A stretch of DNA of 64,000 nucleotides from Alphaproteobacteria bacterium. GTDB lineage: Bacteria; Pseudomonadota; Alphaproteobacteria; RF32; CAG-239. The stretch lies in the NCBI GenBank assembly GCA_045593845.1, contig JAZNXK010000011.1:11111-75110 (forward strand). Reading direction: 5' to 3'. Both the position numbers and the translations under genes were made by a program. The notes beneath the pieces were generated by a model. It made no database searches. It worked only from the letters and a program-made list of their open reading frames with translations, and was not told the origin of the DNA. How positions within the stretch are numbered: the first letter of the stretch is position 1; each line of letters opens with the position of its first letter. This document shows, in pieces, positions 1 to 64,000 of the stretch.

Positions 1-3000
1 GCCACTACCTGTAGTTGTTGTACTGGTAACGGTTGCTCCTATTGAATCGTTGGTTGTGCGTGTGGTTGCCAAACTTAGTGTCGCGGTATAATTGGTAATA
101 GTATCCCCAGTAAAGGTTGTAGCAGTGAATTGATCAGCCCAATTATTAATCGGTCCAACATTTACCGTTGTAGTGCTACTGCTAACAACAGTAGTATCGG
201 TAAACTTTTTATTTAGTAAGCTTGATGTTAGTGCAAGCTGCAACTGGCTTTCGGTATTTCCATTGTATATAATCTGAATTTTGTCTCCATTATTTAAGTT
301 ACTTAAGCTACCCAAAGAATTGATGTTATTCAATGTGATAGTGCCGGATGAAGAATTTGTAGTTTTGAATAAGTCCGCAGTTTTATTAGTAAAATCAACG
401 TCAATATTGAATATTGTTGAGGAACTTGGATTGAAACCATAGAAATTATATGTGAGAACGCTGTCGTTGGCTGTATTAAATGTGAATCCTCCTGATGTAG
501 TGATAGTGCGGTTTGTAACATCATTGTATAGATTGAGAATACCTGTAGAATCTCCTGTTATCTCGCCAGTACTTTTAAGATTGTTATAGGTTTGAATTTC
601 TCCGTAAAAAGTCATAACACCATTATTTGTAACCGATAGATTTACAGGTTTATTGGAGTTAATATCTACCATTGTATTACTTCTTGTATTGTTTTGAAAC
701 AGGGTAGTTCCGTTATCAGCTCTAATTAAAATGTAACTGTTATTTGCCCCCTGTATTGCACCACCATTGTATTTGCTTGAGGCATGGTTGTTTGTAAAAG
801 TACTATTGGTTACAATGAGAACACCTTCGCCCATTACATAAATCGCGCCAGCACTATGTGTATCTGAGTTGTGATCAAATATAGAGTCATTTATATAAAC
901 CGTTCCTCCCCAAATCATAATTGCTCCGCCTGAATATTGATCATCGTAGGTATTTTTATTGTAGCTAAACGTACTATTTGAAATAGTTGCTCCTCCAGTA
1001 GCATGAATAGCTCCTCCTCCCCATCTGCTGGTATTGCTACTAAAGGTGCTGTTTTCAACGATAAAATTTTTGGAAGCAGATATTGCACCACCATACTTAG
1101 TTGCTGTATTTCCTATAAATGTGCTACTCGTTATCGCAGCATATTTCGAAAGCCCTACGGCTCCAGCACTTTCCGTTGTTGTATTGCTTGTGAATAGCAC
1201 ATTATTTACGTTTAGATTTCCATCGCTTTTGCTAATCGCTGCACCGCTACTTGAACGACTGCCGTTTTTAATTGTCATATTTTGCAAATTGAGTGTGGAA
1301 TTACTATTGTTAACTGTAAAACCACCTTTGTTGTTGAGGTCTAGGGTTGAGCGGTTGGATCCGGAAACAGTACCAGAAACGGTGAGTGTTCCGCTGACAA
1401 CTCCAATTTCGGTTGTGCTTGGAACAACATAACCAAGAGTGTAAACAGCTGTTGCGTCGTTGGTTGAAAATGTTCTGGTTTTTGGAGAAGATGCATGAGC
1501 AATGGCAACAATTGGCTCCACGTCAGGTGTAGAAACATCGCTTAATGTAAAAACGATAGAATCATTGCTAGTGCGTGTGCTACCAAGTCCAATTCCACTT
1601 ATATTTGCTGTTCCTATAGTAACCAAATCTGTCCAATAATTGTCTTCTTTAATACTACTGTAATTGATAGTGCTTAAACTGCTTACTGAAGAGCTTAGAG
1701 CCAGTTGCAAACTACTATTGCTATTAGTATTTGAAATGACTTGAATTGTATGTGTTCCCGCGGACAAATTCAAAAAATTAAGTTTATTCAGCGTTAGTGT
1801 GCCAGAAGATGTATTTGTGGTTTTGAAAACATCAGCTGTATTATTTGAGCTGCTAACGTCTATGTTGAATAAGGTTGAAGCGTTGGGGTTAAATGTCAAA
1901 AAGTTATAGGTCATAACACTGTTGTTAGCGGTATTAAATGTGAATGCACCAGATGTCGATACATCAGAATTCTTAATCTCGTTATAAAGGTTCAATGTCG
2001 AGCCGGAAGTGCCAGAAATAGCGGTGTCGAATCCGGAAATACCTGTGATATAGTCATAGAAAGTCATGGTACCGTTATTGGCAAGAGTAAGATTCAAAAC
2101 ACTGCCAGATCCATTTTGATAAATGGCTTGTTTGTCTGTTCCGGCTGAATCAACATAGTTGTTTTGGAACAATGTTGTGCCATTATCGGCTTTGATGGTG
2201 TTGGCGGAGCTTTGGAAATAGATTGCACCACCTTGAGCAATTCCGCCAACTGCACGGTTGTTAATAAATAGGTTGTTGGTGATGGTATTTGAAGTTGTAC
2301 CATAAATTGCACCACCTTGGGAACGCGTGGTACCGCTGGCAATGTTACCGCTAAAGGTGTTGTTACTGATGGTATTTGATCCATATGCATAAATCGCACC
2401 GCCAGAGCTATATGTACCGCTGGTAATATTACCGCTAAAAGTGTTGTTGCTGATGGTATTATTGGGAGATGATATATAAATTGCACCACCAATACTGTAG
2501 TTGCCTTTCGTAATATTACCGCTAAAGATGTTGTTACTGATGGTATTGGGATATGATATATAAATTGCACCACCCCTGGCATTATTTGTTGCGCTGGCAA
2601 TGTTACCGCTAAAGGTGTTGTTACTGATGGTATTTGATGCAATTGCATAAATCGCGCCTCCGCCACCATTGAAACTCATGACATAGTTGTTATTGAATGT
2701 ATTGTTGCTGATGGTGGTGTTAGATGCATAAATCGCACCTCCATAGGCTTGAGAGGCGCTGGCAATGTTGCTGCTGAAGGCGTTGTTACTAATGGTGCTG
2801 GTGATATTTGTATAAATCGCACCTCCATAGGCATAATTTGAGGCGCTGGCAATGTTGCCAGTGAAGGAGCTAAAACTGATAGTGTTGCTTCCGCCTATTA
2901 CATAAATTGCACCACCATAGATGGTAGAGGTGCTTATAGAACTGACAGTGTTTGATGTAAACAAGACATTGCTTATATTTAGATTTCCATATTTTTGATA

Positions 3001-5001
3001 AACTGCTGCACCATAAGAGCCCGAACCATTTTTTATGGTCATATCGGATAGATTTAGTGTTGAATCTGCTTTCGTAACATCAAATCCTTTCTTGCCGTTC
3101 AAATTTAGGGTTGAGCGGCTTGAAGCACCGATTACTCCATTAACTGTCAATGTCCCTACAACAGGGCCAACCCCTGTAACAGTGTTGTCAACATAGCCGA
3201 GAGTATATATGGAATTAGCACTGTTTGCAGTAAATGTTTTGACGGAATTTGTCATATCGTGAGCAACAACAACTATCGGGTCTTCCACAATTGTTTTGCT
3301 GGTTCCACCGTTTGCAAAGACGATGCTATCATTGGTAGTATATAAAGAAATTGTTTTTATTATTCTTCCGGTCCCTGTTGCGGTAATTGTTGTGGAAAAA
3401 GTGTCGTTCCAATTGTTATTTGCTTTGACTGTGCTTGATATCGTGACTGTTCCATTGCCTGTTGAGTATTGATTTAGCAAATTCTGTGATAAGGAAAGTT
3501 GCAAATTGCTATTCGGTGTATCAATAACTTTAATAATAGTAATTTCACTTGGATTATTTCCATTATAAAGATTTATGTTATATAGATTGATTGTGCCGGA
3601 AGAAATTTTGTCAGTTATGAATTGGTCTGCGGTTTTATTGCCTAGATTAATATCAATATTGAATAAGGTCGAAGCGTTGGGGTTGAATGTCAAAAAGTTA
3701 TAGTCCATAGTATTGCTATCGGCGGTGTTGAATGTGAATGCGCCGGAAGTTGAAACATCAGAATTTTTAATTTCGTTATAGAGATTTAAGATTGATCCAG
3801 AAGTACCGGAAATGACAGTATCGAATCCGGAAGTACCAGTGATATAGTCATAGAAAGTCATAATTCCATTGTTGGCAAGGGTAAGATTTAATGTGTTTGT
3901 CGCACCTGCTTGGTTTATAGCTTGTTTGTCTGTTTCGTAGCCAACGTAGTTGTTTTGAAAGAGTGTTGTGCCTGCGTCTGCTTTGACAGTGTTACCAGAA
4001 CCATAAAAATAAATAGCACCACCGATGCCTGCATGGTTGCCTATGAAGATATTGTTGGTAATGGTGCTTGAGTTGGTTGAATAAATTGCACCACCGTATG
4101 AACCGCTTATGTTACTACTGAATGTATTGTTGCTGATGATGTTTGAGCTACCGGTTATCGCTCCACCTTGAGATCTTGCCTCATTATTTGTAAAAATGTT
4201 GTTGCTGATTGTACTAGAACTACCGGTTATCGCTCCACCATAGGCTGATTGATTAGAAGTAAAAATGTTGTAAGTTATTGTGTTCCATTTTAATGAGCGA
4301 ATTGCACCTCCTGTGCCATCAAGAGCAGAAAGCCCATCATCTGTAATCGCTATAGTTTTATTACCGATAAATGTGTTATAGCTGATTATATTATTACTAG
4401 CCATACTGATAGCGCCGCCATAAGCATTGCTATTTCCCCAACTGTTGATATTAGTAGTTATGTATGATGATTGGTTATTGATAAATGTATTTGATGTAAT
4501 TACATTGCTCATTCCCCAAAGATTAATCGCGCCACCTCCGGAGGCCGCACCATTGGTATATGCATGTCCTATTTTACCATGAGCTATATTGTCGGTAAAA
4601 GTGTTAGAACTAATTATGCTACCGTTGCCTTGAATATATATTGCGCCGCCACGAACATGCGAACTTGTAGAGAGGGCTTGGTTACCTGTAAATGTGCTGG
4701 AGGTAATGGTGTTGGAATTCGAATACAAATAAACGGCACCGCCATATGGTGTCACTCCTGAGCTAGTATTATTTAAGAACGAACTGCGAAAAATAGTGGT
4801 TTTGCCACCTCGGTTGATAGCAGCTCCATTTGTTGTTTTGATCAAATTTTCATAGGTTTGATCACAATAGCAACCTGTGCCGCTGCAGGGGCAGGTTTGG
4901 GAATATGCATTTTTAGGGGAAACGAGACAAATAGCGACAACGCCCAAAGCACAAGCCTTAAGCGCTATACGCAAAGTATGTAGTAAAAGATTTTTAGTCA
5001 T
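1..5001 (-). CDS. Giant Pmp-type (GGA[IV]/FxxN) repeat surface adhesin, autotransporter-passenger-like. N-terminal 1667 codons only; continues past the left edge.
   Basis: My own translation of the minus strand from ATG at 5001..4999, with SD-like GAGGG just upstream. It begins MTKNLLLHTLRIALKACALGVVAICLVSPKNAYSQT (signal-peptide-like). More than 20 units follow of the form ..YGGAIY..(S/T)ISNNTFSGN.. The frame stays open to position 1, so there is no stop in the window. Track ORFs in this region (330..524, 1341..1538, 2094..2669) are all in a different minus frame. Confidence 0.85.
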   Translation of the reverse strand, partial: MTKNLLLHTLRIALKACALGVVAICLVSPKNAYSQTCPCSGTGCYCDQTYENLIKTTNGAAINRGGKTTIFRSSFLNNTSSGVTPYGGAVYLYSNSNTITSSTFTGNQALSTSSHVRGGAIYIQGNGSIISSNTFTDNIAHGKIGHAYTNGAASGGGAINLWGMSNVITSNTFINNQSSYITTNINSWGNSNAYGGAISMASNNIISYNTFIGNKTIAITDDGLSALDGTGGAIRSLKWNTITYNIFTSNQSAYGGAITGSSSTISNNIFTNNEARSQGGAITGSSNIISNNTFSSNISGSYGGAIYSTNSSTITNNIFIGNHAGIGGAIYFYGSGNTVKADAGTTLFQNNYVGYETDKQAINQAGATNTLNLTLANNGIMTFYDYITGTSGFDTVISGTSGSILNLYNEIKNSDVSTSGAFTFNTADSNTMDYNFLTFNPNASTLFNIDINLGNKTADQFITDKISSGTINLYNINLYNGNNPSEITIIKVIDTPNSNLQLSLSQNLLNQYSTGNGTVTISSTVKANNNWNDTFSTTITATGTGRIIKTISLYTTNDSIVFANGGTSKTIVEDPIVVVAHDMTNSVKTFTANSANSIYTLGYVDNTVTGVGPVVGTLTVNGVIGASSRSTLNLNGKKGFDVTKADSTLNLSDMTIKNGSGSYGAAVYQKYGNLNISNVLFTSNTVSSISTSTIYGGAIYVIGGSNTISFSSFTGNIASASNYAYGGAIYTNITSTISNNAFSSNIASASQAYGGAIYASNTTISNNTFNNNYVMSFNGGGGAIYAIASNTISNNTFSGNIASATNNARGGAIYISYPNTISNNIFSGNITKGNYSIGGAIYISSPNNTISNNTFSGNITSGTYSSGGAIYAYGSNTISNNTFSGNIASGTTRSQGGAIYGTTSNTITNNLFINNRAVGGIAQGGAIYFQSSANTIKADNGTTLFQNNYVDSAGTDKQAIYQNGSGSVLNLTLANNGTMTFYDYITGISGFDTAISGTSGSTLNLYNEIKNSDVSTSGAFTFNTANNSVMTYNFLTFNPNASTLFNIDVSSSNNTADVFKTTNTSSGTLTLNKLNFLNLSAGTHTIQVISNTNSNSSLQLALSSSVSSLSTINYSSIKEDNYWTDLVTIGTANISGIGLGSTRTSNDSIVFTLSDVSTPDVEPIVAIAHASSPKTRTFSTNDATAVYTLGYVVPSTTEIGVVSGTLTVSGTVSGSNRSTLDLNNKGGFTVNNSNSTLNLQNMTIKNGSRSSSGAAISKSDGNLNVNNVLFTSNTTTESAGAVGLSKYAAITSSTFIGNTATKYGGAISASKNFIVENSTFSSNTSRWGGGAIHATGGATISNSTFSYNKNTYDDQYSGGAIMIWGGTVYINDSIFDHNSDTHSAGAIYVMGEGVLIVTNSTFTNNHASSKYNGGAIQGANNSYILIRADNGTTLFQNNTRSNTMVDINSNKPVNLSVTNNGVMTFYGEIQTYNNLKSTGEITGDSTGILNLYNDVTNRTITTSGGFTFNTANDSVLTYNFYGFNPSSSTIFNIDVDFTNKTADLFKTTNSSSGTITLNNINSLGSLSNLNNGDKIQIIYNGNTESQLQLALTSSLLNKKFTDTTVVSSSTTTVNVGPINNWADQFTATTFTGDTITNYTATLSLATTRTTNDSIGATVTSTTTTGSG

Positions 5002-5060
5002 TTACCCTCGTTTCCAACACCTGCGACAATCCCTTGCCGCTATTTTTCCATTACTGTGTG

Positions 5061-5089
5061 AGTATACCATTTTTTGAGAGTAAAAACAA
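5061..5089 (-). promoter_or_regulatory. Candidate sigma70-type promoter of the adhesin gene
   Basis: Minus strand reads TTGTTT (5089..5084), a 17-nt spacer, then an extended -10 TGgTATACT (-10 at 5066..5061). It lies about 55 nt upstream of the ATG at 5001. Confidence 0.45.
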
Positions 5090-5101
5090 TAAAAATCGTG
5101 C

Positions 5102-5329
5102 CGAATCGGCCTCTGCGACTCGAACGAATCGGAAAACGAATCCCAGCAAGGCTTTTAAACGAATCGAAAATTTTAAAAAGTTGTGGAAAACTAACGATTT
5201 ACACTGAAAATAGAGTCTTTTTTTATTTTTCGAGTCGGCAATATGTTGTTTTTTCTAGCTTTTCGAGTCAATATATTTTTTAGTTTTTGACCTTTTTGGG
5301 AGGTTTTTGATTGCGATTCGTGTGAGTCA
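5102..5329. promoter_or_regulatory. Array of 9 CGA-N-TC(G) palindromic motifs upstream of the adhesin promoter
   Basis: CGAATCG at 5102, 5125 and 5160. CGACTCG at 5116. CGAATCC at 5137. CGAGTCG at 5231. CGAGTCA at 5264. CGATTCG at 5314. TGAGTCA at 5323. Two longer direct repeats TTTTCGAGTC(gg)CAATAT start near 5227 and 5260. Confidence 0.4.
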
Positions 5330-5368
5330 GGTATTGGGTTTTAAAAGGATTTAAAAATTGATTTTTTA

Positions 5369-5402
5369 TTAAAAAAATTCTGCCTCGCTTGGAGACAGAA
5401 TT
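5369..5402 (-). terminator. Intrinsic terminator downstream of fabG
   Basis: Stem aattctgcctc (5376..5386) pairs with gagacagaatt (5392..5402), with one G-T pair. On the minus strand it is followed by a T-run (plus-strand A-run 5371..5377). Confidence 0.6.
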
Positions 5403-5465
5403 TTATTGACTAATCGGTAGATCCCTTGACCAAAAACTGACGTTTTTGGAGGGATGACGATAAAA

Positions 5466-6203
5466 TTAAATCATAGCCATGCCGCCGTTGATGTTGATAG
5501 TCTGACCGGTAATGTATTGTGCTTCGTCACTGGCCAAAAAGACAACAACATTGGCAATATCTTGTGCTTCTCCCAATTTTGCTTCGGGTATCTTGGCAAG
5601 CAAAGCGGCCTTTACATCTTCTGGCAAAACGTCTGTCATCGGTGTGCGGATAAAGCCGGGAGCAATAGAATTGACCGTAATACCGCGAGAGCCGACTTCT
5701 TGTGCCAAGCATTTGTTCATGGCAATCATTCCCGCTTTTGATGCGGAATAATTGGCTTGTCCGGCGTTGCCCATAACACCTACAACCGAGGCAATACCGA
5801 TAATACGGCCGAAACGACGTTTCATCATACCGCGAACAGCTGCTTTTGCAAGTTTGAAACCGGCTGTGAGGTTTACATCCAAAACCAACTGCCAATCTTC
5901 GTCGCTCATGCGGATAAACAGATTATCTTTGGTCAAACCGGCATTGTTTACCAAAATATCAATGCGACCGAATTTAGCTTCAACGTCTTTTACTAATTGA
6001 GAAATGGAATCTGAATCTGTCAAGTCGGCAGTGAAAATTTCTACCCTGTCACCGAGTTCTGCTTTCAGTTTTTCCATGTTGTTGGTTCTGCAATCGGTCA
6101 AAGCCAAGGTTGCGCCCTGTGCATGCAAAGTGCGAGCAATTTTGTCGCCCAAACCGCCGTTTGCTCCGGTAATAAGTGCAACTTTATCTTTTAATTCAAA
6201 CAT
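5466..6203 (-). CDS. fabG: 3-oxoacyl-ACP reductase
   Basis: SDR motifs TGANGGLG, NNAG and YSASKAG. 245 aa. Located immediately downstream of fabD. Confidence 0.9.
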   Translation of the reverse strand: MFELKDKVALITGANGGLGDKIARTLHAQGATLALTDCRTNNMEKLKAELGDRVEIFTADLTDSDSISQLVKDVEAKFGRIDILVNNAGLTKDNLFIRMSDEDWQLVLDVNLTAGFKLAKAAVRGMMKRRFGRIIGIASVVGVMGNAGQANYSASKAGMIAMNKCLAQEVGSRGITVNSIAPGFIRTPMTDVLPEDVKAALLAKIPEAKLGEAQDIANVVVFLASDEAQYITGQTININGGMAMI

Positions 6204-6223
6204 ATCTTTTTCCTTTGCTGTTG

Positions 6224-7186
6224 TTATAAATTATTTGCCAGTTCTTCAATTTCTGAAGGTGTGCAAATTGAGGTTGTGTTTATATCTTTGTAGCCGCGCT
6301 TTATCATGCCAGATAAAACTTTTCCGGCTCCAAGTTCATAGATATCGGTTATGCCTTGTGAATGCATATAGGCTATTGTTTCGCGCCAACGAACAGAACC
6401 AGTGATTTGCTCAATCAAATGCTTGATTATCTCCTTTGATTCCGTGATAGGTTCGGCCAATACATTGGCTATTAGAGGAATTTCGGCATTGTTGGCCTGT
6501 ACTTTCATAAAGGCGCGAGCCATGGTCTCGGCCGCCGGTAACATAAGAGGACTATGAAACGGTGCACTAACGGGCAATTTTATGCATCGTTTGGCACCAA
6601 ATTCTGCTGCAATTTCTACCGCTTTGTCAACTGCGGGCATATGTCCGGATATAACAATTTGTCCTTCGGCATTATCGTTGGCGGCAACACAAATATTGTC
6701 CTTGTCAGCGCATGCTTCTACCAAAGCTTGGACATCATGATAAGAAAGTCCGATAACCGCAGCCATACCGCCAACTCCCAGAGGAACAGCCTTTTGCATA
6801 GCCTCGCCTCTGGTGCGTAACAAACATGCCGTATCTTCCAGAGAGAACACCCCTGAAGCACAGGCGGCAGAATATTCTCCCAATGAGTGCCCCGCTACAA
6901 AAGTTGCTTTGTCTTTGAGTTTTATTCCAAAGTCTTTTTCCAAAACATTGACAACAGCCATGGAAACTGCCATTAAAGCCGGCTGTGCGTTTATGGTCAT
7001 AGTCAGCTCATAGTCCGGTCCTTCGGTCATTAAGCGATATAAGTTCTGATTGAGTGTATTATCAACTTCTTGAAAGATTTCCTTTGCAGAGGCGAAGTTG
7101 TCAGCCAATTCTTTTCCCATTCCTACAAATTGTGAGCCTTGTCCGGGAAAAACAAAAGCGTTTTTCATAAAAAACCTCTTATCCAT
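6224..7186 (-). CDS. fabD: Malonyl-CoA:ACP transacylase
   Basis: Motifs FVFPGQGSQ and GHSLGEYSA. The more likely start is the second ATG at 7168, which has AGAGG 6 nt upstream. Confidence 0.9.
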   Translation of the reverse strand: MDKRFFMKNAFVFPGQGSQFVGMGKELADNFASAKEIFQEVDNTLNQNLYRLMTEGPDYELTMTINAQPALMAVSMAVVNVLEKDFGIKLKDKATFVAGHSLGEYSAACASGVFSLEDTACLLRTRGEAMQKAVPLGVGGMAAVIGLSYHDVQALVEACADKDNICVAANDNAEGQIVISGHMPAVDKAVEIAAEFGAKRCIKLPVSAPFHSPLMLPAAETMARAFMKVQANNAEIPLIANVLAEPITESKEIIKHLIEQITGSVRWRETIAYMHSQGITDIYELGAGKVLSGMIKRGYKDINTTSICTPSEIEELANNL

Positions 7187-7305
7187 TGTTATTTATGGTT
7201 TGTTTAAGCTTAAAAACCTTCAAAAGTCAAGTTAAAATCTTTTGTTAACCAACGATAAAGAATCTTTGAAGTATAATATCATACCGAATTGTCGGATAAC
7301 CCTTT

Positions 7306-9606
7306 TTGATGATAACGATTATGGCTAAAAAACAGAAAAAAAATTCTTTATACTACAAGATAAGCCGCAAAATATACGGTTTGCTTATGATTTGTGCATG
7401 CTTTTTGATTTGGGGAGCTTTGGCTTTCTATTCCGTAAACGACAGCTCTTTTAATTATGCGGGAGAGGCAACCAGTAACTATTTTGGCAGGTTCGGAGCT
7501 AATACTGCCGATATTTTGATTACGTCTTTCGGTTTTGCAGCACCATTGTTCCTTTTGGCAATTTGTGCTTGGGGATGGTTTTTATGTATTTTATCGCCGT
7601 TGAAAAATATGTATCTGCGTTTTCTGTCTTGGCTGGTCGGTTTATGTCTGGCAGCCTTTGCTTTCAATGCTTTCAAATTGGGAGGAGATCTCGGAAAGTT
7701 ATTGAGTTTATACCTGTTCAACAACATCCCTGTTTTTGTTTATAGAGTTGAAATAATTTCCGCAATTGCTGCTGTTTTGGCCTTTTGTTTATTGAGTTTT
7801 GCTTCTGGTGTACAATTAAAATTTTGGATAACGAGCTTTATAGAAATTATGCTCGCGATATGGCACGGATTTACCGGATTTTTCAGTATGCTCAAAACTT
7901 TTTACAGAAAAATCAGATTGATAAAGTTTGAAAGGAAACAAAAACAAGAAAAAATAGAACCTGTTTTTACTATGTCGGAAGGCGAATCTTCTGTTGAAAT
8001 ATCTGTCCCGATAATTAAAGAGCCGAAAATTAAGGTTTCTTTGGAAGCTAAATCTAAATCGGAAAATAATAATAAAAAGGTTGTTAAGCACCCATCGTCT
8101 GCAGATGGATATGTTTATCCAAGCATTGATTTACTTTCCAGACCTTCTAATAACAATGCCGGTAGTGTAAGTGATAAAGAACTTGAGGATACGGCAAAAA
8201 AATTAGAAAATGTTTTGCAAGAGTTTGGCGTTAATGGAAAAATTGTAAAAATTCGCCCCGGGCCGGTTGTAACATTATATGAACTTGAGCCTGCACCGGG
8301 AACAAAAACTGCAAGAGTTATCGGTCTTTCTGATGATATTGCTCGTTCTATGTCTGCTGTTTCTGTTAGAATCGCTGTCGTTACCGGAAAGAATACAATA
8401 GGCATAGAGTTACCAAATGGCACGAGAGAAATAGTTTGGTTGAAAGATTTATTTGAAGGTGAGGGATTTATAAATTCGAAATATGCACTAAATGTTGTTT
8501 TAGGTAAAGATATCGGAGGTGAGAACGTTTATGCTGACCTCTCAAAAATGCCCCACTTATTGGTCGCAGGAACCACAGGTTCTGGAAAATCCGTCGGAAT
8601 GAACTCTATGATTTTATCATTATTGTATAAAATGCGACCTGATGAATGTAAGCTGATTATGATTGACCCAAAAATGCTTGAGTTTTCTGTTTATAATGGG
8701 ATACCTCACCTTTTGACTCCGGTTATTACTGATCCTGCAAAGGCTGTTTTGGGTTTGAAATGGGCTGTTACTCAAATGGAAGAGAGATATAGAGCTATGG
8801 CTCAACTTAATGTGCGTAATATTTCAGGTTATAATAAGCGTTTGGAAGAAATACGTAACAGCGGAGAAAAACCGGTAAGAACCGTACAAACAGGATTTGA
8901 TATGGAAACCGGAGCTCCAATTTATGAGCAGCAGGAAATTGACCTTACCCCTCTACCCTATATTGTGATTGTCGTTGATGAAATGGCTGATTTGATGTTG
9001 GTTGCAGGAAAAGAAGTGGAAGCAGCCATTCAACGCTTGGCACAAATGGCACGTGCAGCAGGAATTCACCTTATTCTTTCCACTCAAAGACCTTCCGTTG
9101 ACGTTATTACCGGTGTTATCAAAGCAAACTTCCCGACCAGAATAAGTTTTCAGGTTACTTCAAAAATTGATAGTCGGACTATTTTGGGAGAGCAAGGCGC
9201 GGAACAGTTGCTCGGTATGGGTGATATGCTTTATATGCCGGCTGGACAGCGGCCTATCCGCGTCCACGGAAGTTTTGTAAAAGACAGTGAAGTAGAAGCT
9301 ATTGTTGAATATCTGAAATCACAGAGCAAGCCGGAGTACATTGAAGGAATTACCGAAGGCGAATTAAATACAAAAGACGCTGGTGCGGTTTTTGATAAGA
9401 CTTCAATGTCAGCTGGAAGTGGTAATGATGAAGACTTATATGCTCAAGCGGTTGAAATTGTTAGAAATGACAAAAAGACTTCCATCAGCTATGTTCAAAG
9501 ACGTTTGCGCATCGGATATAACCGCGCAGCTCTATTGATTGAACGAATGGAAGAAGATGGCATAATTTCTGCCCCTGATCACACGGGAAAACGTATGATT
9601 ATATAG
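7306..9606 (+). CDS. ftsK: DNA translocase FtsK
   Basis: N-terminal TM segments, a linker, Walker A GTTGSGKS, and a C-terminal gamma-domain-like SYVQRRLRIGYNRAA. The start may be MAKKQKK at 7321. Confidence 0.9.
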   Translation: MMITIMAKKQKKNSLYYKISRKIYGLLMICACFLIWGALAFYSVNDSSFNYAGEATSNYFGRFGANTADILITSFGFAAPLFLLAICAWGWFLCILSPLKNMYLRFLSWLVGLCLAAFAFNAFKLGGDLGKLLSLYLFNNIPVFVYRVEIISAIAAVLAFCLLSFASGVQLKFWITSFIEIMLAIWHGFTGFFSMLKTFYRKIRLIKFERKQKQEKIEPVFTMSEGESSVEISVPIIKEPKIKVSLEAKSKSENNNKKVVKHPSSADGYVYPSIDLLSRPSNNNAGSVSDKELEDTAKKLENVLQEFGVNGKIVKIRPGPVVTLYELEPAPGTKTARVIGLSDDIARSMSAVSVRIAVVTGKNTIGIELPNGTREIVWLKDLFEGEGFINSKYALNVVLGKDIGGENVYADLSKMPHLLVAGTTGSGKSVGMNSMILSLLYKMRPDECKLIMIDPKMLEFSVYNGIPHLLTPVITDPAKAVLGLKWAVTQMEERYRAMAQLNVRNISGYNKRLEEIRNSGEKPVRTVQTGFDMETGAPIYEQQEIDLTPLPYIVIVVDEMADLMLVAGKEVEAAIQRLAQMARAAGIHLILSTQRPSVDVITGVIKANFPTRISFQVTSKIDSRTILGEQGAEQLLGMGDMLYMPAGQRPIRVHGSFVKDSEVEAIVEYLKSQSKPEYIEGITEGELNTKDAGAVFDKTSMSAGSGNDEDLYAQAVEIVRNDKKTSISYVQRRLRIGYNRAALLIERMEEDGIISAPDHTGKRMII

Positions 9607-9607
9607 T

Positions 9608-10171
9608 CTAGAAAATATCAATATCTTCTAAAACAGCTTTAAAATCTTGTTCGCTCGGGTTGCAGATATATGCTCCGATATCATAGATTTTACTCTCTTT
9701 TACAAATTGAAATACGCGTAAAAGGGTAAAATTTATTTTATCGGGAGAGTATGACACAGAAATAACACCGTCTATCATTTGTATTTTATAGTAAATGATT
9801 GATGATATTTCGGAAAACATAAACTTGCAAAAATCCGATATACCGTCATTGGCAGCAGATACCAGAATAAAGGGATTATTAAATTTGTCTTTAGTCAGAG
9901 AAATCTTGCACCAATTGTCATTGTCAATTTTACTCATGAGGCCAAATTGAGCCATTTGCGGAATAATATCAGGAACTTTCCATTTTGCAATTATGGTAAA
10001 ATTATTGAATTTGCGAGAATAAAAAAAATGTCCGGTGCTTGTGTTGATATTATGTCTTTTATCCTGCCAAAAATCCGTATTTTCAGCTGATTTTATAACT
10101 ATCGAACCATCATGAAAATTAAAATCAGGTTCATTTTCCCAATCAAAATCAGCTATAGACTCAAGGCGCAT
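9608..10171 (-). CDS. DUF1349-like (concanavalin-like fold) protein
   Basis: The N-terminal pattern FDWENEP...NTDFWQ...GHFF resembles the DUF1349/REE1 family signature. Its start overlaps the upstream J-protein stop (TAATG). Confidence 0.5.
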   Translation of the reverse strand: MRLESIADFDWENEPDFNFHDGSIVIKSAENTDFWQDKRHNINTSTGHFFYSRKFNNFTIIAKWKVPDIIPQMAQFGLMSKIDNDNWCKISLTKDKFNNPFILVSAANDGISDFCKFMFSEISSIIYYKIQMIDGVISVSYSPDKINFTLLRVFQFVKESKIYDIGAYICNPSEQDFKAVLEDIDIF

Positions 10172-11094
10172 TAAAAGCTCCTAATATTTTCATTAGGCAA
10201 CTTGCTTAATGTTTTTTCAAGTTCTGAAGATTTGTTTTGCGGAGATACTATTTTTATGGTAATTATTTGGTCTCCGGTGCCTTTAAAGTTGCTTAACCCC
10301 TTACCTTTCAAGCGCAATTTTTCACCACTGCTTGCATATGGAGGAATTTTTACGGCTACATTTCCGTTGATGGTCGGAACAACGATTTTTGCGCCTAAAA
10401 CTGCTTCTTTTATACTTATGGGCAAATCCATAAGGATATTCTGTCCTTCAATGCTAAAATATGGATGAGGTGCAACATTGAGTGTTATTAACACATCTCC
10501 GTTTTCTCCTCCCATATAGCCCGGCTTACCCAGACCTTTTAAGCGTAGAGTTTGTCCATCAAGGCTACCGGCGGGAACTTTTACGTTTATATTCCGGCCG
10601 CCAAGGTTTACTTGTCTTTCAGAACCGTTAACAGCAGACATAAAATCTATTTTCATGGTATAGGCAATATCTTCACCTTTGCGAGCACGTCCTCGAGAAC
10701 GGAAGCTTCCTCCCGTAAAAGCTGACAATATATCATCATTAAAAATTGATGAAAAATCAAAATCAGCACCTTTGCCACCGGAAGAGGATGTATAATAATA
10801 TCCGTTCGTTCCATTAAACGGATTTCCATTGCCAAAACCTCCTGAAAAACCGGAGCCGAAACCGGTAGGTTTGCCATCAGCATCTATTTCGTTTCTATCA
10901 TATTGTTGCCGTTTATTTTCGTCACCCAAGACATCGTAAGCTGCCGAAATTTCCTTAAATTTTTCAGCAGCTTGAGGGTTGTCTTTGTTTACATCCGGAT
11001 GATATTTACGTGCAAGCTTATGGTATGCCGATTTTATTTCGGCTTTACTTGCCGTTTTGCTAACACCCAATATCGCATATAAATCTTTTGCCAT
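10171..11094 (-). CDS. J-domain co-chaperone, CbpA/DnaJ class II-like (no zinc finger)
   Basis: J domain DLYAILGV...YHPDVN, a G/F-rich linker, and DnaJ C-terminal substrate-binding domains. No CxxCxGxG repeats. Confidence 0.8.
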
Positions 11095-11157
11095 TTTAAT
11101 CTCTAATAGTTTTTATATGGTCACTTTCGATATTTATATAGGGTTTGTTTTCAGTAA

Positions 11158-11721
11158 TTACAAGTTTACACAATCAAAGCTTATACGGCGATAATATCCA
11201 TGATAAAGATTAATTTTGCGCAATATTGCCGAGCGATTACCGTGTTCGCGGCAGTAACGAGCAGCAAGAGGCATTATTTCGTCCACTCTGACATCTCTAT
11301 ATTGGAAACCTGAACCGTCTTTTGAATCTTTTGCTGAAACTCTGTTTTCAAAGGCTTTATATTCATCATCGTCAACTTGTACATTTTTATCAACAAGAGG
11401 AGCTTTTATTGCTGAACTTTCACTTATGCAATTCAAGTTTTGTTCGTTTACATAATATTTTATGTTATTATCGATTATAACAGAGGCAACATCATCTTTT
11501 TCGGCATCTTGTTTTTCAACAATAACAATTGTCGGCTCTTGCTGTTTTATTTCCATCGGAGCCGCTTTAATTGTTTCTGTTTGCTTGACTTCAGAAGGAT
11601 TGGGTTGATCGCAAAACAAAGCATATTGTTTGGTGCATACTCCGTTTTGGCAATAGAAGCATGTACTGCATGCTCCCAAAAAAAGACTGCTGAACAGTAT
11701 TGTTAAATTTTTTATTTTCAT
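11158..11721 (-). CDS. Hypothetical Cys-rich lipoprotein
   Basis: Lipobox LFLGAC at the N-terminus, followed by CSTCFYCQNGVCTKQYALFC. No family recognised. Confidence 0.5.
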   Translation of the reverse strand: MKIKNLTILFSSLFLGACSTCFYCQNGVCTKQYALFCDQPNPSEVKQTETIKAAPMEIKQQEPTIVIVEKQDAEKDDVASVIIDNNIKYYVNEQNLNCISESSAIKAPLVDKNVQVDDDEYKAFENRVSAKDSKDGSGFQYRDVRVDEIMPLAARYCREHGNRSAILRKINLYHGYYRRISFDCVNL

Positions 11722-11762
11722 TGTAGTATCCTTTTCGATTAGATGTGATTTTTGATAATTGG

Positions 11763-12065
11763 CTATTCTAAAGTATCATAAATTTCTTTGCCCGCATTTT
11801 CTAAAATTTGCAATACTTTACGGTTTTTGGAATCTTTGTTGCGGCTATTGGTTAATTTGGCCATCATTTTTTGCAATTTTTGATTGAAACTATTGTTTTC
11901 ACGAAGTTTCTCCACCTGAACTATTTCTTCTTCGTCGTTAATTTTATAGTTAGCAACAGCCTTGATAACAGCCAAATACTGGGCATTCTTACTTGCACTG
12001 TATTGAGCAAAAGAATTGTTTGATAACAATAAAACAGAAACAAGTATTCCATAAAATATTTTCAT
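11763..12065 (-). CDS. Hypothetical small secreted protein
   Basis: The track ORF extends to 12107, but the ATG at 12065 has AAGGAGAG upstream. That start yields the signal peptide MKIFYGILVSVLLLSNNSFAQ. Confidence 0.45.
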   Translation of the reverse strand: MKIFYGILVSVLLLSNNSFAQYSASKNAQYLAVIKAVANYKINDEEEIVQVEKLRENNSFNQKLQKMMAKLTNSRNKDSKNRKVLQILENAGKEIYDTLE

Positions 12066-12156
12066 TTCAAATCTCTCCTTTTGATATTTAATTTGATTTT
12101 GCATCAAAAATGGTTTATTTTGAGTAAAAATAATTTATTAAAAAGAGATTTTTGTT

Positions 12157-13131
12157 ATGAAAAAGATAATTTGGGTGTTGCTTGATGATCGTATGGGTAG
12201 TGTCGGTCAAGCAAAAGGCATATTGCAAGAAATGTCTGAAGATTTTGATATTATTGAAAAAAAGATTGTTTATAATAAATTTGCCAAGCTTCCGAATTTT
12301 TTGCGTGGTAAATTCTTTCTGTTAGGTGTCGATAAATCCAAATCCGATGATTTGAAAGGTTGTCCGGATATTGTGCTTTCAATAAGCCGCAGAACAACGC
12401 CTATTGCTTTATGGATTAAAAGACGATCCAAGGGCAAGACTAAAATTGTGCAACTTATGTTTTCCGGCAAGTATGGCCTTAAGGATATTGATTTGCTGGT
12501 TATGCCCGAGCATGACAGAGGCAAAACATCTTCAGATAATGCATTTTATATTGTCGGATGCCCTCATAGAATCAATGAAGCTACTTTACAAAACGCAAAA
12601 GAACAATGGCAAGATGTTTTTTCCAAGTTACCCCGTCCTCTCACTGCTGTTTTAGTAGGCGGAGCAATTAAAAACAAGCCATTCTCTAATGAAAATGCTA
12701 AAAAATTGGCTGATGAAATTGTTAATATTCACCAAAAAGTAAGCGGCTCCGTTTTAATTACCACTTCCAGAAGAACAGGAGAAAGCGCACAAAGTATAAT
12801 TATGGAAAAAATCAAAGATATTCCTACTTATACTTTTTTGTGGGGTGAAAAAAAGGAAAATCCTATTTTGGGATTTTATGCCTGTGCTGACAGGATTATT
12901 GCAACCGGTGACTCTGTTTCTATGGTCTGCGAAGCTTGCGGTAGCGGAAAAGATGTTATGATTTTTGAAGGAAAACACTGGCTGACAAAAAAGCATTTAG
13001 CTTTTGTAAAATCTTTGGTAGACAATGGTTATGCCGTGCGAATCGACAATGAGAATGCTGTTGATTTTATTCCTCAAAAGAAATTACATAATTCTTTGGA
13101 TGTTGCAAAAAAAATTGAAAGTTTGGTTTAA
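12157..13131 (+). CDS. ELM1/GtrOC1-family (DUF1022) putative glycosyltransferase
   Basis: Family-typical blocks: IWVLLDDRMGSVGQAKG, PDIVLSISRRT, LLVMPEHD, LPRPLTAVLVGG, LITTSRRT and TGDSVSMVCEA. Confidence 0.7.
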   Translation: MKKIIWVLLDDRMGSVGQAKGILQEMSEDFDIIEKKIVYNKFAKLPNFLRGKFFLLGVDKSKSDDLKGCPDIVLSISRRTTPIALWIKRRSKGKTKIVQLMFSGKYGLKDIDLLVMPEHDRGKTSSDNAFYIVGCPHRINEATLQNAKEQWQDVFSKLPRPLTAVLVGGAIKNKPFSNENAKKLADEIVNIHQKVSGSVLITTSRRTGESAQSIIMEKIKDIPTYTFLWGEKKENPILGFYACADRIIATGDSVSMVCEACGSGKDVMIFEGKHWLTKKHLAFVKSLVDNGYAVRIDNENAVDFIPQKKLHNSLDVAKKIESLV

Positions 13132-13823
13132 TACAGCATTTCTTTTCGCCTTACTACAACTTTTTGATACATTTTGCCGTAATAAGTTGTTTTTTTCCAT
13201 TCAAACTGACCTCTTGCCGAGGAAAAATCTTTAATCTCATTTTCCCATAAATTTTCGGCAAACGGCTGATATAAACGGTTAAATGCTTGAATAATAAAGC
13301 GAAATGGATTCCAAATTGCTGGTTTATTATAATCTATAAAAACGATTTTTCCTGCAGGAGTTATTGTTGAAAGCAATGTATTTATTAAATTTGTTTTTGA
13401 AGGTTGCGGCATTTCATGCAAAAGATTATAGCATATAATAACACTATATCTTTGGTCTGTTTTAGTAGTAGCATCTCTGTTTATAAAATTCATTGATGGA
13501 TATAAATAACGATATTTGTTGTGGGTTCTTCTTAATTGTGTCGCACTGATATCAACAATATCAAATTCGCCGTAAATTCCCAGTCTCTCTGCAACTTTTG
13601 CCAATTGATTACCAAAAGTAACCCCTACTTGCAGGGTTTTTTGTTGAGGATAAATCTCTTCCAAACATGCACTTATAAGTCTTTTATGAGCTCCTAGCGT
13701 TATTAAGTTCAGCAACCAATCTCTGTCTATCAGCTTGCATAAAAAACTATTTTCATACAACCAGCTGTAATATTCTTTTTGATACGGAGGAATAGTATTT
13801 GTTTTGTTTATGCTTTTTTTCAT
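13128..13823 (-). CDS. rquA: RquA-like class I methyltransferase-fold protein (candidate rhodoquinone biosynthesis enzyme)
   Basis: MTase motif I is degenerate: TLQVGVTFG, with Gln in place of Asp and no GxGxG. Other blocks are WLLNLITLGAHKRL and IVFIDYNKPAIWNPFR...PFAENLWENEI. These match my recollection of RquA-specific features; the call rests on memory only. Confidence 0.5.
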   Translation of the reverse strand: MKKSINKTNTIPPYQKEYYSWLYENSFLCKLIDRDWLLNLITLGAHKRLISACLEEIYPQQKTLQVGVTFGNQLAKVAERLGIYGEFDIVDISATQLRRTHNKYRYLYPSMNFINRDATTKTDQRYSVIICYNLLHEMPQPSKTNLINTLLSTITPAGKIVFIDYNKPAIWNPFRFIIQAFNRLYQPFAENLWENEIKDFSSARGQFEWKKTTYYGKMYQKVVVRRKEMLY

Positions 13824-14614
13824 TATTTATCTCCTTTTTGCCAATCACCCTGAATTAGCTGCCAGCATGATAGCGCAGCTATAGCAGCTGTTTCCGCCCG
13901 CAAAATTCTCGGTCCAAGGCTTATGCCGCTGGCAAAAGGACAAGATTTTAGCATTTCTAATTCTTGTTCGCTAAAACCACCTTCAGGACCAACCAGAAGA
14001 GCTATCGGAGCTGTTGCTTTTTGCAGAGCTTGGTTAAAGTTTTGACCATTTCCGGTTTCATCCATAAAAAATAACTTACGTTTTGCATCCCATTTAGAAA
14101 GCAAATCAGAAATTTCTACCGGTGCTGATATTTTAGGAATTTCAACTCGTCGTGATTGTTCTGATGCTTCTATAGCTTGTGCTTTCCAACGTTGAGTTTT
14201 TATTTTTTCGGCGATTGTATAACGGGTGATAACCGGTATAATTTTTGCGACTCCTAGTTCAGTTGCTTTTTCAATTACAAAGTCTGTGCGATCCTTTTTG
14301 AGCGGAGGGAAAAGTAGCCAAACATCAGGCACAGATAAAAAATCTCTGGTCTTCTGAATGATTTGCAAGGCCAAATCTTTCTTTCCATTGATACAAACCC
14401 GGCATTCAAATTCTCCGGATATACCATTAAAAATCAATATTTTTTCGCCATCAGACAAACGCATAACAGATAACAGATAATGCACCTGCTCTTTAAGAGG
14501 GTTGATTGTTTCCCCTATCTTTATATCATCTATCTCTACATATATCCGTATTTTGGACGTTTTAGGCAAGTCATTCTCCTTAAAAAAACAATAAGTTTTG
14601 TATAAATATGTCAT
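13823..14614 (-). CDS. rsmE: 16S rRNA m3U1498 methyltransferase
   Basis: Motifs LLVGPEGGFSEQE and LGPRILRAETAAIAAL. 263 aa. Confidence 0.85.
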   Translation of the reverse strand: MTYLYKTYCFFKENDLPKTSKIRIYVEIDDIKIGETINPLKEQVHYLLSVMRLSDGEKILIFNGISGEFECRVCINGKKDLALQIIQKTRDFLSVPDVWLLFPPLKKDRTDFVIEKATELGVAKIIPVITRYTIAEKIKTQRWKAQAIEASEQSRRVEIPKISAPVEISDLLSKWDAKRKLFFMDETGNGQNFNQALQKATAPIALLVGPEGGFSEQELEMLKSCPFASGISLGPRILRAETAAIAALSCWQLIQGDWQKGDK

Positions 14615-14681
14615 CTACCTTGAGTTATTTTGTAAAATATTATAACTAATCTTTAGTTAAGTTTTAGTTACGGACGGAAAA

Positions 14682-15329
14682 ATGATTATAACTATTGACG
14701 GTCCTGCCGCAGCAGGAAAGGGAACTTTAGCAGCAAAATTGGCTGATAAGTTTGCTCTGACTTATTTTGATACAGGAATGGTTTATAGAGCGGTAGGTTT
14801 GCAAATGTTGCAAGCAAACATATCTCTTGATGACACATCTGCAGCAGAGAATTTTGCTAAAAGCTTAACTTTCCAAAGAATGATGGACTTGTCTAAAGAT
14901 GTTGCCTTTCGTTCTCTTGAGGGAAGCCATGTCGCTTCGGCAGTTGCAGCTATTCCTGCCGTGAGAGCTGCTTTGTTGAAAATGCAGCAAGATTTTTCAA
15001 AAAAACCTGTTTTTGCTGATGGAACTCCTGCTAATGGAGCAATATATGATGGCAGGGATACCGGCACTGTTGTTTGTCCTAATGCAGATGTAAAACTTTT
15101 TATTACGGCAAGCCCCGAAGTAAGAGCTATGCGCAGATTCAAAGAATATGAAGCAAAAGGACAAATAACATCTTATGAAGATGTGCTAAAGCAAACTATT
15201 GCCAGAGATAAAAATGACTTTGCAAGGGAAAGCAGCCAACCGGCAAAAGATGCAATTATAATTGATACTTCAGATCTTTCTATTGAACAGGTATTTGAAA
15301 AAGCCTGCCAAATTATAAGTAATAAATAA
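14682..15329 (+). CDS. cmk: Cytidylate kinase
   Basis: P-loop ITIDGPAAAGKGT. Shows the conserved cmk-rpsA linkage. Confidence 0.9.
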   Translation: MIITIDGPAAAGKGTLAAKLADKFALTYFDTGMVYRAVGLQMLQANISLDDTSAAENFAKSLTFQRMMDLSKDVAFRSLEGSHVASAVAAIPAVRAALLKMQQDFSKKPVFADGTPANGAIYDGRDTGTVVCPNADVKLFITASPEVRAMRRFKEYEAKGQITSYEDVLKQTIARDKNDFARESSQPAKDAIIIDTSDLSIEQVFEKACQIISNK

Positions 15330-15470
15330 AAAAAGCTTGAAAAATAAATAAATGTGTGTATAGATGTTGTCGTCGCAAATAATGCGGCGTGGTATTTTTG
15401 TGACATTTGTTTGTTTCGCGCAAGTCCGCCCTCTTTTATTTTCGGGTTGGCATTTTGAATTGATTTTTAT

Positions 15471-17147
15471 ATGAATACAGAATTTAAAATTCCTGAAACC
15501 AACGAAGTTTTTGCCGATTTGCTTAATGAGCAGATGGGAGAAAGAAGTCTTGTCGGTTTGGTTGTTAAAGGAACTATCGTTAAAGTTACCCCTGATTTTG
15601 TTACCGTTGATGTCGGACTGAAATCTGAAGGACGCATTCCGGTTAGAGAATTCGGACAAAATCCTGAACTTAACGTCGGTGATGTTGTAGAGGTTTATAT
15701 TGACCGCTACGAAGATCGTGATGGTAACATTGTATTGTCTCGTGAAAAAGCAAGACGTGAAGAAGCATGGCAAGATTTGGAAAAATCCATGAATGCCGGA
15801 GAGCGTATTAACGGTATTATTTTTGGTAGAGTTAAGGGCGGATTTACCGTTGATTTGAACGGTGCAATTGCTTTCTTGCCCGGCTCACAAATTGATATCA
15901 GACCAATCAGAGATATCACTCCTTTAATGGGTATTTCTCAACCGTTCCAAATTTTGAAAATGGATAAAGTTAGAGGTAATATTGTTGTTTCTCGCCGTGT
16001 TGTTTTGGAAGAAACCAGAGCAGAATCTAGAGCTGAACTTATCGATGCAATTAAAGAAGGTTCTATTCTTGACGGTGTTGTTAAAAATATTACCGATTAC
16101 GGTGCATTTATTGATTTGGGTGGTGTTGACGGTCTGTTACACGTTACTGATATTTCTTGGAAACGCATTAATCATCCTGCAGAAGTATTATCTATCGGTC
16201 AGACAGTTAAAGTCCAAGTTATTAAATTTAATGAGGATAATCAACGTATTAGCCTCGGTATGAAACAACTTGAAAATGACCCGTGGCAAAATGTTGAAGA
16301 CAGATTCCATGTCGGTGACATTTGCAAAGGTAAAGTTACTAATATTACCGATTATGGTGCTTTTGTTGAGCTCGAAGACGGAATCGAAGGTTTGGTTCAC
16401 GTTTCTGAAATGAGCTGGACTCGTAAGAATGTTCATCCGGGCAAAATCGTTTCTACTTCACAAGAAGTTGAAGTTAAGGTTTTGGAAGTTGATGCCGATA
16501 AGAGAAGAATCAGCCTCGGTATCAAACAATGCACCCCGAATCCTTGGGCTGCTTATGTTGAAGAGCATGAAGTAGGCTCTATTATCGAAGGTAAAATTAA
16601 GAACATTACCGAATTTGGTTTGTTTGTTGGTCTTAATGATGAAATTGACGGTATGATTCACTTGTCCGATATTTCTTGGGATAAACCGGGTGAAGAAGCT
16701 GTCAAAGATTATACAAAAGGTCAAGAAATTCAAGCTAAAATCATTGATGTTGATGTTGAAAAAGAGCGCATCAGCCTCGGTATTAAGCAGATGACCGAAA
16801 ACACCAATGCTAATGCCTTGGAAAACTTTAAGAAAGGTGACAATGTTAAAGCCACTGTTGTTGAAGTTGTTGAAGATGGTATTAATGTTGAGGTTGACGG
16901 TGTTGCTACTCATATCAAGAAAACCGATTTGGCCAGAGAAAAAGCTAATCAGGATTTGAGTAAATTTAATGCCGGTGATGTTATTGAAGCTAAAGTTACC
17001 AGTGTTGACAAGAAGAAAGGCAAACTAGGTTTGTCGATTAAAGCTCTTGAAATTGAAGAGGAAAAGAAAGCTTTGGAAGAGTATTCTAATACTTCTTCAG
17101 GTTCTACCCTCGGAGATGCACTTGGTGAAGCTTTGAAGAACAAATAA
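15471..17147 (+). CDS. rpsA: 30S ribosomal protein S1
   Basis: Six S1-domain repeats (G..V.G.V..I..(Y/F)GAF(V/I)). 558 aa. Confidence 0.95.
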   Translation: MNTEFKIPETNEVFADLLNEQMGERSLVGLVVKGTIVKVTPDFVTVDVGLKSEGRIPVREFGQNPELNVGDVVEVYIDRYEDRDGNIVLSREKARREEAWQDLEKSMNAGERINGIIFGRVKGGFTVDLNGAIAFLPGSQIDIRPIRDITPLMGISQPFQILKMDKVRGNIVVSRRVVLEETRAESRAELIDAIKEGSILDGVVKNITDYGAFIDLGGVDGLLHVTDISWKRINHPAEVLSIGQTVKVQVIKFNEDNQRISLGMKQLENDPWQNVEDRFHVGDICKGKVTNITDYGAFVELEDGIEGLVHVSEMSWTRKNVHPGKIVSTSQEVEVKVLEVDADKRRISLGIKQCTPNPWAAYVEEHEVGSIIEGKIKNITEFGLFVGLNDEIDGMIHLSDISWDKPGEEAVKDYTKGQEIQAKIIDVDVEKERISLGIKQMTENTNANALENFKKGDNVKATVVEVVEDGINVEVDGVATHIKKTDLAREKANQDLSKFNAGDVIEAKVTSVDKKKGKLGLSIKALEIEEEKKALEEYSNTSSGSTLGDALGEALKNK

Positions 17148-17170
17148 TCTTTTGATTATATCACAAAAAG

Positions 17171-17197
17171 AAACCGCTCCAAAAGGGGCGGTTTTTT
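17171..17197 (+). terminator. Intrinsic terminator, usable in both directions (rpsA / cvpA)
   Basis: aaaccgctcc aaaa ggggcggttt followed by TTTTTT. The complementary strand also has a T-run. Confidence 0.7.
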
Positions 17198-17213
17198 GTT
17201 CATATAGTGGGTT

Positions 17214-17906
17214 TTATTCCTCTATCGTCATTTCTATCAACCGATCGAGATTTTGTTGCTCGTTGCTGTTATAACCTCCCTGCTCTTGTTTTTTGGGTTC
17301 GGTAGTTTGAGATATTTTTGCATCGGGATTTTCAACTTTAGGCTGAACAAGTTTATCAAAAAGTTTATCAATATCCTCTGAAAGCACACTGTCTTGTTTT
17401 TCTTCGGTTTTCTCTGTTTCTTTTTCAGCTTTTTTATTCTTCGGCAAAAGATTTTCTATCGGTTCGGCAAAATCGCCCGCAAGTTGAAAATATTTTGATT
17501 TCTTAAATACTTCCGGTTGTTCATCGGGAGTAAGAATCCATCCAACCATTATATTAAATAAAATCAATAAAATACATGCTCTTACAAAACCAAAAAACAA
17601 ACCGAGTATTCTATCAAGAGTGCTAAGCTTGCTGGAGCGGACTTTATTGATTATTTGTGAAGTTAAAATTATCCAAATTATGAAAAATACTATCAAAATA
17701 GCCAGTGATGCAACTATTGAGGTCATTGTTTCATTTTTAATATATACGTTCAATAAAGGTTTTACTATCGGCAACATAAAGACAATTGTAATAATAGAAA
17801 ATATCCAACCCATTATTGAAAGAACTTCTTTAATCAATCCGCGATTTAAGGATATTAAGCCGGATATTAAAAATACTACTAAAATAAATATGTCTAAATT
17901 ATTCAT
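17214..17906 (-). CDS. cvpA: CvpA-family membrane protein
   Basis: Four N-terminal TM helices of the CvpA type and a charged C-terminal tail. Located upstream of radA. Confidence 0.7.
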   Translation of the reverse strand: MNNLDIFILVVFLISGLISLNRGLIKEVLSIMGWIFSIITIVFMLPIVKPLLNVYIKNETMTSIVASLAILIVFFIIWIILTSQIINKVRSSKLSTLDRILGLFFGFVRACILLILFNIMVGWILTPDEQPEVFKKSKYFQLAGDFAEPIENLLPKNKKAEKETEKTEEKQDSVLSEDIDKLFDKLVQPKVENPDAKISQTTEPKKQEQGGYNSNEQQNLDRLIEMTIEE

Positions 17907-17916
17907 TTCTGTTCCC

Positions 17917-19290
17917 CTAATTAAACCAGTTTATCAGCTTTTGAACATTACCTATTTCATGCAATGATATTTCTGAAGCATTAAGTTTGCTGTCTTTTTT
18001 GTATTGAGAAGGAATAATTGCACTCTTAAAACCAAGTTTTTGCGCCTCTTTTAATCGTAAACTCGGTTGGCTCACAGCTCTGACTTCTCCAGAAAGTCCT
18101 ATTTCTCCGAAAATTACCATATCGGACGGTAGAGGGCGATTAGTTAAAGATGAAATAATAGCCATAGCAACCGCCAAATCTGCTGCAGGTTCAGATATTT
18201 TTAACCCTCCCGCTATATTCAAGTAAACATCTTGACTACTGAGGTTCAATCCTCCTCTGGCTTCCAAAACGGCCAAGACCATAGATAAACGACTTGTATC
18301 CCAACCTACTACCGCTCTTTTAGGGCTTGCATAGCCGGTTTGACTGACTAGGGCTTGTATTTCTACCAGAACCGGACGAGAGCCTTCTATCCCCGCAAAA
18401 ACGCAAGAGCCGGATATATTTCCTTGTCTTTCTGCTAAAAACAGAGCTGAAGGATTTTCCACTTCAGCCAAGCCTTTATCCTGCATTTCAAAAACACCGA
18501 TTTCATCAGTCGCACCATAGCGATTTTTAACGGCGCGCAGGATTCTGAATTGATGTCCTCTTTCACCCTCAAAATACAAGACCGTATCAACCATATGTTC
18601 CAAAACGCGCGGGCCGGCTATTGAGCCCTGCTTGGTAACGTGTCCAACCAAAAACAGGACAAAACCTTTCTTTTTTGCCAGTTTTATAAGCTCATAAGCA
18701 CAAGCCCTGACTTGGGAAACACTTCCCGGCGTGGATTCTGCTTCTTCCAAATACATTGTTTGTATGGAATCTATAACAACAACTTTTGCAGATGTTTTCT
18801 CCAATGTCGCTATAATGTCTTTTATATCAGTTGCAGAAGCCAGTTTTACGGGAGACTTTTCAAGCCCAAGTCTTTTTGCTCTTATTCTCACTTGGTCAAG
18901 AGCCTCTTCACCGGATATATAATAACATTCAGGTTTTGTTGACTGGTTTGCAATGCTTGCACATGTCTGAAGTAAGAGTGTTGATTTACCAATTCCGGGG
19001 TCGCCTCCGACCAAAATTACGGAACCGGAAACCAGCCCACCGCCGCTGACACGATCAAGTTCTTTTATACCGGTTGATATTCTTTCAAGATTTTGAGTTG
19101 TTCCACTTAAGTCAAAAAATTCTATCAGTTGTCCTTTGTTTTGGCTTTTTATGTTAGAAAATCCTTCTCCGGCAATCTTTTCTTCTAATATTGTATTCCA
19201 CTCACCGCAGGCATCGCATTTTCCCTGCCATTTCGGATATATAGAACCACAGCTTTGACAAACATACTGTATCAGTGTCTTTTTTCCCAT
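17917..19290 (-). CDS. radA: DNA repair protein RadA
   Basis: N-terminal Zn ribbon CQSCG...CDACGEW, Walker A GDPGIGKST, a KNRYG motif and a Lon-like C-terminal domain. Confidence 0.95.
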   Translation of the reverse strand: MGKKTLIQYVCQSCGSIYPKWQGKCDACGEWNTILEEKIAGEGFSNIKSQNKGQLIEFFDLSGTTQNLERISTGIKELDRVSGGGLVSGSVILVGGDPGIGKSTLLLQTCASIANQSTKPECYYISGEEALDQVRIRAKRLGLEKSPVKLASATDIKDIIATLEKTSAKVVVIDSIQTMYLEEAESTPGSVSQVRACAYELIKLAKKKGFVLFLVGHVTKQGSIAGPRVLEHMVDTVLYFEGERGHQFRILRAVKNRYGATDEIGVFEMQDKGLAEVENPSALFLAERQGNISGSCVFAGIEGSRPVLVEIQALVSQTGYASPKRAVVGWDTSRLSMVLAVLEARGGLNLSSQDVYLNIAGGLKISEPAADLAVAMAIISSLTNRPLPSDMVIFGEIGLSGEVRAVSQPSLRLKEAQKLGFKSAIIPSQYKKDSKLNASEISLHEIGNVQKLINWFN

Positions 19291-19294
19291 ATTA

Positions 19295-20065
19295 CTAAAC
19301 CTCTACTTTTATCGGTCCGTCGGAACTTCCGTTTATAAACTGGCGAACATAAGGATTGTCGGTTTTTTCTAATTCTTCCACTGTTCCTTGCCAAATTATT
19401 TTACCTTTATAGAGCATGGCTATTTTATCGGCAATCTTACGAGCAGAGGCCATATCATGCGTAATAGTCAGAGCACTTGCTCCTATTTTTTTTACCGAAG
19501 CTATGATTAAATCGTTAATTACATCTGCCATAATCGGATCAAGACCTGTTGTCGGTTCATCAAAAAAGATTATTTCCGGTTGAGTTGCTATTGCTCTTGC
19601 TAAACCGACTCTCTTTTGCATTCCTCCTGATAGTTCTGAAGGAGATAAATCTGCAACATCCGCACCCAAACCAACTTGATTGAGATATTTTATAGCTTGT
19701 TTTTTAGCTTGTTTTCTAGGCATTTTTTTATTTTCCAGCAATCCGAATGCTACATTTTCCCAAACACTCAAGCTATCAAACAGTGCTCCCCCTTGAAAAA
19801 GCATTCCCATTTTGGAATATAATTTTTCGGCTTCTTTTCTATCTATTCCAACGCTTTCCTTACCGTTAATTTTGATAGATCCTTCGTCCGGTTCTATCAA
19901 TCCTTGAATACATTTTATAAGAACAGATTTTCCTGTGCCCGAACCGCCTATAACAACTAGGGACTCACCCTTCTCTATCTCCAAATCCACACCATCCAAA
20001 ACAACTTTTTGCCCAAAGGATTTGTGAAGATTTTTAATGCTTATTTTGGTATTATTCTTATCCAT
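19295..20065 (-). CDS. mlaF: ABC transporter ATP-binding protein, MlaF-like
   Basis: Walker A GGSGTGKS, signature LSGGMQKR and Walker B IIFFDEP. Located downstream of an MlaE-type permease. Confidence 0.8.
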   Translation of the reverse strand: MDKNNTKISIKNLHKSFGQKVVLDGVDLEIEKGESLVVIGGSGTGKSVLIKCIQGLIEPDEGSIKINGKESVGIDRKEAEKLYSKMGMLFQGGALFDSLSVWENVAFGLLENKKMPRKQAKKQAIKYLNQVGLGADVADLSPSELSGGMQKRVGLARAIATQPEIIFFDEPTTGLDPIMADVINDLIIASVKKIGASALTITHDMASARKIADKIAMLYKGKIIWQGTVEELEKTDNPYVRQFINGSSDGPIKVEV

Positions 20066-20074
20066 TTTATGCTC

Positions 20075-20866
20075 CTACTTGGCAAAAATCATACCGGTAA
20101 TGATATAATTACAGATGAGAATTAAAATAGAAGAAGAAACAACGGCATTTGTTGTGGCATTACCTACACCTTGAGCTCCTCCTTTTGATTTGTATCCGTT
20201 ATAGCAGCCCATAAGAGCAATTATAAAACCGAAAAATGCTCCTTTTACCAAACCGGTTATAACATCTATGCTTTGAAGTTCGTTAACTGTAGTGTTAATA
20301 TAGTTTGCAGCATTATAATCCAATTGATATATAGCAACTGCATATCCGCCAAATATGCCGATTATATCGCCGATTAAAACCAACAGCGGTAACACTAATA
20401 TTCCGGCCAGCAATCGTGGTGTTACAAGATATTTAAACGGATTAGTAGATAGTGTTGATAAGGCATCAATTTGTTCTGTAACTCGCATTGTTCCTATTTC
20501 TGCCGCCATTGCAGCGCCAATTCGTCCGGCAACCATTAGACCAGAAAATACGGGAGCCAACTCACGCGTTACAGCAATTAGGACCACTGAAGCCACTGCG
20601 CTTTCTGCACCATAACTTGAGAATCCGGCATTTGTTTGCAGTGCAATTACCATTCCGGCAAAAACTGTTGTTAAAGCAACAACAGGCAAAGAATAAAAGC
20701 CTATATCAATCATTTGTTTGATTAAGTTCTTAAAATATAGCGGAGGAGTTAAACAGTTATACACCGCCTGAATGATAAAAAGCGACAATTCTCCAAGTCT
20801 TTTTATGAAGTTTGCAAGCGGGCCTCCTAGTGTTTGGAGAAAATTTTGTATGTATCTTTTAAGCAT
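20075..20866 (-). CDS. mlaE: MlaE-family ABC permease
   Basis: Motifs VTRELAPVFSGLMVAGRIGAAMAAEIGTMRVTEQIDAL. Confidence 0.8.
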   Translation of the reverse strand: MLKRYIQNFLQTLGGPLANFIKRLGELSLFIIQAVYNCLTPPLYFKNLIKQMIDIGFYSLPVVALTTVFAGMVIALQTNAGFSSYGAESAVASVVLIAVTRELAPVFSGLMVAGRIGAAMAAEIGTMRVTEQIDALSTLSTNPFKYLVTPRLLAGILVLPLLVLIGDIIGIFGGYAVAIYQLDYNAANYINTTVNELQSIDVITGLVKGAFFGFIIALMGCYNGYKSKGGAQGVGNATTNAVVSSSILILICNYIITGMIFAK

Positions 20867-20926
20867 TACTTTTTCCTTTGTTTATGCTAGACATAATATG
20901 TTAATAGTTTTTAAAAGGCAAGAATT

Positions 20927-21421
20927 TCACATTTTTTGATAACAAGCTGCGGCTATGACTTTTTCCGCTGCAGATGTTTCAAAAGCACAAAGTTCTATGG
21001 TTGGAATCTTTACACCTAAAATTTCCATTGTTTTTGTTTCCGGCATACGTTCAATTTTTGAAGGTGGTGAAACTAATTTTATTACCAAAGATACTTTTGC
21101 ACTGGCCTTTGCTTTAAACTTACAAATCCCTACACCTCTAACCTCAAGCAAGCCCTTAATATTTTGCGGACATTTTGCTTTTAAAACACCGTTCACATTT
21201 TCAACAATGGTCCTATCGTCTGCTACAAGAACAGCGTTATACTTAAGGATTAAGCGCAGTGTTAAATCAGACTTTCCGCTTCCTGAGTGCCCGATTATTA
21301 TTATTCCTTTATCTTTAACACAAACTGTATTGGCATGTATATTTTTACTTTTCAAATTGCTCAAGCCTCTGTTTTTGTGATAAATTTTCATTGTCAATAA
21401 TAACCTTTCGACCTTCTTCAT
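20927..21421 (-). CDS. hprK: Truncated HPr kinase/phosphorylase (C-terminal domain only)
   Basis: Motifs GHSGSGKSDLTLRLI, LVADDRT and LEVRGVGI. The annotated ATG overlaps tsaE by 77 nt. The true start is probably further downstream, for example a TTG overlapping the tsaE stop near 21350. Confidence 0.7.
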   Translation of the reverse strand: MKKVERLLLTMKIYHKNRGLSNLKSKNIHANTVCVKDKGIIIIGHSGSGKSDLTLRLILKYNAVLVADDRTIVENVNGVLKAKCPQNIKGLLEVRGVGICKFKAKASAKVSLVIKLVSPPSKIERMPETKTMEILGVKIPTIELCAFETSAAEKVIAAACYQKM

Positions 21422-21797
21422 AAGGTAAAATATTTATCTTATATGCTTTTTTAGGTAAATATCCTCCCATTTTTTCAGGCCATTCAATTAGACTTACACC
21501 ATCATATATAGCTTCTTCCATTCCTATTTCAAAAATTTCTTCCGGAGATTTCAAGCGATAAAGATCAAAGTGGTATATAGGAAAATTTTCTGAATTATAT
21601 ACTTGTAAAAGAGTAAACGTAGGGCTGGGAACTTCCGATGCATCACAGAGTTTTTGAATAAAAGCTCTTGATAAAACGGTCTTTCCCATACCTAAAGTTC
21701 CAAACAAGGCGAATACATCCCCTTTTTGAGCGAAGTTAGCAAGCTTTTGTCCTAGAAGGATTGTGTCTGTTTCTGTTTTGCAGATAATTTCCATCAC
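21345..21797 (-). CDS. tsaE: tRNA t6A37 biosynthesis ATPase TsaE
   Basis: P-loop GTLGMGKTVLSRAF, and PSPTFTL, YHFDLYR and IEWPE motifs. Confidence 0.85.
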   Translation of the reverse strand: MMEIICKTETDTILLGQKLANFAQKGDVFALFGTLGMGKTVLSRAFIQKLCDASEVPSPTFTLLQVYNSENFPIYHFDLYRLKSPEEIFEIGMEEAIYDGVSLIEWPEKMGGYLPKKAYKINILPYEEGRKVIIDNENLSQKQRLEQFEK

Positions 21798-21807
21798 TTT
21801 ATCAACT

Positions 21808-22824
21808 TTAGAGATAATCCCAAAATCTTTTTTTGCTAGTTTTAGGTTTAATTACTTTTATTTTAGGTTTTTGAGCCTGTATATCAGCCCAATCCCAGGG
21901 TTTATAGAACGTTCCTGACCACATTCCATTGAGATTTCTTTGAGCCTGTTCTTCATACGGCTCATATATTTCATTTTTAGGCAAAGCAACAGCCCAACCA
22001 GCAACAACCAGGGCAGCGCCTAAATCATATTGCCCGTAAGAACATATTCCTATAAGATTTTGCTTTGTTTTCTGCAGAATGCGACACTCTATTTCTCCAT
22101 CCAATATCCAATTCTGTAACCATCTTGCTGCTTTTTTTCCGCAAGCATACGGATGTCCTCTGCTATCCGCACAGGCTTGTTGTTTCAAGGGGGCCGCTAT
22201 TCCGTATAATCTGATTACATGGTTACGAATGAGTAATGTATCAGCACTGATAACTTTAGCTTTTCCATAAATTGCCGGATAATTTTTAGGATTCAATTTA
22301 ACTCGATTGAATTTTTTCTTTACCGGTTTTGCAACTTCTTCGTTTTTGTATGTTGGTTCTTCGATTTTATGCTCTTGAAAATTCTCAATATTATTCATTT
22401 TTTCTTTTGAATTTTCTTCTTTTATTTCAAGCTTTGCAAAGTTATCATCAAAAGTTTCGCTTATATGTACTTCTTCTTCCGGATTTTCGTCCTCTTCAAA
22501 CAAAAGCAGCGTATCTTCTTGCGGTGTTTCTTTTGTGGCTATAAAATTTTTAATATTAGGTATAATTTCATCAACCCCGCCGTTCAGTGCTCCTATCGTA
22601 TAGAGAATAAAAAAGATAATTCCAAATATAATCAACAGCGCCGGCAGGCAGCCTATGGCTTTCATGACCAGTTTGAAGAATATATAGACTACTATGCATG
22701 CCAACAGCATGCCTAATATTCCACCGGCATCAAATATTAAATCATTTCCGTTCAGTGTCATACTGCCCAAAGCTACGATTGTAAGAACTATTGAATAAAA
22801 AATTATCTTTTTTATTATACCCAT
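21808..22824 (-). CDS. Membrane-anchored thermonuclease (SNase)-domain protein
   Basis: Three N-terminal TM helices and an acidic linker. The C-terminal SNase-like block reads IRLYGIAAP...CRIL...GICSYG..DLGAALVVAGWAVA...Y...E..A. Confidence 0.6.
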   Translation of the reverse strand: MGIIKKIIFYSIVLTIVALGSMTLNGNDLIFDAGGILGMLLACIVVYIFFKLVMKAIGCLPALLIIFGIIFFILYTIGALNGGVDEIIPNIKNFIATKETPQEDTLLLFEEDENPEEEVHISETFDDNFAKLEIKEENSKEKMNNIENFQEHKIEEPTYKNEEVAKPVKKKFNRVKLNPKNYPAIYGKAKVISADTLLIRNHVIRLYGIAAPLKQQACADSRGHPYACGKKAARWLQNWILDGEIECRILQKTKQNLIGICSYGQYDLGAALVVAGWAVALPKNEIYEPYEEQAQRNLNGMWSGTFYKPWDWADIQAQKPKIKVIKPKTSKKRFWDYL

Positions 22825-22894
22825 TTAATTGTTCCTTCTTTGTATCAATAATGAGGAAGTATATACAAAGATTGTAAATATAAAGTTACTTTTT

Positions 22895-23125
22895 TTATTT
22901 TGCTTTTCGGTAGCAGCGGCAATGGCAGATTCCGTCGCGTTCTATATCACTGCGACACAGTTCCGATATACAATATCTGTTGTCATTATTGCCATCACAA
23001 GGGCATCTTTGCCAGTCTTTTTCACCAAACATCATATTTTTAGCTCTGGCAATTTTTTCAATATTTTCGGTTGCTTCGTAGCCGGCTCTTTTGCAATTTT
23101 CAATCATTTTATCTAGTATGCTCAT
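22895..23125 (-). CDS. Small Cys-rich protein resembling the ferredoxin-thioredoxin reductase catalytic chain
   Basis: The pattern CPCDGNNDNRYCISELCRSDIERDGICHCRCY contains CPC...CHC. It resembles but does not equal the canonical FTR spacing CPC-x16-CPC-x8-CHC. Confidence 0.4.
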   Translation of the reverse strand: MSILDKMIENCKRAGYEATENIEKIARAKNMMFGEKDWQRCPCDGNNDNRYCISELCRSDIERDGICHCRCYRKAK

Positions 23126-23152
23126 TGTAGTCTCCTTTTAGTTTATCAGTTA

Positions 23153-24028
23153 TTAGCGGCGAAGAATATCCAATATTCTATCAAGTTCTGAAAGATCTGC
23201 GTACGATAATGTAACCTTTCCGCTACCGTTTTTTGCAGTTGAAATTTTAATTTTCAATCCAAGATTTTGTTTTATGTTGTTCTCTATATCAGTAATATCC
23301 GGATTTTTTTGGGTTTGTTTTTTAGGCTTTGATGTTTTCAACTGTTGAACAAGTTCCTCAACTTGTCTAACATTAAGACCTTTTTTAATAATTTTTTCTG
23401 CAATTTCTTCTGCGTTTTCAAGTCCTATTAAAGGACGAACATGTCCGGCAGTCAAGATATTATCTTTCACTTTTTGCTGAATTGATAACGGAAGTGATAA
23501 TAAGCGAAGAGTGTTTGCAATATAGCTCCTGGATTTTCCGATTACTTCTGAAAGGCTTTCTTGAGTATGGGAAAATGATTTAATCAGATGATCTAAACTT
23601 TCAGCCTCTTCAATTGCTGAAAGATTTTCACGTTGAATGTTTTCTATAAGCGCAACTTCCAAAACTTCTTTGTCTGAAAAATCTTTTATGATTACCGGTA
23701 TCTCTTTTAATCCGGCTTTCAGGGCTGCTCTATAACGTCTTTCACCGGCAATAATTTCATATTCTCCGCTAAGCTTTTCTCTGACAAGAAGCGGCTGCAA
23801 TATACCTTTTTCCTTTATTGAAGCTGCGAGCGTATTTAGTGCATCTTCGTCAAAATTCATTCTCGGCTGAAGTGGTGAGTCAACCAGTGATTCAATATCA
23901 ACTTTTTCTACACCGGGCTTGTTTTCAAATTCAAGCGGTGAAACTAAATCATCAAGCATGATATCTTTACCGCCGTATATAGCCTCAAGTCCTCTGCCTA
24001 AATTATCTCTTTTTTTATCTTCTAACAT
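23153..24028 (-). CDS. parB: Chromosome partitioning protein ParB
   Basis: ParB box IIAGERRYRAA plus an HTH region. Overlaps parA by 7 nt. Confidence 0.95.
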   Translation of the reverse strand: MLEDKKRDNLGRGLEAIYGGKDIMLDDLVSPLEFENKPGVEKVDIESLVDSPLQPRMNFDEDALNTLAASIKEKGILQPLLVREKLSGEYEIIAGERRYRAALKAGLKEIPVIIKDFSDKEVLEVALIENIQRENLSAIEEAESLDHLIKSFSHTQESLSEVIGKSRSYIANTLRLLSLPLSIQQKVKDNILTAGHVRPLIGLENAEEIAEKIIKKGLNVRQVEELVQQLKTSKPKKQTQKNPDITDIENNIKQNLGLKIKISTAKNGSGKVTLSYADLSELDRILDILRR

Positions 24029-24801
24029 GCTATTTTTTCTCCTTCTCTTTTCAGCATTTCACTTGCAAGGCTTATATATGCTTGTGAGCCTTGACACCTA
24101 TGGTCATACAGTAAAACCGGCTTTCCGTGTGATGGAGCTTCTGAAACTCTCACGTTTCTGGGAATAACCGTTTGATAAACTTTTTTTCCAAAAAAGTTTC
24201 TTACATCATCTTCAACCATTTGGCTGAGATTATTACGCCCGTCATACATTGTAAGGACCACACCTTGTAGTTCAAGTTTTGGATTAAAACGTCTCTTTAT
24301 AATATTGAGATTCTTTATTAAATCACTGATTCCTTCCAATGCTAAATATTCACATTGCAAAGGAACAACAACTGCATCTGCTGCCACAAGAGCGTTTAAG
24401 GTTATCAAGCTCAATGATGGCGGACAATCTATTATAATATAGTCGTAGGAATTTTCTGCTGATTGTAAAGCCGTTTTCAGAGCATATTCTCTATGTTGTT
24501 TGTTGATCAGCTCTACCTCTGCACCGGCTAAATCGGGAGAAGATGGCACAATTGAAAGGTTTGGTACCTCTGTCCAAACTACCGATTTACTCAATGAACT
24601 TTCACCGATTATTAAGTTATACGACGAAGTTTGGCAGCTATTTTTATCTATTCCCAGTGATGTAGATGCATTTGACTGCGGATCCAAATCTACTATCAGA
24701 ACTTTTTTACCAACAGCCGCCATTGCTGTTGCAACATTTACTGTTGTTGTAGTTTTTCCAACACCACCTTTTCGGTTGGCAATAGCAATTATCCTTGGCA
24801 T
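24022..24801 (-). CDS. parA: Chromosome partitioning ATPase ParA
   Basis: Deviant Walker A NRKGGVGKTTT. 259 aa. Confidence 0.95.
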   Translation of the reverse strand: MPRIIAIANRKGGVGKTTTTVNVATAMAAVGKKVLIVDLDPQSNASTSLGIDKNSCQTSSYNLIIGESSLSKSVVWTEVPNLSIVPSSPDLAGAEVELINKQHREYALKTALQSAENSYDYIIIDCPPSLSLITLNALVAADAVVVPLQCEYLALEGISDLIKNLNIIKRRFNPKLELQGVVLTMYDGRNNLSQMVEDDVRNFFGKKVYQTVIPRNVRVSEAPSHGKPVLLYDHRCQGSQAYISLASEMLKREGEKIAC

Positions 24802-24802
24802 T

Positions 24803-25426
24803 TTATTCTCCCTGTTTTCTAAGGTTGCTTATAATTAAGATCTTACCTTCATCTGATGTTTTACTGTCAACAACAGATAAAGAAAATTTCCATTTTTTCG
24901 AAGCGTCATTAATTTCTTGCTGATAGCTTTTTCCTTTTGGAAATATGCATACACCATCTTTTTTAAGCAAATGGTTTGCATATCCGAGTAGATCAGTAAG
25001 TGCTGTTACAGCTCTTGCTGTTATTACAGAAAACTTTTGATCTTTAATTTGTTCGGCTCTAATATTTAATACCTCAACATTATCCAAATGTATCGCGTCC
25101 TTTATATGATTTAAGAACAACGTTTTTTTCTTTATGCTATCAGTTAATGTTATTTTTAAATACGGTGTTTTACATAAAGACATTATTCCCAGAACCATAC
25201 CCGGAAACCCCGCTCCACTTCCGATGTCGAGCAAATTTTTTGCTTCTGTAGGAATTAGCTCAAATATCTGTGCAGAATCCTCAATATGACGACTCCATAG
25301 GTCTTTCAAAGTGTTTGCGCCGACCAAATTCATTTTACATTGCCAATCTTTTAGTTCTTGGCAATATTTTTCAAGCAGCGAATATGTTTCACGTGAAACA
25401 CTATATTTATCACAAAAATCTTTCAT
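24803..25426 (-). CDS. rsmG: 16S rRNA m7G527 methyltransferase
   Basis: Motif DIGSGAGFPG. Position between mnmG and parA. Confidence 0.9.
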   Translation of the reverse strand: MKDFCDKYSVSRETYSLLEKYCQELKDWQCKMNLVGANTLKDLWSRHIEDSAQIFELIPTEAKNLLDIGSGAGFPGMVLGIMSLCKTPYLKITLTDSIKKKTLFLNHIKDAIHLDNVEVLNIRAEQIKDQKFSVITARAVTALTDLLGYANHLLKKDGVCIFPKGKSYQQEINDASKKWKFSLSVVDSKTSDEGKILIISNLRKQGE

Positions 25427-25543
25427 GCTTTTAGTTATATATTAAATATTTTTTTATTAAAATAAAAAATCTAAATTATAAACATAAAATATTTCTACGT
25501 AAATTCAAACTATTAACAAACAAAAGAGATTCTATTTATTAAT

Positions 25544-26170
25544 TTAAGTATCGATATTGAGAATTTTGTAAACATCATCATTAATTATTTTATCAAAATA
25601 TTTCTTAATTTCGAAAGATTTCTCTTTAAAAATTTTTTCTTGTCGTTCATTTATTTTGTATCTTTTTACAATTCCTTTAACTCTTTCCTCGATCGTAACA
25701 ATTGATAAACCTTCAAAAAATTTATCACATAGACATATTAAATGATCATAATCATCATATTCAAATGCTTTTAGTTCATTTTTTGCCCACTTCATCCATT
25801 CTAAAGGATATGTCATATCGTTATAGTCAAAATTCTTATCAAAAAAACTATGGGTTAAGCAAATTTTTGCCACTTCATAATACCCAAGTTTATTCATTTG
25901 TTCATAACCTTCACGTCCGTGAAAATAATTTTCTTCTTTCTCTGATATTCTCTTTCCGTAGTCGTGTAACAATCCTAAAATATATGCCTTTTCAGGATTT
26001 AAGTGAGGAGTTCTTTCGGCAATTTTATGGGCAGCTGAAGCTACCCCTTGAGTATGAAAGCGATATTCATTTTCAATGTCAAAACCATAATATCTTGATT
26101 TTCTATATTCAATTCCGGCTTCCCATAATTTTATGGCATATTCCAAACAAGGATAACCATTATTTGTCAT
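25544..26170 (-). CDS. HD-domain phosphohydrolase
   Basis: Motifs HTQGVASAA...LGLLHDYGK. Its start overlaps the mnmG stop by 11 nt. Confidence 0.65.
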
Positions 26171-28004
26171 TTTTTAAATACCCCATAATTGCCATTATTG
26201 CAGCAGGTGTAACTCCTGATATTCGTGAAGCCTCACCAAGTGTTGCCGGACGTATTTTAGACAGTTTAATCACCATCTCATTTGATAAACCGCCAATTTT
26301 GGAATAATCAAGATCAGCTTTAAGCTTTATATTTTCATCTTTCTTAAATATTTCAATATCTGACATTTGTCGACGCATATAACCGGAGTATTTTGACTCT
26401 GTTTCAACGGCTTCATAAACTTCTGCCGGAAAATAACGCAAATCAGGCCAAATTGAAAAAATTGTTTCACGTGAAACATCTTCTTGCCCCATTAAATTGT
26501 AAGCTGACTTTTTGCTATCTTTTTTTATACCGTATTTTGACATTTCTTTAACAGATATGGATAACTGTAAACTTAGTTCTTTCAATCTATCAATGTTTAT
26601 TTTCTTTTCTTTAAATCGACTATAGCGATAATCAGAAACACACCCTATATCATATCCCAGTTTTGTCAGTCGTTCATCTGCGTTATCTGCTCTCAAGTAT
26701 AATCTGTATTCCGAGCGAGAAGTAAACATTCTATATGGTTCATCAACACCCTTTGTTATTAGATCATCTATCATTACCCCGATATATCCCTGGCTGCGAT
26801 CGATAATAAATTCTTTTTGTGAATTTTTAGCCTTTAGCGCAGCATTTACACCTGCAACTAAGCCTTGGGCACCAGCCTCTTCGTAACCTGTAGTCCCGTT
26901 AATTTGTCCTGCTAGATATAAATTTGGTATCTTTTTAACTTCTAAAGAATGATTAAGTTCCTGTGGGTCAATATAATCATACTCAATCGCATATGCATAG
27001 CGTTCAATCTTCACATTCTCAAGACCTTTTATTGTTCTTAAAAACTGTTCTTGCACATCCGCAGGTAGAGAAGTTGAAAGTCCATTCGGATAAATAGTTT
27101 TACTGTTTAAACCTTCGGGCTCCAAAAACACTTGATGACTTGTTCTGTCTGCAAATTTTACAAGTTTATCTTCTATACTGGGACAGTACCTTGGGCCAAC
27201 ACCTTTAATTAAACCAGAAAATAATGCGCATTTTTCGAAATTATCTCGAATAATTTTGTGAGTTTTTTCATTTGTATGAGTTATATGGCATTTAATCTGC
27301 TTATTTGTAATTTTTTCGTTCAAATACGAAAAAGGAACCGGTGGGTTATCACCTTCTTGTTCGGCTAAAACATCCCAATTAATTGAATCAGCGTTCAGAC
27401 GAGCAGGTGTACCGGTTTTTAGCCTTCCAATATTTAACCCTTTTAATTTTAAATACGGTGTTATTCCATGGCAACTAACATCATTTATTCTACCACCAAT
27501 GCTTGTTTGGTGTCCAACAAACATTATTCCATTAAGAAACGTACCGGTTGTTAAGATAACAGTGGAAGAAAAGATTTTTTCACCGTTAGCAAGTAATACT
27601 CCACAGATTGCATCATTATTAAAAATTAAACCTTCGGCAGCAGCTTCTTGTATTGTTAAATTTTCTTGATTTTGAAGAAATTCCAGCATATATTTCTTAT
27701 ATAATTCTCGGTCAGCTTGAGCCCTAGGACCACGAACGGCAGGACCTTTAGACATGTTTAGCATTCTAAATTGTATTCCAGCCTTATCTATTACACGTCC
27801 CATCAAACCATCCAAGGCATCGATTTCTCTGACTAAATGCCCTTTACCTAATCCTCCAATAGCGGGATTACATGACATTTCACCGATAGTTGATATTTTA
27901 TGGGTGATTAACAGTGTTCTTACCCCCATTCGTGCAGATGCAGCGCAAGCCTCACAACCAGCATGTCCTCCGCCTATAACTATTACATCATATTTATCTT
28001 TCAT
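26160..28004 (-). CDS. mnmG: tRNA U34 carboxymethylaminomethyl modification enzyme MnmG
   Basis: FAD motif [15 protein letters not shown]. 614 aa with GidA-type conservation along its full length. Confidence 0.95.
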
Positions 28005-28130
28005 TTTTGCTCTCTTTTTTTTCGTATTTGTTTATTATATTTTTCTTGTTTTAGCAAGTAAAACTTTACTTTTTTTTAAGCTCTGCAAAATAGACTTTAG
28101 ATATTCAAAAATTTAATTTCGGAGTTTTTT

Positions 28131-28703
28131 ATGTTTGGATTTTATATGTTTATTCTTGTAAATTTCTTAATAATTATAGCAATGATTTGGTTCTGTATCA
28201 TTGTTATCAGACTGATGTTGTCAGAAGAATATAGAAAATATCCGCCTTTTGTTCCAAGTTTTGGCAAAGAAAAAGGTATAATTATTGAGGAGGTAAGAAA
28301 AGTATTAAAAAACTCGCAGAAACAACTTGTTGTGCTTGACCCCGGATGTGGTACCGGAACATTATTATTGAAGCTTGCAAAAGATTTTCCAAATCATAAA
28401 TTTGTCGGTATTGAATGGAATAAAGTTGTTGCCGGTATATGCTCTTTTCGTGCTTGGAGAAGAAAAAATTTGGAAGTTATTTCTGATGATATGTTCAAGC
28501 ACGATTTCGGTGCTGCTGATGTTATTATGTGCTTTTTGATGCCGGAAATGTTGGATAAATTCAGTAAAAAGTTGTTGGCTGACAATAAAAAGAAGCAAAT
28601 TATATTTTCGAATAGTTTTCAAATTCCAAATCTGAAATTGGATAGAGAGGTTAAAACCGGAAAAGGTATATTGTTTAAGGATATTTATATATATAAACTA
28701 TAG
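28131..28703 (+). CDS. Class I SAM-dependent methyltransferase with N-terminal TM helix
   Basis: Motif I is VVLDPGCGTGTLLLKLA. The N-terminal segment is hydrophobic. Confidence 0.6.
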   Translation: MFGFYMFILVNFLIIIAMIWFCIIVIRLMLSEEYRKYPPFVPSFGKEKGIIIEEVRKVLKNSQKQLVVLDPGCGTGTLLLKLAKDFPNHKFVGIEWNKVVAGICSFRAWRRKNLEVISDDMFKHDFGAADVIMCFLMPEMLDKFSKKLLADNKKKQIIFSNSFQIPNLKLDREVKTGKGILFKDIYIYKL

Positions 28704-30044
28704 CTACTTTCCTATGCAAAAACTACCAAAAATTTTATCTAATATTTCATCAATTTCTACTCTGCCGGTAATTTTACCTATATTTCTGATTGATAACCTT
28801 ATGTCTTCAGCGGAAAGCTCAATATTTTTTGAAAGATTGAAGCTTTTTAAATCTTTAAATACATCGTTCAACACATCACGATAACGTCTTCTTGTTATTA
28901 AAGACGTTGAGCTTTGGGTAAAGGTTGAAGAGATTTTATTCTTAATAATGTCGATCAATTCGCTTATCCCGGTTTTTTGTTTTACAGAAAGAGTTATAAA
29001 TCCTCTTTCCTTGAATTTAAAACACTGTTTATCATCAATACAATCGATTTTATTTAAAACAAAAATTATTTTATTATTACAATCAGTTAAAAGAGTTTCA
29101 AAGATATTAAGATTAGGATGTTCAGCATTAACAAGAGCTATAATTAAATCTGCTTCCTTTGCTTTTGAAAATGCGATTTCTATTCCTTTTTTTTCTATTT
29201 CTTCGTCTGTTATTCTCAATCCAGCAGTATCGGTAAAAATTACAGGATAGCCGTCTATGTCCATATATACATCTATTGCGTCACGAGTTGTTCCGGCTAT
29301 ATCAGAAACAATAACTGCTTCTCGTTGTGCAAGTATATTTAACAAACTTGATTTTCCTGCATTAGGTTCACCCAAAATAACAACCTTAAAACCGTCGCGC
29401 AGTTTTTCGCCATAACAGCTCTGTGAAAGGTGTTTCTCTATTTCTTCTCTGACTTTAAATACAGTGTTTTCAATATTTGATATAATGTTTTGCGGTAATT
29501 CTTCATCAGGAAAATCTATGTATGCTTCTAAATGAGCTAAAACATTAACCAGTGTAGTTCTCCATCCCTCATAAAGGTCTTTTAAATCACCGTTCATTTG
29601 TCTTAAGGCATATTTTTGTTGTTCAGAAGTCTCGGCATCTATTAGATCAGCAAGTCCTTCTGCTTCAGTAAGGTCCATTTTATTATTGTAAAAGGCTCGG
29701 CGAGAAAATTCCCCAGCTTCCGCCAATCTAAAGTTTTCTATTTTAGATAGATTATCAAGTATTAAGGATATAACCGCTTTTGATCCGTGACATTGAATTT
29801 CAACAGAATCTTCGCCGCTAAAAGAATTAGGGGCCTTGAAATATAAGACGACAGCATTGTCTATCGGCTGTTTTTCAACTGTATAAATTTTTGAAAAGTA
29901 AGCATATCTCGGTTTTATTTTTTGAATGTCTATAGTTGTCATTATTTTTACAGCATCAATAGCATTTGTTCCAGATATGCGAAAAATTGCTACCCCTGAT
30001 TTTCCAAAAACCGTTGATAAAGCATAAATTGTTTTGTTATCCAT
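28704..30044 (-). CDS. mnmE: tRNA modification GTPase MnmE
   Basis: G1 motif GEPNAGKSSLLN, DTAGLR, and the C-terminal CIGK. Confidence 0.95.
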   Translation of the reverse strand: MDNKTIYALSTVFGKSGVAIFRISGTNAIDAVKIMTTIDIQKIKPRYAYFSKIYTVEKQPIDNAVVLYFKAPNSFSGEDSVEIQCHGSKAVISLILDNLSKIENFRLAEAGEFSRRAFYNNKMDLTEAEGLADLIDAETSEQQKYALRQMNGDLKDLYEGWRTTLVNVLAHLEAYIDFPDEELPQNIISNIENTVFKVREEIEKHLSQSCYGEKLRDGFKVVILGEPNAGKSSLLNILAQREAVIVSDIAGTTRDAIDVYMDIDGYPVIFTDTAGLRITDEEIEKKGIEIAFSKAKEADLIIALVNAEHPNLNIFETLLTDCNNKIIFVLNKIDCIDDKQCFKFKERGFITLSVKQKTGISELIDIIKNKISSTFTQSSTSLITRRRYRDVLNDVFKDLKSFNLSKNIELSAEDIRLSIRNIGKITGRVEIDEILDKIFGSFCIGK

Positions 30045-30225
30045 TTTTTATATCCTTTTTTGTTTGATAATATGTTTATAACTATTTTGATTTTTTAGCA
30101 AGATTTAAAAAATAGCCTTTTTTTTGACTCTAGAGAGGTTTTTTATTTATTTTTAACAGTTGTATTATATTTTACATTTTATCTAACTCTATGGGCTTTT
30201 AACGAAGACGTTTTTTTGAGGTAAA

Positions 30226-30888
30226 ATGACAAAATTAATAATTTGGGATTTTGATGGTGTTATATCAGACACAGAAAAATTATGGTTAGAGACTAGAAGA
30301 GATCTCTTAAATAAATATTTCAATTTAAATTGGTCGTTTGATGATGTAAATAAATATCTCGGCGGTATGAGTGATGCTACTAAAAATGAAGTTTTGAAAG
30401 ATCTTAATATTAATGTTGATGAAGATTTTTGGCACGAGGCAATTACTTTGGATCTTGAAAAATTAGATAAAGGGGTAGAATTAACCTATGGCATAGAAGA
30501 TATTTTTAAGGATAAGAAATTTGACCAATGTATTGCAACCGGTGGTGTTTGGTCAAAAACACAACATAAGATTAAAGCTGTTAATATTGGGAAATATTTT
30601 ACTGATGACCATATTTTTACCGCTGATATGGTTAAAAAAGGAAAACCTGAACCAGATTTGTTTCTATTAGCTGCAAAGAAAATGGGATATTCCCCAAAAG
30701 ATTGTATCGTTATTGAAGACTCAATTGCCGGAATGACAGCAGGTCTCAAAGCTGGTATGTTTGTTATCGCTTTTCTCGGTTGTGAAATGAATAATAATGA
30801 TAAATATATTAAACAAGTCAAAAGTTTGGGTATTAGTAATATTTTCTTTAGTATGGGAGATGTTGCTAAATTTTTAAATAAATTCTGA
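30226..30888 (+). CDS. HAD-superfamily hydrolase (beta-phosphoglucomutase-like subfamily)
   Basis: Motif I is IIWDFDGVISDTE. Other motifs are KGKPEPDLFL and IVIEDSIAG. Confidence 0.7.
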   Translation: MTKLIIWDFDGVISDTEKLWLETRRDLLNKYFNLNWSFDDVNKYLGGMSDATKNEVLKDLNINVDEDFWHEAITLDLEKLDKGVELTYGIEDIFKDKKFDQCIATGGVWSKTQHKIKAVNIGKYFTDDHIFTADMVKKGKPEPDLFLLAAKKMGYSPKDCIVIEDSIAGMTAGLKAGMFVIAFLGCEMNNNDKYIKQVKSLGISNIFFSMGDVAKFLNKF

Positions 30889-30938
30889 ATACTTGTAGAC
30901 TATATTAAATATATTTTAATCTGTATACCCTACAATTT

Positions 30939-32081
30939 ATGGTAACAGGAATTAAAATAAAGGATACTACAATGTTAAGAATTACATCTATTGCTTTAGC
31001 TTTATGCTTTGCTATGGTGAATCATGCACAAGCCGGACAACCTTGGCAAAAAGTACCAAAAACTCCGCAACCGGAAAGCTATAAGGGGCTTGGGCAAAGT
31101 AGACCTAATACGCCAAATCCAGGTTATTCCGATAGTGCTTTACCTGAAACACCGCAACCGGAAAGCTATAAAGGGCTTGGGCAAAAAAAACCAAATACTC
31201 CTGTTGTTATTTATTATTCCGGCCCAGGAGTACCTGTTCCTTTGACCCCTCAAGGTGTATCATATAATGGTCCTTTAACACCTGTTCCCGCAACTCCGGT
31301 AATAACCTATGACATTCCTTTGTCTCAAGTTCCCGAAACTCCGGTGATAATAAATGAAATTCCTCTGTCACAGCCACCGGTTACACCGACTACTGTTAAT
31401 GATATGCAATTCTCGCAACCGCCGGTTACTCCGACTACTGTCATTGATTTGCCTTTTTCCGTACCTCCGGCTACCCCGACTAATACTATTGATATCGAAT
31501 TTTCGCAACCACCGGTTACTCCGACTACTGTTGTTGATTTACCTTTTTCAGAGCCTCCGGCTACCCCGACTAATACTATTGATATCGAATTTTCGCAGCC
31601 ACCGGTTACACCGACTACTGTTAATGATATGCAATTCTCGCAACCTCCGGTTACACCGACTACTATTAATGATATACAGATATCACAACCTCCGGCTACT
31701 CCGACTACTGTTAATGATATACAGATATCACAACCTCCGGTTACTCCGACTACTGTTAATGATTTACCTTTTTCAGAACCGCCGGTTACCCCAACTACTG
31801 TTAATGATATACAAGTATCACAACCTCCGGTAACTCCGACTACGGTTATTGATATTCAGATGTCTCAACCACCAGTTACACCTACCACTGTTATTGATTT
31901 ACCGTTTTCGCAGCCACCTGTTACCCCAACTACTGTTATTGATTTACCTTTTTCAGAACCGCCGGTTACTCCGACTACTGTTATAGATGTCCAGTTTTCA
32001 CAGGTTCCATCGACACCTGTATCAACTTATGACGTCCCTTTATCTCAACCGCCAAAAACACCTCAAGGTGGTGGATATTAG
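30939..32081 (+). CDS. Secreted Pro/Thr-rich tandem-repeat protein
   Basis: The likely true start is ATG at 30972, with AAGGA upstream. That gives the signal peptide MLRITSIALALCFAMVNHAQA|GQ. A 2x 29-aa duplication and 17 x 15-aa repeats follow. Confidence 0.75.
   Translation: MVTGIKIKDTTMLRITSIALALCFAMVNHAQAGQPWQKVPKTPQPESYKGLGQSRPNTPNPGYSDSALPETPQPESYKGLGQKKPNTPVVIYYSGPGVPVPLTPQGVSYNGPLTPVPATPVITYDIPLSQVPETPVIINEIPLSQPPVTPTTVNDMQFSQPPVTPTTVIDLPFSVPPATPTNTIDIEFSQPPVTPTTVVDLPFSEPPATPTNTIDIEFSQPPVTPTTVNDMQFSQPPVTPTTINDIQISQPPATPTTVNDIQISQPPVTPTTVNDLPFSEPPVTPTTVNDIQVSQPPVTPTTVIDIQMSQPPVTPTTVIDLPFSQPPVTPTTVIDLPFSEPPVTPTTVIDVQFSQVPSTPVSTYDVPLSQPPKTPQGGGY
31281..32045 (+). repeat. 17 tandem in-frame 45-nt repeats (15 aa, consensus QPPVTPTTV(N/I)D(L/I/M)(P/Q)(F/I)S)
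   Basis: The period was verified at 31281, 31371 and 32001, with a partial 18th unit from 32046. There is also an 87-nt duplication, with ccgcaaccggaaagctataa at 31065 and 31152. Confidence 0.9.
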
Positions 32082-32115
32082 TTAAAAAATATCTTTATAT
32101 ATGAGTTGTAATAAT

Positions 32116-32157
32116 AAAAAATCCCGAAAAAATAAGTATTATTCGGGATTTTTTTGT
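32116..32157 (+). terminator. Intrinsic terminator, usable in both directions (repeat-protein gene / rho)
   Basis: aaaaaatcccgaa ... ttcgggatttttt, flanked by an A-run and a T-run. Confidence 0.6.
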
Positions 32158-32178
32158 TATAGGCTATTATAATTTATT

Positions 32179-33432
32179 TTAAGAATTCATATTATCAAAG
32201 AAATCTTGGTTGTTTTTGGTTTGTTTTAATTTATCAAGTAAGAATTCCATACCATCTGTCATTCCCATTTGCATTAAAACTCGGCGCAATACCCACATTT
32301 TGGTGAGGGTTGCTTTATCAACCAAAAGCTCTTCTTTTCTGGTTCCTGAACGAGTAATATCAATGGTTGGAAAGAGGCGTTTATCTGTTAGTTTTCTATC
32401 TAATATAATCTCTGAATTACCTGTTCCTTTGAATTCTTCAAAAATAACTTCATCCATACGAGATCCGGTATCAATCAGTGCTGTTGCTATAATAGTCAGA
32501 GAACCGCCCTCTTCTACATTCCGAGCGGCACCTAAAATGCGCTTCGGACGTTGTAAAGCATTAGCATCTACACCTCCTGTTAATACTTTTCCGGAAGAAG
32601 GAACAACGGTATTATATGCTCGACCTAAACGAGTTATAGAATCCAATAAAATTACTACATCTTTTTTGTTTTCTACTAAACGTTTCGCTTTTTCAATAAC
32701 CATTTCGGCAACTTGAACATGTCGTGTCGCCGGTTCATCAAAAGTTGAAGATATAACCTCCCCTTTTACAGAACGTGTCATATCCGTAACCTCTTCAGGG
32801 CGTTCATCAATCAATAACACCATGAGATAAATTTCAGGATGATTTGTAGATATTGCGTGGGCTATATTTTGCAACATAACTGTTTTACCTGTTCTAGGAG
32901 GAGCAACTATCAGCCCGCGTTGACCTTTTCCTTGAGGAGAAACTAAATCAATTATTCTAGTTGTATAGTCTTTTTCACCGCAGATAATATCAAAGTCTAA
33001 TTTTTCAGTAGGATAGAGCGGGGTAAGATTGTCAAAATTTATACGTAATTTTGATTTTTCAGGATCATCAAAATTAATTCTGTTTATTTTTGTAAGAGCG
33101 AAATAACGTTCATTTTCTTTTGGTGCCCTGATCTCTCCCTCTATTGTATCTCCGGTGCGAAGTCCGTATTTTTTGACTTGTTGAGGAGAAACATATATAT
33201 CATCAGGTCCTGCAAGATAGTTTGATTGTGGAGAGCGTAAAAATCCAAATCCGTCTTGCATAACTTCTATTGTGCCATCTCCATATATTATATTGTCATT
33301 TGATGCGACTTTTTTTAGGATTGAGAACATTAAATCTTGTTTGCGCATAGATGATGCGTCTTCAATACCAAGTTCTTCTGCCTCTTTTAATAATTCAGCA
33401 GGAGATTTTTGTTTTAAATCTTTTAAATGCAT
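32179..33432 (-). CDS. rho: Transcription termination factor Rho
   Basis: N-terminal RNA-binding domain, Walker A PPRTGKT, and typical Rho conservation over 417 aa. Confidence 0.95.
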
Positions 33433-33906
33433 ATTGTTCCGTTTGTTAATGAGATTGAAAAGTTTTAAGAAAGTAGAATTTATTTATTTTGTATATCCTT
33501 TATAATTTAAAGTCAAATATTTAAAATTGAAAAAGTTTTTCACAGCGTGTTTTGCCAAATATAAATATTTAAAAAAGTTTTTGTTGTTTGTAGATAGCTG
33601 TTATTTTTGTGGATTATTTTTTATCTTCAGATTTATCAAGATGTTTATAATTTTGTATATAAAGTGTTAGTAATAATTTTTGGAAGTAAATAATTTCAAA
33701 TTTTTCAGGGAGTCTGTTGTGTAAATATTTTTGTTTTATTTTTTTTATAAAAATGAGTTATTAACATAATGCAAATATGTTTACAAAACTTATCAACCTG
33801 TTATTATGTTCTTGTATTAATAATGAAATAGGTTGATTTTTATTTAATTTTTGTATTTTTACTGTTTTTTATACACAAGTATTGTTAATAAGTTGGATAA
33901 AATAAT
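33433..33906. other. Candidate chromosomal replication origin (oriC)
   Basis: This 474-bp gap is very AT-rich and non-coding, and genes diverge from it (rho-mnmE-mnmG-rsmG-parAB leftward, coaE-dnaQ rightward). Near-consensus DnaA boxes are TGTGGATTA (33608..33616) and TTATACACA (33869..33877). Two-mismatch boxes lie at 33536, 33790 and 33892. Confidence 0.45.
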
Positions 33907-34491
33907 ATGAAATTGGTTGCTGTGACAGGTTCTATTGGATGCGGAAAGACTACAATATCAAGAATAATTAGAGATTGCGGCTATGTTGTTTTTGATGTTG
34001 ATGCTTGGGTGAGGAGATTATATTATAAAAAATCTTTTATTGCCAAGGTTATTGAAATTTTTCCAATGACTTGTGAAAATGGAGTTTTTAATAAAAGAAA
34101 ATTGAGAAATTGGGTTTTTAGTGATAATAAGGAACTTAAAAAATTAGAGGACTTAATACATCCCTTTTTGAGAAAATATTTGAAATCAGTTATAAATAAA
34201 TACAGTAAAAAACAAGATTGTTTTTTTATTGATGTTGCTTTGTTATATGAAATGAATTGGGATATATACTGTGATTTTATTGTTGTAGCGGATGTCGATT
34301 ATGAAACTCAAAAAAAGAGAGTTATGTTAAGAGATAATATATCGGCCGAAGATTTTGATAAGATTAATAATATTCAAATGAATAATGAAAAAAAGAAGAA
34401 TATGGCTGATTTTGTTATTAATACGGATAAGAAATTGAATTTGTTAAAACTTGATGTTATCAAAATGATAAATATGTGTGAGGAATTTTAA
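33907..34491 (+). CDS. coaE: Dephospho-CoA kinase
   Basis: P-loop VAVTGSIGCGKTT. 194 aa. Shows the conserved coaE-dnaQ linkage. Confidence 0.85.
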   Translation: MKLVAVTGSIGCGKTTISRIIRDCGYVVFDVDAWVRRLYYKKSFIAKVIEIFPMTCENGVFNKRKLRNWVFSDNKELKKLEDLIHPFLRKYLKSVINKYSKKQDCFFIDVALLYEMNWDIYCDFIVVADVDYETQKKRVMLRDNISAEDFDKINNIQMNNEKKKNMADFVINTDKKLNLLKLDVIKMINMCEEF

Positions 34492-34493
34492 TT

Positions 34494-35216
34494 ATGGTAA
34501 GGGAAATAGTTTTTGATACAGAGACAACAGGCCTTTCTGTTGAAAAAGGAGATAGATTGGTTGATATAGGAGCTGTGGAGTTGATAAATCATTTACCTAC
34601 TGGCAGGGAATATCATCAATATATAAATCCTGAAAGAAGTGTTCCTGCAGATGTTGTTGCCGTTCATGGTTTGACAGAAGAGTTTTTGAAGGATTATCCT
34701 ACTTTTGCAGAGATAGCTAAAGATTTTATAGATTTTGTCGGTGATGATGGGATTTTGGTTGCACATAATGCTCCTTTTGATATGAGTTTCTTAAATTATC
34801 AGCTTAAGGAATGTGGTTATGAGCCATATTCTGATGATAGAGTTATAGATACTTTGGAAATGGCAAGAAAAATGTTTCCAGGGGCAAGAAATAAGTTAGA
34901 TGCATTATGTAAAAGATTTAAAATTGATAATAGTAACAGAGTGTTGCACGGTGCTCTTATTGATGCTGATTTATTGGCAAAGGTATATCTTGAAATGCTG
35001 GGTGGTTATGAACCATCAATGATGTTGAATAGTTATCAGAAAGATAGTGCTCCTGTTTGTAATGAAAATTCAAAGATCATGAATGATAGATTTTTTCATG
35101 AAGCAAGAGTATATGTTTTGAGCGAAGAAGATGAGAAAAAACATCGTGAATTTTTGGAAACAAAAATAAAAAATCCTATATGGTTGTCAGATGAATTAAA
35201 CAGCTCCGATAATTGA
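34494..35216 (+). CDS. dnaQ: DNA polymerase III epsilon subunit (3'-5' exonuclease)
   Basis: ExoI motif IVFDTETTGL, ExoII LVAHNAPFDMSFL and ExoIII HGALIDADLLAKVY. Confidence 0.9.
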   Translation: MVREIVFDTETTGLSVEKGDRLVDIGAVELINHLPTGREYHQYINPERSVPADVVAVHGLTEEFLKDYPTFAEIAKDFIDFVGDDGILVAHNAPFDMSFLNYQLKECGYEPYSDDRVIDTLEMARKMFPGARNKLDALCKRFKIDNSNRVLHGALIDADLLAKVYLEMLGGYEPSMMLNSYQKDSAPVCNENSKIMNDRFFHEARVYVLSEEDEKKHREFLETKIKNPIWLSDELNSSDN

Positions 35217-36605
35217 AAAAGATGATATAGTGTCTCCCATGCCTACAAGAGTTTTTGGCTTGTTTATGATTATTGTGGGTGTGGCGATTATATAAAAATT
35301 CTTAAATGAGCAAATTCCTTTTTGGAGTAGTGTTTTTGTTTTTAGATAGGAACTTAGTTTTTCTAGCTCTATTAAAGAAATTTCAGAAACGGGTAAACCG
35401 CAGGATTTTGTAATATCTGATTTTTGTTTTAAGTATCCGATAGAAGCTTTGCTTGCCGCAGCAGTAGAAGCGAGAATCATACCGTTGCGAATTTTTGTGG
35501 GTGATATTGGATAATGTTTATCTTGAATGGTAATGTATAACCCAAACATATGAAGTTGGATACGCGGACATTTCAATTTTTGCTTTATTTTTAATATTGC
35601 CTTAAAAAGGTTTATGGAATCAGGATTTTTTTGACACAGATTATATAGTTTTTTGTTGTTTGTAACTTCAAGAATATCTATTGTTTCTCGATCATTTATA
35701 CCAACAGAATCAACAATACTTGCAAGATTTGTCAGAATGGCTTTTCTGATGATTTTGTCTTGCGTTGATGCAATTTCTAAATGAACGATGGATTGAGGAT
35801 TTCTTTCTTTCCAAGATGATATTATTTTTTTTGATGTTTTTATATGTTTTAATCCATGATTATGGTAGCTTAAAGCTTGGTAACCAGATAAGAAATAATA
35901 GTCTATATCATTTTTGCAGGTGTAATTTATAAAGTGTTTATCAAGCTTGAAATTGAAAAGCGGTGGGTCATAAGTAACGATAAAACGGTTGGATTTAGGG
36001 CATATAAAAGTTTTTCCTTCAATATTTATTGTATCATTTTTATCAAATTCTATTATCCAGTGGATTGATGAAGTTTTGTCTCTGTTTATAAGGGATGCTT
36101 GTTTTAAATTTCCTTTTTTATCAAAGGATAATAAGTTCTTGTTTGAAAAAAATTGATTTGCCTGTTCTTGTGTTAAAGCATTACTGTGTACTATGACTTT
36201 TTTGATATTTGCTAGAGAAATTGTGTTGGCAACAATGCCTGCTTGTCCACCTATTTGAATTTTTTTTGTGCCGATGTTTGATAACATCCAATTGAATATT
36301 TTTATCTTATCTGAAGTCCATTCTTCAGCTATGCCTTTTGTAAAACAAAGGAAAATGCCTTTGATAAAGTCACTGACATTGTTTATGTTTTTATGGTCAA
36401 TTTTTTGGAGTTTCGCCAGAGGCAGTTTTTCTTGTTTTATAAGTTCTAAAATTTGATTTCCTGAAATCTTAACAACCGAATCGATACAGGAATTAAAAGC
36501 GCAGGCAACACTTTTAATTTTTGACATTTTATCAAGAGTTTCAGGAGCTTCCTGATAAAAATTATTCCATATCAGTTGGGTTTTCGTCGCTGTCGTTTCT
36601 TGCAT
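35196..36605 (-). CDS. ADP-dependent sugar kinase family protein (ADP-GK/ADP-PFK, ribokinase-like superfamily)
   Basis: Family motifs recognised by eye: AFNSCIDSV (NxxxD), IGGQAGIVAN, SNRFI, LSGYQAL, VHLEIAS, SVGINDRE and C-terminal VGMGDTISS. Confidence 0.75.
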   Translation of the reverse strand: MQETTATKTQLIWNNFYQEAPETLDKMSKIKSVACAFNSCIDSVVKISGNQILELIKQEKLPLAKLQKIDHKNINNVSDFIKGIFLCFTKGIAEEWTSDKIKIFNWMLSNIGTKKIQIGGQAGIVANTISLANIKKVIVHSNALTQEQANQFFSNKNLLSFDKKGNLKQASLINRDKTSSIHWIIEFDKNDTINIEGKTFICPKSNRFIVTYDPPLFNFKLDKHFINYTCKNDIDYYFLSGYQALSYHNHGLKHIKTSKKIISSWKERNPQSIVHLEIASTQDKIIRKAILTNLASIVDSVGINDRETIDILEVTNNKKLYNLCQKNPDSINLFKAILKIKQKLKCPRIQLHMFGLYITIQDKHYPISPTKIRNGMILASTAAASKASIGYLKQKSDITKSCGLPVSEISLIELEKLSSYLKTKTLLQKGICSFKNFYIIATPTIIINKPKTLVGMGDTISSFSIIGAV

Positions 36606-37515
36606 TTTCTACCTTCATTATTTGTAGGGCGTTAGCAATTATATTTGATAGTGATTTATAAAAAGTCAGCTGGTTTTTTGTTTGTTGATACCAGAACTTA
36701 ATATTTTGATTTTCAAGAATTTCTTTTTGATTTTCAATCTCTTTTATTGCTGAATTAAAGTCATTATTATTTACAAACGACCTAATTTTTTCTAAAAACT
36801 CAGTTTTATCATATACTTGAGCACTGTTTTTATCATTAATTGTTGAAATTTTTACATATTCATTAACCTTGGAGGTTATGCGTTTTTTCCAATCTTTTTC
36901 TATAACAGGCTTGGTTTCTTCCGTATAAATTTTATTGAAACTGTCAATTAATGATTTGTCGGAAATAAAATTTATTGAGCAGTGAGAATATATAAAATCA
37001 ACATCTTTGGAAATGGAGCTTATGTTGTCAGCTAATATTTTCAGTGCTTCTGCTTCCATTTCGCAGGTTTGTCCGTGTAAAATTGTGTCTTTTATCAGCA
37101 TGGCTGAAGTTAATAATAAAGCACCGTTATTAGATGTTTTGGCGAGTTTTTGGGTCTGGTTTTCAAGATTGCGAAGTTGATTGTTTATTGCAAGTATCTC
37201 GCTCGCATTTACTTTTGATGCATTGAAATGATCAACATTTTTTTGCAACAAATCAAATTTTTCTCGTTCGTTGAGTAGTGCGTTTGAGAGAGTGTCAATG
37301 TTGCGACTCAAAATTACAATTTTGTTTTTCAAATTTTCTTGGTCATCAGAAATTCGAGATGAAGTATTTATTTGTTTAGTTATAATTTCGGGTTTATACC
37401 AAAAGAAAAATAGTGTAATTATAACTGCTGTAAAGAGAATAAATTCAAAAGTTTTGAATAAATATATCAAAATTTTGCTTGATTTGGAAGTATTTGATGA
37501 TTTATTTTTAACCAT
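36562..37515 (-). CDS. Coiled-coil membrane protein, candidate alphaproteobacterial Mic60 (mitofilin-domain) homologue
   Basis: One N-terminal TM helix (ILIYLFKTFEFILFTAVIITLFFFW) and a long heptad-rich middle region. The C-terminal block is FVNNNDFNSAIKEIENQ...NIKFWYQQTKNQL.F.KSLSNI, resembling the mitofilin-domain pattern. It is divergent from tsaD. Confidence 0.4.
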   Translation of the reverse strand: MVKNKSSNTSKSSKILIYLFKTFEFILFTAVIITLFFFWYKPEIITKQINTSSRISDDQENLKNKIVILSRNIDTLSNALLNEREKFDLLQKNVDHFNASKVNASEILAINNQLRNLENQTQKLAKTSNNGALLLTSAMLIKDTILHGQTCEMEAEALKILADNISSISKDVDFIYSHCSINFISDKSLIDSFNKIYTEETKPVIEKDWKKRITSKVNEYVKISTINDKNSAQVYDKTEFLEKIRSFVNNNDFNSAIKEIENQKEILENQNIKFWYQQTKNQLTFYKSLSNIIANALQIMKVENARNDSDENPTDME

Positions 37516-37563
37516 GTTTATTTTCCTTTGTAAAAAACTTTTATTGTTTTATTATGAAGGTTA

Positions 37564-38667
37564 ATGGTTAAAATTTTATCAAAAGAAAAAGTTATGATTG
37601 TTTTAGGAATAGAAAGTAGTTGTGATGAGACAGCGGCGGCAATAGTGAATGATAAAAAAGAAATTTTATCTGAAGTCGTTTTATCTCAAGAGGAACATAA
37701 AGTTTTTGGCGGGGTTGTGCCGGAAATTGCGGCAAGATCACATTTGGATCATATTGATGACATAATTGCTCAAACATTTGAACGAGCAAAAATTAGTATG
37801 AATGATATTGATGCGGTTGCTGCAGCATCAGGCCCTGGATTGATAGGAGGGGTTGTTGTTGGTGTTATGGCCGCCAAGGCCATGGCTTTAGCTTTGAACA
37901 AGCCTTTTATTGCCGTAAATCATTTGGAAGGGCATGCGTTGGTTTCGAGACTTACTAATGATGTTAATTATCCCTATTTGTTATTATTGGTATCCGGCGG
38001 ACATTGTCAAATTTTGGTGGTCAAAGGTCCTGGTGATTATCAGAGACTGGGAACAACGATTGATGATGCGGCAGGAGAAGCGTTTGATAAAGTTGCAAAA
38101 ATGCTAAAGCTAGGTTATCCGGGGGGACCTATGGTGGAAAAAATGGCTGCAATAGGTGATGAAAACAGGTTTTGCTTACCCCATCCGTTAAAGGGTTCAG
38201 GCGATTGTAATCTGTCATTTTCAGGATTAAAGACTGCTGTCAGAAAAATTATCGAATCGTACGGAGATAATAATATTGAGGAGGTTGTTTTGCCCAGAAA
38301 AGATGTCGCAGATATTTGCGCGTGTTTCCAAAAAACAGCTTGCGAATGTTTGTTGGATAAACTTGAAATGGCAATAAATTATTTTAAGAAAAATTATCCT
38401 GAAGGAAAAGACGTTGTTGTTGCCGGTGGTGTGGCGGCAAATGTTTATTTGCGCGAAAAAATGCAAAATTTGGCAAGCAAAAAAGGATTGTTTTTTGCAG
38501 CTCCGCCGTTGCGGTTGTGCACAGATAATGGAGTTATGATTGCATGGGCAGGGTTGGAAAGATTGCAAAAGGGCTTTATTGATGATTTGGACTTTAAGCC
38601 CAGGCCGAGATGGCCTTTGGATTTTGAGGCGCCAAAGGCTGCCGGAGCAGGAGGAGTAAAAGCATGA
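37564..38667 (+). CDS. tsaD: tRNA t6A37 N6-threonylcarbamoyltransferase TsaD
   Basis: Motifs LGIESSCDETA, NHLEGH and SGGH. The more likely start is MIVLGIE at 37594. Confidence 0.95.
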   Translation: MVKILSKEKVMIVLGIESSCDETAAAIVNDKKEILSEVVLSQEEHKVFGGVVPEIAARSHLDHIDDIIAQTFERAKISMNDIDAVAAASGPGLIGGVVVGVMAAKAMALALNKPFIAVNHLEGHALVSRLTNDVNYPYLLLLVSGGHCQILVVKGPGDYQRLGTTIDDAAGEAFDKVAKMLKLGYPGGPMVEKMAAIGDENRFCLPHPLKGSGDCNLSFSGLKTAVRKIIESYGDNNIEEVVLPRKDVADICACFQKTACECLLDKLEMAINYFKKNYPEGKDVVVAGGVAANVYLREKMQNLASKKGLFFAAPPLRLCTDNGVMIAWAGLERLQKGFIDDLDFKPRPRWPLDFEAPKAAGAGGVKA

Positions 38668-39299
38668 GAAAAAGTAAAGAAATTTTGGAGATTATGCAAA
38701 TTTTTGCCGAAGCAAATCCTGAACCGAAAAGCGAGCTTGAATATACTAATGCATACACACTTTTGGTTGCGATTATTTTATCGGCACAAAGCACTGACAA
38801 AGGGGTTAATAAAGCAACAAAAGAACTTTTTAAGGTTGCTGATACGCCGCAAAAAATGTTGGCTTTGGGTTTGGATGGTTTGAAAAATTATATAAAAACC
38901 ATAGGACTCTTTAATAATAAGGCAAACAGTATTATAAGCATGAGCCAGAGTTTGGTTGAAAAGTTCGGAGGTGAAGTTCCTTGCGGACAGACAGAATTGG
39001 AAAGCTTGGCCGGAGTAGGGCATAAAACAGCTAATGTTTTGAGAAATGTTTGGTTTGGAAAACCGACAATGGCGGTGGATACGCACGTTTTCAGGATTGC
39101 ACATCGGCTTGATTTCAGCCAAGGAAAAGATGTTAAAGAAGTTGAGAAAGATTTATTAAGTGTTTTACCAGAAAAATATTTAATGTATGCCAATCATTGG
39201 TTGGTTTTGTTCGGCAGATATGTTTGCAAAGCACAAAAGCCGGATTGTGAAAAGTGTCCGATTTCAAAATATTGTTATTGTCAAGATAAAAGAATCTAG
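38664..39299 (+). CDS. nth: Endonuclease III
   Basis: HhH-GPD motif LAGVGHKTANVL. C-terminal Fe-S cluster motif CKAQKPDCEKCPISKYC. Confidence 0.9.
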   Translation: MRKSKEILEIMQIFAEANPEPKSELEYTNAYTLLVAIILSAQSTDKGVNKATKELFKVADTPQKMLALGLDGLKNYIKTIGLFNNKANSIISMSQSLVEKFGGEVPCGQTELESLAGVGHKTANVLRNVWFGKPTMAVDTHVFRIAHRLDFSQGKDVKEVEKDLLSVLPEKYLMYANHWLVLFGRYVCKAQKPDCEKCPISKYCYCQDKRI

Positions 39300-40576
39300 A
39301 TTTTGCACCAACCTTTAGCAGCACGTGACCATAGAAGATTGTTGTTTTGGTTCGGATAGGCAATAATGCCGCAAATTGTCGGTGTTTTGCAACCGGTAGT
39401 TTGCGGGGTAGAATAGGGAAGGTTATTAAGTTTGCATCGAGCCATGTCGGCAAAAATTCTTGCTTCCATATATTTAGCATTAAACCCGAAATCATCTGAC
39501 CATAAAACTTTGGCTTTAGGATTTGATATTTGTGAGAATATTTCTTGGTGTTGAGGTAAAATGAAAGATTTTTGATGAATAATATTTTTAAAATCATCAA
39601 AGATTATCGGGTTGTTCCATCCGCCGCCAAAAACCAAGAAATATTCCGGTGTTTTATAGTGTAAGTATTTCAAACTGAAAGCCATAATGTAGGCGCTGAA
39701 AAATTCTGCTGTTCTTACTTTGTCGTTGAAAGGTATAGAATCGTCTTTGAGTGGTGAAAAATCATACCAAGCAGGATCGGCAGATTTTGGAGGTGCTTGT
39801 AAAATAAAGTTTTGTTTTTTGGCATTTAAAACACTGTTATTAAACAGGTTGTTTAATAAAGTTGGATTTATTTTTCCTTGCTTTCCATATTTTCCATCAA
39901 AATCGCAGGATTCATTTTTTTCTGTGCGTGTGAGTGTATCAACAAAATGGTTGAAAGGACCACAGTCCCATCCGATAACTTGATTGTTGTGTATAGAAGC
40001 TATATTTCCGGTGTTGCCGCCATTGCAGAAAATTACAGATTTTAATTTTAATGCTTGGCATAAATGTAAGTTGTGTATAGGTGCAAGCGGGGCGGCTTCG
40101 CCGCCATTTATTATATCATCAGAACGAAAGTCAAATACAACAGGTGTATTTGTTAAATTACTAAGCTGCTGTCCGCTGCCGATTTGCAAAGTATTGGGTT
40201 CACGTTTTTTTCCGGCAATAGATGGTGGAAAGTGGTAACAAGTTTGTCCGTGAAAACCTATAGCGGTAACACTTTGTGGAGATATACTGTTTTTCTCAAG
40301 CATAGTATTATAAGCGGAGGCAACCAAATGAATATATCGATTATGTAAATTATTAAAAAAATCGGATTGAGCATGATGGACAAAGTTTATATCACCATTA
40401 TTATTGATGAGTACTTGTTTTAATTTGCGAAAATCTTCGGCAATATCCATAGGAATAGGCATACTATAACTGCATATATCTTTGATAGAATCGTTATCAA
40501 AGCTTGTCAAAACGACATCAATAGCATCGAGAGAATTTCCGGTCATAATGCCGGCATAAAGGTTTTGTTTGCTCAT
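39296..40576 (-). CDS. anmK: Anhydro-N-acetylmuramic acid kinase
   Basis: N-terminal GIMTGNSLDAIDVVL, and GGGWNNP near the C-terminus. 426 aa. Confidence 0.8.
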   Translation of the reverse strand: MSKQNLYAGIMTGNSLDAIDVVLTSFDNDSIKDICSYSMPIPMDIAEDFRKLKQVLINNNGDINFVHHAQSDFFNNLHNRYIHLVASAYNTMLEKNSISPQSVTAIGFHGQTCYHFPPSIAGKKREPNTLQIGSGQQLSNLTNTPVVFDFRSDDIINGGEAAPLAPIHNLHLCQALKLKSVIFCNGGNTGNIASIHNNQVIGWDCGPFNHFVDTLTRTEKNESCDFDGKYGKQGKINPTLLNNLFNNSVLNAKKQNFILQAPPKSADPAWYDFSPLKDDSIPFNDKVRTAEFFSAYIMAFSLKYLHYKTPEYFLVFGGGWNNPIIFDDFKNIIHQKSFILPQHQEIFSQISNPKAKVLWSDDFGFNAKYMEARIFADMARCKLNNLPYSTPQTTGCKTPTICGIIAYPNQNNNLLWSRAAKGWCKI

Positions 40577-40624
40577 TTTGCCTCTTAAAAATGTTTTTGA
40601 TAATGATATTATGTTTTTTTATTG

Positions 40625-40653
40625 TTGACAATATACATTTTTGACAATATAAG
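40625..40653 (+). promoter_or_regulatory. Candidate strong sigma70 promoter of rpmH-rnpA-yidD-yidC
   Basis: TTGACA (40625..40630), a 17-nt spacer, then TATAAG (40648..40653). The motif TTGACAATATA occurs twice in tandem, at 40625 and 40641. Confidence 0.5.
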
Positions 40654-40720
40654 TCTGCATGAACCCGAGAACTTTGAAAAATCAAAGTTTTAAATAACTA
40701 TAATAAACCGGAGATTAAAA

Positions 40721-40855
40721 ATGAAAAGAACATATCAACCTTCTAAATTGGTAAGATCACGTCGCCATGGTTTTCGTGCTCGTATGGCAACTCAGGGCGG
40801 ACGTAAAGTTTTGGCTGCTCGCAGAGCTAGAGGGCGCGTAAAACTTTCTGCTTAA
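40721..40855 (+). CDS. rpmH: 50S ribosomal protein L34
   Basis: My own translation gives [44 protein letters not shown]. At 44 aa it is below the track size cutoff. GGAG lies upstream. Confidence 0.95.
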
Positions 40856-40866
40856 TAGGGCGTAAA

Positions 40867-41241
40867 ATGCCTGAGTTTTCCGTATTAAAGAAAAGACGCA
40901 GTTTTGTTAGGCTTACAAGAGGTGCTTTTTGTGTTGCCACAAGAACTTTAGTTTTACAGGCAATGAAGAGTGAGGCGGAAAATTTATCGGGAAAGCCTAG
41001 AGTTGGTTATACAACTACAAAAAAAATAGGTAAAGCTCATACCAGAAACAGATGTCGTCGTCGGCTGCGAGCCGCGACGGCATTGTTTTTTGCTAAATAT
41101 GCAATCCCTAATTATGATTATGTTTTGGTTGCGCGTTACACCACAGAAAAAGCAGAATTTGTGACAATATGTGAAGATTTAGTATATGCATTAAAGAAAG
41201 TAAAAGAAAATTTTGCAAATTCAGAAGGTAAAGGCGGTTAG
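40867..41241 (+). CDS. rnpA: RNase P protein component
   Basis: Basic protein with the RNR-like motif [17 protein letters not shown]. Located downstream of rpmH. Confidence 0.85.
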
Positions 41242-41242
41242 T

Positions 41243-41491
41243 ATGCTGGAAAGAGTAGTAATCGGATTGGTAAAAGGATATCAAAAGTTTTTATCTCCAC
41301 TTTTGCCGAGTGTATGCCGATATCAGCCGTCATGCTCTCAATACATGATAGAAGCGATTCAAACCTATGGGGTTTGTAAAGGTGTATTTTTGGGTATTAA
41401 AAGGATTTTACGGTGCCATCCATGGGGGGGTAGCGGATATGATCCCATTGTTCCCAAAACTGACGATAAAACGGATAAAAACTTGCAATAG
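41243..41491 (+). CDS. yidD: Membrane protein insertion efficiency factor YidD
   Basis: Motifs [22 protein letters not shown] and [11 protein letters not shown]. The start was moved to MLERVV, directly after the rnpA stop. Confidence 0.85.
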
Positions 41492-41545
41492 TTATAAATA
41501 TTGCTATATTTTTAGGAAAAACAACAGAAAAACGGGAATATTTTT

Positions 41546-43189
41546 ATGAAAGAGGATTTAAAAAGCTTTTATTTGGCAGTTATTTTGTCTTTAGCCATTA
41601 TTTTTGTAAGTAATCAGTTCTTTTCAAAAAAGCAAGTGCAGACTTCTGAACAACAAACAGAAGAAGTAGCGGTTGTTGAAACTAAAACAGAAGAAAGTGT
41701 GGAAGCGCCTGAATTTGAAGCTCTTGAGGATATATTATCGGCATCACCGAGAGTGGGGATTGATAACAATGCCGTTAGTGGCAGTATTCGTCTTAAAGGG
41801 GCTAGAATCGACAATCTTACACTTAAAAAATATAAACAAACATTAGAGAAGGATAGCCCTGATGTTGAGTTGTTATATCCGGCAAAAACAAAAAATCCTT
41901 ATTATGCAGAGTTTGGCTGGTTGTCGGCGGATAAAAGTATTAAATTACCTAATTCGGAGACAATATGGTCTGTAAGAGGCGAAAAATTAACTACAAAAAC
42001 TCCACTAATCTTGGAATGGGATAATGGCGAAGGACTTCGTTTTATAACAAAGTTCAGTGTAGATGATAATTATATGTTTTCTGTTGAGCAATCAGTGGAG
42101 AATAATACGGAGGATAATATTACGTTATTTCCCTATGGTGTGATTGCTCGTTCACCGGAAGAAATTACCAGAAGTATTGTGCACGAAGGGCTTATCGGTG
42201 TGTTCAATGATAAGCTTGAAGAAGTTGATTATTCGGATTTGAAAAATAAAAATAAAGAATATGATACGGAAAGAGGATGGTTTGGTTTTTCGGACAGATA
42301 TTGGTTTTCTGCCATAGTTTTAAAACAATCGGCAAAAGTTAAATTTTCAAAAAGTGGAAATTTATATCAAACTGATTTTGTAGGAAAAGCGATAGAAGTT
42401 GCTTCCGGTTCAGTTGCCACTGCGCAAGATATGTTATATGTAGGCGCCAAAGAAATTAAGCTCTTGGACAGATATACCAAAGATTTGAATATCAAAAAGT
42501 TTGATTTGGCAGTTGATTTTGGTTGGTATTACTTTTTAACCAAGCCGTTTTTCTATATTTTGGATTATCTGTATAAATTTATCGGTAATATGGGGTGGGC
42601 AATTTTGCTTTTTGCCGCACTGTTAAGACTTTTAATGTTTCCGATTGCCAATAAGTCGTTTGAAAATATGGCAAAAATGAAAAAACTGCAGCCTAAATTA
42701 AAAGATTTGCAAGAAAAATATGCCGGGGATAAATTGAAGATGCAACAAGAAACGATGTTGCTTTATCAGAGAGAAAAAATAAATCCGGCATCGGGGTGTT
42801 TGCCGATGTTTATTCAAATACCTGTTTTTTTCTCTTTGTATAAAGTTTTGAATATAGCCATAGAGATAAGACAGGCTCCGTTTATCGGTTGGATTAAGGA
42901 TTTATCTGCGCCGGATCCGTTGCTTATTTCGCAATGGTCACATCTACCTATACCGGCATTTTTTGATATTGGTATATGGCCTATTATAATGGGAATTACA
43001 ATGTATGTTCAGCAAAAAATGAACCCTGCTCCGGCAAATAAGGACCAAGCAAGAATGTTTGCGTTAATGCCTTTGATTTTTATGTTTATGATGGGGCATT
43101 TTGCTTCAGGATTGGTTATATATTGGTCTTTCAGTAATTTGCTCTCTATTGTTCAGCAAAGAGCAATCATTATCAAAAATAAGGGGTAG
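41546..43189 (+). CDS. yidC: Membrane protein insertase YidC
   Basis: N-terminal TM helix, a large periplasmic domain, and a C-terminal 60-kDa insertase core (MAKMKKLQPKL...GCLPMFIQIPVFFSLY). Confidence 0.95.
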   Translation: MKEDLKSFYLAVILSLAIIFVSNQFFSKKQVQTSEQQTEEVAVVETKTEESVEAPEFEALEDILSASPRVGIDNNAVSGSIRLKGARIDNLTLKKYKQTLEKDSPDVELLYPAKTKNPYYAEFGWLSADKSIKLPNSETIWSVRGEKLTTKTPLILEWDNGEGLRFITKFSVDDNYMFSVEQSVENNTEDNITLFPYGVIARSPEEITRSIVHEGLIGVFNDKLEEVDYSDLKNKNKEYDTERGWFGFSDRYWFSAIVLKQSAKVKFSKSGNLYQTDFVGKAIEVASGSVATAQDMLYVGAKEIKLLDRYTKDLNIKKFDLAVDFGWYYFLTKPFFYILDYLYKFIGNMGWAILLFAALLRLLMFPIANKSFENMAKMKKLQPKLKDLQEKYAGDKLKMQQETMLLYQREKINPASGCLPMFIQIPVFFSLYKVLNIAIEIRQAPFIGWIKDLSAPDPLLISQWSHLPIPAFFDIGIWPIIMGITMYVQQKMNPAPANKDQARMFALMPLIFMFMMGHFASGLVIYWSFSNLLSIVQQRAIIIKNKG

Positions 43190-43191
43190 TT

Positions 43192-43833
43192 ATGGAAGAT
43201 AGCTTTGCTGAAGAAGAATTAAAATGCGGAAAAAAACTTTTTTCAAATGAGTGCTCTTTTGTTTTGGGGGTGGCTAATCTCTCGCAATTGCCGATTGATG
43301 ACAGAGAAGAAATTGCGTTTGCCGGCAGATCAAATGTTGGAAAATCAAGTTTGATAAATGCACTAACCGGAAGAAAGACATTGGCAAAAACATCAAATAC
43401 TCCGGGCAGAACGCAGCAGCTGAACTATTTTATGCTAACCGACAAGTTATATCTTGTTGATATGCCGGGATATGGTTTTGCTCAAGCACCTGAGGCATTG
43501 GTAAAAAAATGGCAAAAAATGTTGTTTGCTTACTTACAAGGCAGAGTTAACTTAAAAAGGGTATTTTTGCTGATAGATTCTAGACATGGAATTAAAAAAG
43601 TCGATGCCGAAATTATGGATATGTTAGATAAAGCCGCCGTAAATTATCAGATTGTTTTAACCAAAGCCGATAAAATTTCAGCTAAAGAATTGGAAAAAAT
43701 TGTGTCAAAAACAAAGGAAAGTATTAAAGAGCGTCCGGCTGCTCATGTTGATTTATTGATTACCAGTTCGGAAAAAAAATATGGTATTGATGAATTGAGG
43801 GCGGAAATTGCCAAGTTAGTCAATTATTGTTGA
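43192..43833 (+). CDS. engB: Ribosome biogenesis GTPase EngB/YsxC
   Basis: Motifs GRSNVGKSSLINAL, DMPGYGF and TKADK. Confidence 0.9.
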   Translation: MEDSFAEEELKCGKKLFSNECSFVLGVANLSQLPIDDREEIAFAGRSNVGKSSLINALTGRKTLAKTSNTPGRTQQLNYFMLTDKLYLVDMPGYGFAQAPEALVKKWQKMLFAYLQGRVNLKRVFLLIDSRHGIKKVDAEIMDMLDKAAVNYQIVLTKADKISAKELEKIVSKTKESIKERPAAHVDLLITSSEKKYGIDELRAEIAKLVNYC

Positions 43834-44718
43834 ATTAACATTTACCAACACCATTAAGCAAATCAAAAATGCAATCATACTAAAGCCGGCTTTTACGGAT
43901 ATATTGTCGGGGATTTTGTTGTATTTGTTTAAGCCAAAAACAAAAAGAGGTGCAGTTAGCAAAATTGCGGTTACATACCCGGGGTTTGCGGCTATGCGTA
44001 GAGCTAAAGTTTTGCCAATTATTAGGACACTGCTGAAAGCAATAACATAAAATGTGGCATGACACTTATGGGAAGAGAATACCTGCTGCCAAAAATATTG
44101 AAAAGTTGGTTTTTCTTTTTTTATATACCAATAGGCATTTAAGGTGCCGCTGATAAAGGTTGAGACTGTCAGATAATAGGCTAGGGAGGCATAAACAGAA
44201 GAGCCGAGCAGGGCAATCTGTTTGGTGGCAATACTCATACCGGATAAAGATAATATAGCAGGAAGCATATAATTTGCGAGTTTACGAGATACTGGAGTTT
44301 TTATCATTTGCCAATAGCTTATGGTAAATCCTATCAATAAAAAAATGATTATAATTATCACGGTATTGTTTTGAACCATTGTTTGAAAAGTCGTAGGGGT
44401 TAAAATCCACCAAAAAATTGTTGTGACTATGGCTGTTAAGGCCATTATGCGTGAGGTAGGCCCGGCGCCATAGTGTGCAGAGGCAAAAAATAAATGAGAA
44501 TCATAAATTGCAATCATAATTCCTTGAGCTATCAGCAAGGACCAATAAAAAACTGATTTTGGAAAGGGAAATAAGAAACAAAAAGAAAAGAATATTACGG
44601 CAATGCCCCATCCACGCCAAATACCCAGTAAATATGCGTTTAGTTTATAATGCTGGTTAAAAATGGTATAAATGGCGGTAAAAAATGCATATATGAGGCT
44701 ATAAAAAATCCAGAGCAT
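43816..44718 (-). CDS. Polytopic membrane protein (about 10 TM helices), possibly a DMT/EamA-like transporter
   Basis: The hydrophobicity pattern only; no diagnostic motif recognised. Confidence 0.35.
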   Translation of the reverse strand: MLWIFYSLIYAFFTAIYTIFNQHYKLNAYLLGIWRGWGIAVIFFSFCFLFPFPKSVFYWSLLIAQGIMIAIYDSHLFFASAHYGAGPTSRIMALTAIVTTIFWWILTPTTFQTMVQNNTVIIIIIFLLIGFTISYWQMIKTPVSRKLANYMLPAILSLSGMSIATKQIALLGSSVYASLAYYLTVSTFISGTLNAYWYIKKEKPTFQYFWQQVFSSHKCHATFYVIAFSSVLIIGKTLALRIAANPGYVTAILLTAPLFVFGLNKYNKIPDNISVKAGFSMIAFLICLMVLVNVNSTIID

Positions 44719-44779
44719 AAAAATTCCTTTCTATAAGAAAATATGCTCTGGATGTTAAAATTAAAAGGTTATAAAAATT

Positions 44780-45109
44780 TTATTTATAGGACTCCAACCA
44801 AGAAACAATGGCAGATTGGGGATTAAAGCCTACTTTAGTATCAACTTGTTTTCCATCCTTAAATAAAAACATTGTGGGTATGCTTCTAATACCAAAGCTT
44901 GCGGCTGTGTTGGGAGAATCGTCAACATTCATCTTGCAAATTTTTACTTTGTCACCCATGGTTTTATTTACTTCTTCAAGAACCGGTCCGAGTTGACGAC
45001 AAGGACCGCACCATTCTGCCCAAAAATCTACCAAAACCAAACCTTTGCTTTTGAGTACTTCATTTTCGAATTGTGAATCGTTTATTGATAACATGTGTTT
45101 TCCTTTCAA
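44780..45109 (-). CDS. trxA: Thioredoxin
   Basis: Active site WAEWCGPCRQL. The likely start is MLSINDSQ at 45094. Confidence 0.9.
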   Translation of the reverse strand: MKGKHMLSINDSQFENEVLKSKGLVLVDFWAEWCGPCRQLGPVLEEVNKTMGDKVKICKMNVDDSPNTAASFGIRSIPTMFLFKDGKQVDTKVGFNPQSAIVSWLESYK

Positions 45110-45188
45110 AATGGTATGTGTCAGATATTTATATAAATATTATGACATAGATATTAAAGGATAAATTGATAAAAACAACGATTATTTA

Positions 45189-48100
45189 TTAAATTTTCAT
45201 CATAAAGGCATTATTGGTCCATAAAATATATGTTTCAATCTCTTTTTGAGGATAAATTTTTTGCAAAAGTGCTTTATAATCGGAAAGTTGCGAAAGATAA
45301 ATCTGCGGAACTTCGTCTACGGTTTGAGGAGTATTGCGATTTGTTTTGTAATCAACAATAATGATTTTTTTATCGGTTATAATTAGCCTGTCAATTTGTC
45401 CTGAAATGATTTTTTCGTTTATTTCCCCCATGATAGGCACTTCTGCTTGAGAGTTTGCTCCAAAAACAATACCAAAATCAGGATTATTTATCAGAGAAAT
45501 TATGTCATTACATATATTATTGCGTTCCTCTTCCGAAAAATCGGGAGCAATGTTTTTGAGATATTTTGTTATTGCTTCTGATTGTTTATCCTTGTAAATA
45601 TCGGGAACAAACTGTAAAAGTTTGTGAATAATTGTACCTCTCTTATAAAGAATTGTATCATCAACAATATGAAGCGGAGATATAGCTGCAGGTTCTTCGT
45701 CCGGTTTTGAGGGAGTTAGCGGTTTGGAAAGCGGCTTTTCACTTTCTGCGGGAACGAACATAAAATCGGGAATGTTATCTTCCGTATCATAATTTGGAGC
45801 AATTTTTTTCTCTTCAATTTTTAGCAGTTGTTCATTTTTATAAATCCAAACGTTTTTATTATTATCGGCAAATTTAGTAAAAATATTTTTGAAAATGCTA
45901 TACCAAGAATTATCGGGTATTTTATTTTTTTTCTTAAATCCGCAGAAAATCATTGTATCTTCGGCTCTAGTTGTTGCAACATAGAGCAAGCGGCGGTATT
46001 CTTCTAACATCTTATTGTTTTGTTTGTTTTTTAAATTGTCACAAACATCATCAAAATCAGCGGCGCGGTTGGGATATAAAAATAAATCACCATCCCATAA
46101 AAATTCTGAACCGCGGCTTGAACTCGGAACCCTTGTAGTATCGGGTAAAATAACAATAGGAGCTTGTAATCCTTTTGAGCCATGAACAGTCATCATACGA
46201 ACCATATTATTCTTTGATTGTTCCATTTCTCTTTTTATTTCAACATCATCTTCGCAAATCCAATTAATAAAATTTTGCAGTGAAGCAATATGTTCTTGCT
46301 CAAAAACAAGACTTAAGTTTAAGAATTCATCAATACCGTCCTCTGCCTCATATCCCATGCGCTCAAAATATTTTTTGCGTCCGCCGTTTTTGCTTAAAAT
46401 ATAAGTATAAAGCTCGAAAGGCCGCATATTATCGGCAAGTTTTAATAAGTTTAACAATATTTCAGTTGTTTGAGAATATTTTTTGTTTTTTGTTAGGGAT
46501 GTCCATAAGGTTCCGTTCCTTTGATAACAAAGCTCAAAAAGATCATCATCATCAAGCCCGAATAAGGGAGATTTTAGAACTTCGGCAAGACTTAAATCAT
46601 CTTCCGGTAACAGTAAAAATTTACCGAGACTCACCAAATCTTGAACGGCGATCTGCTCCATAAGTTTAATTCTGTCGATGCCGGAAATATTTATGTTGAG
46701 ACTTTTACACTCACGGATGAATTCTTCACAAAACGCATCTCGGCTACGAACAAGAATAAGAAAGTCTCCGTATTGTAAAGGGCGATTTTGGGAAACAAGA
46801 AGTTGATTTGAAGTTACCAAATCTTTTATTTTATGGGCAATCATTTGTGCCATTTGAGAAGAAGTTGAAACTTCTTGTGAGTTTTTTATAGGAAGTCGCC
46901 ATGAGTCATCAGTTTTTGTGTCTTCAGGCTCTATACATTCCCAAAATTCTACGCGACCGGCTTCACCTTTGCGAAAAGCAATGTGTTCCACATCCTCATT
47001 AATTGAGGTTACCCCTTTTCTGACGTTTTCATCTGCAAAAAGTTGGTTTACGGTATCTAAAATTGCATCTGTAGATCTAAATGACACATCAAGATTTACT
47101 TTGATAAAATCAGGAGAAAGTTTGGCAAAATGCTCACGCATTTCATCAAATTTATCAGGATCGGCTCCTTGAAAACTGTAAATTGATTGTTTACGGTCAC
47201 CGACGGCAAAAATTGTTCTCGTGTTTTCCGAAGCGCCAAGTCCGGCAAAAAATTCATCACTGATGGCGCTTATAATTGCCCATTGATCAGGAGAAGTATC
47301 TTGTGCTTCGTCTATCAAAATATTGTCGATACCTCCATCAAGTTTATATAATACCCATTTTGCGGCATCTTTTTTTTCTAGCAGATTTTTGGTTATTAGG
47401 ATCATATCATTATAGTCAAGTTTGGCCCGTGTTTGTTTAAATTTTTTATAGTTATCGATAAGTTCTGTTGCCAAAATTATAACTGCTTTGGTAGATTGAT
47501 AAACATTATATGATTTTATTTTTTGTATGGCAGCAAGGCAACGATTTCCTTCGTTAATAAAAATTTGTATTAGTTGTTCATCTTGTTTTAGTTTTTTATT
47601 TTTTGAAATGCTTCTGATTTCGTTTTCTTTAGTGAGAAAAATACTAAAATATTGTTCGTATTTTGAAATATCATAAGTTTGTTCAAGCCAAGTAACCAAA
47701 TCGTTGTATCCTGCATCAACGAGTTTATACAGGTCTTCTTTAGGCATAAGATCGAAAAATTCTTTCATGATTTTTTCGATGGATAAATCATCAGCAATGT
47801 TCAGTTTTTTTGAAACGGCATTAAGCAGATTTTGTTTGCCGTTGAATTCGGTGATAGATTTTTCTACTTTGCTGCGGTTGTTTATTATGTTATCTATAAC
47901 TTTTGGGAAAGAGTATTCGCTGATTGCTGAAGTTATGTAGTTTATGGCTTTGCCGATTTTACTTTCGGGGGAATTTTGAGCGGTGGTAAGAATTTTGTTT
48001 TTTATTTCAGTTATAGCTTCTAAAGAACCACGATCGTCCAAAACTTCAAAATATGGAGAAACGTTGGCTTCAAGAGGAAATCTTTTTAATATTTCTTGGC

Positions 48101-48527
48101 AAAAACTGTGAATTGTTTGAATTTTTATACCGCCGGGAGTGTCAAGTAAAACGGCAAAAAGTTGCCGAGCCTTGGCTTTAAGTTGTGTTAGCAATCTGCT
48201 GTCACTCGGGAGCTGTCCGTATAGAGACAGAAGTTCTTCTTCAAGCTTGCTGTCACTCATTATTGCCCATTGAGAAAGTTTTTTAGCAACTCGTGTATTC
48301 ATTTGCACGGCTGCGGCTTTTGTATATGTCAGACATAAAATTTTAGCAGGATTTGTCCCGTTTAGTAAAATACGGAGAACACGATCTGACAGAACTTTAG
48401 TTTTTCCTGTTCCGGCAGAAGCTCCAACCCAAACGGATTTTTTCGGGTCGGCAGCTAAACGTTGTTGAATGGTTGCTTTTTGTGACAAATTTTCACGTTG
48501 TGATAAAATATCGTTATTATTCGTCAT
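45189..48527 (-). CDS. addA: Double-strand break repair helicase-nuclease AddA
   Basis: UvrD-type Walker A ASAGTGKTKVL and helicase motifs. The C-terminal PD-(D/E)XK motif is GQIDRLI...IVDYKTN. Confidence 0.9.
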   Translation of the reverse strand: MTNNNDILSQRENLSQKATIQQRLAADPKKSVWVGASAGTGKTKVLSDRVLRILLNGTNPAKILCLTYTKAAAVQMNTRVAKKLSQWAIMSDSKLEEELLSLYGQLPSDSRLLTQLKAKARQLFAVLLDTPGGIKIQTIHSFCQEILKRFPLEANVSPYFEVLDDRGSLEAITEIKNKILTTAQNSPESKIGKAINYITSAISEYSFPKVIDNIINNRSKVEKSITEFNGKQNLLNAVSKKLNIADDLSIEKIMKEFFDLMPKEDLYKLVDAGYNDLVTWLEQTYDISKYEQYFSIFLTKENEIRSISKNKKLKQDEQLIQIFINEGNRCLAAIQKIKSYNVYQSTKAVIILATELIDNYKKFKQTRAKLDYNDMILITKNLLEKKDAAKWVLYKLDGGIDNILIDEAQDTSPDQWAIISAISDEFFAGLGASENTRTIFAVGDRKQSIYSFQGADPDKFDEMREHFAKLSPDFIKVNLDVSFRSTDAILDTVNQLFADENVRKGVTSINEDVEHIAFRKGEAGRVEFWECIEPEDTKTDDSWRLPIKNSQEVSTSSQMAQMIAHKIKDLVTSNQLLVSQNRPLQYGDFLILVRSRDAFCEEFIRECKSLNINISGIDRIKLMEQIAVQDLVSLGKFLLLPEDDLSLAEVLKSPLFGLDDDDLFELCYQRNGTLWTSLTKNKKYSQTTEILLNLLKLADNMRPFELYTYILSKNGGRKKYFERMGYEAEDGIDEFLNLSLVFEQEHIASLQNFINWICEDDVEIKREMEQSKNNMVRMMTVHGSKGLQAPIVILPDTTRVPSSSRGSEFLWDGDLFLYPNRAADFDDVCDNLKNKQNNKMLEEYRRLLYVATTRAEDTMIFCGFKKKNKIPDNSWYSIFKNIFTKFADNNKNVWIYKNEQLLKIEEKKIAPNYDTEDNIPDFMFVPAESEKPLSKPLTPSKPDEEPAAISPLHIVDDTILYKRGTIIHKLLQFVPDIYKDKQSEAITKYLKNIAPDFSEEERNNICNDIISLINNPDFGIVFGANSQAEVPIMGEINEKIISGQIDRLIITDKKIIIVDYKTNRNTPQTVDEVPQIYLSQLSDYKALLQKIYPQKEIETYILWTNNAFMMKI

Positions 48528-51378
48528 CGGAATTTACCTCCCATTCATTTATTCGTGACAGATGTGTGTAGTCGGAGTGCGACAAAGAATATTTTGGGTT
48601 TGGTTTAGTAATATACGCACTTTCGGAATTATCAAAATGATTGATAAGTTTTTTTATTTTTTCGAAATTGTCAGCTAAAATTGTTTCTACATCTTTTTCA
48701 ACGCAAACAATATCTTCACCTAAATGCCAATAGCTGAGATTTTGAACCGGTTTTGCCGGAATATCATTAAAACCGCCTTGCTCTGCAATGATACCTTCTA
48801 TGGGTAATTGAGGGGCATAGCCGTTTTTTATTTCTTTGGCTTTGTGATGACTGCCGGTTTTGTAGTCAATAATATTGATAAAACCGTCTTTGGTTACATC
48901 AATGCGGTCTGCTTTAGCGCCGATTGTAAAAGTTCCGCCTTCGGCGGAAAAATTTATTGTTCCTGATTTTTCACAAAGAGTTTTTGTAATATCAGAGTGA
49001 TATTTTTGCTCGGTGGAATTTATCCAATTAATAATATTGGTAATTTTAGGTTGCCAAAAAGCAATTATTTCCGGCGGAATATTGTTTTCTTCAAAAGATT
49101 TTTCGGCCATGTTTTGTAGAATGTTTAATGCATCGGAAGGAAAATTATCCGGATATTCAGTATAAAATTTTTCCAGCAAAGCATGAACAATTATACCTAA
49201 ATCAACAGCATCAGGAGAAAGGTTTATGTCATTAAGTTTTTTCAATTTCAATATTTTTGATGCAAAAATACTATAAGGGTCATAAAGCAATTTTTCTATA
49301 TCACTTGCCCACAACTCGCGTGGGCGGGCCTCAATCGGCGGTTGAGGAGAGGGTGGTGCAATCGGGGATATGTTATCGGTTTTATCAAGTTTTTGTGCCC
49401 ATTGCAAATAGGGAGAAGGACAAATTTTTAGCATATCGAATCCAAGTGCAGAAGCTATGGTTTCTATTCGCAGCCACCATCTTGATTTTACGGTTGGAGT
49501 GCCCTGAACTTTTTCGGCTCGAGTTAAAAATATTTCTTTTCCGCAGGTCATTTCATAAAAATCGTGAGCCAATACACCTATGGATTTTTCCGGTAGTGGT
49601 AGTCCGAAGTCTTTTTGCATGGGACGAGACATCCATGCATTTGAGGAACTTGTTTCTGGCATTGTGCCTTCATTCATTCCACTGATAATAATGCAGTCAA
49701 AGGAGCAAAGTCTTGCTTCGATGGCACCCAAAATTCGTAATCTGGGATGAGCCCCATATTTTTCACGTATCATTGTGCCGGAAAGTAATGCTTCAAAAAA
49801 GTCAAGATATTGTCCTTGCGGAATTTCACCGACTATATCTGCATAATCAAGAAGTTCGGCAAAGAACTTTGATAGAGTTTCTCCATTGTTTCCATACCAA
49901 AGAGTTTCAGCCCCGGAAACATTTTCTTTTGAAGCTAAAAATTCTGCAATTTCAAGGTGTTTTATAAGTAATTGCTTGAAATTGGCTTTTTCTTGAGAAA
50001 GAAGGTCAATGAATGGAGTAAAAATTTGTTTTTGTTCATCAATAAAAGAATTTGCTTTTTTTGTTTCTCGTTTGCGAAGAGTGTTTTTTTCGAATTCACG
50101 TATTTGTTCAAGAATGTATCCACGGTTTTTGCCGGCACAACAAAGAGGGTGTTTATATAAGCTTAAAAGGTAAAAAGGCGAAAAGTTATCTTGGCATAAG
50201 GCGGCAATAAGACGTAAAAAAATGCCTTGAGGAGTTTGCAAAGCAGGAATTCCTGCAGAATCGTCGGCTTTAATACCCCATCTCAACAGCTCATCAGATA
50301 CTCGACGTGCCAGATTGCGGTCGGTGGTGATTAGGGCAGTTGTTTTTTCCGGTGTTTCAAGATTATGGCGCATAATAGAAGCAACAGTTAAAGCTTCTTC
50401 TTTAGAATCGCGACAATTTATCATGTGAAAATTATCAACTGCGTTCGGTGAAATTTTTTGTGAAGAAAGATTCTGCCATTTATCGGTTGTGCTTGCCGGA
50501 CGCATTACTTCCGAAAGAAAAATTTCTCTGTCATTTTGTGTCGGCGGAACAACATTTTCGATGTCAAAACGTGATATATTTAAGAAATCAAGAAGATCTT
50601 TAAGTTCGTATTGAGGATGTTGTTCATCTATTTTTTGCCATGAATCATCATCGAGATATTTATCAATTCCGGAAAGCCAAACAGAGCCTTTCGGTAAATC
50701 TAAAACTGCTTTTACCAGTTCTTTCATAACAGGAAAAGTGGCGGTGGTGCCGGCAATAATTATTTGGTTTTGCGGAGGATTTTCTTTCCAACAGGAAATT
50801 TGTTCCTGCATTAACAAATGATTATATTGAGACGAATCGATAAGATTTTTTTCAGCAAGAATTTGCGGATAAAATTCAGTGATAATTTTTAAGAATTGCA
50901 AGGTATTTTGCCAGTGTGAGGCATATTCTTCCGGAACAAGATGCTCAAGTTCGGAAAAACTTAAATTTTCATTGTTTGCCATATCAACCAATGAGGCAAG
51001 CTCTTTGGCAAGATAGCAAGCTTGAGAAAAAGTCAGATGTTCTATTTTGAAGTTGTCGGGGCGAGCGGTTATTAACCTGATAAAGAGCAGTAATCTTTCT
51101 TGAGTATTGATAGGTTTTGGGATGTTGAGATAGTTATCGGAGCTAAAAAATATGGTTTCGTCAAAGTTGCTTAAAGATGTAATTTGAGGTAAAAGAGTAG
51201 TATTCATGCCGTGAAATTTTACAAAAGCATTTTGCAGCTCTCTTACTGCGCGTTGATTGGGGAGAAATATTCTTATTTTGCTGAGTTGTAATAAATCATT
51301 TTTGTTTTCTGATAAAAGTTTTTTTGCCAAAACATCTATAAGAGAACAACTTGCCGGAACATTAAATATTTTTGCCAT
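48517..51378 (-). CDS. addB: Double-strand break repair protein AddB
   Basis: 953 aa, located upstream of and overlapping addA. The C-terminal nuclease motif is ADRIDV...NIIDYKTG. Confidence 0.85.
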   Translation of the reverse strand: MAKIFNVPASCSLIDVLAKKLLSENKNDLLQLSKIRIFLPNQRAVRELQNAFVKFHGMNTTLLPQITSLSNFDETIFFSSDNYLNIPKPINTQERLLLFIRLITARPDNFKIEHLTFSQACYLAKELASLVDMANNENLSFSELEHLVPEEYASHWQNTLQFLKIITEFYPQILAEKNLIDSSQYNHLLMQEQISCWKENPPQNQIIIAGTTATFPVMKELVKAVLDLPKGSVWLSGIDKYLDDDSWQKIDEQHPQYELKDLLDFLNISRFDIENVVPPTQNDREIFLSEVMRPASTTDKWQNLSSQKISPNAVDNFHMINCRDSKEEALTVASIMRHNLETPEKTTALITTDRNLARRVSDELLRWGIKADDSAGIPALQTPQGIFLRLIAALCQDNFSPFYLLSLYKHPLCCAGKNRGYILEQIREFEKNTLRKRETKKANSFIDEQKQIFTPFIDLLSQEKANFKQLLIKHLEIAEFLASKENVSGAETLWYGNNGETLSKFFAELLDYADIVGEIPQGQYLDFFEALLSGTMIREKYGAHPRLRILGAIEARLCSFDCIIISGMNEGTMPETSSSNAWMSRPMQKDFGLPLPEKSIGVLAHDFYEMTCGKEIFLTRAEKVQGTPTVKSRWWLRIETIASALGFDMLKICPSPYLQWAQKLDKTDNISPIAPPSPQPPIEARPRELWASDIEKLLYDPYSIFASKILKLKKLNDINLSPDAVDLGIIVHALLEKFYTEYPDNFPSDALNILQNMAEKSFEENNIPPEIIAFWQPKITNIINWINSTEQKYHSDITKTLCEKSGTINFSAEGGTFTIGAKADRIDVTKDGFINIIDYKTGSHHKAKEIKNGYAPQLPIEGIIAEQGGFNDIPAKPVQNLSYWHLGEDIVCVEKDVETILADNFEKIKKLINHFDNSESAYITKPNPKYSLSHSDYTHLSRINEWEVNSDDE

Positions 51379-51388
51379 GGGTTTATCC

Positions 51389-51976
51389 TTATGAAAGTTC
51401 TTTTATAAATTTTTCCAGTGCACGGCTACGATGTGACATGGTGTTTTTTATATCGTTTCCCAGTTCTGCAAAGGTTTGATTAAAACCGTCGGGAATAAAT
51501 ATCGGATCATAACCGAATCCGTTATCTCCTTGCGGTTGAGATGATATTTTTCCATCGACTCTTCCTTCAAAAAAGATAGTTTTTTCTTTTGGTCTAGCAA
51601 AGGCCAAACAGCATGAAAAATGTGCATTACGGTTATTGCTTTTTGTTTGTTCTATTTCGGAGAGCAATTTTTGGATTCCGAGCTTAAAATTGCGGTCAGG
51701 TGCATAGCGAGCGGAATAAACACCTGGGCGGCCGTCCAAAGCATCTACGCATAATCCGGAATCATCGGCAAGGCAGGGAAGTCCACACATCAGGCTTGTG
51801 GCTTCAGCTTTAATTTTTGCATTTTCGGCAAAAGTAGTTCCGGTCTCTTCTATGTCTCTGATATTAAGTTCTGCGGAAGATATAACTTCTATATTGAGTT
51901 GCTTTAAGAGATTTTTTATCTCATTAATTTTGCCTTGATTATGGCTGGCAACAACCAGTTTTGTTATTTTAATCAT
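51389..51976 (-). CDS. rdgB: dITP/XTP pyrophosphatase (RdgB/HAM1)
   Basis: Motifs ASHNQGK, ETGTTFAENA, FGYDPIF and SHR. Confidence 0.9.
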   Translation of the reverse strand: MIKITKLVVASHNQGKINEIKNLLKQLNIEVISSAELNIRDIEETGTTFAENAKIKAEATSLMCGLPCLADDSGLCVDALDGRPGVYSARYAPDRNFKLGIQKLLSEIEQTKSNNRNAHFSCCLAFARPKEKTIFFEGRVDGKISSQPQGDNGFGYDPIFIPDGFNQTFAELGNDIKNTMSHRSRALEKFIKELS

Positions 51977-52686
51977 TTTAGATTTAAGGCCTCCTTCTGT
52001 TGAGTAATAATTTTTGCAACACCGTCTTTGGCGAGTTTGAATAAGTCATAAAAATCGTCTTCCTCAAAAGGATTTTCTTCTGCTGTTCCCTGAATTTCAA
52101 CAATTTTTCCGCTTTCGGTAATTACAAAATTCATATCGACCTGTGCATTTGAATCTTCTTCATAATTAACGTCGATAATTTTATTGCCATTGTGAATGTC
52201 GCAGGAAACTGCGGCGACAAATTCGGAAATAGGATTGGTTTTAATTTTTTTATTAGCAATCAACCATTGAATTGCTTGATATAAAGCTACAAATCCTCCG
52301 GTTATTGAGGCGGTTCTGGTTCCGCCGTCGGCAATAATAACATCGCAATCAATACATATTGAAATGTCTTTCAGCTTGGTTAAATCGACAACTGCTCGCA
52401 AAGAGCGGCCTATCAGTCGTTGAATTTCTTGAGTTCTTCCGGATGGTTGTTTGTTTTCGCGTGGGGTGCGCTGACGATTAGAGCGGGGTAACATACTGTA
52501 TTCGGCAGTTATCCAACCCCGATTTTGTCCTTTCAGCCAAGCAGGAACTTTTTCTTCTATACTTGCGGTGCAAATAACTTGAGTGTTTCCATATTTTACC
52601 AAACATGATCCTTCGGCATAGGGGTTGCAATTTGGGGTCAGTTCAATATTACGAAGTTGATTATTTTCTCTTTTATCGTTGCGCAT
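51973..52686 (-). CDS. rph: Ribonuclease PH
   Basis: Motifs GSCLVKYGNTQVICTA, GRTQEIQRLIGRSLR and DCDVIIADGGTRTASITG. Confidence 0.95.
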   Translation of the reverse strand: MRNDKRENNQLRNIELTPNCNPYAEGSCLVKYGNTQVICTASIEEKVPAWLKGQNRGWITAEYSMLPRSNRQRTPRENKQPSGRTQEIQRLIGRSLRAVVDLTKLKDISICIDCDVIIADGGTRTASITGGFVALYQAIQWLIANKKIKTNPISEFVAAVSCDIHNGNKIIDVNYEEDSNAQVDMNFVITESGKIVEIQGTAEENPFEEDDFYDLFKLAKDGVAKIITQQKEALNLK

Positions 52687-52750
52687 TTGTTTTATCCTTT
52701 GTGATTTTTTATATTCACACTTTAATATGGTTTGTTACTATTAGCAACGA

Positions 52751-52777
52751 AAAAACCGGAAAAATATTCCGGTTTTT
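52751..52777 (-). terminator. Intrinsic terminator downstream of typA
   Basis: aaaaaccgga aaaatat tccggttttt, with T-runs on both strands. Confidence 0.65.
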
Positions 52778-52783
52778 ATTTTT

Positions 52784-54601
52784 TTATTCAACTTTTATTG
52801 ATGAGCGTTTACGTTGGATAGGATCTAAAATTCTTTTGCGTAAACGGATGGTTTTTGGTGTTACTTCCAAAAGCTCGTCATCTTGAATGTATGATAACCC
52901 TTCTTCCAAAGATATACGTCGCGGCGGAGTTAAACTGATAGCTTCATCTTTTCCTGCGGCGCGGATGTTTGTAAGTTGTTTTGAGCGACAGGGATTGACT
53001 TCAATATCATTTGGCTTTGTATGTTCGCCAATAATCATACCTACATAGACGGGAACATTCGGGTCAATAAACATCGGACCTCTATCTTCCAATTTCCACA
53101 GAGAATAGGCAATTGCGGTTCCGTTTTCACTGGAGATGAGAACCCCGTTTCTACGACCTGCGATTTCTCCCTTATAGGGTTCATAATCGAAGAAAATGCG
53201 GTTCATAACACCGGTGCCATGAGTGTCGGTCAAAAACTCGGAATGGTAGCCGATAAGTCCTCTGGTTGGAGCATGGAAAATCAATCTGACTTTGTTGCCA
53301 GCTTGTGCCGGTATCATTTCGATAAGTTCGGCGCGTCGGGTTCCCATTTTTTCGACAACGGTGCCGGAAAATTCATCATCAACATCTACAACAACTTCAT
53401 CAATCGGCTCTAAAAGTTGTCCGTTTTCATCTTTTTTGAAAACAACGCGCGGACGAGAAATTGATAACTCAAATCCTTCACGACGCATGGTTTCGATTAA
53501 AACACCCAATTGCAATTCTCCACGTCCAGCGACTTCGAAAGCATCGGAATTTTTGGTGGCGTTTATTTTGAGGGCAATATTTCCTTCAGCTTCTTTTTGA
53601 AGACGTTCGGCAATTACACGTGAAGTTACTTTGTCACCTTCTTTACCGGCAAGCGGCGAATCGTTGACGGCGAAGGTCATTATCAATGTTGGAGGGTCAA
53701 TAGGTTGTGCTTTAATTGCTTCTGTAACCGAAAAATCGCATATTGTATCGGCAACGGTGCCTTTTGCAACACCGGCCACAGCAACAATATCTCCGGCATG
53801 TGCCTCTTCAAGACTTTGGCGGGTTAAACCGCGAAATGCCATGATTTTGGTAATACGAAAACGCTCAATTTCTTTATTGTCTTGGGATATAACTTTTACA
53901 GTGTCGCCTGCTTTTACACTGCCGGAGTGAATTTTTCCGGTGAGCATGCGTCCGATAAACTTATCTGCCTCGAGTGTTGTGGCCAACATGGAAAAAGGTT
54001 GGTCCGGATAACATATTGGAGCAGAAACCTTTTCAAGAATCAAATCAAAAAGAACACTCAAATCTTTTTTTTCTTCGGAAAGGTCCTTTACAGCCCATCC
54101 GTTGCGTCCGGAAGCATAGAGAATCGGAAAATCAAGTTGTTTGTCGGTTGCGTTTAGGCTGACGAACAAATCAAAAACTTCGTTTAAGACTTCATCCACA
54201 CGAGCATCGGGTTTGTCGGCTTTATTGATGACAACAATAGGTTTTAGACCGACTTTGAGGGCTTTGCCAAGTACAAATTTTGTTTGGGGCATAGGTCCTT
54301 CGGAGCTGTCAACCAATAAAATAACACCATCAACCATTGATAAAATACGTTCAACTTCGCCGCCAAAGTCTGCGTGTCCTGGGGTGTCAACAATGTTTAT
54401 TCTGACACCTTTCCACTCTACGGAAGTGCATTTTGAGAGGATTGTAATGCCTCTTTCGCGCTCAAGCTCGTTTGAGTCCATAGCGCAAGTTTCTACTTTT
54501 TGATTATCGCGAAAAGTGCCGCTTTGTTTGAGCAAGCCATCGACAAGAGTTGTTTTGCCATGGTCTACGTGAGCGATAATCGCAATATTTCTAAGCTCCA
54601 T
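52784..54601 (-). CDS. typA: Translational GTPase TypA/BipA
   Basis: Motifs RNIAIIAHVDHGKTTL, DTPGHADF and NKADK. 605 aa. Confidence 0.95.
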   Translation of the reverse strand: MELRNIAIIAHVDHGKTTLVDGLLKQSGTFRDNQKVETCAMDSNELERERGITILSKCTSVEWKGVRINIVDTPGHADFGGEVERILSMVDGVILLVDSSEGPMPQTKFVLGKALKVGLKPIVVINKADKPDARVDEVLNEVFDLFVSLNATDKQLDFPILYASGRNGWAVKDLSEEKKDLSVLFDLILEKVSAPICYPDQPFSMLATTLEADKFIGRMLTGKIHSGSVKAGDTVKVISQDNKEIERFRITKIMAFRGLTRQSLEEAHAGDIVAVAGVAKGTVADTICDFSVTEAIKAQPIDPPTLIMTFAVNDSPLAGKEGDKVTSRVIAERLQKEAEGNIALKINATKNSDAFEVAGRGELQLGVLIETMRREGFELSISRPRVVFKKDENGQLLEPIDEVVVDVDDEFSGTVVEKMGTRRAELIEMIPAQAGNKVRLIFHAPTRGLIGYHSEFLTDTHGTGVMNRIFFDYEPYKGEIAGRRNGVLISSENGTAIAYSLWKLEDRGPMFIDPNVPVYVGMIIGEHTKPNDIEVNPCRSKQLTNIRAAGKDEAISLTPPRRISLEEGLSYIQDDELLEVTPKTIRLRKRILDPIQRKRSSIKVE

Positions 54602-54670
54602 CTTTTTTCTTTCTGTAAAAAATTGTTATTATTTTAGGCGCACAATAGCACAAGAAGTATTGTTTGCAAG

Positions 54671-54699
54671 AAAAAAAATCAGCCCTGACGGGCTGATTT
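54671..54699 (-). terminator. Intrinsic terminator downstream of the ferredoxin gene
   Basis: aaatcagccc tgac gggctgattt, followed on the minus strand by a T8 run. Confidence 0.7.
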
Positions 54700-54732
54700 A
54701 AAAAATATTTTGTTTTTCAAGAAAAACTAATA

Positions 54733-54972
54733 TTATTCATTTGCATTTGGCCAATTTTTAGCATTTTCGGCATTGAAGGCAATCCATTTCGGATCTGCAT
54801 CTTCTTCAGGGCTGATAGCTTCTTGCGGGCATTCTGAAATGCAAACACCGCAGCTGATGCATGTATCGGGATCAATAACCAGTTGAGTATCTCCCTCGTG
54901 AAAAGCATCAACAGGGCAAACATCAGCACAAGATTTGCATTTAATGCAGCTGTCATTAACAACAGAAACCAT
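54733..54972 (-). CDS. fdxA: Small bacterial-type ferredoxin (two Fe-S cluster motifs)
   Basis: Motifs CIKCKSCADVCP and CISCGVCISECP. 79 aa. Confidence 0.85.
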   Translation of the reverse strand: MVSVVNDSCIKCKSCADVCPVDAFHEGDTQLVIDPDTCISCGVCISECPQEAISPEEDADPKWIAFNAENAKNWPNANE

Positions 54973-55064
54973 ATTTTATCTCCTTAAAGATTGTTTATTC
55001 AGTGCTAAATCTAAACAGATTTGCGATAAAATCAAGTAAAAAATATATAAGCTTAAAAAAATTC

Positions 55065-55093
55065 TTGCATTTTAGACAAAAGTTTTGTATAAC
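55065..55093 (+). promoter_or_regulatory. Candidate promoter of the first 129-aa ORF
   Basis: TTGCAT (55065..55070), a 17-nt spacer, then TATAAC (55088..55093). Confidence 0.35.
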
Positions 55094-55127
55094 AAAGCAA
55101 ACGAATAATTATTAAATTGCAAATATT

Positions 55128-55517
55128 ATGAAACTAGAAAAAGAAAAGTCCGGCCTTTATCTGAAAGGTTCGGCAGAGGTGTATCACTCAGTGAAATATC
55201 TCTACGGATACCAACGTTTTTTCGGATTTTCCGCTGAAGGCTCCTACTATAAGTTGGAAGAAAAGCAAGACGAAAACGGAAGAACTACCAGCAAATTATG
55301 GGAGGTTACGAGAGAAGAATTTGAGGCTCTGATGTCTCGTTTTGGTCAGATGACCAAGCACTGGCGAGGCAAGAAAAATCAAAGGACTTGTAGTGATGAT
55401 TATTGCGACCAAGTTGTGGAGTTCTCTCATGGCTGTAAAAAACAGATCCATCTCTTAAAAAAAGATATATCTGTTTATACAGAGAATTCTTTTAAGAAGA
55501 TGCTGGATGCTTTGTAG
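55128..55517 (+). CDS. Hypothetical protein (129 aa), paralog A of a tandem pair
   Basis: The ORF looks visibly more GC-rich than its flanks. No SD or family recognised. Contains CSDDYCDQVVEFSHGC. A perfect hairpin follows immediately. Confidence 0.45.
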   Translation: MKLEKEKSGLYLKGSAEVYHSVKYLYGYQRFFGFSAEGSYYKLEEKQDENGRTTSKLWEVTREEFEALMSRFGQMTKHWRGKKNQRTCSDDYCDQVVEFSHGCKKQIHLLKKDISVYTENSFKKMLDAL

Positions 55518-55518
55518 A

Positions 55519-55550
55519 AATATAGCTTCCTTTTTTAAGGAAGCTATATT
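55519..55550 (+). terminator. Perfect 14-bp stem-loop right after the ORF A stop (terminator-like, no T-tail)
   Basis: aatatagcttcctt tttt aaggaagctatatt. Confidence 0.45.
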
Positions 55551-55642
55551 CGGTTGTAGAAAAAGTGCTTGCAAATGCTATGGATATGCGATACATAATT
55601 TTGCAGGCAGATACTATTATAAATTTATAAAAATCAATTATT

Positions 55643-56032
55643 ATGGTAAAATATGAAAGATTAACTTGTGACATTTTGGGGTTGCAAGGTGTTTTTCCGG
55701 TTACGTATTTGTCCGGAATCAACAACACAGAGATTTACAACGAAATTGTTGTTTTTGAGGCGGATGGGTGCTTTTATATATGGAAAGTGCTGAATTTCCG
55801 CCAATTACTCAAATCTCTATCGGAGATTTCCCAACAAGCATTTGAGGGCATTGTCAAGGGGTATAAAAAGATTAGCACCTCTCCTGTTGATAAAAACAGG
55901 TATAGGAAAATAAACTTTGACAACCACGTCGGTGCCGGAGATTATTTTCCGCTGGCAATCAGAGGTGCCAGATTAGATCTTAAAACCGAAAATGCGTTCC
56001 GCCGAACAATTGAAAAAATGTTGGCAGAATAG
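55643..56032 (+). CDS. Hypothetical protein (129 aa), paralog B of a tandem pair
   Basis: Same length as ORF A. Three blocks are shared: YL.G, F.A(E/D)G.(Y/F)Y and TEN(S/A)F(K/R)..KML. No family recognised. Confidence 0.45.
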   Translation: MVKYERLTCDILGLQGVFPVTYLSGINNTEIYNEIVVFEADGCFYIWKVLNFRQLLKSLSEISQQAFEGIVKGYKKISTSPVDKNRYRKINFDNHVGAGDYFPLAIRGARLDLKTENAFRRTIEKMLAE

Positions 56033-56041
56033 CATAATTTT

Positions 56042-56073
56042 AAGGGCTTGAGTGAAAACTCGGCCCTTTTTTG
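56042..56073 (+). terminator. Intrinsic terminator downstream of ORF B
   Basis: aagggcttgagt gaaa actcggccctt followed by TTTTTT. Confidence 0.6.
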
Positions 56074-56144
56074 TGTTTGCTACTTGCGCTTGGCTTTTTT
56101 TATTCCCATATAATAGTAAATAAGAAAAAACAAAGGAGATTGCC

Positions 56145-57989
56145 ATGAGCGAAAAAATGAATTTTAAGGCTGAAGTCAATAAAATGCTGAATATTGTGGT
56201 TAATTCGCTTTATTCGGAGAAATATATATTTTTGCGTGAACTGATATCAAATGCATCTGATGCTTGCGATAAATTGAAGTACTTGATGTTGACAAATCCG
56301 AATGCAGTTAAAAGCAATGGTGAATTGAAAATTGTAATTACACCTAATGCGGAAGAAAATACGTTGAAAATTACCGATAACGGAATCGGTATGAATAAAG
56401 ATGATTTAATTAATCATTTGGGAACAATAGCAAAATCGGGAACTTCGGATTTTGTAGCGGATATGAAAGAAAATGGTTCGGCAGTTGATTTAATCGGGCA
56501 ATTCGGGGTTGGTTTTTATTCGGCTTTTATGGTGGCGGATAAGGTTGAAATTGTTACAAAAAAAGCCGGGGAAGAAAATGCTTATAAGTGGATTTCTAAT
56601 GGTATTGACGGTTTTGAAGTTGAAGAAACACAAAAAGACGGAAACGGAACGGAAATAAAGCTGTTTTTGAAAAAAGATGATAAGGATTTTACAGATACAA
56701 TTTATCTTCGCCATCTGATAACAACGTATTCTGATCATATCAGCTATCCGATATTCTTAAATTTGGGAAAAGACGGAGAAGAAAAGATAAATCAAGGATT
56801 GGCTTTATGGGCTCGCAATAAGAGCGAGATTACAAAGGAGCAATATAAAGACTTTTATCAGCATATTTCTCATAATTTTGATGAGCCGTGGTTGACGATG
56901 CATTTTAAGGCCGAGGGAAATATTGAATATTCTGCATTGTTGTATATTCCGTCCCAGCAACCATATGATCTTTTTCAGCCTGATAAAAAACAAGGATTGA
57001 AATTATATGTGAATAAAGTTTTTGTTTCAGATAAGGTAGAAGAATTGATGCCGAATTATTTGCGTTTTGTGAAAGGTGTGGTTGATTCTTCTGATTTACC
57101 GTTGAATATTTCACGTGAGATGTTGCAGCAAAATATTTTGATTGAAAAAATTAAGCATGGAATAGTGTCAAGATTACTTAAAGATTTAAGGAAGCGTGCT
57201 GAAAAATATAATGATTATATTATGTTCTGGAATAATTTCGGTGTGGTTTTGAAAGAGGGAATTTATGAAGATTTCGGCAACAGAGATGAGATTGCCGGTT
57301 TGTCTTTGTTTGCATCTACAAAAACAGAAGATAAATTAACAACCCTTGATGCCTATATAGAGCGCATGCCGAAAGAACAGCAGGAAATTTATTATATCAC
57401 CGGTGATGACGTCAATGTATTGGCAAATAATCCGCAGTTGGAAGCTTTTAAACAAAAAGGTTGGGAGGTTTTGTTATTGACTGATCCAATTGATGAATTT
57501 TGGACGCAGATGTTGCCGAATTATAAAGGAAAAACAATAAAACATATTGCACAAGCCAGTGCAGAGCTCAATTTTGAGAGAAAAGAAGAGAAAGTTGACC
57601 AAAAACAACTGGATAAGTTGATAAAAGAAATGTCTTTCTGGTTTAAGGATGATGTGGCAAAAGTGGTTGACACGGAAAAATTAACAACAAGTCCGGTCAG
57701 TTTGACCACTGAAAAAGGTCAAATGAGCATACATCTTGAGCGTTTGATGCGTAATCATCAACAACAGACAGCCTTTGCTTCGACAAGAATTTTGGAAATT
57801 AATCCTTATCATCCGCTGATTATAAAATTGGCAGAAGCTGTTGATGATAAAAACAAAATGAAAGAGGTAGAAACAGTGGCTAAAATTCTGCTGGATCAGG
57901 CTAAAATAGCTGAGGGTGAACCGATTAAGGATCCTTCTTTTTATTCTGCAGCCATTAGTGATTATATATTGAAAGGTTTTTCAAATTAG
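56145..57989 (+). CDS. htpG: Chaperone HtpG (Hsp90)
   Basis: Motifs LYSEKYIFLRELISNASDA, GQFGVGFYS and LNISRE. 614 aa. Confidence 0.95.
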   Translation: MSEKMNFKAEVNKMLNIVVNSLYSEKYIFLRELISNASDACDKLKYLMLTNPNAVKSNGELKIVITPNAEENTLKITDNGIGMNKDDLINHLGTIAKSGTSDFVADMKENGSAVDLIGQFGVGFYSAFMVADKVEIVTKKAGEENAYKWISNGIDGFEVEETQKDGNGTEIKLFLKKDDKDFTDTIYLRHLITTYSDHISYPIFLNLGKDGEEKINQGLALWARNKSEITKEQYKDFYQHISHNFDEPWLTMHFKAEGNIEYSALLYIPSQQPYDLFQPDKKQGLKLYVNKVFVSDKVEELMPNYLRFVKGVVDSSDLPLNISREMLQQNILIEKIKHGIVSRLLKDLRKRAEKYNDYIMFWNNFGVVLKEGIYEDFGNRDEIAGLSLFASTKTEDKLTTLDAYIERMPKEQQEIYYITGDDVNVLANNPQLEAFKQKGWEVLLLTDPIDEFWTQMLPNYKGKTIKHIAQASAELNFERKEEKVDQKQLDKLIKEMSFWFKDDVAKVVDTEKLTTSPVSLTTEKGQMSIHLERLMRNHQQQTAFASTRILEINPYHPLIIKLAEAVDDKNKMKEVETVAKILLDQAKIAEGEPIKDPSFYSAAISDYILKGFSN

Positions 57990-58805
57990 TTTTGACAATG
58001 CAAAAAATTGTTGAGGAGTAACCTCTTCGGCGCGCATAGTTTCTTTGATACCGGATTGTTCCAGTTTTGAAGATATATCGTTGATTGATTTAAGACTTTG
58101 GCGCAGCATTTTGCGACGTTGACCGAAGGCAAGAGCGGTTATCTTCTCTATTTTATTTATTTCTTGCGCAGATATTGCTTGCGGCAGAGGAGTAAAAAGC
58201 AGTACACTTGACCATATTTTTGGTGCAGGTGTAAAGCATTCGGGGTTTAAGTCCATCAGTTTTTGAATGTTGCAGGTAAGTTGTGCAATTACTGATACTC
58301 TGCCGTAGTCCTTGCAGCAAGTTGAGGCGGTTATGCGCTCTGCAACCTCTTTTTGGAACATAAGTGTTAAGGCTGAATATTCTTTTATTTCCGTCAGCCA
58401 TTTTATTAGCAGGGGAACGGATATATTATAAGGAAGATTGCTGATTATTTGTCTCGGTGATGAGCAAAGAGATGATGTATTATATGTCAGCGCATCTGTA
58501 TTGATAATATTTAGAGGGCAATCACATTCGTTTTTGAGGTCTTGCATAATTTGAATACAGCGAGGATCCATTTCAATTACACTTAATGATTTTGGATTTG
58601 CTTTCAAAATTGAACGTGTCAAACCTCCGGGGCCAGGACCTATTTCAATAATGTTAAATTTGTTGAAATCTGAAATTTTTTGGTGCATCAGACTTAAACG
58701 GATTATTTTGTCGGTTATATTACCGTCCAATAAAAAATTTTGGCCCAAAGATTTGTTGGCAGTGAGACCATAGAAATCAATAACTTCACGTAAAGAAGGA
58801 AGCAT
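57981..58805 (-). CDS. rsmA: 16S rRNA A1518/A1519 dimethyltransferase
   Basis: Motifs LGQNFLLD, EIGPGPGGLT and NLPYNIS. Confidence 0.9.
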   Translation of the reverse strand: MLPSLREVIDFYGLTANKSLGQNFLLDGNITDKIIRLSLMHQKISDFNKFNIIEIGPGPGGLTRSILKANPKSLSVIEMDPRCIQIMQDLKNECDCPLNIINTDALTYNTSSLCSSPRQIISNLPYNISVPLLIKWLTEIKEYSALTLMFQKEVAERITASTCCKDYGRVSVIAQLTCNIQKLMDLNPECFTPAPKIWSSVLLFTPLPQAISAQEINKIEKITALAFGQRRKMLRQSLKSINDISSKLEQSGIKETMRAEEVTPQQFFALSKLI

Positions 58806-58807
58806 TG

Positions 58808-59878
58808 TTATTCCTTGAGTTTTATTGCCGCACGTTGTCTCAAGGTTTGTAAATATCTTGAAGCAAAGCGCTCGGTTTTTTGGTTTTGCAACATGTTGGT
58901 AATTTCTTCTGAATTTGGTTCAGGCATCTTATCTTTAACAGGATCAAATTTTTGTTCCAATTTTAGTATATAATAAGAATCATTATGAATAATCGGGTCG
59001 GAAACACCATTAACCGACATTTTTTGCAAAGTTTTATCCAAAACTTCAGGTAATTGTCCAGCATTTATCCAGCCAAGTCTGCCACCACTAGAGGAGCTTG
59101 GGCTTTGTGAAAATTGGGCTGCATACATTTCAAAGCGAGGATCCTGACGTAATGTGCGAGAAAGGTCATAAATATTTTTGGCTTCTTTTCTCGGGATGAC
59201 AATTTCAGATACCATGTATTTTACCTTGTTCATATCTTCCTTTGTAACTTTTAGGGCATCTTGGACTTCTGGTTCAGTTACGATCTGGTTTGCGGTTTTA
59301 CTTCTGACCAAACGAACCCACGCAATATCGCTTTTCATTTGTTCTCTGAAAACCGCTTCGCTTACACCATATTCTTTGAGTTCTCTTTTCAACTGATCAG
59401 GAGTTACTTTAATGCTTTTAGCATATGTATGGATTGCCGAATCAATATCGGCATCGGATATGCGGATGTTGTTATTTTTCGCGTCTTGTAATTTTATTTT
59501 TTCATCAATGGTATTTTGCATAACCTTGTTAATGATTAGGAGTTTTGTTTCTGCATTGTAAGGAATTCCCGTTGTAAGGCAAAAAGCACGAACACGATTA
59601 TTGATGTCTTCCGTTGTAATAATTTCTCCGTTAACGGAGGCTAAAATACGCAGGTTTCCGGAATAAGGAGTGGGTTTTTTTATGCTTTTCGGCACTACCG
59701 GTTCAGGAACATCAACAGGAGCCTGCGGCTTGAAAACAGAAGTTCCGTCTTCATCGTAGGATATATATCCGTCTCCGTATTCCTCTTGAGGATAATCAGG
59801 ATCATATTCAGCGGCAAATTGGGCAAATGCCGGTGAAGAAAGACTTAAACCTAAAATTATCAATAATATTTTTAACAT
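58808..59878 (-). CDS. surA: Periplasmic chaperone / parvulin-type PPIase SurA
   Basis: Signal peptide, a SurA N-domain-like region and one parvulin domain (GGRLGWINAGQLP). Position between lptD and rsmA. Confidence 0.75.
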   Translation of the reverse strand: MLKILLIILGLSLSSPAFAQFAAEYDPDYPQEEYGDGYISYDEDGTSVFKPQAPVDVPEPVVPKSIKKPTPYSGNLRILASVNGEIITTEDINNRVRAFCLTTGIPYNAETKLLIINKVMQNTIDEKIKLQDAKNNNIRISDADIDSAIHTYAKSIKVTPDQLKRELKEYGVSEAVFREQMKSDIAWVRLVRSKTANQIVTEPEVQDALKVTKEDMNKVKYMVSEIVIPRKEAKNIYDLSRTLRQDPRFEMYAAQFSQSPSSSSGGRLGWINAGQLPEVLDKTLQKMSVNGVSDPIIHNDSYYILKLEQKFDPVKDKMPEPNSEEITNMLQNQKTERFASRYLQTLRQRAAIKLKE

Positions 59879-59891
59879 ACTATTTTCTCCT

Positions 59892-62084
59892 TTATTTTGA
59901 ACCTATACTTCCTAAAGTTTTTAACAAAAAAGTAACTGAGAACTCATAACCGTCATCATAGTCAGGATCGGTGGAATTATACTTATGTGCATTAAAAATA
60001 AGTTTGAGGCACTCGTCTTCATATATGAGTTTTCCGCCATGTTCGAGGGAACGTTCATCATTTTTTGCCAAGTTTTGACGATTATATATTTGAAAATTCC
60101 AATTCTGGGAGATTTTTGTATTGAGGGCGGTGTATAATTCTTTTCTTTCTTTATAATCATCAAAAAAGTAAAGATTTTTATCGGCACCTTTTTGATCCCT
60201 GCCTTTAATAGATATAAAAGATATGTTGGCGGATAATATCTTACTGCCTATCCTTGAGTTTAGTTCACTGTATTTTACTCTTAAAGTATCTTTATTCAAA
60301 CGAAAACGATAATTAAGATCTAAAAAAGAATTAGGAGAAGCATAAATTCTTCCGACGTAGTCACTGAGTTTTGAAGTATCTCCCAATGCCATAGCATAGC
60401 TTTCATTTTTATTTATATAATAACTTTGCCCTAAGAAAGAAGACGTTCTACCTAAAATATTGCCATAAGAACTCCAATTTAATCCATAGGATACACGGCT
60501 ACCGGTATCGTTTCTGTCGTAACCGGCATAGCGATCAATATCAAGTATATTGGTGTCATCAAATTGAGCATTTAAGCTGTCTTCATTTGGAATTTTGTTT
60601 GCTTTATTTCCTCCGTTGGGGGCTACAACAGCCACAACTACCGGTTCAACAATTTGTCTGGTTGTCTCGGTTGCTTTTATGAATGGGAGTCTCCATTCAA
60701 CGGCAGCCTGCGGAAAAAGACGTCCGACTTCTCCGGTATACTCGGTATTGTTATTATAGAATTTATCAACATAATATGCGTCAGATTTTAAGGATGCAAG
60801 AAAACGGTATTTTTCACCGAACGGGCTGGTGTATGGCAAGTTCCAAGAATTTATCATGGTTGCTCTTTGGGTTTGTGTTCCGTCGTGCTCTCTGTATATG
60901 GAAGCGAGATTAAAAGTGTTTTTAAAATATGCGCCGATAGAATTTGTTTCGGATATATTTTCATAGGTTGCCAAAGGTAAAATATATGGTTTGCTGTATT
61001 CGCGGCGCTTAAATTCACTTATATTGGCATTTCTTAAAGAATAACTGATTAATTTGTAAGAATATCCTTCGATTGCTGCATAATCTCTGTTTTTAAATCT
61101 TTCAAAAGCAATGGAAGAAGTTAACCATGTATCAGTTTTTCCGGGAAGGGATAAATCTTTCAAATAGGCTCCGTCAGAAGCATAGTTTATATCCATTTTG
61201 GCGAGCCATAAGTCATTTATCTCATATCTGCCAATAGCAGTTATATTTCCTCTTTTCTTGTCGGTTTCATTGTCTTTCATTATTGTTCCGGTGGTATTCA
61301 ACTCCCCATTATAGAACATTTTACGATAAGTGCCTCCGAGAACAATATCTTGTTTATCGCTAAATATGGGGGAGAGTAAGATATCTTCATGTTCGTTGAT
61401 ATTTATAAAATAATTTACTTTTACGGCGGTGCGCAAATAGTTGTTACTAATTAAAGACGGCATCATAAAGCCGCTGCGTCTTTTGACTGTTGGATCGGGG
61501 TGTGAAAGAAAAGGTGAATATAACACAGGAACATCTTTTATAGTCAGGTAAGCACTTCTGTAATAGACATCATGACGAGCATTGTCATGTGTTACTTTGC
61601 GAGCTTTTATAGACCAAAGAGGTTTGGAATTTTCACCGCAAGTGTCGCAAGGTGTATATACAGCATGGAAAAAGTGTTTATCTTTTTGAGCTGTTTGCTT
61701 TATACGTTTTGCCGAAATTTTGCTTTCATCAGCGAGAATGGCTTTTACTTTATTAATGGTTCCTCTTGACATTTTATCGGATAAAGTTGCTTGGTCGGCA
61801 TAAATTACAGCACCATCAGCTTGTGTAATACTTACATTTCCTTTTGCGGTTATAACGTCTTTTTCACGATTATAAATCAATTTATCCGTTTTTAAGACGA
61901 TATTTTCGCGTGAAATTACAACATCACCTTGGGCAGTAATGGTTTTGTCTGCGGAATTTTCAATAACCTCATCCGCGCTGAAATATATAGGTGTAGCTTT
62001 TTTTGTGTTTTCGGCAAAAGAGTTCTGCCACAAAAAAGCAATACAAAGCAATGTTATCAGAAATAAACTTATCTTCTTAAACAT
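59892..62084 (-). CDS. lptD: LPS assembly outer membrane protein LptD
   Basis: Signal peptide, an OstA-like N-terminal domain (FSADEV...ITAQGDVVI) and a large beta-barrel region. 730 aa. Confidence 0.85.
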   Translation of the reverse strand: MFKKISLFLITLLCIAFLWQNSFAENTKKATPIYFSADEVIENSADKTITAQGDVVISRENIVLKTDKLIYNREKDVITAKGNVSITQADGAVIYADQATLSDKMSRGTINKVKAILADESKISAKRIKQTAQKDKHFFHAVYTPCDTCGENSKPLWSIKARKVTHDNARHDVYYRSAYLTIKDVPVLYSPFLSHPDPTVKRRSGFMMPSLISNNYLRTAVKVNYFININEHEDILLSPIFSDKQDIVLGGTYRKMFYNGELNTTGTIMKDNETDKKRGNITAIGRYEINDLWLAKMDINYASDGAYLKDLSLPGKTDTWLTSSIAFERFKNRDYAAIEGYSYKLISYSLRNANISEFKRREYSKPYILPLATYENISETNSIGAYFKNTFNLASIYREHDGTQTQRATMINSWNLPYTSPFGEKYRFLASLKSDAYYVDKFYNNNTEYTGEVGRLFPQAAVEWRLPFIKATETTRQIVEPVVVAVVAPNGGNKANKIPNEDSLNAQFDDTNILDIDRYAGYDRNDTGSRVSYGLNWSSYGNILGRTSSFLGQSYYINKNESYAMALGDTSKLSDYVGRIYASPNSFLDLNYRFRLNKDTLRVKYSELNSRIGSKILSANISFISIKGRDQKGADKNLYFFDDYKERKELYTALNTKISQNWNFQIYNRQNLAKNDERSLEHGGKLIYEDECLKLIFNAHKYNSTDPDYDDGYEFSVTFLLKTLGSIGSK

Positions 62085-63204
62085 AATTCATAAATTCCTT
62101 TTTGTTTTGTTTTGGTTTTCGGGCAGGATTATATAAAAGCAGTATATATAAACAAATAATTATCGGCAAGAGATAATTGCCGTAATAAAGCGGTAAAAAG
62201 TATAATTCTTTTGATGCAAGATTTCCTAATATTAAATCATTTACTTCAACAACTATCATAGCTAAAATGGTTATGGAAATAATTTTTCCTTGTCCTCTTC
62301 GGTTGAAATTACCTACTAATAATCCAATACAGGCAATAAAAGAAAAAATAAAATTGTATATAGGATTGAGCAATCTTTTGTTTCCTTCGACTATAAATCG
62401 TTTTGCTTCCGGAGGTGTCAGGTTTGGGTTTTTATCGGCATTCAACAGGTCTGACAAAGTTTGGGATCGGTATGAGTTGTTACGTTTCTTCTTGCTTTGA
62501 GCTATTGTAAAATCAACAGAGTATCGGTCAAATGATATAGAAGAGAACTGAAGAGTTTTATTATTTATTTCCTGTCTTATTCCATTGATTAAAAGTATTC
62601 TTGGACCGGTGTCGGTATATACGATAACGCCTTTTTCTGCAGATATTGTGTTTTTAACTTTTGGATTGCGTTCATCATTTATCATAACTCCTTCAACGGA
62701 ATTATCTTTACCGTGGGCGGTTATAAAAATGGTTAAATTATCATCTATGGTGGTAAACTCTCCTTCGCGAAACATAAGATGTGAGACATCGTGTTTTACT
62801 TGCCATTCAAGTTCATAAAATTTTTTTTCGATTGCTGGGGCTGCAAAATTATTGATATAAACGGACAATAATGTAGCAAGGATTCCGACAAAAAGAGCTG
62901 GTTTAGCACACTGCCACGGGCTTATGCCGGCAGATTTTATTACAACCAGTTCTCGGTCTGTCAGCATGCGATTATAAACAAATAAAACTGCGACGAATAA
63001 TGATATGGGAGATAAAATGACAAATAGTCTCGGCATTAAGCATGAGGTTATTTTAATGAAAATTCCAATCGGTAATCCTTTGTTTGTTATCATTTCTAAA
63101 AAGCGCAATGATTGAGTAAGCCAAAGGATAGAGACAAGAGAAATTGCCACTAACAAAAAGCCAATAATTATCTGGCAAGCTATATATATATTCAACTTTT
63201 TCAT
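62077..63204 (-). CDS. lptG: LPS export ABC permease, LptF/LptG family
   Basis: Six TM helices with a periplasmic beta-jellyroll insert. Overlaps the lptD start by 8 nt. The choice of lptG over lptF rests on position only. Confidence 0.65.
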   Translation of the reverse strand: MKKLNIYIACQIIIGFLLVAISLVSILWLTQSLRFLEMITNKGLPIGIFIKITSCLMPRLFVILSPISLFVAVLFVYNRMLTDRELVVIKSAGISPWQCAKPALFVGILATLLSVYINNFAAPAIEKKFYELEWQVKHDVSHLMFREGEFTTIDDNLTIFITAHGKDNSVEGVMINDERNPKVKNTISAEKGVIVYTDTGPRILLINGIRQEINNKTLQFSSISFDRYSVDFTIAQSKKKRNNSYRSQTLSDLLNADKNPNLTPPEAKRFIVEGNKRLLNPIYNFIFSFIACIGLLVGNFNRRGQGKIISITILAMIVVEVNDLILGNLASKELYFLPLYYGNYLLPIIICLYILLLYNPARKPKQNKKEFMNYV

Positions 63205-63243
63205 CAGAAGGTCAGTATAGAATTAATTTTTAATAATGCAAGA

Positions 63244-63277
63244 AAATCCTCAAAATTGTTATCAATTTTGAGGATTT
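63244..63277 (-). terminator. 15-bp perfect hairpin downstream of hppA
   Basis: aaatcctcaaaattg ttat caattttgaggattt. The T-tail on the minus strand is weak (tttcttgc). Confidence 0.5.
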
Positions 63278-63302
63278 CCGCATTTGTATAAAAGCAATAT
63301 TT

Positions 63303-64000
63303 TTAGCTGTTAATTCTCATTTTGTAGAATGAACGCCATACAAAAACGAGAGCAATTAAAAACATTGCAACACCGGCACCCAATGCTATGCAACGTGGTG
63401 CAGATACAGCCATTTCTACTGCCAAAAGACCAAACAATGTTGTAAATTTAATGATCGGATTTAAGGCAACAGATGAAGTATCTTTATAGGGGTCGCCGAC
63501 GGTATCGCCGACAACTGCTGCATCATGCAATGCAGAGCCTTTTTCTTTTAAGTCAACTTCTACAACTTTCTTTGCGTTATCCCATGCACCGCCAGCATTT
63601 GCCATGTATAAAGCTTGGAACAAGCCGAATACTGCGATGGAGATTAAATAACTTGCAAACAAATCTGGGTTAAAACAAGCAAAGGCAATGGTTAAGCAGA
63701 AAATAACCATAAAGATATTAAACATACCTTTTTGTGCATAGATTGTGCAAATTCTGACCACAGATTTTGAATCTTCGATAGAAGCTGCTTTTTGAGTGTC
63801 TAATTTAATGTGTTGTTTAATGTAATCAACAGCTCTGTATGCACCGGTTGAAACAGCTTGCATGGATGCACCGGAGAACCAATAAATAACTGCGCCTCCG
63901 AGCAACAATCCGAACAATACCATCGGGTTCATCAAATTGAGCTCAAGATTGAGGAGCAAAATGATGGAGAAAATCATTGTTGTTGCACCGATTACTGCTG
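63303..64000 (-). CDS. hppA: Membrane-bound H+-translocating pyrophosphatase, C-terminal part (continues past the right edge)
   Basis: Motifs GGAWDNAKK and AAVVGDTVGDPYKDTSS. The frame is still open upstream of the track ATG (63977) through position 64000. Confidence 0.85.
   Translation of the reverse strand, partial: AVIGATTMIFSIILLLNLELNLMNPMVLFGLLLGGAVIYWFSGASMQAVSTGAYRAVDYIKQHIKLDTQKAASIEDSKSVVRICTIYAQKGMFNIFMVIFCLTIAFACFNPDLFASYLISIAVFGLFQALYMANAGGAWDNAKKVVEVDLKEKGSALHDAAVVGDTVGDPYKDTSSVALNPIIKFTTLFGLLAVEMAVSAPRCIALGAGVAMFLIALVFVWRSFYKMRINS

Follow-up and report, generated by a model that had tools for sequence, protein, structure and literature searches.

Background

Folding of a classical autotransporter is vectorial; it begins at a single C-terminal autochaperone region, which also helps to power its secretion. 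The solved type Va passengers pertactin (1DAB) and Ag43 (7KO9) are single units without Pmp motifs, and longer systems are exemplified by Fap2 and RadD of Fusobacterium nucleatum, giant type Va adhesins of a gut/mucosa-associated bacterium with very long single-chain β-helical passengers. Fap2 comprises 3,744 residues and forms a rod of ~47 nm (PMC12397386). The polymorphic membrane proteins (Pmps) of Chlamydia, such as C. trachomatis PmpD and C. pneumoniae Pmp21, each have a single repeat region, a single ‘middle’ region of ~200 aa and a barrel. Rungs of ~24-30 residues with paired GGA(I,L,V) and FxxN motifs stack into a regular β-helix, the middle region C-terminal to the repeats is a less regular one, and the proteins are exported as autotransporters and function in adhesion (PMC2997323, PMC10715098). 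Adhesion is mediated by the repeats (PMC2997323), and the middle region has been proposed to aid folding of the repeat region (PMC10715098).

The protein described here shares the paired rungs and the less regular region behind them, though its host is a gut-type alphaproteobacterium and not Chlamydia, and it carries the combination of repeats and middle domain at least three times. Its gene lies at one end of the window, the whole 64-kb stretch of DNA that was analyzed.

A giant open reading frame with a defined start

Machine translation of the minus strand of window positions 1-5001 gave 1667 codons with zero stops, in agreement with a preliminary description of this DNA that had reported one unbroken frame from the ATG at 5001 to the window edge. 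The other five frames hold 75-182 stops each and at most 193 open codons, and the chance of a stop-free run of this length, calculated from the gene's own base composition, is ~10^-47. The start is well defined, since an in-frame TAA immediately precedes the ATG. Because frames that run off the source sequence are left out of the supplied list, only ORFs of 64-191 aa appear there for this stretch, and the earlier explanation that the gene was missing for want of a stop inside the window is thus correct. The features of the gene, all on the minus strand, are as follows.

1..5001, minus: 5' part of the giant gene (1667 codons), stop-free, with the 3' end past the left edge of the window
4900..5001, minus: putative Sec signal peptide, aa 1-34, read from the translation (basic n-region, 12-residue hydrophobic core, A-x-S site)
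4864..4893, minus: Cys cluster CPCSGTGCYC, aa 37-46 (Cys at positions 17, 25, 37, 39, 44 and 46)
3991..4866, minus: module A Pmp-repeat region, aa 46-337, nine GGA/FxxN rungs (motif count and module comparison)
3046..3990, minus: module A MID, aa 338-652 (MID profile, 347 bits)
2200..3045, minus: module B Pmp-repeat region, aa 653-934, nine rungs (87-bp tandem period at 2272-2638)
1282..2199, minus: module B MID, aa 935-1240 (MID profile)
730..1281, minus: module C Pmp-repeat region, shorter, aa 1241-1424, four canonical rungs (motif count and module comparison)
1..729, minus: module C MID, aa 1425-1667, cut by the edge (profile positions 2-243 of 320)

The N-terminus looks like a Sec signal, MTKNLLLHTLRIALKACALGVVAICLVSPKNAYS, with typical n, h and c regions and putative cleavage after AYS, in front of a Q. 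As the preliminary description had it, the signal is followed by the Cys-rich CPCSGTGCYC stretch. Type V passengers are intolerant of large disulfide loops, and the mature protein fits this constraint, as it has just four Cys in the part available, all inside the cluster and within 10 residues of one another.

The GC content of the gene is 38.9%, as against 35.8% for the remaining window (36% overall), and the difference of only ~3 points gives no clear foreign signature; composition thus gives no signal of a foreign origin. The base composition, together with FabD relatives that are metagenome-assembled genomes (MAGs) of Alphaproteobacteria, is in keeping with the AT-rich alphaproteobacterial host proposed earlier. 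As to possible slipped-strand phase variation, a scan of 1-5500 revealed neither a homopolymer of ≥8 bases nor a simple-sequence repeat.

Pmp repeats and tandem super-modules

Regular-expression counts found 22 GGA[IVLM] motifs, each with an FxxN 5-25 residues further on (0.25 expected from composition), and 35 FxxN motifs in total where 9.2 were expected; the previous estimate of more than 20 GGA(I/V)-plus-FxxN units was accurate. Profile searches, as had been proposed, gave significant matches to Chlam_PMP and β-helix models. Pfam Chlam_PMP (PF02415) scored 75.5 bits (E 7.5e-22, cut-off 20.6), which makes the protein a PF02415 repeat protein, and Pfam Beta_helix matched at E 2.8e-10, while NCBIfam POMP_repeat reached 22.7 bits against a cut-off of 15. 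Together with the β-helix model discussed below, these matches uphold the earlier reading of the repeats as a hallmark of Pmp-type β-helical autotransporter passengers, and the assignment of the gene as a surface-protein gene of this Pmp-repeat, autotransporter-passenger type is supported. Over the 1667 residues, Pfam at E≤1 gave nothing beyond Chlam_PMP, Beta_helix and a sub-threshold Kelch_1; hence no RTX model and no TPS domain (PF05860), the mark of the type Vb TpsA proteins, was matched, and RTX nonapeptide and Ig-like (BIg, cadherin) repeats were likewise absent from the Pfam results for the available residues.

The preliminary description had overlooked a higher level of order. The protein is built from at least three tandem super-modules of ~590 aa, each consisting of a Pmp-repeat stretch (4-9 GGA(I/V)/FxxN rungs) followed by a MID (‘middle’) domain of ~310 aa. 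Whole-protein self-BLASTP returned only the identity match, and the modules emerged after the protein was cut into thirds. Modules A and B are 49-54% identical, B and C 40%, and at the DNA level the modules share 50-72%. Where amino-acid identity reaches 0.9, third-codon identity is 0.35-0.55. Judged from these comparisons, the modules appear to be an ancient duplication under selective constraint, with strong purifying selection on the MID motifs. Recent gene conversion between modules was considered and rejected on the low third-codon identity, which extends to the most conserved block.

MID occupies the position of the chlamydial middle region and is an analogous domain, but it is longer and does not match the Pfam model of its counterpart: ChlamPMP_M gave no hit at E≤1 with the whole protein or with any of 11 MID sequences, which places the protein outside the strict chlamydial Pmp family as judged by the middle domain. 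No description of multi-module Pmp-type passengers was found in the literature searched, an absence that is not in itself proof of absence.

The MID family and its C-terminal barrels

MID matched no Pfam entry at E≤1 and no NCBIfam or PDB sequence entry. The family, defined by alignment A2, comprises 475 representative clusters among 1.84 billion proteins, with 1 to 9 copies per member, and is recognized by the motifs INLYN, ID.D..NK.AD.F.T..SSG.ITL, LQLAL, N.W.D.F, TT.T.NDSI and ST.DL.G..GF. The three copies of the giant protein score 347, 329 and 236 bits (the last being the copy cut by the edge), values that are partly circular as the window's own MIDs are in the seed; independent members match the profile at E down to 0. 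MID recurs every 300-600 residues, and members reach 6,201 aa and nine copies.

Alternation of Pmp repeats and MID resembling that of the giant protein is seen in P0001, P0028, P0258, P0378 and P0324, while the largest MID proteins (4,000-6,200 aa) are mostly MID-only tandems with 6-9 copies and a divergent barrel. The metagenomic MID proteins (among them P0001, P0258, P0324 and P0241-P0256) have the domain in common with the giant protein at no more than 34% full-length identity. The closest relative, P0287, was the one protein to come out of a word-index search with the MID profile in which low-complexity candidates predominated. It is 55% identical, yet only a fragment of 576 aa from a 3-kb contig, where another gene call overlaps it. 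A full-ORF scan of genome and metagenome contigs found distant relatives only, in Methanobrevibacter (34%) and on two JGI contigs (28-30%). Proteins of other architecture share the generic repeat half with the giant protein and not MID.

Among 168 MID-family proteins examined, 103 have a recognizable C-terminal domain, and in all 103 it is of barrel type (19 canonical, 84 of a type termed B2); the remaining 65, most of them clearly fragments, show no barrel. B2 is homologous to the canonical PF03797 barrel (hhalign 93.3%, E 2.7e-7), and the canonical-barrel profile matches the barrel of the EstA autotransporter. In the single-module relatives P0019 and P0030 the repeats and MID are followed by PF03797, as they are in P0071 (precomputed annotation and barrel match), and P0257 also carries PF03797. 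P0001, a complete relative with two modules, closes with a PF03797 barrel (E 1.1e-34) and a terminal KYEF. The closest complete relatives, P0269 and P0330, have the order PMP-MID-B2.

Since MID domains in relatives go exclusively with autotransporter-type barrels, the giant gene probably encodes a very long, multi-module classical type Va autotransporter adhesin. The end of the protein falls beyond the left edge, and the predicted C-terminal barrel is drawn from relatives sharing no more than 55% identity, the closest of them a fragment. The protein would cross the inner membrane by means of its putative Sec signal peptide and the barrel would insert into the outer membrane; surface display and adhesion may be expected.

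Alternatively, a protein with this Pmp-type β-helix might lack a barrel of its own, its export or anchoring depending instead on type I secretion, a two-partner (type Vb) system or some unknown anchor. This is unlikely, although the position of the C-terminus beyond the window leaves room for it, as do the 65 barrel-free MID proteins and the occurrence of Pmp repeats in many architectures, including the filamentous-haemagglutinin-type P0113 and archaeal Ig-domain surface proteins. The proteins of such other architectures, however, lack MID, a barrel ends every MID protein with a recognizable terminus, and the giant protein itself combines a putative classical Sec signal with the lack of any N-terminal TPS domain or RTX repeats detectable at Pfam E≤1.

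Predicted structure of one module

The structure prediction of a module that had been suggested earlier yielded a β-helix whose best PDB matches are autotransporter passengers. The AlphaFold2 model of aa 560-1300 is all-β (pLDDT 87.1, pTM 0.79), and Foldseek placed pertactin (probability 1.00, E 5.2e-4) and Ag43 at the top, followed with weaker E-values by SepA, EspC, EspP, Hbp, IgA1 protease and UpaB. MID alone retrieved pertactin, Ag43 and Ssp; pertactin and Ag43 are the best structural matches both to one module (probability 0.99-1.00) and to MID, at a sequence identity of 11-16%. An identification of MID with the solved autochaperone of IcsA (3ML3) was rejected, the similarity not being significant (E 2.9). 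The model thus predicts a right-handed β-helical passenger, as in type Va proteins. One module is about as long as the whole pertactin passenger, and the unusual point is that the passenger consists of at least three concatenated units, each sized and folded like an entire pertactin-like passenger. The resemblance to Fap2 is one of overall build: Fap2 is not among the Foldseek matches listed, and no MID/Pmp module periodicity has been described for it.

β-Helices also serve as scaffolds of enzymes and toxins, and the repeats could belong to a polysaccharide lyase or depolymerase, or to a protease carrier, instead of an adhesin. The Pfam Beta_helix matches are compatible with such a role, and the Foldseek list includes PL6 alginate lyases and phage tailspike depolymerases (E 0.01-0.5, probability 0.1-0.5). 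These score behind the autotransporter passengers and are attributable to the generic fold, however, and Pfam and NCBIfam revealed no catalytic-domain family in the 1667 residues. The threefold repetition of whole units is moreover typical of stalk and adhesin proteins and not of enzymes, which makes the scaffold explanation improbable.

Genomic context

The gene is preceded by a 465-bp non-coding stretch with promoter-like signals that separates it from fabG. The following features, also on the minus strand, make up this region.

5002..5366, minus: upstream non-coding region with a GAGGG ribosome-binding site, a -10-like element and a CGAYTCG cluster
5367..5404, minus: terminator-like hairpin and U-tract ending the fabD-fabG unit (dG -15.2 kcal/mol)
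5466-6203, minus: fabG, context and not part of the system
6224-7186, minus: fabD, true start probably 7168, context and not part of the system

The extended -10-like sequence TGGTATACT lies ~60 nt upstream of the giant-gene ATG and may act as a promoter, and six CGAYTCG motifs clustered at 5102-5320 may serve a regulator. That the gene follows fabD-fabG and their terminator, as the preliminary description stated, was borne out by the presence of both genes on the same strand and by the hairpin and U-tract.

The further proposal, that an accessory element had been inserted between fabG and acpP and had split a fabD-fabG-acpP-fabF core fatty-acid cluster, did not survive comparison and is very improbable. 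It draws on the upstream promoter-like region and on the nearest relative, which lacks the giant gene at fabG and in which collinearity (~80% nucleotide identity) ends exactly at the fabG stop codon. In six loci taken from the closest available relatives (FabD 93% and 82% identical), however, unrelated genes in convergent orientation come after fabG, and acpP or fabF does so in none (0/6), so that for those relatives the claim falls on the description's own terms, acpP lying elsewhere in relatives having been named there as grounds for dropping it; an ACP motif is also absent from the entire 64-kb window. The genes after fabG differ between groups of relatives (GNAT acetyltransferases, ppa and ubiE in one, nth and tsaD in the other), and in the window the nth-tsaD pair lies at 37496-39304, which indicates that the junction has been rearranged repeatedly. 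A mobile-element gene, a tRNA or flanking repeats were not observed around the giant gene, and its GC content, as noted above, gives an insertion no clear support. Because the nearest relative lacks the gene and loses collinearity at the fabG stop, the giant gene appears to be lineage-specific, at a rearrangement-prone junction.

The repetitive sequence and the fragmentary state of P0287 might suggest a pseudogene in decay, or repeated DNA wrongly assembled into one long frame. Either is hardly credible in view of 5 kb free of stops and frameshifts, intact start signals, purifying selection on the MID motifs and a DNA identity between modules low enough to make assembly collapse unlikely.

Implications for probable giant autotransporters of gut bacteria

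By analogy with the chlamydial middle region, each MID may nucleate folding of the repeats on its N-terminal side, and its variable low-confidence loops may be the ligand-facing parts. A broader model, put forward as tentative and at present the less likely outcome, treats MID as an iterated internal folding nucleus, by which passengers would be extruded and folded module by module, a ratchet that would free type Va secretion from its length limit, with each MID also showing variable loops; the family would then be a distinct, uncurated class of modular autotransporters common in gut-associated bacteria.

To our knowledge, almost all information on gut and rumen Alphaproteobacteria of this type comes from metagenome bins; the giant gene provides a concrete candidate for their attachment to hosts, mucus or other microbes. 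MID in turn is a conserved domain outside the curated databases, with no solved homologue, and is repeated up to nine times in proteins of more than 6,000 residues. If MID is only a spacer, the giant protein is a routine, though very large, adhesin. If it is a folding or secretion checkpoint, it would account for the ability of a barrel-based, energy-independent route to handle passengers far beyond the classical length, and would also offer a modular scaffold for surface display.

The giant gene and its repeats

Machine translation of the minus strand from window position 5001 to 1 gave 1667 codons with zero stops, in agreement with the uninterrupted frame from ATG 5001 reported in the preliminary description. 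The remaining five frames of the same 5 kb carry 75-182 stops each, with a longest open run of ≤193 codons, and the probability of 1667 stop-free codons, computed with the gene's own base composition, is ~10^-47. An in-frame TAA directly precedes ATG 5001; the sequence shortly before the start also contains a GAGGG motif. The ORF listing over window 1-5001 contains only fragments of 64-191 aa; because the ORF lister by design leaves out ORFs running off the source sequence, the earlier explanation that the gene was hidden for want of a stop within the window proved right.

Read from the translation, the N-terminus shows the n, h and c regions expected of a Sec signal peptide, with a predicted cleavage site AYS↓Q; next comes the cluster CPCSGTGCYC, whose four Cys are the only ones in the mature 1,630 residues. 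Type V passengers are known to tolerate large disulfide loops poorly, and the confinement of all four Cys to a stretch of 10 residues at the very N-terminal end is compatible with this. GGA[IVLM] followed by FxxN occurs 22 times, with the motifs spaced 24-39 residues apart, where composition alone predicts 0.25. The Cys-rich stretch and the more than 20 GGA(I/V)-plus-FxxN units noticed at first reading are thus real features of the protein, the signal peptide is a predicted one, and the suggested Pmp/beta-helix character is backed by a Pfam Chlam_PMP match (75.5 bits, cut-off 20.6) as well as matches to Pfam Beta_helix and NCBIfam POMP_repeat. These profile matches assign the gene to the Chlam_PMP repeat superfamily. 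The protein has this superfamily in common with the chlamydial Pmps but differs from them in having no match to the Pmp middle-domain model; as the barrel is also unseen, classing it among the Pmps proper would not be justified.

Super-module architecture

The 22 rungs fall into three blocks separated by 369 and 380 residues, and pairwise comparison of the protein thirds revealed at least three tandem super-modules of ~590 residues each. Every module consists of a Pmp-repeat region (PMP) followed by a non-Pmp middle domain of ~310 residues, here named MID.

Super-modules of the giant protein
Module A: aa 46-652, 9 canonical rungs and MID
Module B: aa 653-1240, 9 canonical rungs and MID
Module C: aa 1241 to the window edge, 4 canonical rungs and MID

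Modules A and B are 49-54% identical, B and C 40%. MID carries a set of strongly conserved motifs, INLYN, ID.D..NK.AD.F.T..SSG.ITL, LQLAL, N.W.D.F, TT.T.NDSI and ST.DL.G..GF. The modules are 50-72% identical in DNA, and identity at third codon positions is 0.35-0.55 even where amino acid identity reaches 0.9 (aa 376-436 versus 974-1034). The duplication is old, and the low third-position identity indicates that this block has been kept by selection and speaks against recent gene conversion. Divergence between A and B is strongest at about aa 456-520 (A) versus 1054-1114 (B), and the most divergent regions appear to correspond to low-confidence loops of the predicted MID structure.

The sequence of MID matched no Pfam model, NCBIfam model or PDB sequence. 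Neither MID nor the iterated PMP-MID architecture is curated in Pfam or NCBIfam, has a solved homologue by sequence, carries a name in any source or was found in the literature searched; both are nevertheless present in hundreds of unnamed metagenomic proteins.

Predicted fold

Structure prediction at the module level, as proposed in the preliminary description, gave an AlphaFold2 model of aa 560-1300 (which spans the last part of MID-A, module B in full and the beginning of module C) consisting almost entirely of short periodic beta-strands (mean pLDDT 87.1, pTM 0.79). Three PDB matches had E <0.001, pertactin (probability 1.00) and two Ag43 structures, followed at weaker E-values by SepA, EspC, EspP, Hbp, IgA1 protease and UpaB. 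Every one of these is a passenger of a classical type Va autotransporter. Matches to alginate lyases and to phage tailspikes had lower probabilities. MID modelled alone (pLDDT 77.8) best matched pertactin, Ag43 and the Ssp autotransporter; its match to the IcsA autochaperone fragment was not significant.

Relatives, the MID family and C-terminal barrels

Scans of species-representative genomes and JGI metagenomes returned just distant Pmp-repeat proteins and no continuation of the giant gene, and most of the 449 matches of a first protein search have nothing more in common with it than the generic repeat half. More telling are the matches in which MID is present as well. P0019 and P0030 have a single PMP+MID module followed by the Pfam PF03797 autotransporter beta-domain, a layout shared by P0071 (PF03797 in precomputed annotation, and a barrel match to a profile built here). 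P0001, a complete gene inside its contig, encodes 2,245 aa: two modules are followed by a linker and then by a PF03797 barrel (E 1.1e-34), whose last residues are KYEF.

A MID profile run against 1.84 billion representative proteins matched no more than 475 at E<=1e-3, of which 168 reached E<=1e-30; the best-scoring are giants of 4,000-6,200 residues. Domain mapping of 168 family proteins gave 1 to 9 full MID copies each. The C-terminus is a canonical barrel in 19 of them and, in 84, a conserved ~380-aa domain without Pfam match, here termed B2 (e.g. P0241, P0244, P0021, P0006 and P0269, alignment A4); most of the other 65 are evidently fragments. A short basic tail often comes after B2. It aligns with the canonical barrel over 212 columns (hhalign probability 93.3%, E 2.7e-7), and the canonical barrel profile matches the solved EstA autotransporter barrel. 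This profile comparison makes B2 a divergent homologue of that barrel, and B2 appears to be an uncurated barrel subfamily; all MID-family members mapped here that have a recognisable end are therefore autotransporters.

The nearest relative, the fragment P0287, shares 55% identity over 535 aa and has its domains in the same order, PMP-MID-PMP. Its gene call (576 aa, positions 527-2257 of the 3-kb contig L012) overlaps a convergent Fe-ADH gene at the 3' end. The sequence may have been truncated or made chimeric in assembly, or it may represent a decayed copy. P0258 (PMP-MID-PMP-MID) is 34% identical over 1,112 aa, and the complete PMP-MID-B2 proteins P0269 and P0330 are also among the nearest relatives. 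Strict PMP-MID alternation is a minority layout (P0001, P0028, P0258, P0378, P0324) and the largest giants are for the most part MID-only tandems, as judged with a PMP profile that was derived from the modules in the window and is insensitive to more divergent repeats in other proteins. Nine full MIDs, mostly in MID-only tandems of ~310 aa, occur in P0244 (6,201 aa), P0241 (5,236 aa) and P0242 (5,083 aa). Fap2, with 3,744 aa in mature form (PMC12397386), is much shorter than the largest of these.

Genomic neighbourhood

The position of the giant gene beyond fabD-fabG and a terminator was confirmed, with both genes upstream and a strong hairpin with U-tract after fabG.

Further genes of the window
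6224-7186, minus: fabD, mechanical ORF of 320 aa (314 aa in all close homologues); true start probably ATG 7168, judging from these homologues
12157-13131, plus: 324-aa ORF adjoining rquA, no NCBIfam match
13128-13823, minus: rquA, rhodoquinone biosynthesis methyltransferase RquA (NCBIfam 209 bits, cut-off 175)

The supposed insertion between fabG and acpP did not hold up: acpP and fabF are absent after fabG in all six relatives' loci compared (three with FabD 93% identical, three with FabD 82% identical), and the 64-kb window contains no ACP motif. In the relatives, fabD-fabG is followed by unrelated genes in convergent orientation: one group has GNAT acetyltransferases, ppa and ubiE, the other has nth and tsaD. 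The window is collinear with the closest relative over 11.7 kb, at 79.8% nucleotide identity, up to the fabG stop codon and no further (window 5465, position 11704 of its locus L002). The nth and tsaD genes that follow fabG in the second group are found in the window too, but at a distance of 32 kb (37496-39304). The post-fabG position is therefore a recurrent rearrangement point in the lineage, and the giant gene is lineage-specific there. It bears no mark of a mobile insertion, as the window has no tRNA gene, no integrase or flanking repeat was noted, and its GC content is 38.9% against 35.8% in the rest of the window.

Six of the 11 CGAYTCG matches in the window fall within 220 bp (5102-5320), between the fabG terminator and the giant-gene start. 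A regulator of the gene could bind at these sites. Taken by itself, the total for the window is not beyond chance. The L002 orthologue of the 324-aa ORF carries Pfam PF06258, a Mito_fiss_Elm1-like domain, an unusual annotation beside rquA.

The presence of rquA points to an anaerobic, fumarate-respiring lifestyle. Together with the FabD relatives, which are Alphaproteobacteria MAGs, and the sample codes of several relatives, which we take to denote a ruminant-gut MAG study, it suggests a host-associated setting.

Proposed export and function

The best-supported reading of the giant gene is a type Va autotransporter, whose barrel would lie beyond the window. The protein would be exported by Sec through the inner membrane, its barrel would insert into the outer membrane, and the passenger would be extruded C-to-N, folding into a beta-helix rod on the cell surface. 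Scaled from Fap2, in which 2,905 helix residues span 47 nm (PMC12397386), the 1,630 residues in the window would form a rod of ~26 nm. The chlamydial 'Pmp middle region', which lies on the C-terminal side of the repeats, has been proposed to fold before them and to act as a seed for the repeat helix (PMC10715098). Since MID is placed likewise in all modules, each MID may nucleate folding of the repeat block N-terminal to it. The Pmp precedent for adhesion (PMC2997323), the adhesin-type best structural matches and the probable host-associated setting suggest a candidate adhesive function, and the protein would act in the manner of chlamydial Pmps or of classical autotransporter adhesins. The giant gene is a solid candidate for host or surface interaction and, with its secretion mode inferred, points to an undescribed modular class of autotransporters.

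Follow-up and report, generated by a model that had tools for sequence, protein, structure and literature searches.

To our knowledge, ADP-dependent glucokinases have been studied almost exclusively in hyperthermophilic archaea and in animals. Where ribokinases have an NXXE motif for Mg and phosphate binding, the kinases of this family have HxE. The preference for fructose-6-phosphate (F6P) has been dissected in AncMsPFK, the reconstructed ancestor of the Methanosarcinales ADP-PFK/GK enzymes (PDB entries 6C8Z and 6XIO), which favours this substrate by means of Lys179, Asn181 and Arg212 (PMC7948494). These three residues are conserved only in ADP-dependent phosphofructokinases (ADP-PFK, EC 2.7.1.146) and bifunctional enzymes, and the mutations K179A, N181A and R212A raise the Km for F6P by 200- to 1000-fold (PMC7948494). 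Glu90 is conserved only in glucokinases (GK) and bifunctional enzymes, residue 181 is a histidine in specific GKs, and Asp471 is the catalytic base (PMC7948494).

The kinase described here is a solid, fairly ordinary member of this known family, found in an uncultured alphaproteobacterium of gut or rumen. Its family, its fold and its likely activity are of known kinds, and the finding refines and extends what is known rather than overturning it.

The gene and its neighbours

The window is the whole stretch of DNA that was analysed, 64,000 nucleotides (64 kb) in length. The kinase locus within it comprises the following features.

35196..36605, minus strand: coding sequence of a 469-residue ADP-dependent sugar kinase, predicted ADP-dependent glucokinase, EC 2.7.1.147 (ORF, PF04587, PDB matches, AlphaFold2 model)
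36609..36615, minus strand: Shine-Dalgarno-like AAGGTAG, 3 nt 5′ of the kinase ATG at 36605 (read from the sequence)
36562..37515, minus strand: p317, a 317-residue gene with an N-terminal TM segment and a coiled coil, upstream of the kinase and co-oriented with it
34494..35216, plus strand: dnaQ (DNA polymerase III epsilon, RNase_T domain), convergent with the kinase; context only

The open reading frame runs from ATG to stop at exactly these positions in the ORF list and is a real gene encoding a full-length PF04587 member; a profile search of the whole 1.41-Mb, 99.9%-complete genome gave this single copy. Its start overlaps p317 by 44 nt, and inspection of the sequence showed no terminator-like site between the two genes, which are probably co-transcribed. 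The Shine-Dalgarno-like sequence falls within the final codons of p317. At the other end, dnaQ overlaps the 3′ end of the kinase gene by 21 nt.

A comparison of alphaproteobacterial loci placed p317 upstream of the kinase in the majority, either directly or one gene away, and most loci keep the gene order nth-tsaD / p317 / kinase, down to 45% kinase identity. The p317 ORF was obtained from 54 loci. The first-pass annotation had described this neighbour as Mic60-like, a label that found no backing in HMM searches: 21 members of the family (the window protein and 20 orthologues) gave no match to Mitofilin or to any other Pfam or PDB entry, and a family profile gave no meaningful match in the PDB. 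The same annotation had placed the locus near a putative replication origin. A GC-skew minimum near 30–34 kb of the window agrees with this and is its sole support; the DnaA-box scan gave 25 one-mismatch boxes, two of them in the rho/coaE gap, against 19.5 expected, which is not significant. The lowest G+C of the window, 30–31%, is found at 34–38 kb.

Family and fold

The Pfam family PF04587 (ADP_PFK_GK) matches the kinase with 231.8 bits (E = 1.6e-68; gathering cut-off 27 bits) over profile positions 2–427 of 430, and no PfkB or ribokinase family scores above it in the Pfam search. The best sequence matches in the PDB are all ADP-dependent kinases, among them AncMsPFK (6c8z, 221 bits) and Pyrococcus furiosus GK (1ua4, 155 bits). 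The AlphaFold2 model (mean pLDDT 94.4, pTM 0.91) has the two-domain ribokinase-like fold, with a large Rossmann-like domain and a small α/β lid, and the first 22 matches in a Foldseek search of the PDB are all ADP-dependent sugar kinases. Closed glucokinases superimpose with TM scores of 0.86–0.89 (0.89 for Thermococcus litoralis GK, 4b8s; 0.86 for P. furiosus GK, 1ua4); beyond the top 22 come adenosine kinases and ribokinases, with TM scores of about 0.4. Profile search, PDB sequence matches and Foldseek thus agree on the family proposed in the first-pass annotation. As the family uses ADP, the phosphoryl donor would be ADP and not ATP.

The curated NCBIfam models are less informative. The ADP-PFK model TIGR02045 is the top match by score (203 bits, cut-off 408), and the ADP-GK models NF010642 (192.9 bits, cut-off 387) and NF010641 (186.2 bits, cut-off 554) also fall short. 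With all of these at 186–203 bits, far under their cut-offs, they are unable to assign a subtype. We file the kinase as GK-like on its residue signature and its phylogeny, outside the curated equivalog groups, which are based on Thermococcales enzymes.

Catalytic and sugar-pocket residues

Conservation was assessed over 117 close homologues and a further 40-sequence alignment, with AncMsPFK (6c8z) and P. furiosus GK (1ua4) as references. The positions below were assigned by alignment.

36480..36494, minus strand: N38-S-C40-I-D42, the N-x-N-x-D sugar-binding motif (AncMsPFK N32/N34/D36)
36321..36323, minus strand: Glu95, equivalent to AncMsPFK E90, glucose-binding Glu (role from PMC7948494)
36243..36251, minus strand: G119-G120-Q121 of GGQAGI, sugar-contacting loop (AncMsPFK G114/G115/Q116)
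36060..36068, minus strand: S180-I-H182, with Ser for F6P-binding K179 and His for Asn181 (meaning from PMC7948494)
35979..35990, minus strand: N206-R207-F-I209, the NRxI motif; R207 equivalent to AncMsPFK R206
35967..35969, minus strand: Asp213, at the position of F6P-binding Arg212 in PFK and bifunctional enzymes
35775..35783, minus strand: H275-L-E277, the HxE motif
35232..35243, minus strand: G455-M-G-D458, the GxGD motif; Asp458 is the predicted catalytic base (AncMsPFK D471; role from PMC7948494)

In these alignments the catalytic motifs are all intact, and every motif listed in the first-pass annotation is present: AFNSCIDSV, GGQAGIVAN (residues 119–127), NRFI, SGYQ (at about residue 240), HLEIAS, SVGINDRE (about 300–307) and GMGDTISS, which holds G455–D458. 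Glu95, His182, Arg207, Asp213, His275, Glu277 and Asp458 are kept in 117/117 close homologues; the GxGD aspartate is also invariant in the 40-sequence alignment, and the HxE motif extends to AncMsPFK and P. furiosus GK. Asn206 and Ile209 are likewise invariant, flanking Arg207, the family-wide arginine that contacts the nucleotide phosphate. Within the N-x-N-x-D motif, Asn38 and Asp42 do not vary among the 117, and position 40 is Asn in 92 and Cys in 25; in our kinase and its sub-clade, Cys40 replaces the middle Asn (N34). A second variable position near the sugar pocket is residue 243, either Gln or His among the homologues.

The columns relevant to substrate choice read Ser180, His182, Asp213 and Glu95 in the kinase and Cys, His, Asp and Glu in P. 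furiosus GK. The glutamate and histidine of the glucokinase type (positions 90 and 181) are both there, and the F6P-phosphate ligands Lys179 and Arg212 have no Lys or Arg counterpart in any homologue. The K179/N181/R212 combination of PFK and bifunctional enzymes has been replaced by Ser/His/Asp. The earlier label of glucokinase/phosphofructokinase holds for the family; the enzyme itself can be assigned more closely, as being of glucokinase type, by a signature calibrated solely on Thermococcales enzymes and mutants of one reconstructed ancestor.

Metabolic context in the genome

Lower glycolysis is complete in this genome, beside an ordinary ATP-type PfkA (297 bits to PF00365; 340 bits to the NCBIfam ATP-PFK subfamily, cut-off 253). 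The genes found are pgi, fba, tpi, gap, pgk, gpmM, eno, pyk, PPDK, glgP/B/X, pgm and malQ. Profile searches of the 1.4-Mb genome gave no Glk, ROK, PfkB, BadF/BadG, hexokinase, ptsG or crr, and for want of any of these, or another sugar PTS, the ADP-dependent enzyme is best read as the sole glucokinase. It is probably the only hexose kinase of the genome. The idea that ATP-dependent glk and pfk genes might both be missing was right for Glk and ROK but not for PFK. No glucose transporter was identified in the genome. Fructose-1,6-bisphosphatases of classes I, II, III and V were not detected either; on the more tentative reading given at the end of the Discussion, the kinase would then be an obligatory gate for all hexose phosphate in the cell.

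Distribution in the order

The gene has roughly 870 relatives. A sample of the order (RF32-type Alphaproteobacteria; 201 genomes, 22 genera) has it in 157 genomes and 19 genera. Among Alphaproteobacteria at large it occurs in 5 of 301 sampled genomes, three of them outside the order, which bears out the rarity claimed at first. Relatives come from gut and rumen metagenomes, and the clade is common in the guts of humans, livestock and wild ruminants; nothing here shows the intracellular lifestyle suggested in the first-pass annotation.

A full ROK or Glk is present in 42 of the 44 genomes without the kinase, to which genus g2 contributes most, as against 45 of the 157 genomes with it (naive Fisher test, kinship ignored, p = 1.6e-16). 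Losses of the kinase are seen in six genera (g1, g9, g17, g18, g19 and g21), each alongside an alternative kinase. ROK and Glk are missing from at least 84 of the 201 genomes, and 45 genomes have both kinds of enzyme. The ROK proteins of the order may not be glucokinases at all but NagK-type.

PfkA, in contrast, is near-universal with or without the ADP-dependent kinase (193/201, the host genome included), and a role of the latter as a replacement for PfkA was rejected on this ground. The other eight genomes, spread over seven genera, gave no trace of PfkA on further search. All eight have the ADP-dependent kinase, a coincidence that is not significant (0.78^8 = 0.14), although compatible with a PFK side-activity. 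Since PfkA often lies within 1–2 kb of a contig end, we read these eight absences as probable assembly gaps.

Phylogeny

The sequences with the PFK signature form one clade (52 of 143 tree rows, SH-aLRT 95), and the kinase lies outside it. The careful tree places a split with 99/90 support between this PFK clade on one side and the kinase lineage, together with other GK-signature and Asgard sequences, on the other. The alphaproteobacterial kinases form a clade with 100/99 support within an all-bacterial clade, also at 100/99, that includes sequences from Bacteroidota, Myxococcota and Opitutales. The bacterial clade has Heimdallarchaeota clade A as its sister group (98/87), and Asgard clade B branches next (99/85). 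The sequence type 'HVD-T', which served as tree outgroup and was suspected of being eukaryote-like, proved to be another bacterial (Bacillota) group.

Because the bacterial clade adjoins Heimdallarchaeota homologues, the tree suggests transfer of a central-metabolism enzyme from Asgard archaea to bacteria, its direction being read solely from the way in which the bacterial sequences nest within the Asgard branches, in a tree whose root is not established. In the tree of PMC11976288 eukaryotic ADPGK also adjoins Asgard sequences; our own trees cover prokaryotic sequences. The first-pass annotation had named a eukaryotic host as a possible donor, which we reject on similarity, with 25 bits and a TM score of 0.64 for mouse ADPGK compared with 155–221 bits and 0.86–0.89 for archaeal enzymes.

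Discussion

Does the kinase act on glucose? One alternative substrate is F6P: an ADP-PFK, or a PFK/GK of the bifunctional type known from Methanococcales and Methanosarcinales, would make the third step of glycolysis ADP-driven. The closest PDB sequence is indeed the Methanosarcinales ADP-PFK ancestor rather than P. furiosus GK, TIGR02045 leads the NCBIfam models, bifunctional enzymes also retain the equivalent of Glu95, and the gene occurs in every genome in which PfkA went undetected. We attribute the first of these to the short branch of the reconstructed ancestor, however, and TIGR02045 scores at half its cut-off. All three F6P ligands are replaced throughout the 117 homologues, at the very positions where the alanine mutants of AncMsPFK were so costly, and the kinase falls outside the PFK-signature clade. 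An ATP-type PfkA is already present in this genome and in nearly all of the order, and loss of the kinase correlates with glucokinases rather than PFKs. An F6P kinase is thus unlikely. We consider it similarly improbable that the enzyme serves another gut hexose or amino sugar, such as mannose, glucosamine, fructose or GlcNAc, with glucose as a side substrate at most. The Thermococcales ADP-GKs do have minor activity on 2-deoxyglucose, mannose and glucosamine. The Asn-to-Cys change at position 40 and the Gln/His variation at 243 lie near the sugar pocket, ROK is present in many of the genomes so that two kinases may split substrates, and neither the bacterial clade nor its Asgard sister clades has a characterised member: the literature searched gave no biochemical assay of either, and no paper on an ADP-dependent kinase of RF32-type Alphaproteobacteria. 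Against this, the glucose-contacting residues of the solved GKs are all kept (Asn38, Asp42, Glu95, Gly119–Gln121, His182 and Asp458), loss of the gene coincides with the glucose-specific family Glk in three independent lineages, and the genome has no other means of phosphorylating glucose, yet encodes a glucose-releasing MalQ and full glycolysis from glucose-6-phosphate.

The age of the gene can be judged in the same way. A recent, strain-level acquisition from a eukaryotic host or an archaeon, inserted beside dnaQ near the origin, would suit the rarity of the family in Alphaproteobacteria beyond the order and the low G+C of the region. The housekeeping neighbours dnaQ and coaE are equally low in G+C, however, and the wide occurrence across the order, the synteny with nth-tsaD and p317, the single alphaproteobacterial clade and the remoteness of mouse ADPGK (15% identity) all speak against it, leaving recent transfer very improbable. 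Horizontal acquisition, as originally proposed, survives in the sense that an ultimately archaeal origin fits the tree, but it was not recent: the gene is an old, fixed gene of the order.

We conclude that the kinase is probably a glucose-specific ADP-dependent glucokinase that provides the cell's glucose entry and is encoded by an old, vertically inherited gene. By homology to the solved enzymes, glucose would bind under the closing lid in a pocket formed by Asn38, Asp42, Glu95, Gly119–Gln121 and His182. His275, Glu277 and Arg207 would handle Mg-ADP and the transferred phosphate, and Asp458 of GMGD would act as the catalytic base in the reaction ADP + D-glucose -> AMP + glucose-6-phosphate. 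Free glucose, either taken up from outside or produced by MalQ as glycogen and maltodextrins are broken down, would in this way enter an Embden-Meyerhof pathway that is otherwise of the usual bacterial kind, continuing through Pgi, ATP-type PfkA, class II aldolase, Tpi, Gap, Pgk, iPGM, Eno and Pyk/PPDK. An early ancestor of this gut and rumen order would have gained the gene, which belongs to the bacterial clade nearest the Heimdallarchaeota (Asgard) homologues. Vertical inheritance would have followed, with losses chiefly in genomes that have a ROK or Glk glucokinase.

More tentatively, and with somewhat less than even confidence, we raise the possibility that the whole uncultured gut and rumen order starts glycolysis with an Asgard-derived ADP-glucokinase as its only hexose kinase, in a hybrid Embden-Meyerhof pathway. 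Such a pathway would be partly 'archaeal' in mesophilic bacteria, with its first step paid for with ADP and not ATP. Adenylate kinase could then recycle the AMP, or PPDK, which these genomes encode, could do so directly (AMP + PPi + PEP -> ATP + Pi + pyruvate). A mesophilic bacterial clade appears to keep an ADP-dependent glucokinase as a core gene and as its sole glucose entry to glycolysis, and reconstructions from MAGs that check only Glk, ROK and PTS would wrongly score such organisms as unable to use glucose.

Comparison with known systems

Eukaryotic ADPGK (mouse, 5CCF and 5CK7) is glucose-specific and shares the family and fold, although at 24.8 bits (5ccf) it is the farthest solved member. 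The homologues in MAGs of Bacteroidales/Marinilabiliales, Myxococcota and Opitutales belong to the same all-bacterial clade and have the same signature residues, those of Bacteroidota being 46–48% identical to the kinase; some bacterial homologues are named 'ADP-dependent glucokinase/phosphofructokinase' at NCBI. The Bacteroidales loci share no synteny with ours, and their neighbourhoods, with unrelated genes such as DUF1287 and CNNM/CBS, gave no functional clue. The closest non-bacterial relatives are the PF04587 homologues of Heimdallarchaeota/Promethearchaeati (Asgard; loci L096-L116 and L152-L160), with 27–33% identity; these share the GK-type signature residues with the kinase, in archaeal hosts.

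AncMsPFK and its extant relatives give the top PDB score, at about 30% identity, and share the fold, the catalytic motifs and Glu90. They differ in the three residues by which AncMsPFK selects F6P, and AncMsPFK and the kinase stand on opposite sides of the 99/90 split.

Finally, the Thermococcales ADP-GKs (P. furiosus 1UA4; P. horikoshii 1L2L, 5O0I and 5O0J; T. litoralis 1GC5 and 4B8S; EC 2.7.1.147) have the same Pfam family and two-domain fold, the motifs NxxxD, GGQ, NRxI, HxE and GxGD, and the same diagnostic residues, namely Glu at position 90, His at 181 and Asp at 212 in AncMsPFK numbering, with Lys absent from 179. Identity to these enzymes is nevertheless low, at 22–28%, the kinase sits on another branch of the tree, and Cys replaces the middle Asn of its N-x-N-x-D motif. 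Its host is a mesophilic gut bacterium and not a hyperthermophilic archaeon, and its partner in glycolysis is an ATP-type PfkA in place of an ADP-PFK.

Identity of the kinase and its neighbours

The product of the gene at 35196-36605 is a genuine ADP-dependent sugar kinase. Its open reading frame extends from ATG to stop over exactly these positions, and every ADP-dependent kinase motif listed in the first-pass annotation is present in the 469-aa protein. The profile search proposed there, with PF04587 (ADP_PFK_GK), gave a match at 231.8 bits (E 1.6e-68, profile positions 2-427 of 430), the protein's sole Pfam match. Only ADP-dependent sugar kinases were returned when PDB was searched by sequence: AncMsPFK, a reconstructed Methanosarcinales ancestor (6c8z, 221 bits), the P. 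furiosus glucokinase (GK; 1ua4, 155 bits), the P. horikoshii phosphofructokinase (PFK; 1u2x, 118 bits) and mouse ADPGK (5ccf, 25 bits). An AlphaFold2 model built from a 40-sequence alignment (mean pLDDT 94.4, pTM 0.91) likewise has family members for all of its top 22 Foldseek matches in PDB, with TM values of 0.89 for T. litoralis GK (4b8s), 0.87 for 6xio (AncMsPFK) and 0.86 for 1ua4; the next matches, adenosine kinases and ribokinases, reach only about 0.4.

Kinase gene and flanking genes
34494-35216, forward strand, dnaQ
35196-36605, reverse strand, ADP-dependent sugar kinase, 469 aa
36562-37515, reverse strand, p317, 317 aa, N-terminal TM segment and coiled coil; orthologues include L010:3456-4487 in a related locus

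The kinase ATG (36605) falls within the final codons of the co-oriented upstream gene p317, an overlap of 44 nt, and is preceded by AAGGTAG at 36609-36615. The two genes are likely to be co-transcribed, since the interval 34400-37800 has no terminator-like site and no more promoter-like sites than chance would give. At its 3' end the kinase gene overlaps the convergent dnaQ by 21 nt. The description of p317 as 'Mic60-like' finds no HMM support and reflects architecture and position alone: Pfam searches with p317 and 20 orthologues found no Mitofilin domain or other family, and a PDB search with the profile of this conserved protein family gave nothing meaningful. In many relatives (L009-L021, L023, L030 and other loci) a 476-aa gene, absent from the window, lies between p317 and the kinase (L010:4480-5910); it has weak, below-cut-off matches to TPR and C-terminal zinc-ribbon (LapB-like) models.

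A replication origin is plausible near 30-34 kb, where cumulative GC skew reaches its minimum. The AT-rich gap between rho and coaE (33433-33906) contains two one-mismatch DnaA boxes, at 33608 and 33869; the whole window has 25 such boxes where chance predicts 19.5, which is not a significant excess.

Distribution and origin of the gene

Homologues number 874 in a large protein database, and a search of genome contigs found 141 species representatives encoding one. Most are 'Alphaproteobacteria bacterium' MAGs from gut, rumen or caecum of deer, buffalo, yak, goat, chicken, mouse and human; also included are Azospirillum sp. 51_20, Proteobacteria bacterium CAG:495, Acetobacter sp. 46_36 and Candidatus Scatocola. 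These gut and rumen carriers, the four named ones included, we take to belong to GTDB order RF32. Within the window's order the gene is present in 157 of 201 sampled genomes and 19 of 22 genera; a class-wide sample yielded it in 5 of 301 genomes, three of them outside the order. Most of the alphaproteobacterial loci compared, with kinase identities as low as 45%, share the gene order nth-tsaD, p317 (placed in most related loci compared between the divergent tsaD and the kinase), often the TPR/zinc-ribbon gene, then the kinase; on the downstream side, only the closest relatives retain dnaQ-coaE-rho. Given this order-wide presence and conserved local gene order, we conclude that the kinase gene is an old core gene of this gut and rumen order, anciently acquired and vertically inherited. 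The same evidence contradicts a recent insertion beside dnaQ.

When 1.84 billion representatives at 50% identity were scanned exhaustively with HMMER, only 515 members of the PF04587 family were found at E <= 0.001. In an IQ-TREE analysis of 93 rows (LG+C20+F+G4 PMSF), the alphaproteobacterial kinases form a clade with support 100/99, within an all-bacterial clade of 33 rows (100/99) that extends to Bacteroidales/Marinilabiliales loci and to sequences carrying the names Myxococcota and Opitutales. The sister of the bacterial clade is a Heimdallarchaeota clade (98/87), followed outwards by a second Asgard clade of Heimdallarchaeota/Promethearchaeati (99/85) and then by two single sequences, P0131 and the Promethearchaeota sequence P0139. 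The tree holds no eukaryotic sequences, and its root, a distinct bacterial (Bacillota) sequence type, is arbitrary. The bacterial clade is thus nested within Asgard GK-type sequences, which suggests that the gene passed from an Asgard-like archaeon to bacteria. Of the two horizontal sources first envisaged, it is the archaeal one that this nesting favours, whereas a eukaryotic host is disfavoured by the structural and sequence searches of PDB, in which eukaryotic ADPGK is by far the most remote solved relative.

A separate bacterial branch of PF04587 (P0144, P0146, P0169, P0178, P0204 and locus L222), with one member named Bacillota, has H-V-D in place of N-x-N-x-D, Thr for the Gln of GGQ, and Ala, His and Asn at AncMsPFK positions 179, 181 and 212. 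It may be a third specificity class.

Metabolic context

The source genome (1.41 Mb, 99.9% complete) was surveyed by tblastn with E. coli K-12 proteins and by HMM scans. It encodes pgi (54% identity), a class II-B aldolase, tpiA, gapA (74% identity), pgk, gpmM, eno and pykA, together with PPDK. The first-pass annotation had asked whether ATP-dependent glk and pfk genes are missing; Glk is indeed not found, but a PfkA-type PFK is present outside the window, at C13:1931-2905 on another contig. Its motifs are mixed: GGDG, with the ATP-type Gly at E. coli position 104, and PKTIDND, whose Lys at 124 is that of PPi-type enzymes. The sole NCBIfam ATP-PFK model that it clears (340 > 253) is a subfamily-level one.

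Searches of the genome for Glk, ROK, BadF/BadG-type kinases and hexokinase found none, and no PfkB-family carbohydrate kinase was detected, against 14 of 14 control genomes that have one. Its PTS is of the regulatory PtsP/NPr type only. With these absent, the ADP-dependent kinase is, as far as homology can tell, the organism's only recognisable hexose kinase. Nor did tblastn with the E. coli proteins find zwf, edd, eda, ptsG, crr, galK/T/M, fbp or glpX; oxidative pentose-phosphate and Entner-Doudoroff genes and FBPases of classes I, II, III and V were not detected. The organism looks incapable of gluconeogenesis and dependent on hexoses.

A hexose kinase would be needed because MalQ would release free glucose, which an ADP-glucokinase could salvage. 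Glycogen and maltodextrin genes comprise glgP, glgB, glgX and malQ (the last three clustered at C24:27386-33780), phosphoglucomutase and a GlgA-like synthase. This synthase, past the window's end (C11:162347-163684), is unusually long, about 680-695 aa, with a good GlgA match in its C-terminal third only; no GlgC was found, the single match in the genome being an RfbA-like nucleotidyltransferase.

Glucokinase or phosphofructokinase?

Which reaction does the enzyme catalyse? Scanning the 201 genomes of the order for ADP-kinase, PfkA, Glk and ROK showed that PfkA is present in 193, irrespective of the ADP-kinase. Among the 44 genomes lacking ADP-kinase, 42 have a full-length ROK or strong Glk, and the other two are incomplete MAGs with neither. 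Of the 157 that have it, 84 have none of these, 45 also encode a full-length ROK or Glk, and the remaining 28, members of a single genus, show a weak, split ROK-like match (Fisher p 1.6e-16 for ADP-kinase absence against ROK/Glk presence, a naive value that ignores phylogeny). In six genera (g1, g9, g17, g18, g19 and g21) losses of the ADP-kinase each go together with an alternative kinase. Such a pattern would be expected if a glucokinase, rather than a phosphofructokinase, had undergone non-orthologous displacement. The eight genomes with no trace of PfkA all have the ADP-kinase, an association that is not significant. In many genomes of the order no more than 1-2 kb separates PfkA from the end of its contig, and the sequence beside it seems to break assemblies.

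Genus g13 carries, alongside the ADP-kinase, a short ROK-like ORF of 265-300 aa in 28 of 28 sampled genomes (for example G049:C2:82405-83181). It is a divergent ROK relative, scoring 60-105 bits on the ROK model, in two pieces in 26 of the 28.

The active site can be read against AncMsPFK, whose structure with fructose-6-phosphate (F6P) was solved by Munoz et al. (PMC7948494). ADP-PFKs and bifunctional enzymes alone conserve K179, N181 and R212, and alanine at these positions increases the Km for F6P 200- to 1000-fold; conservation of E90 is limited to GKs and bifunctional enzymes, and specific GKs have His at N181 (PMC7948494). Residues were mapped by HMMER alignment and a 143-sequence MAFFT alignment.

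Signature residues (AncMsPFK; window protein; P. furiosus GK)
E90; E95; E
K179; S180; C
N181; H182; H
R206; R207; R
R212; D213; D
D471; D458; D

N38, D42, E95, Q121, H182, R207, D213, H275, E277 and D458 are kept in all 117 close homologues (length at least 440 aa). When the best 150 of the 515 family matches were placed in a tree together with anchors, the PFK-signature sequences and AncMsPFK formed one clade (52 rows, SH-aLRT 95) with the window protein outside it, and in the 93-row tree a 99/90 split separates the Thermococcales GKs and the entire PFK clade from the window protein's lineage. Since the protein scores far under the cut-offs of the NCBIfam ADP-PFK and ADP-GK equivalog models, the subtype assignment rests on signature residues and phylogeny; the kinase is most likely, and with good probability, a glucose-specific ADP-glucokinase acting as sole hexokinase, an activity that is predicted. 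One further residue sets it apart from the ancestral enzyme. In AncMsPFK the middle Asn of N-x-N-x-D touches the F6P phosphate, whereas the window protein has Cys40 there (codon 36486-36488), a replacement found in 25 of the 117 close homologues, all of one sub-clade.
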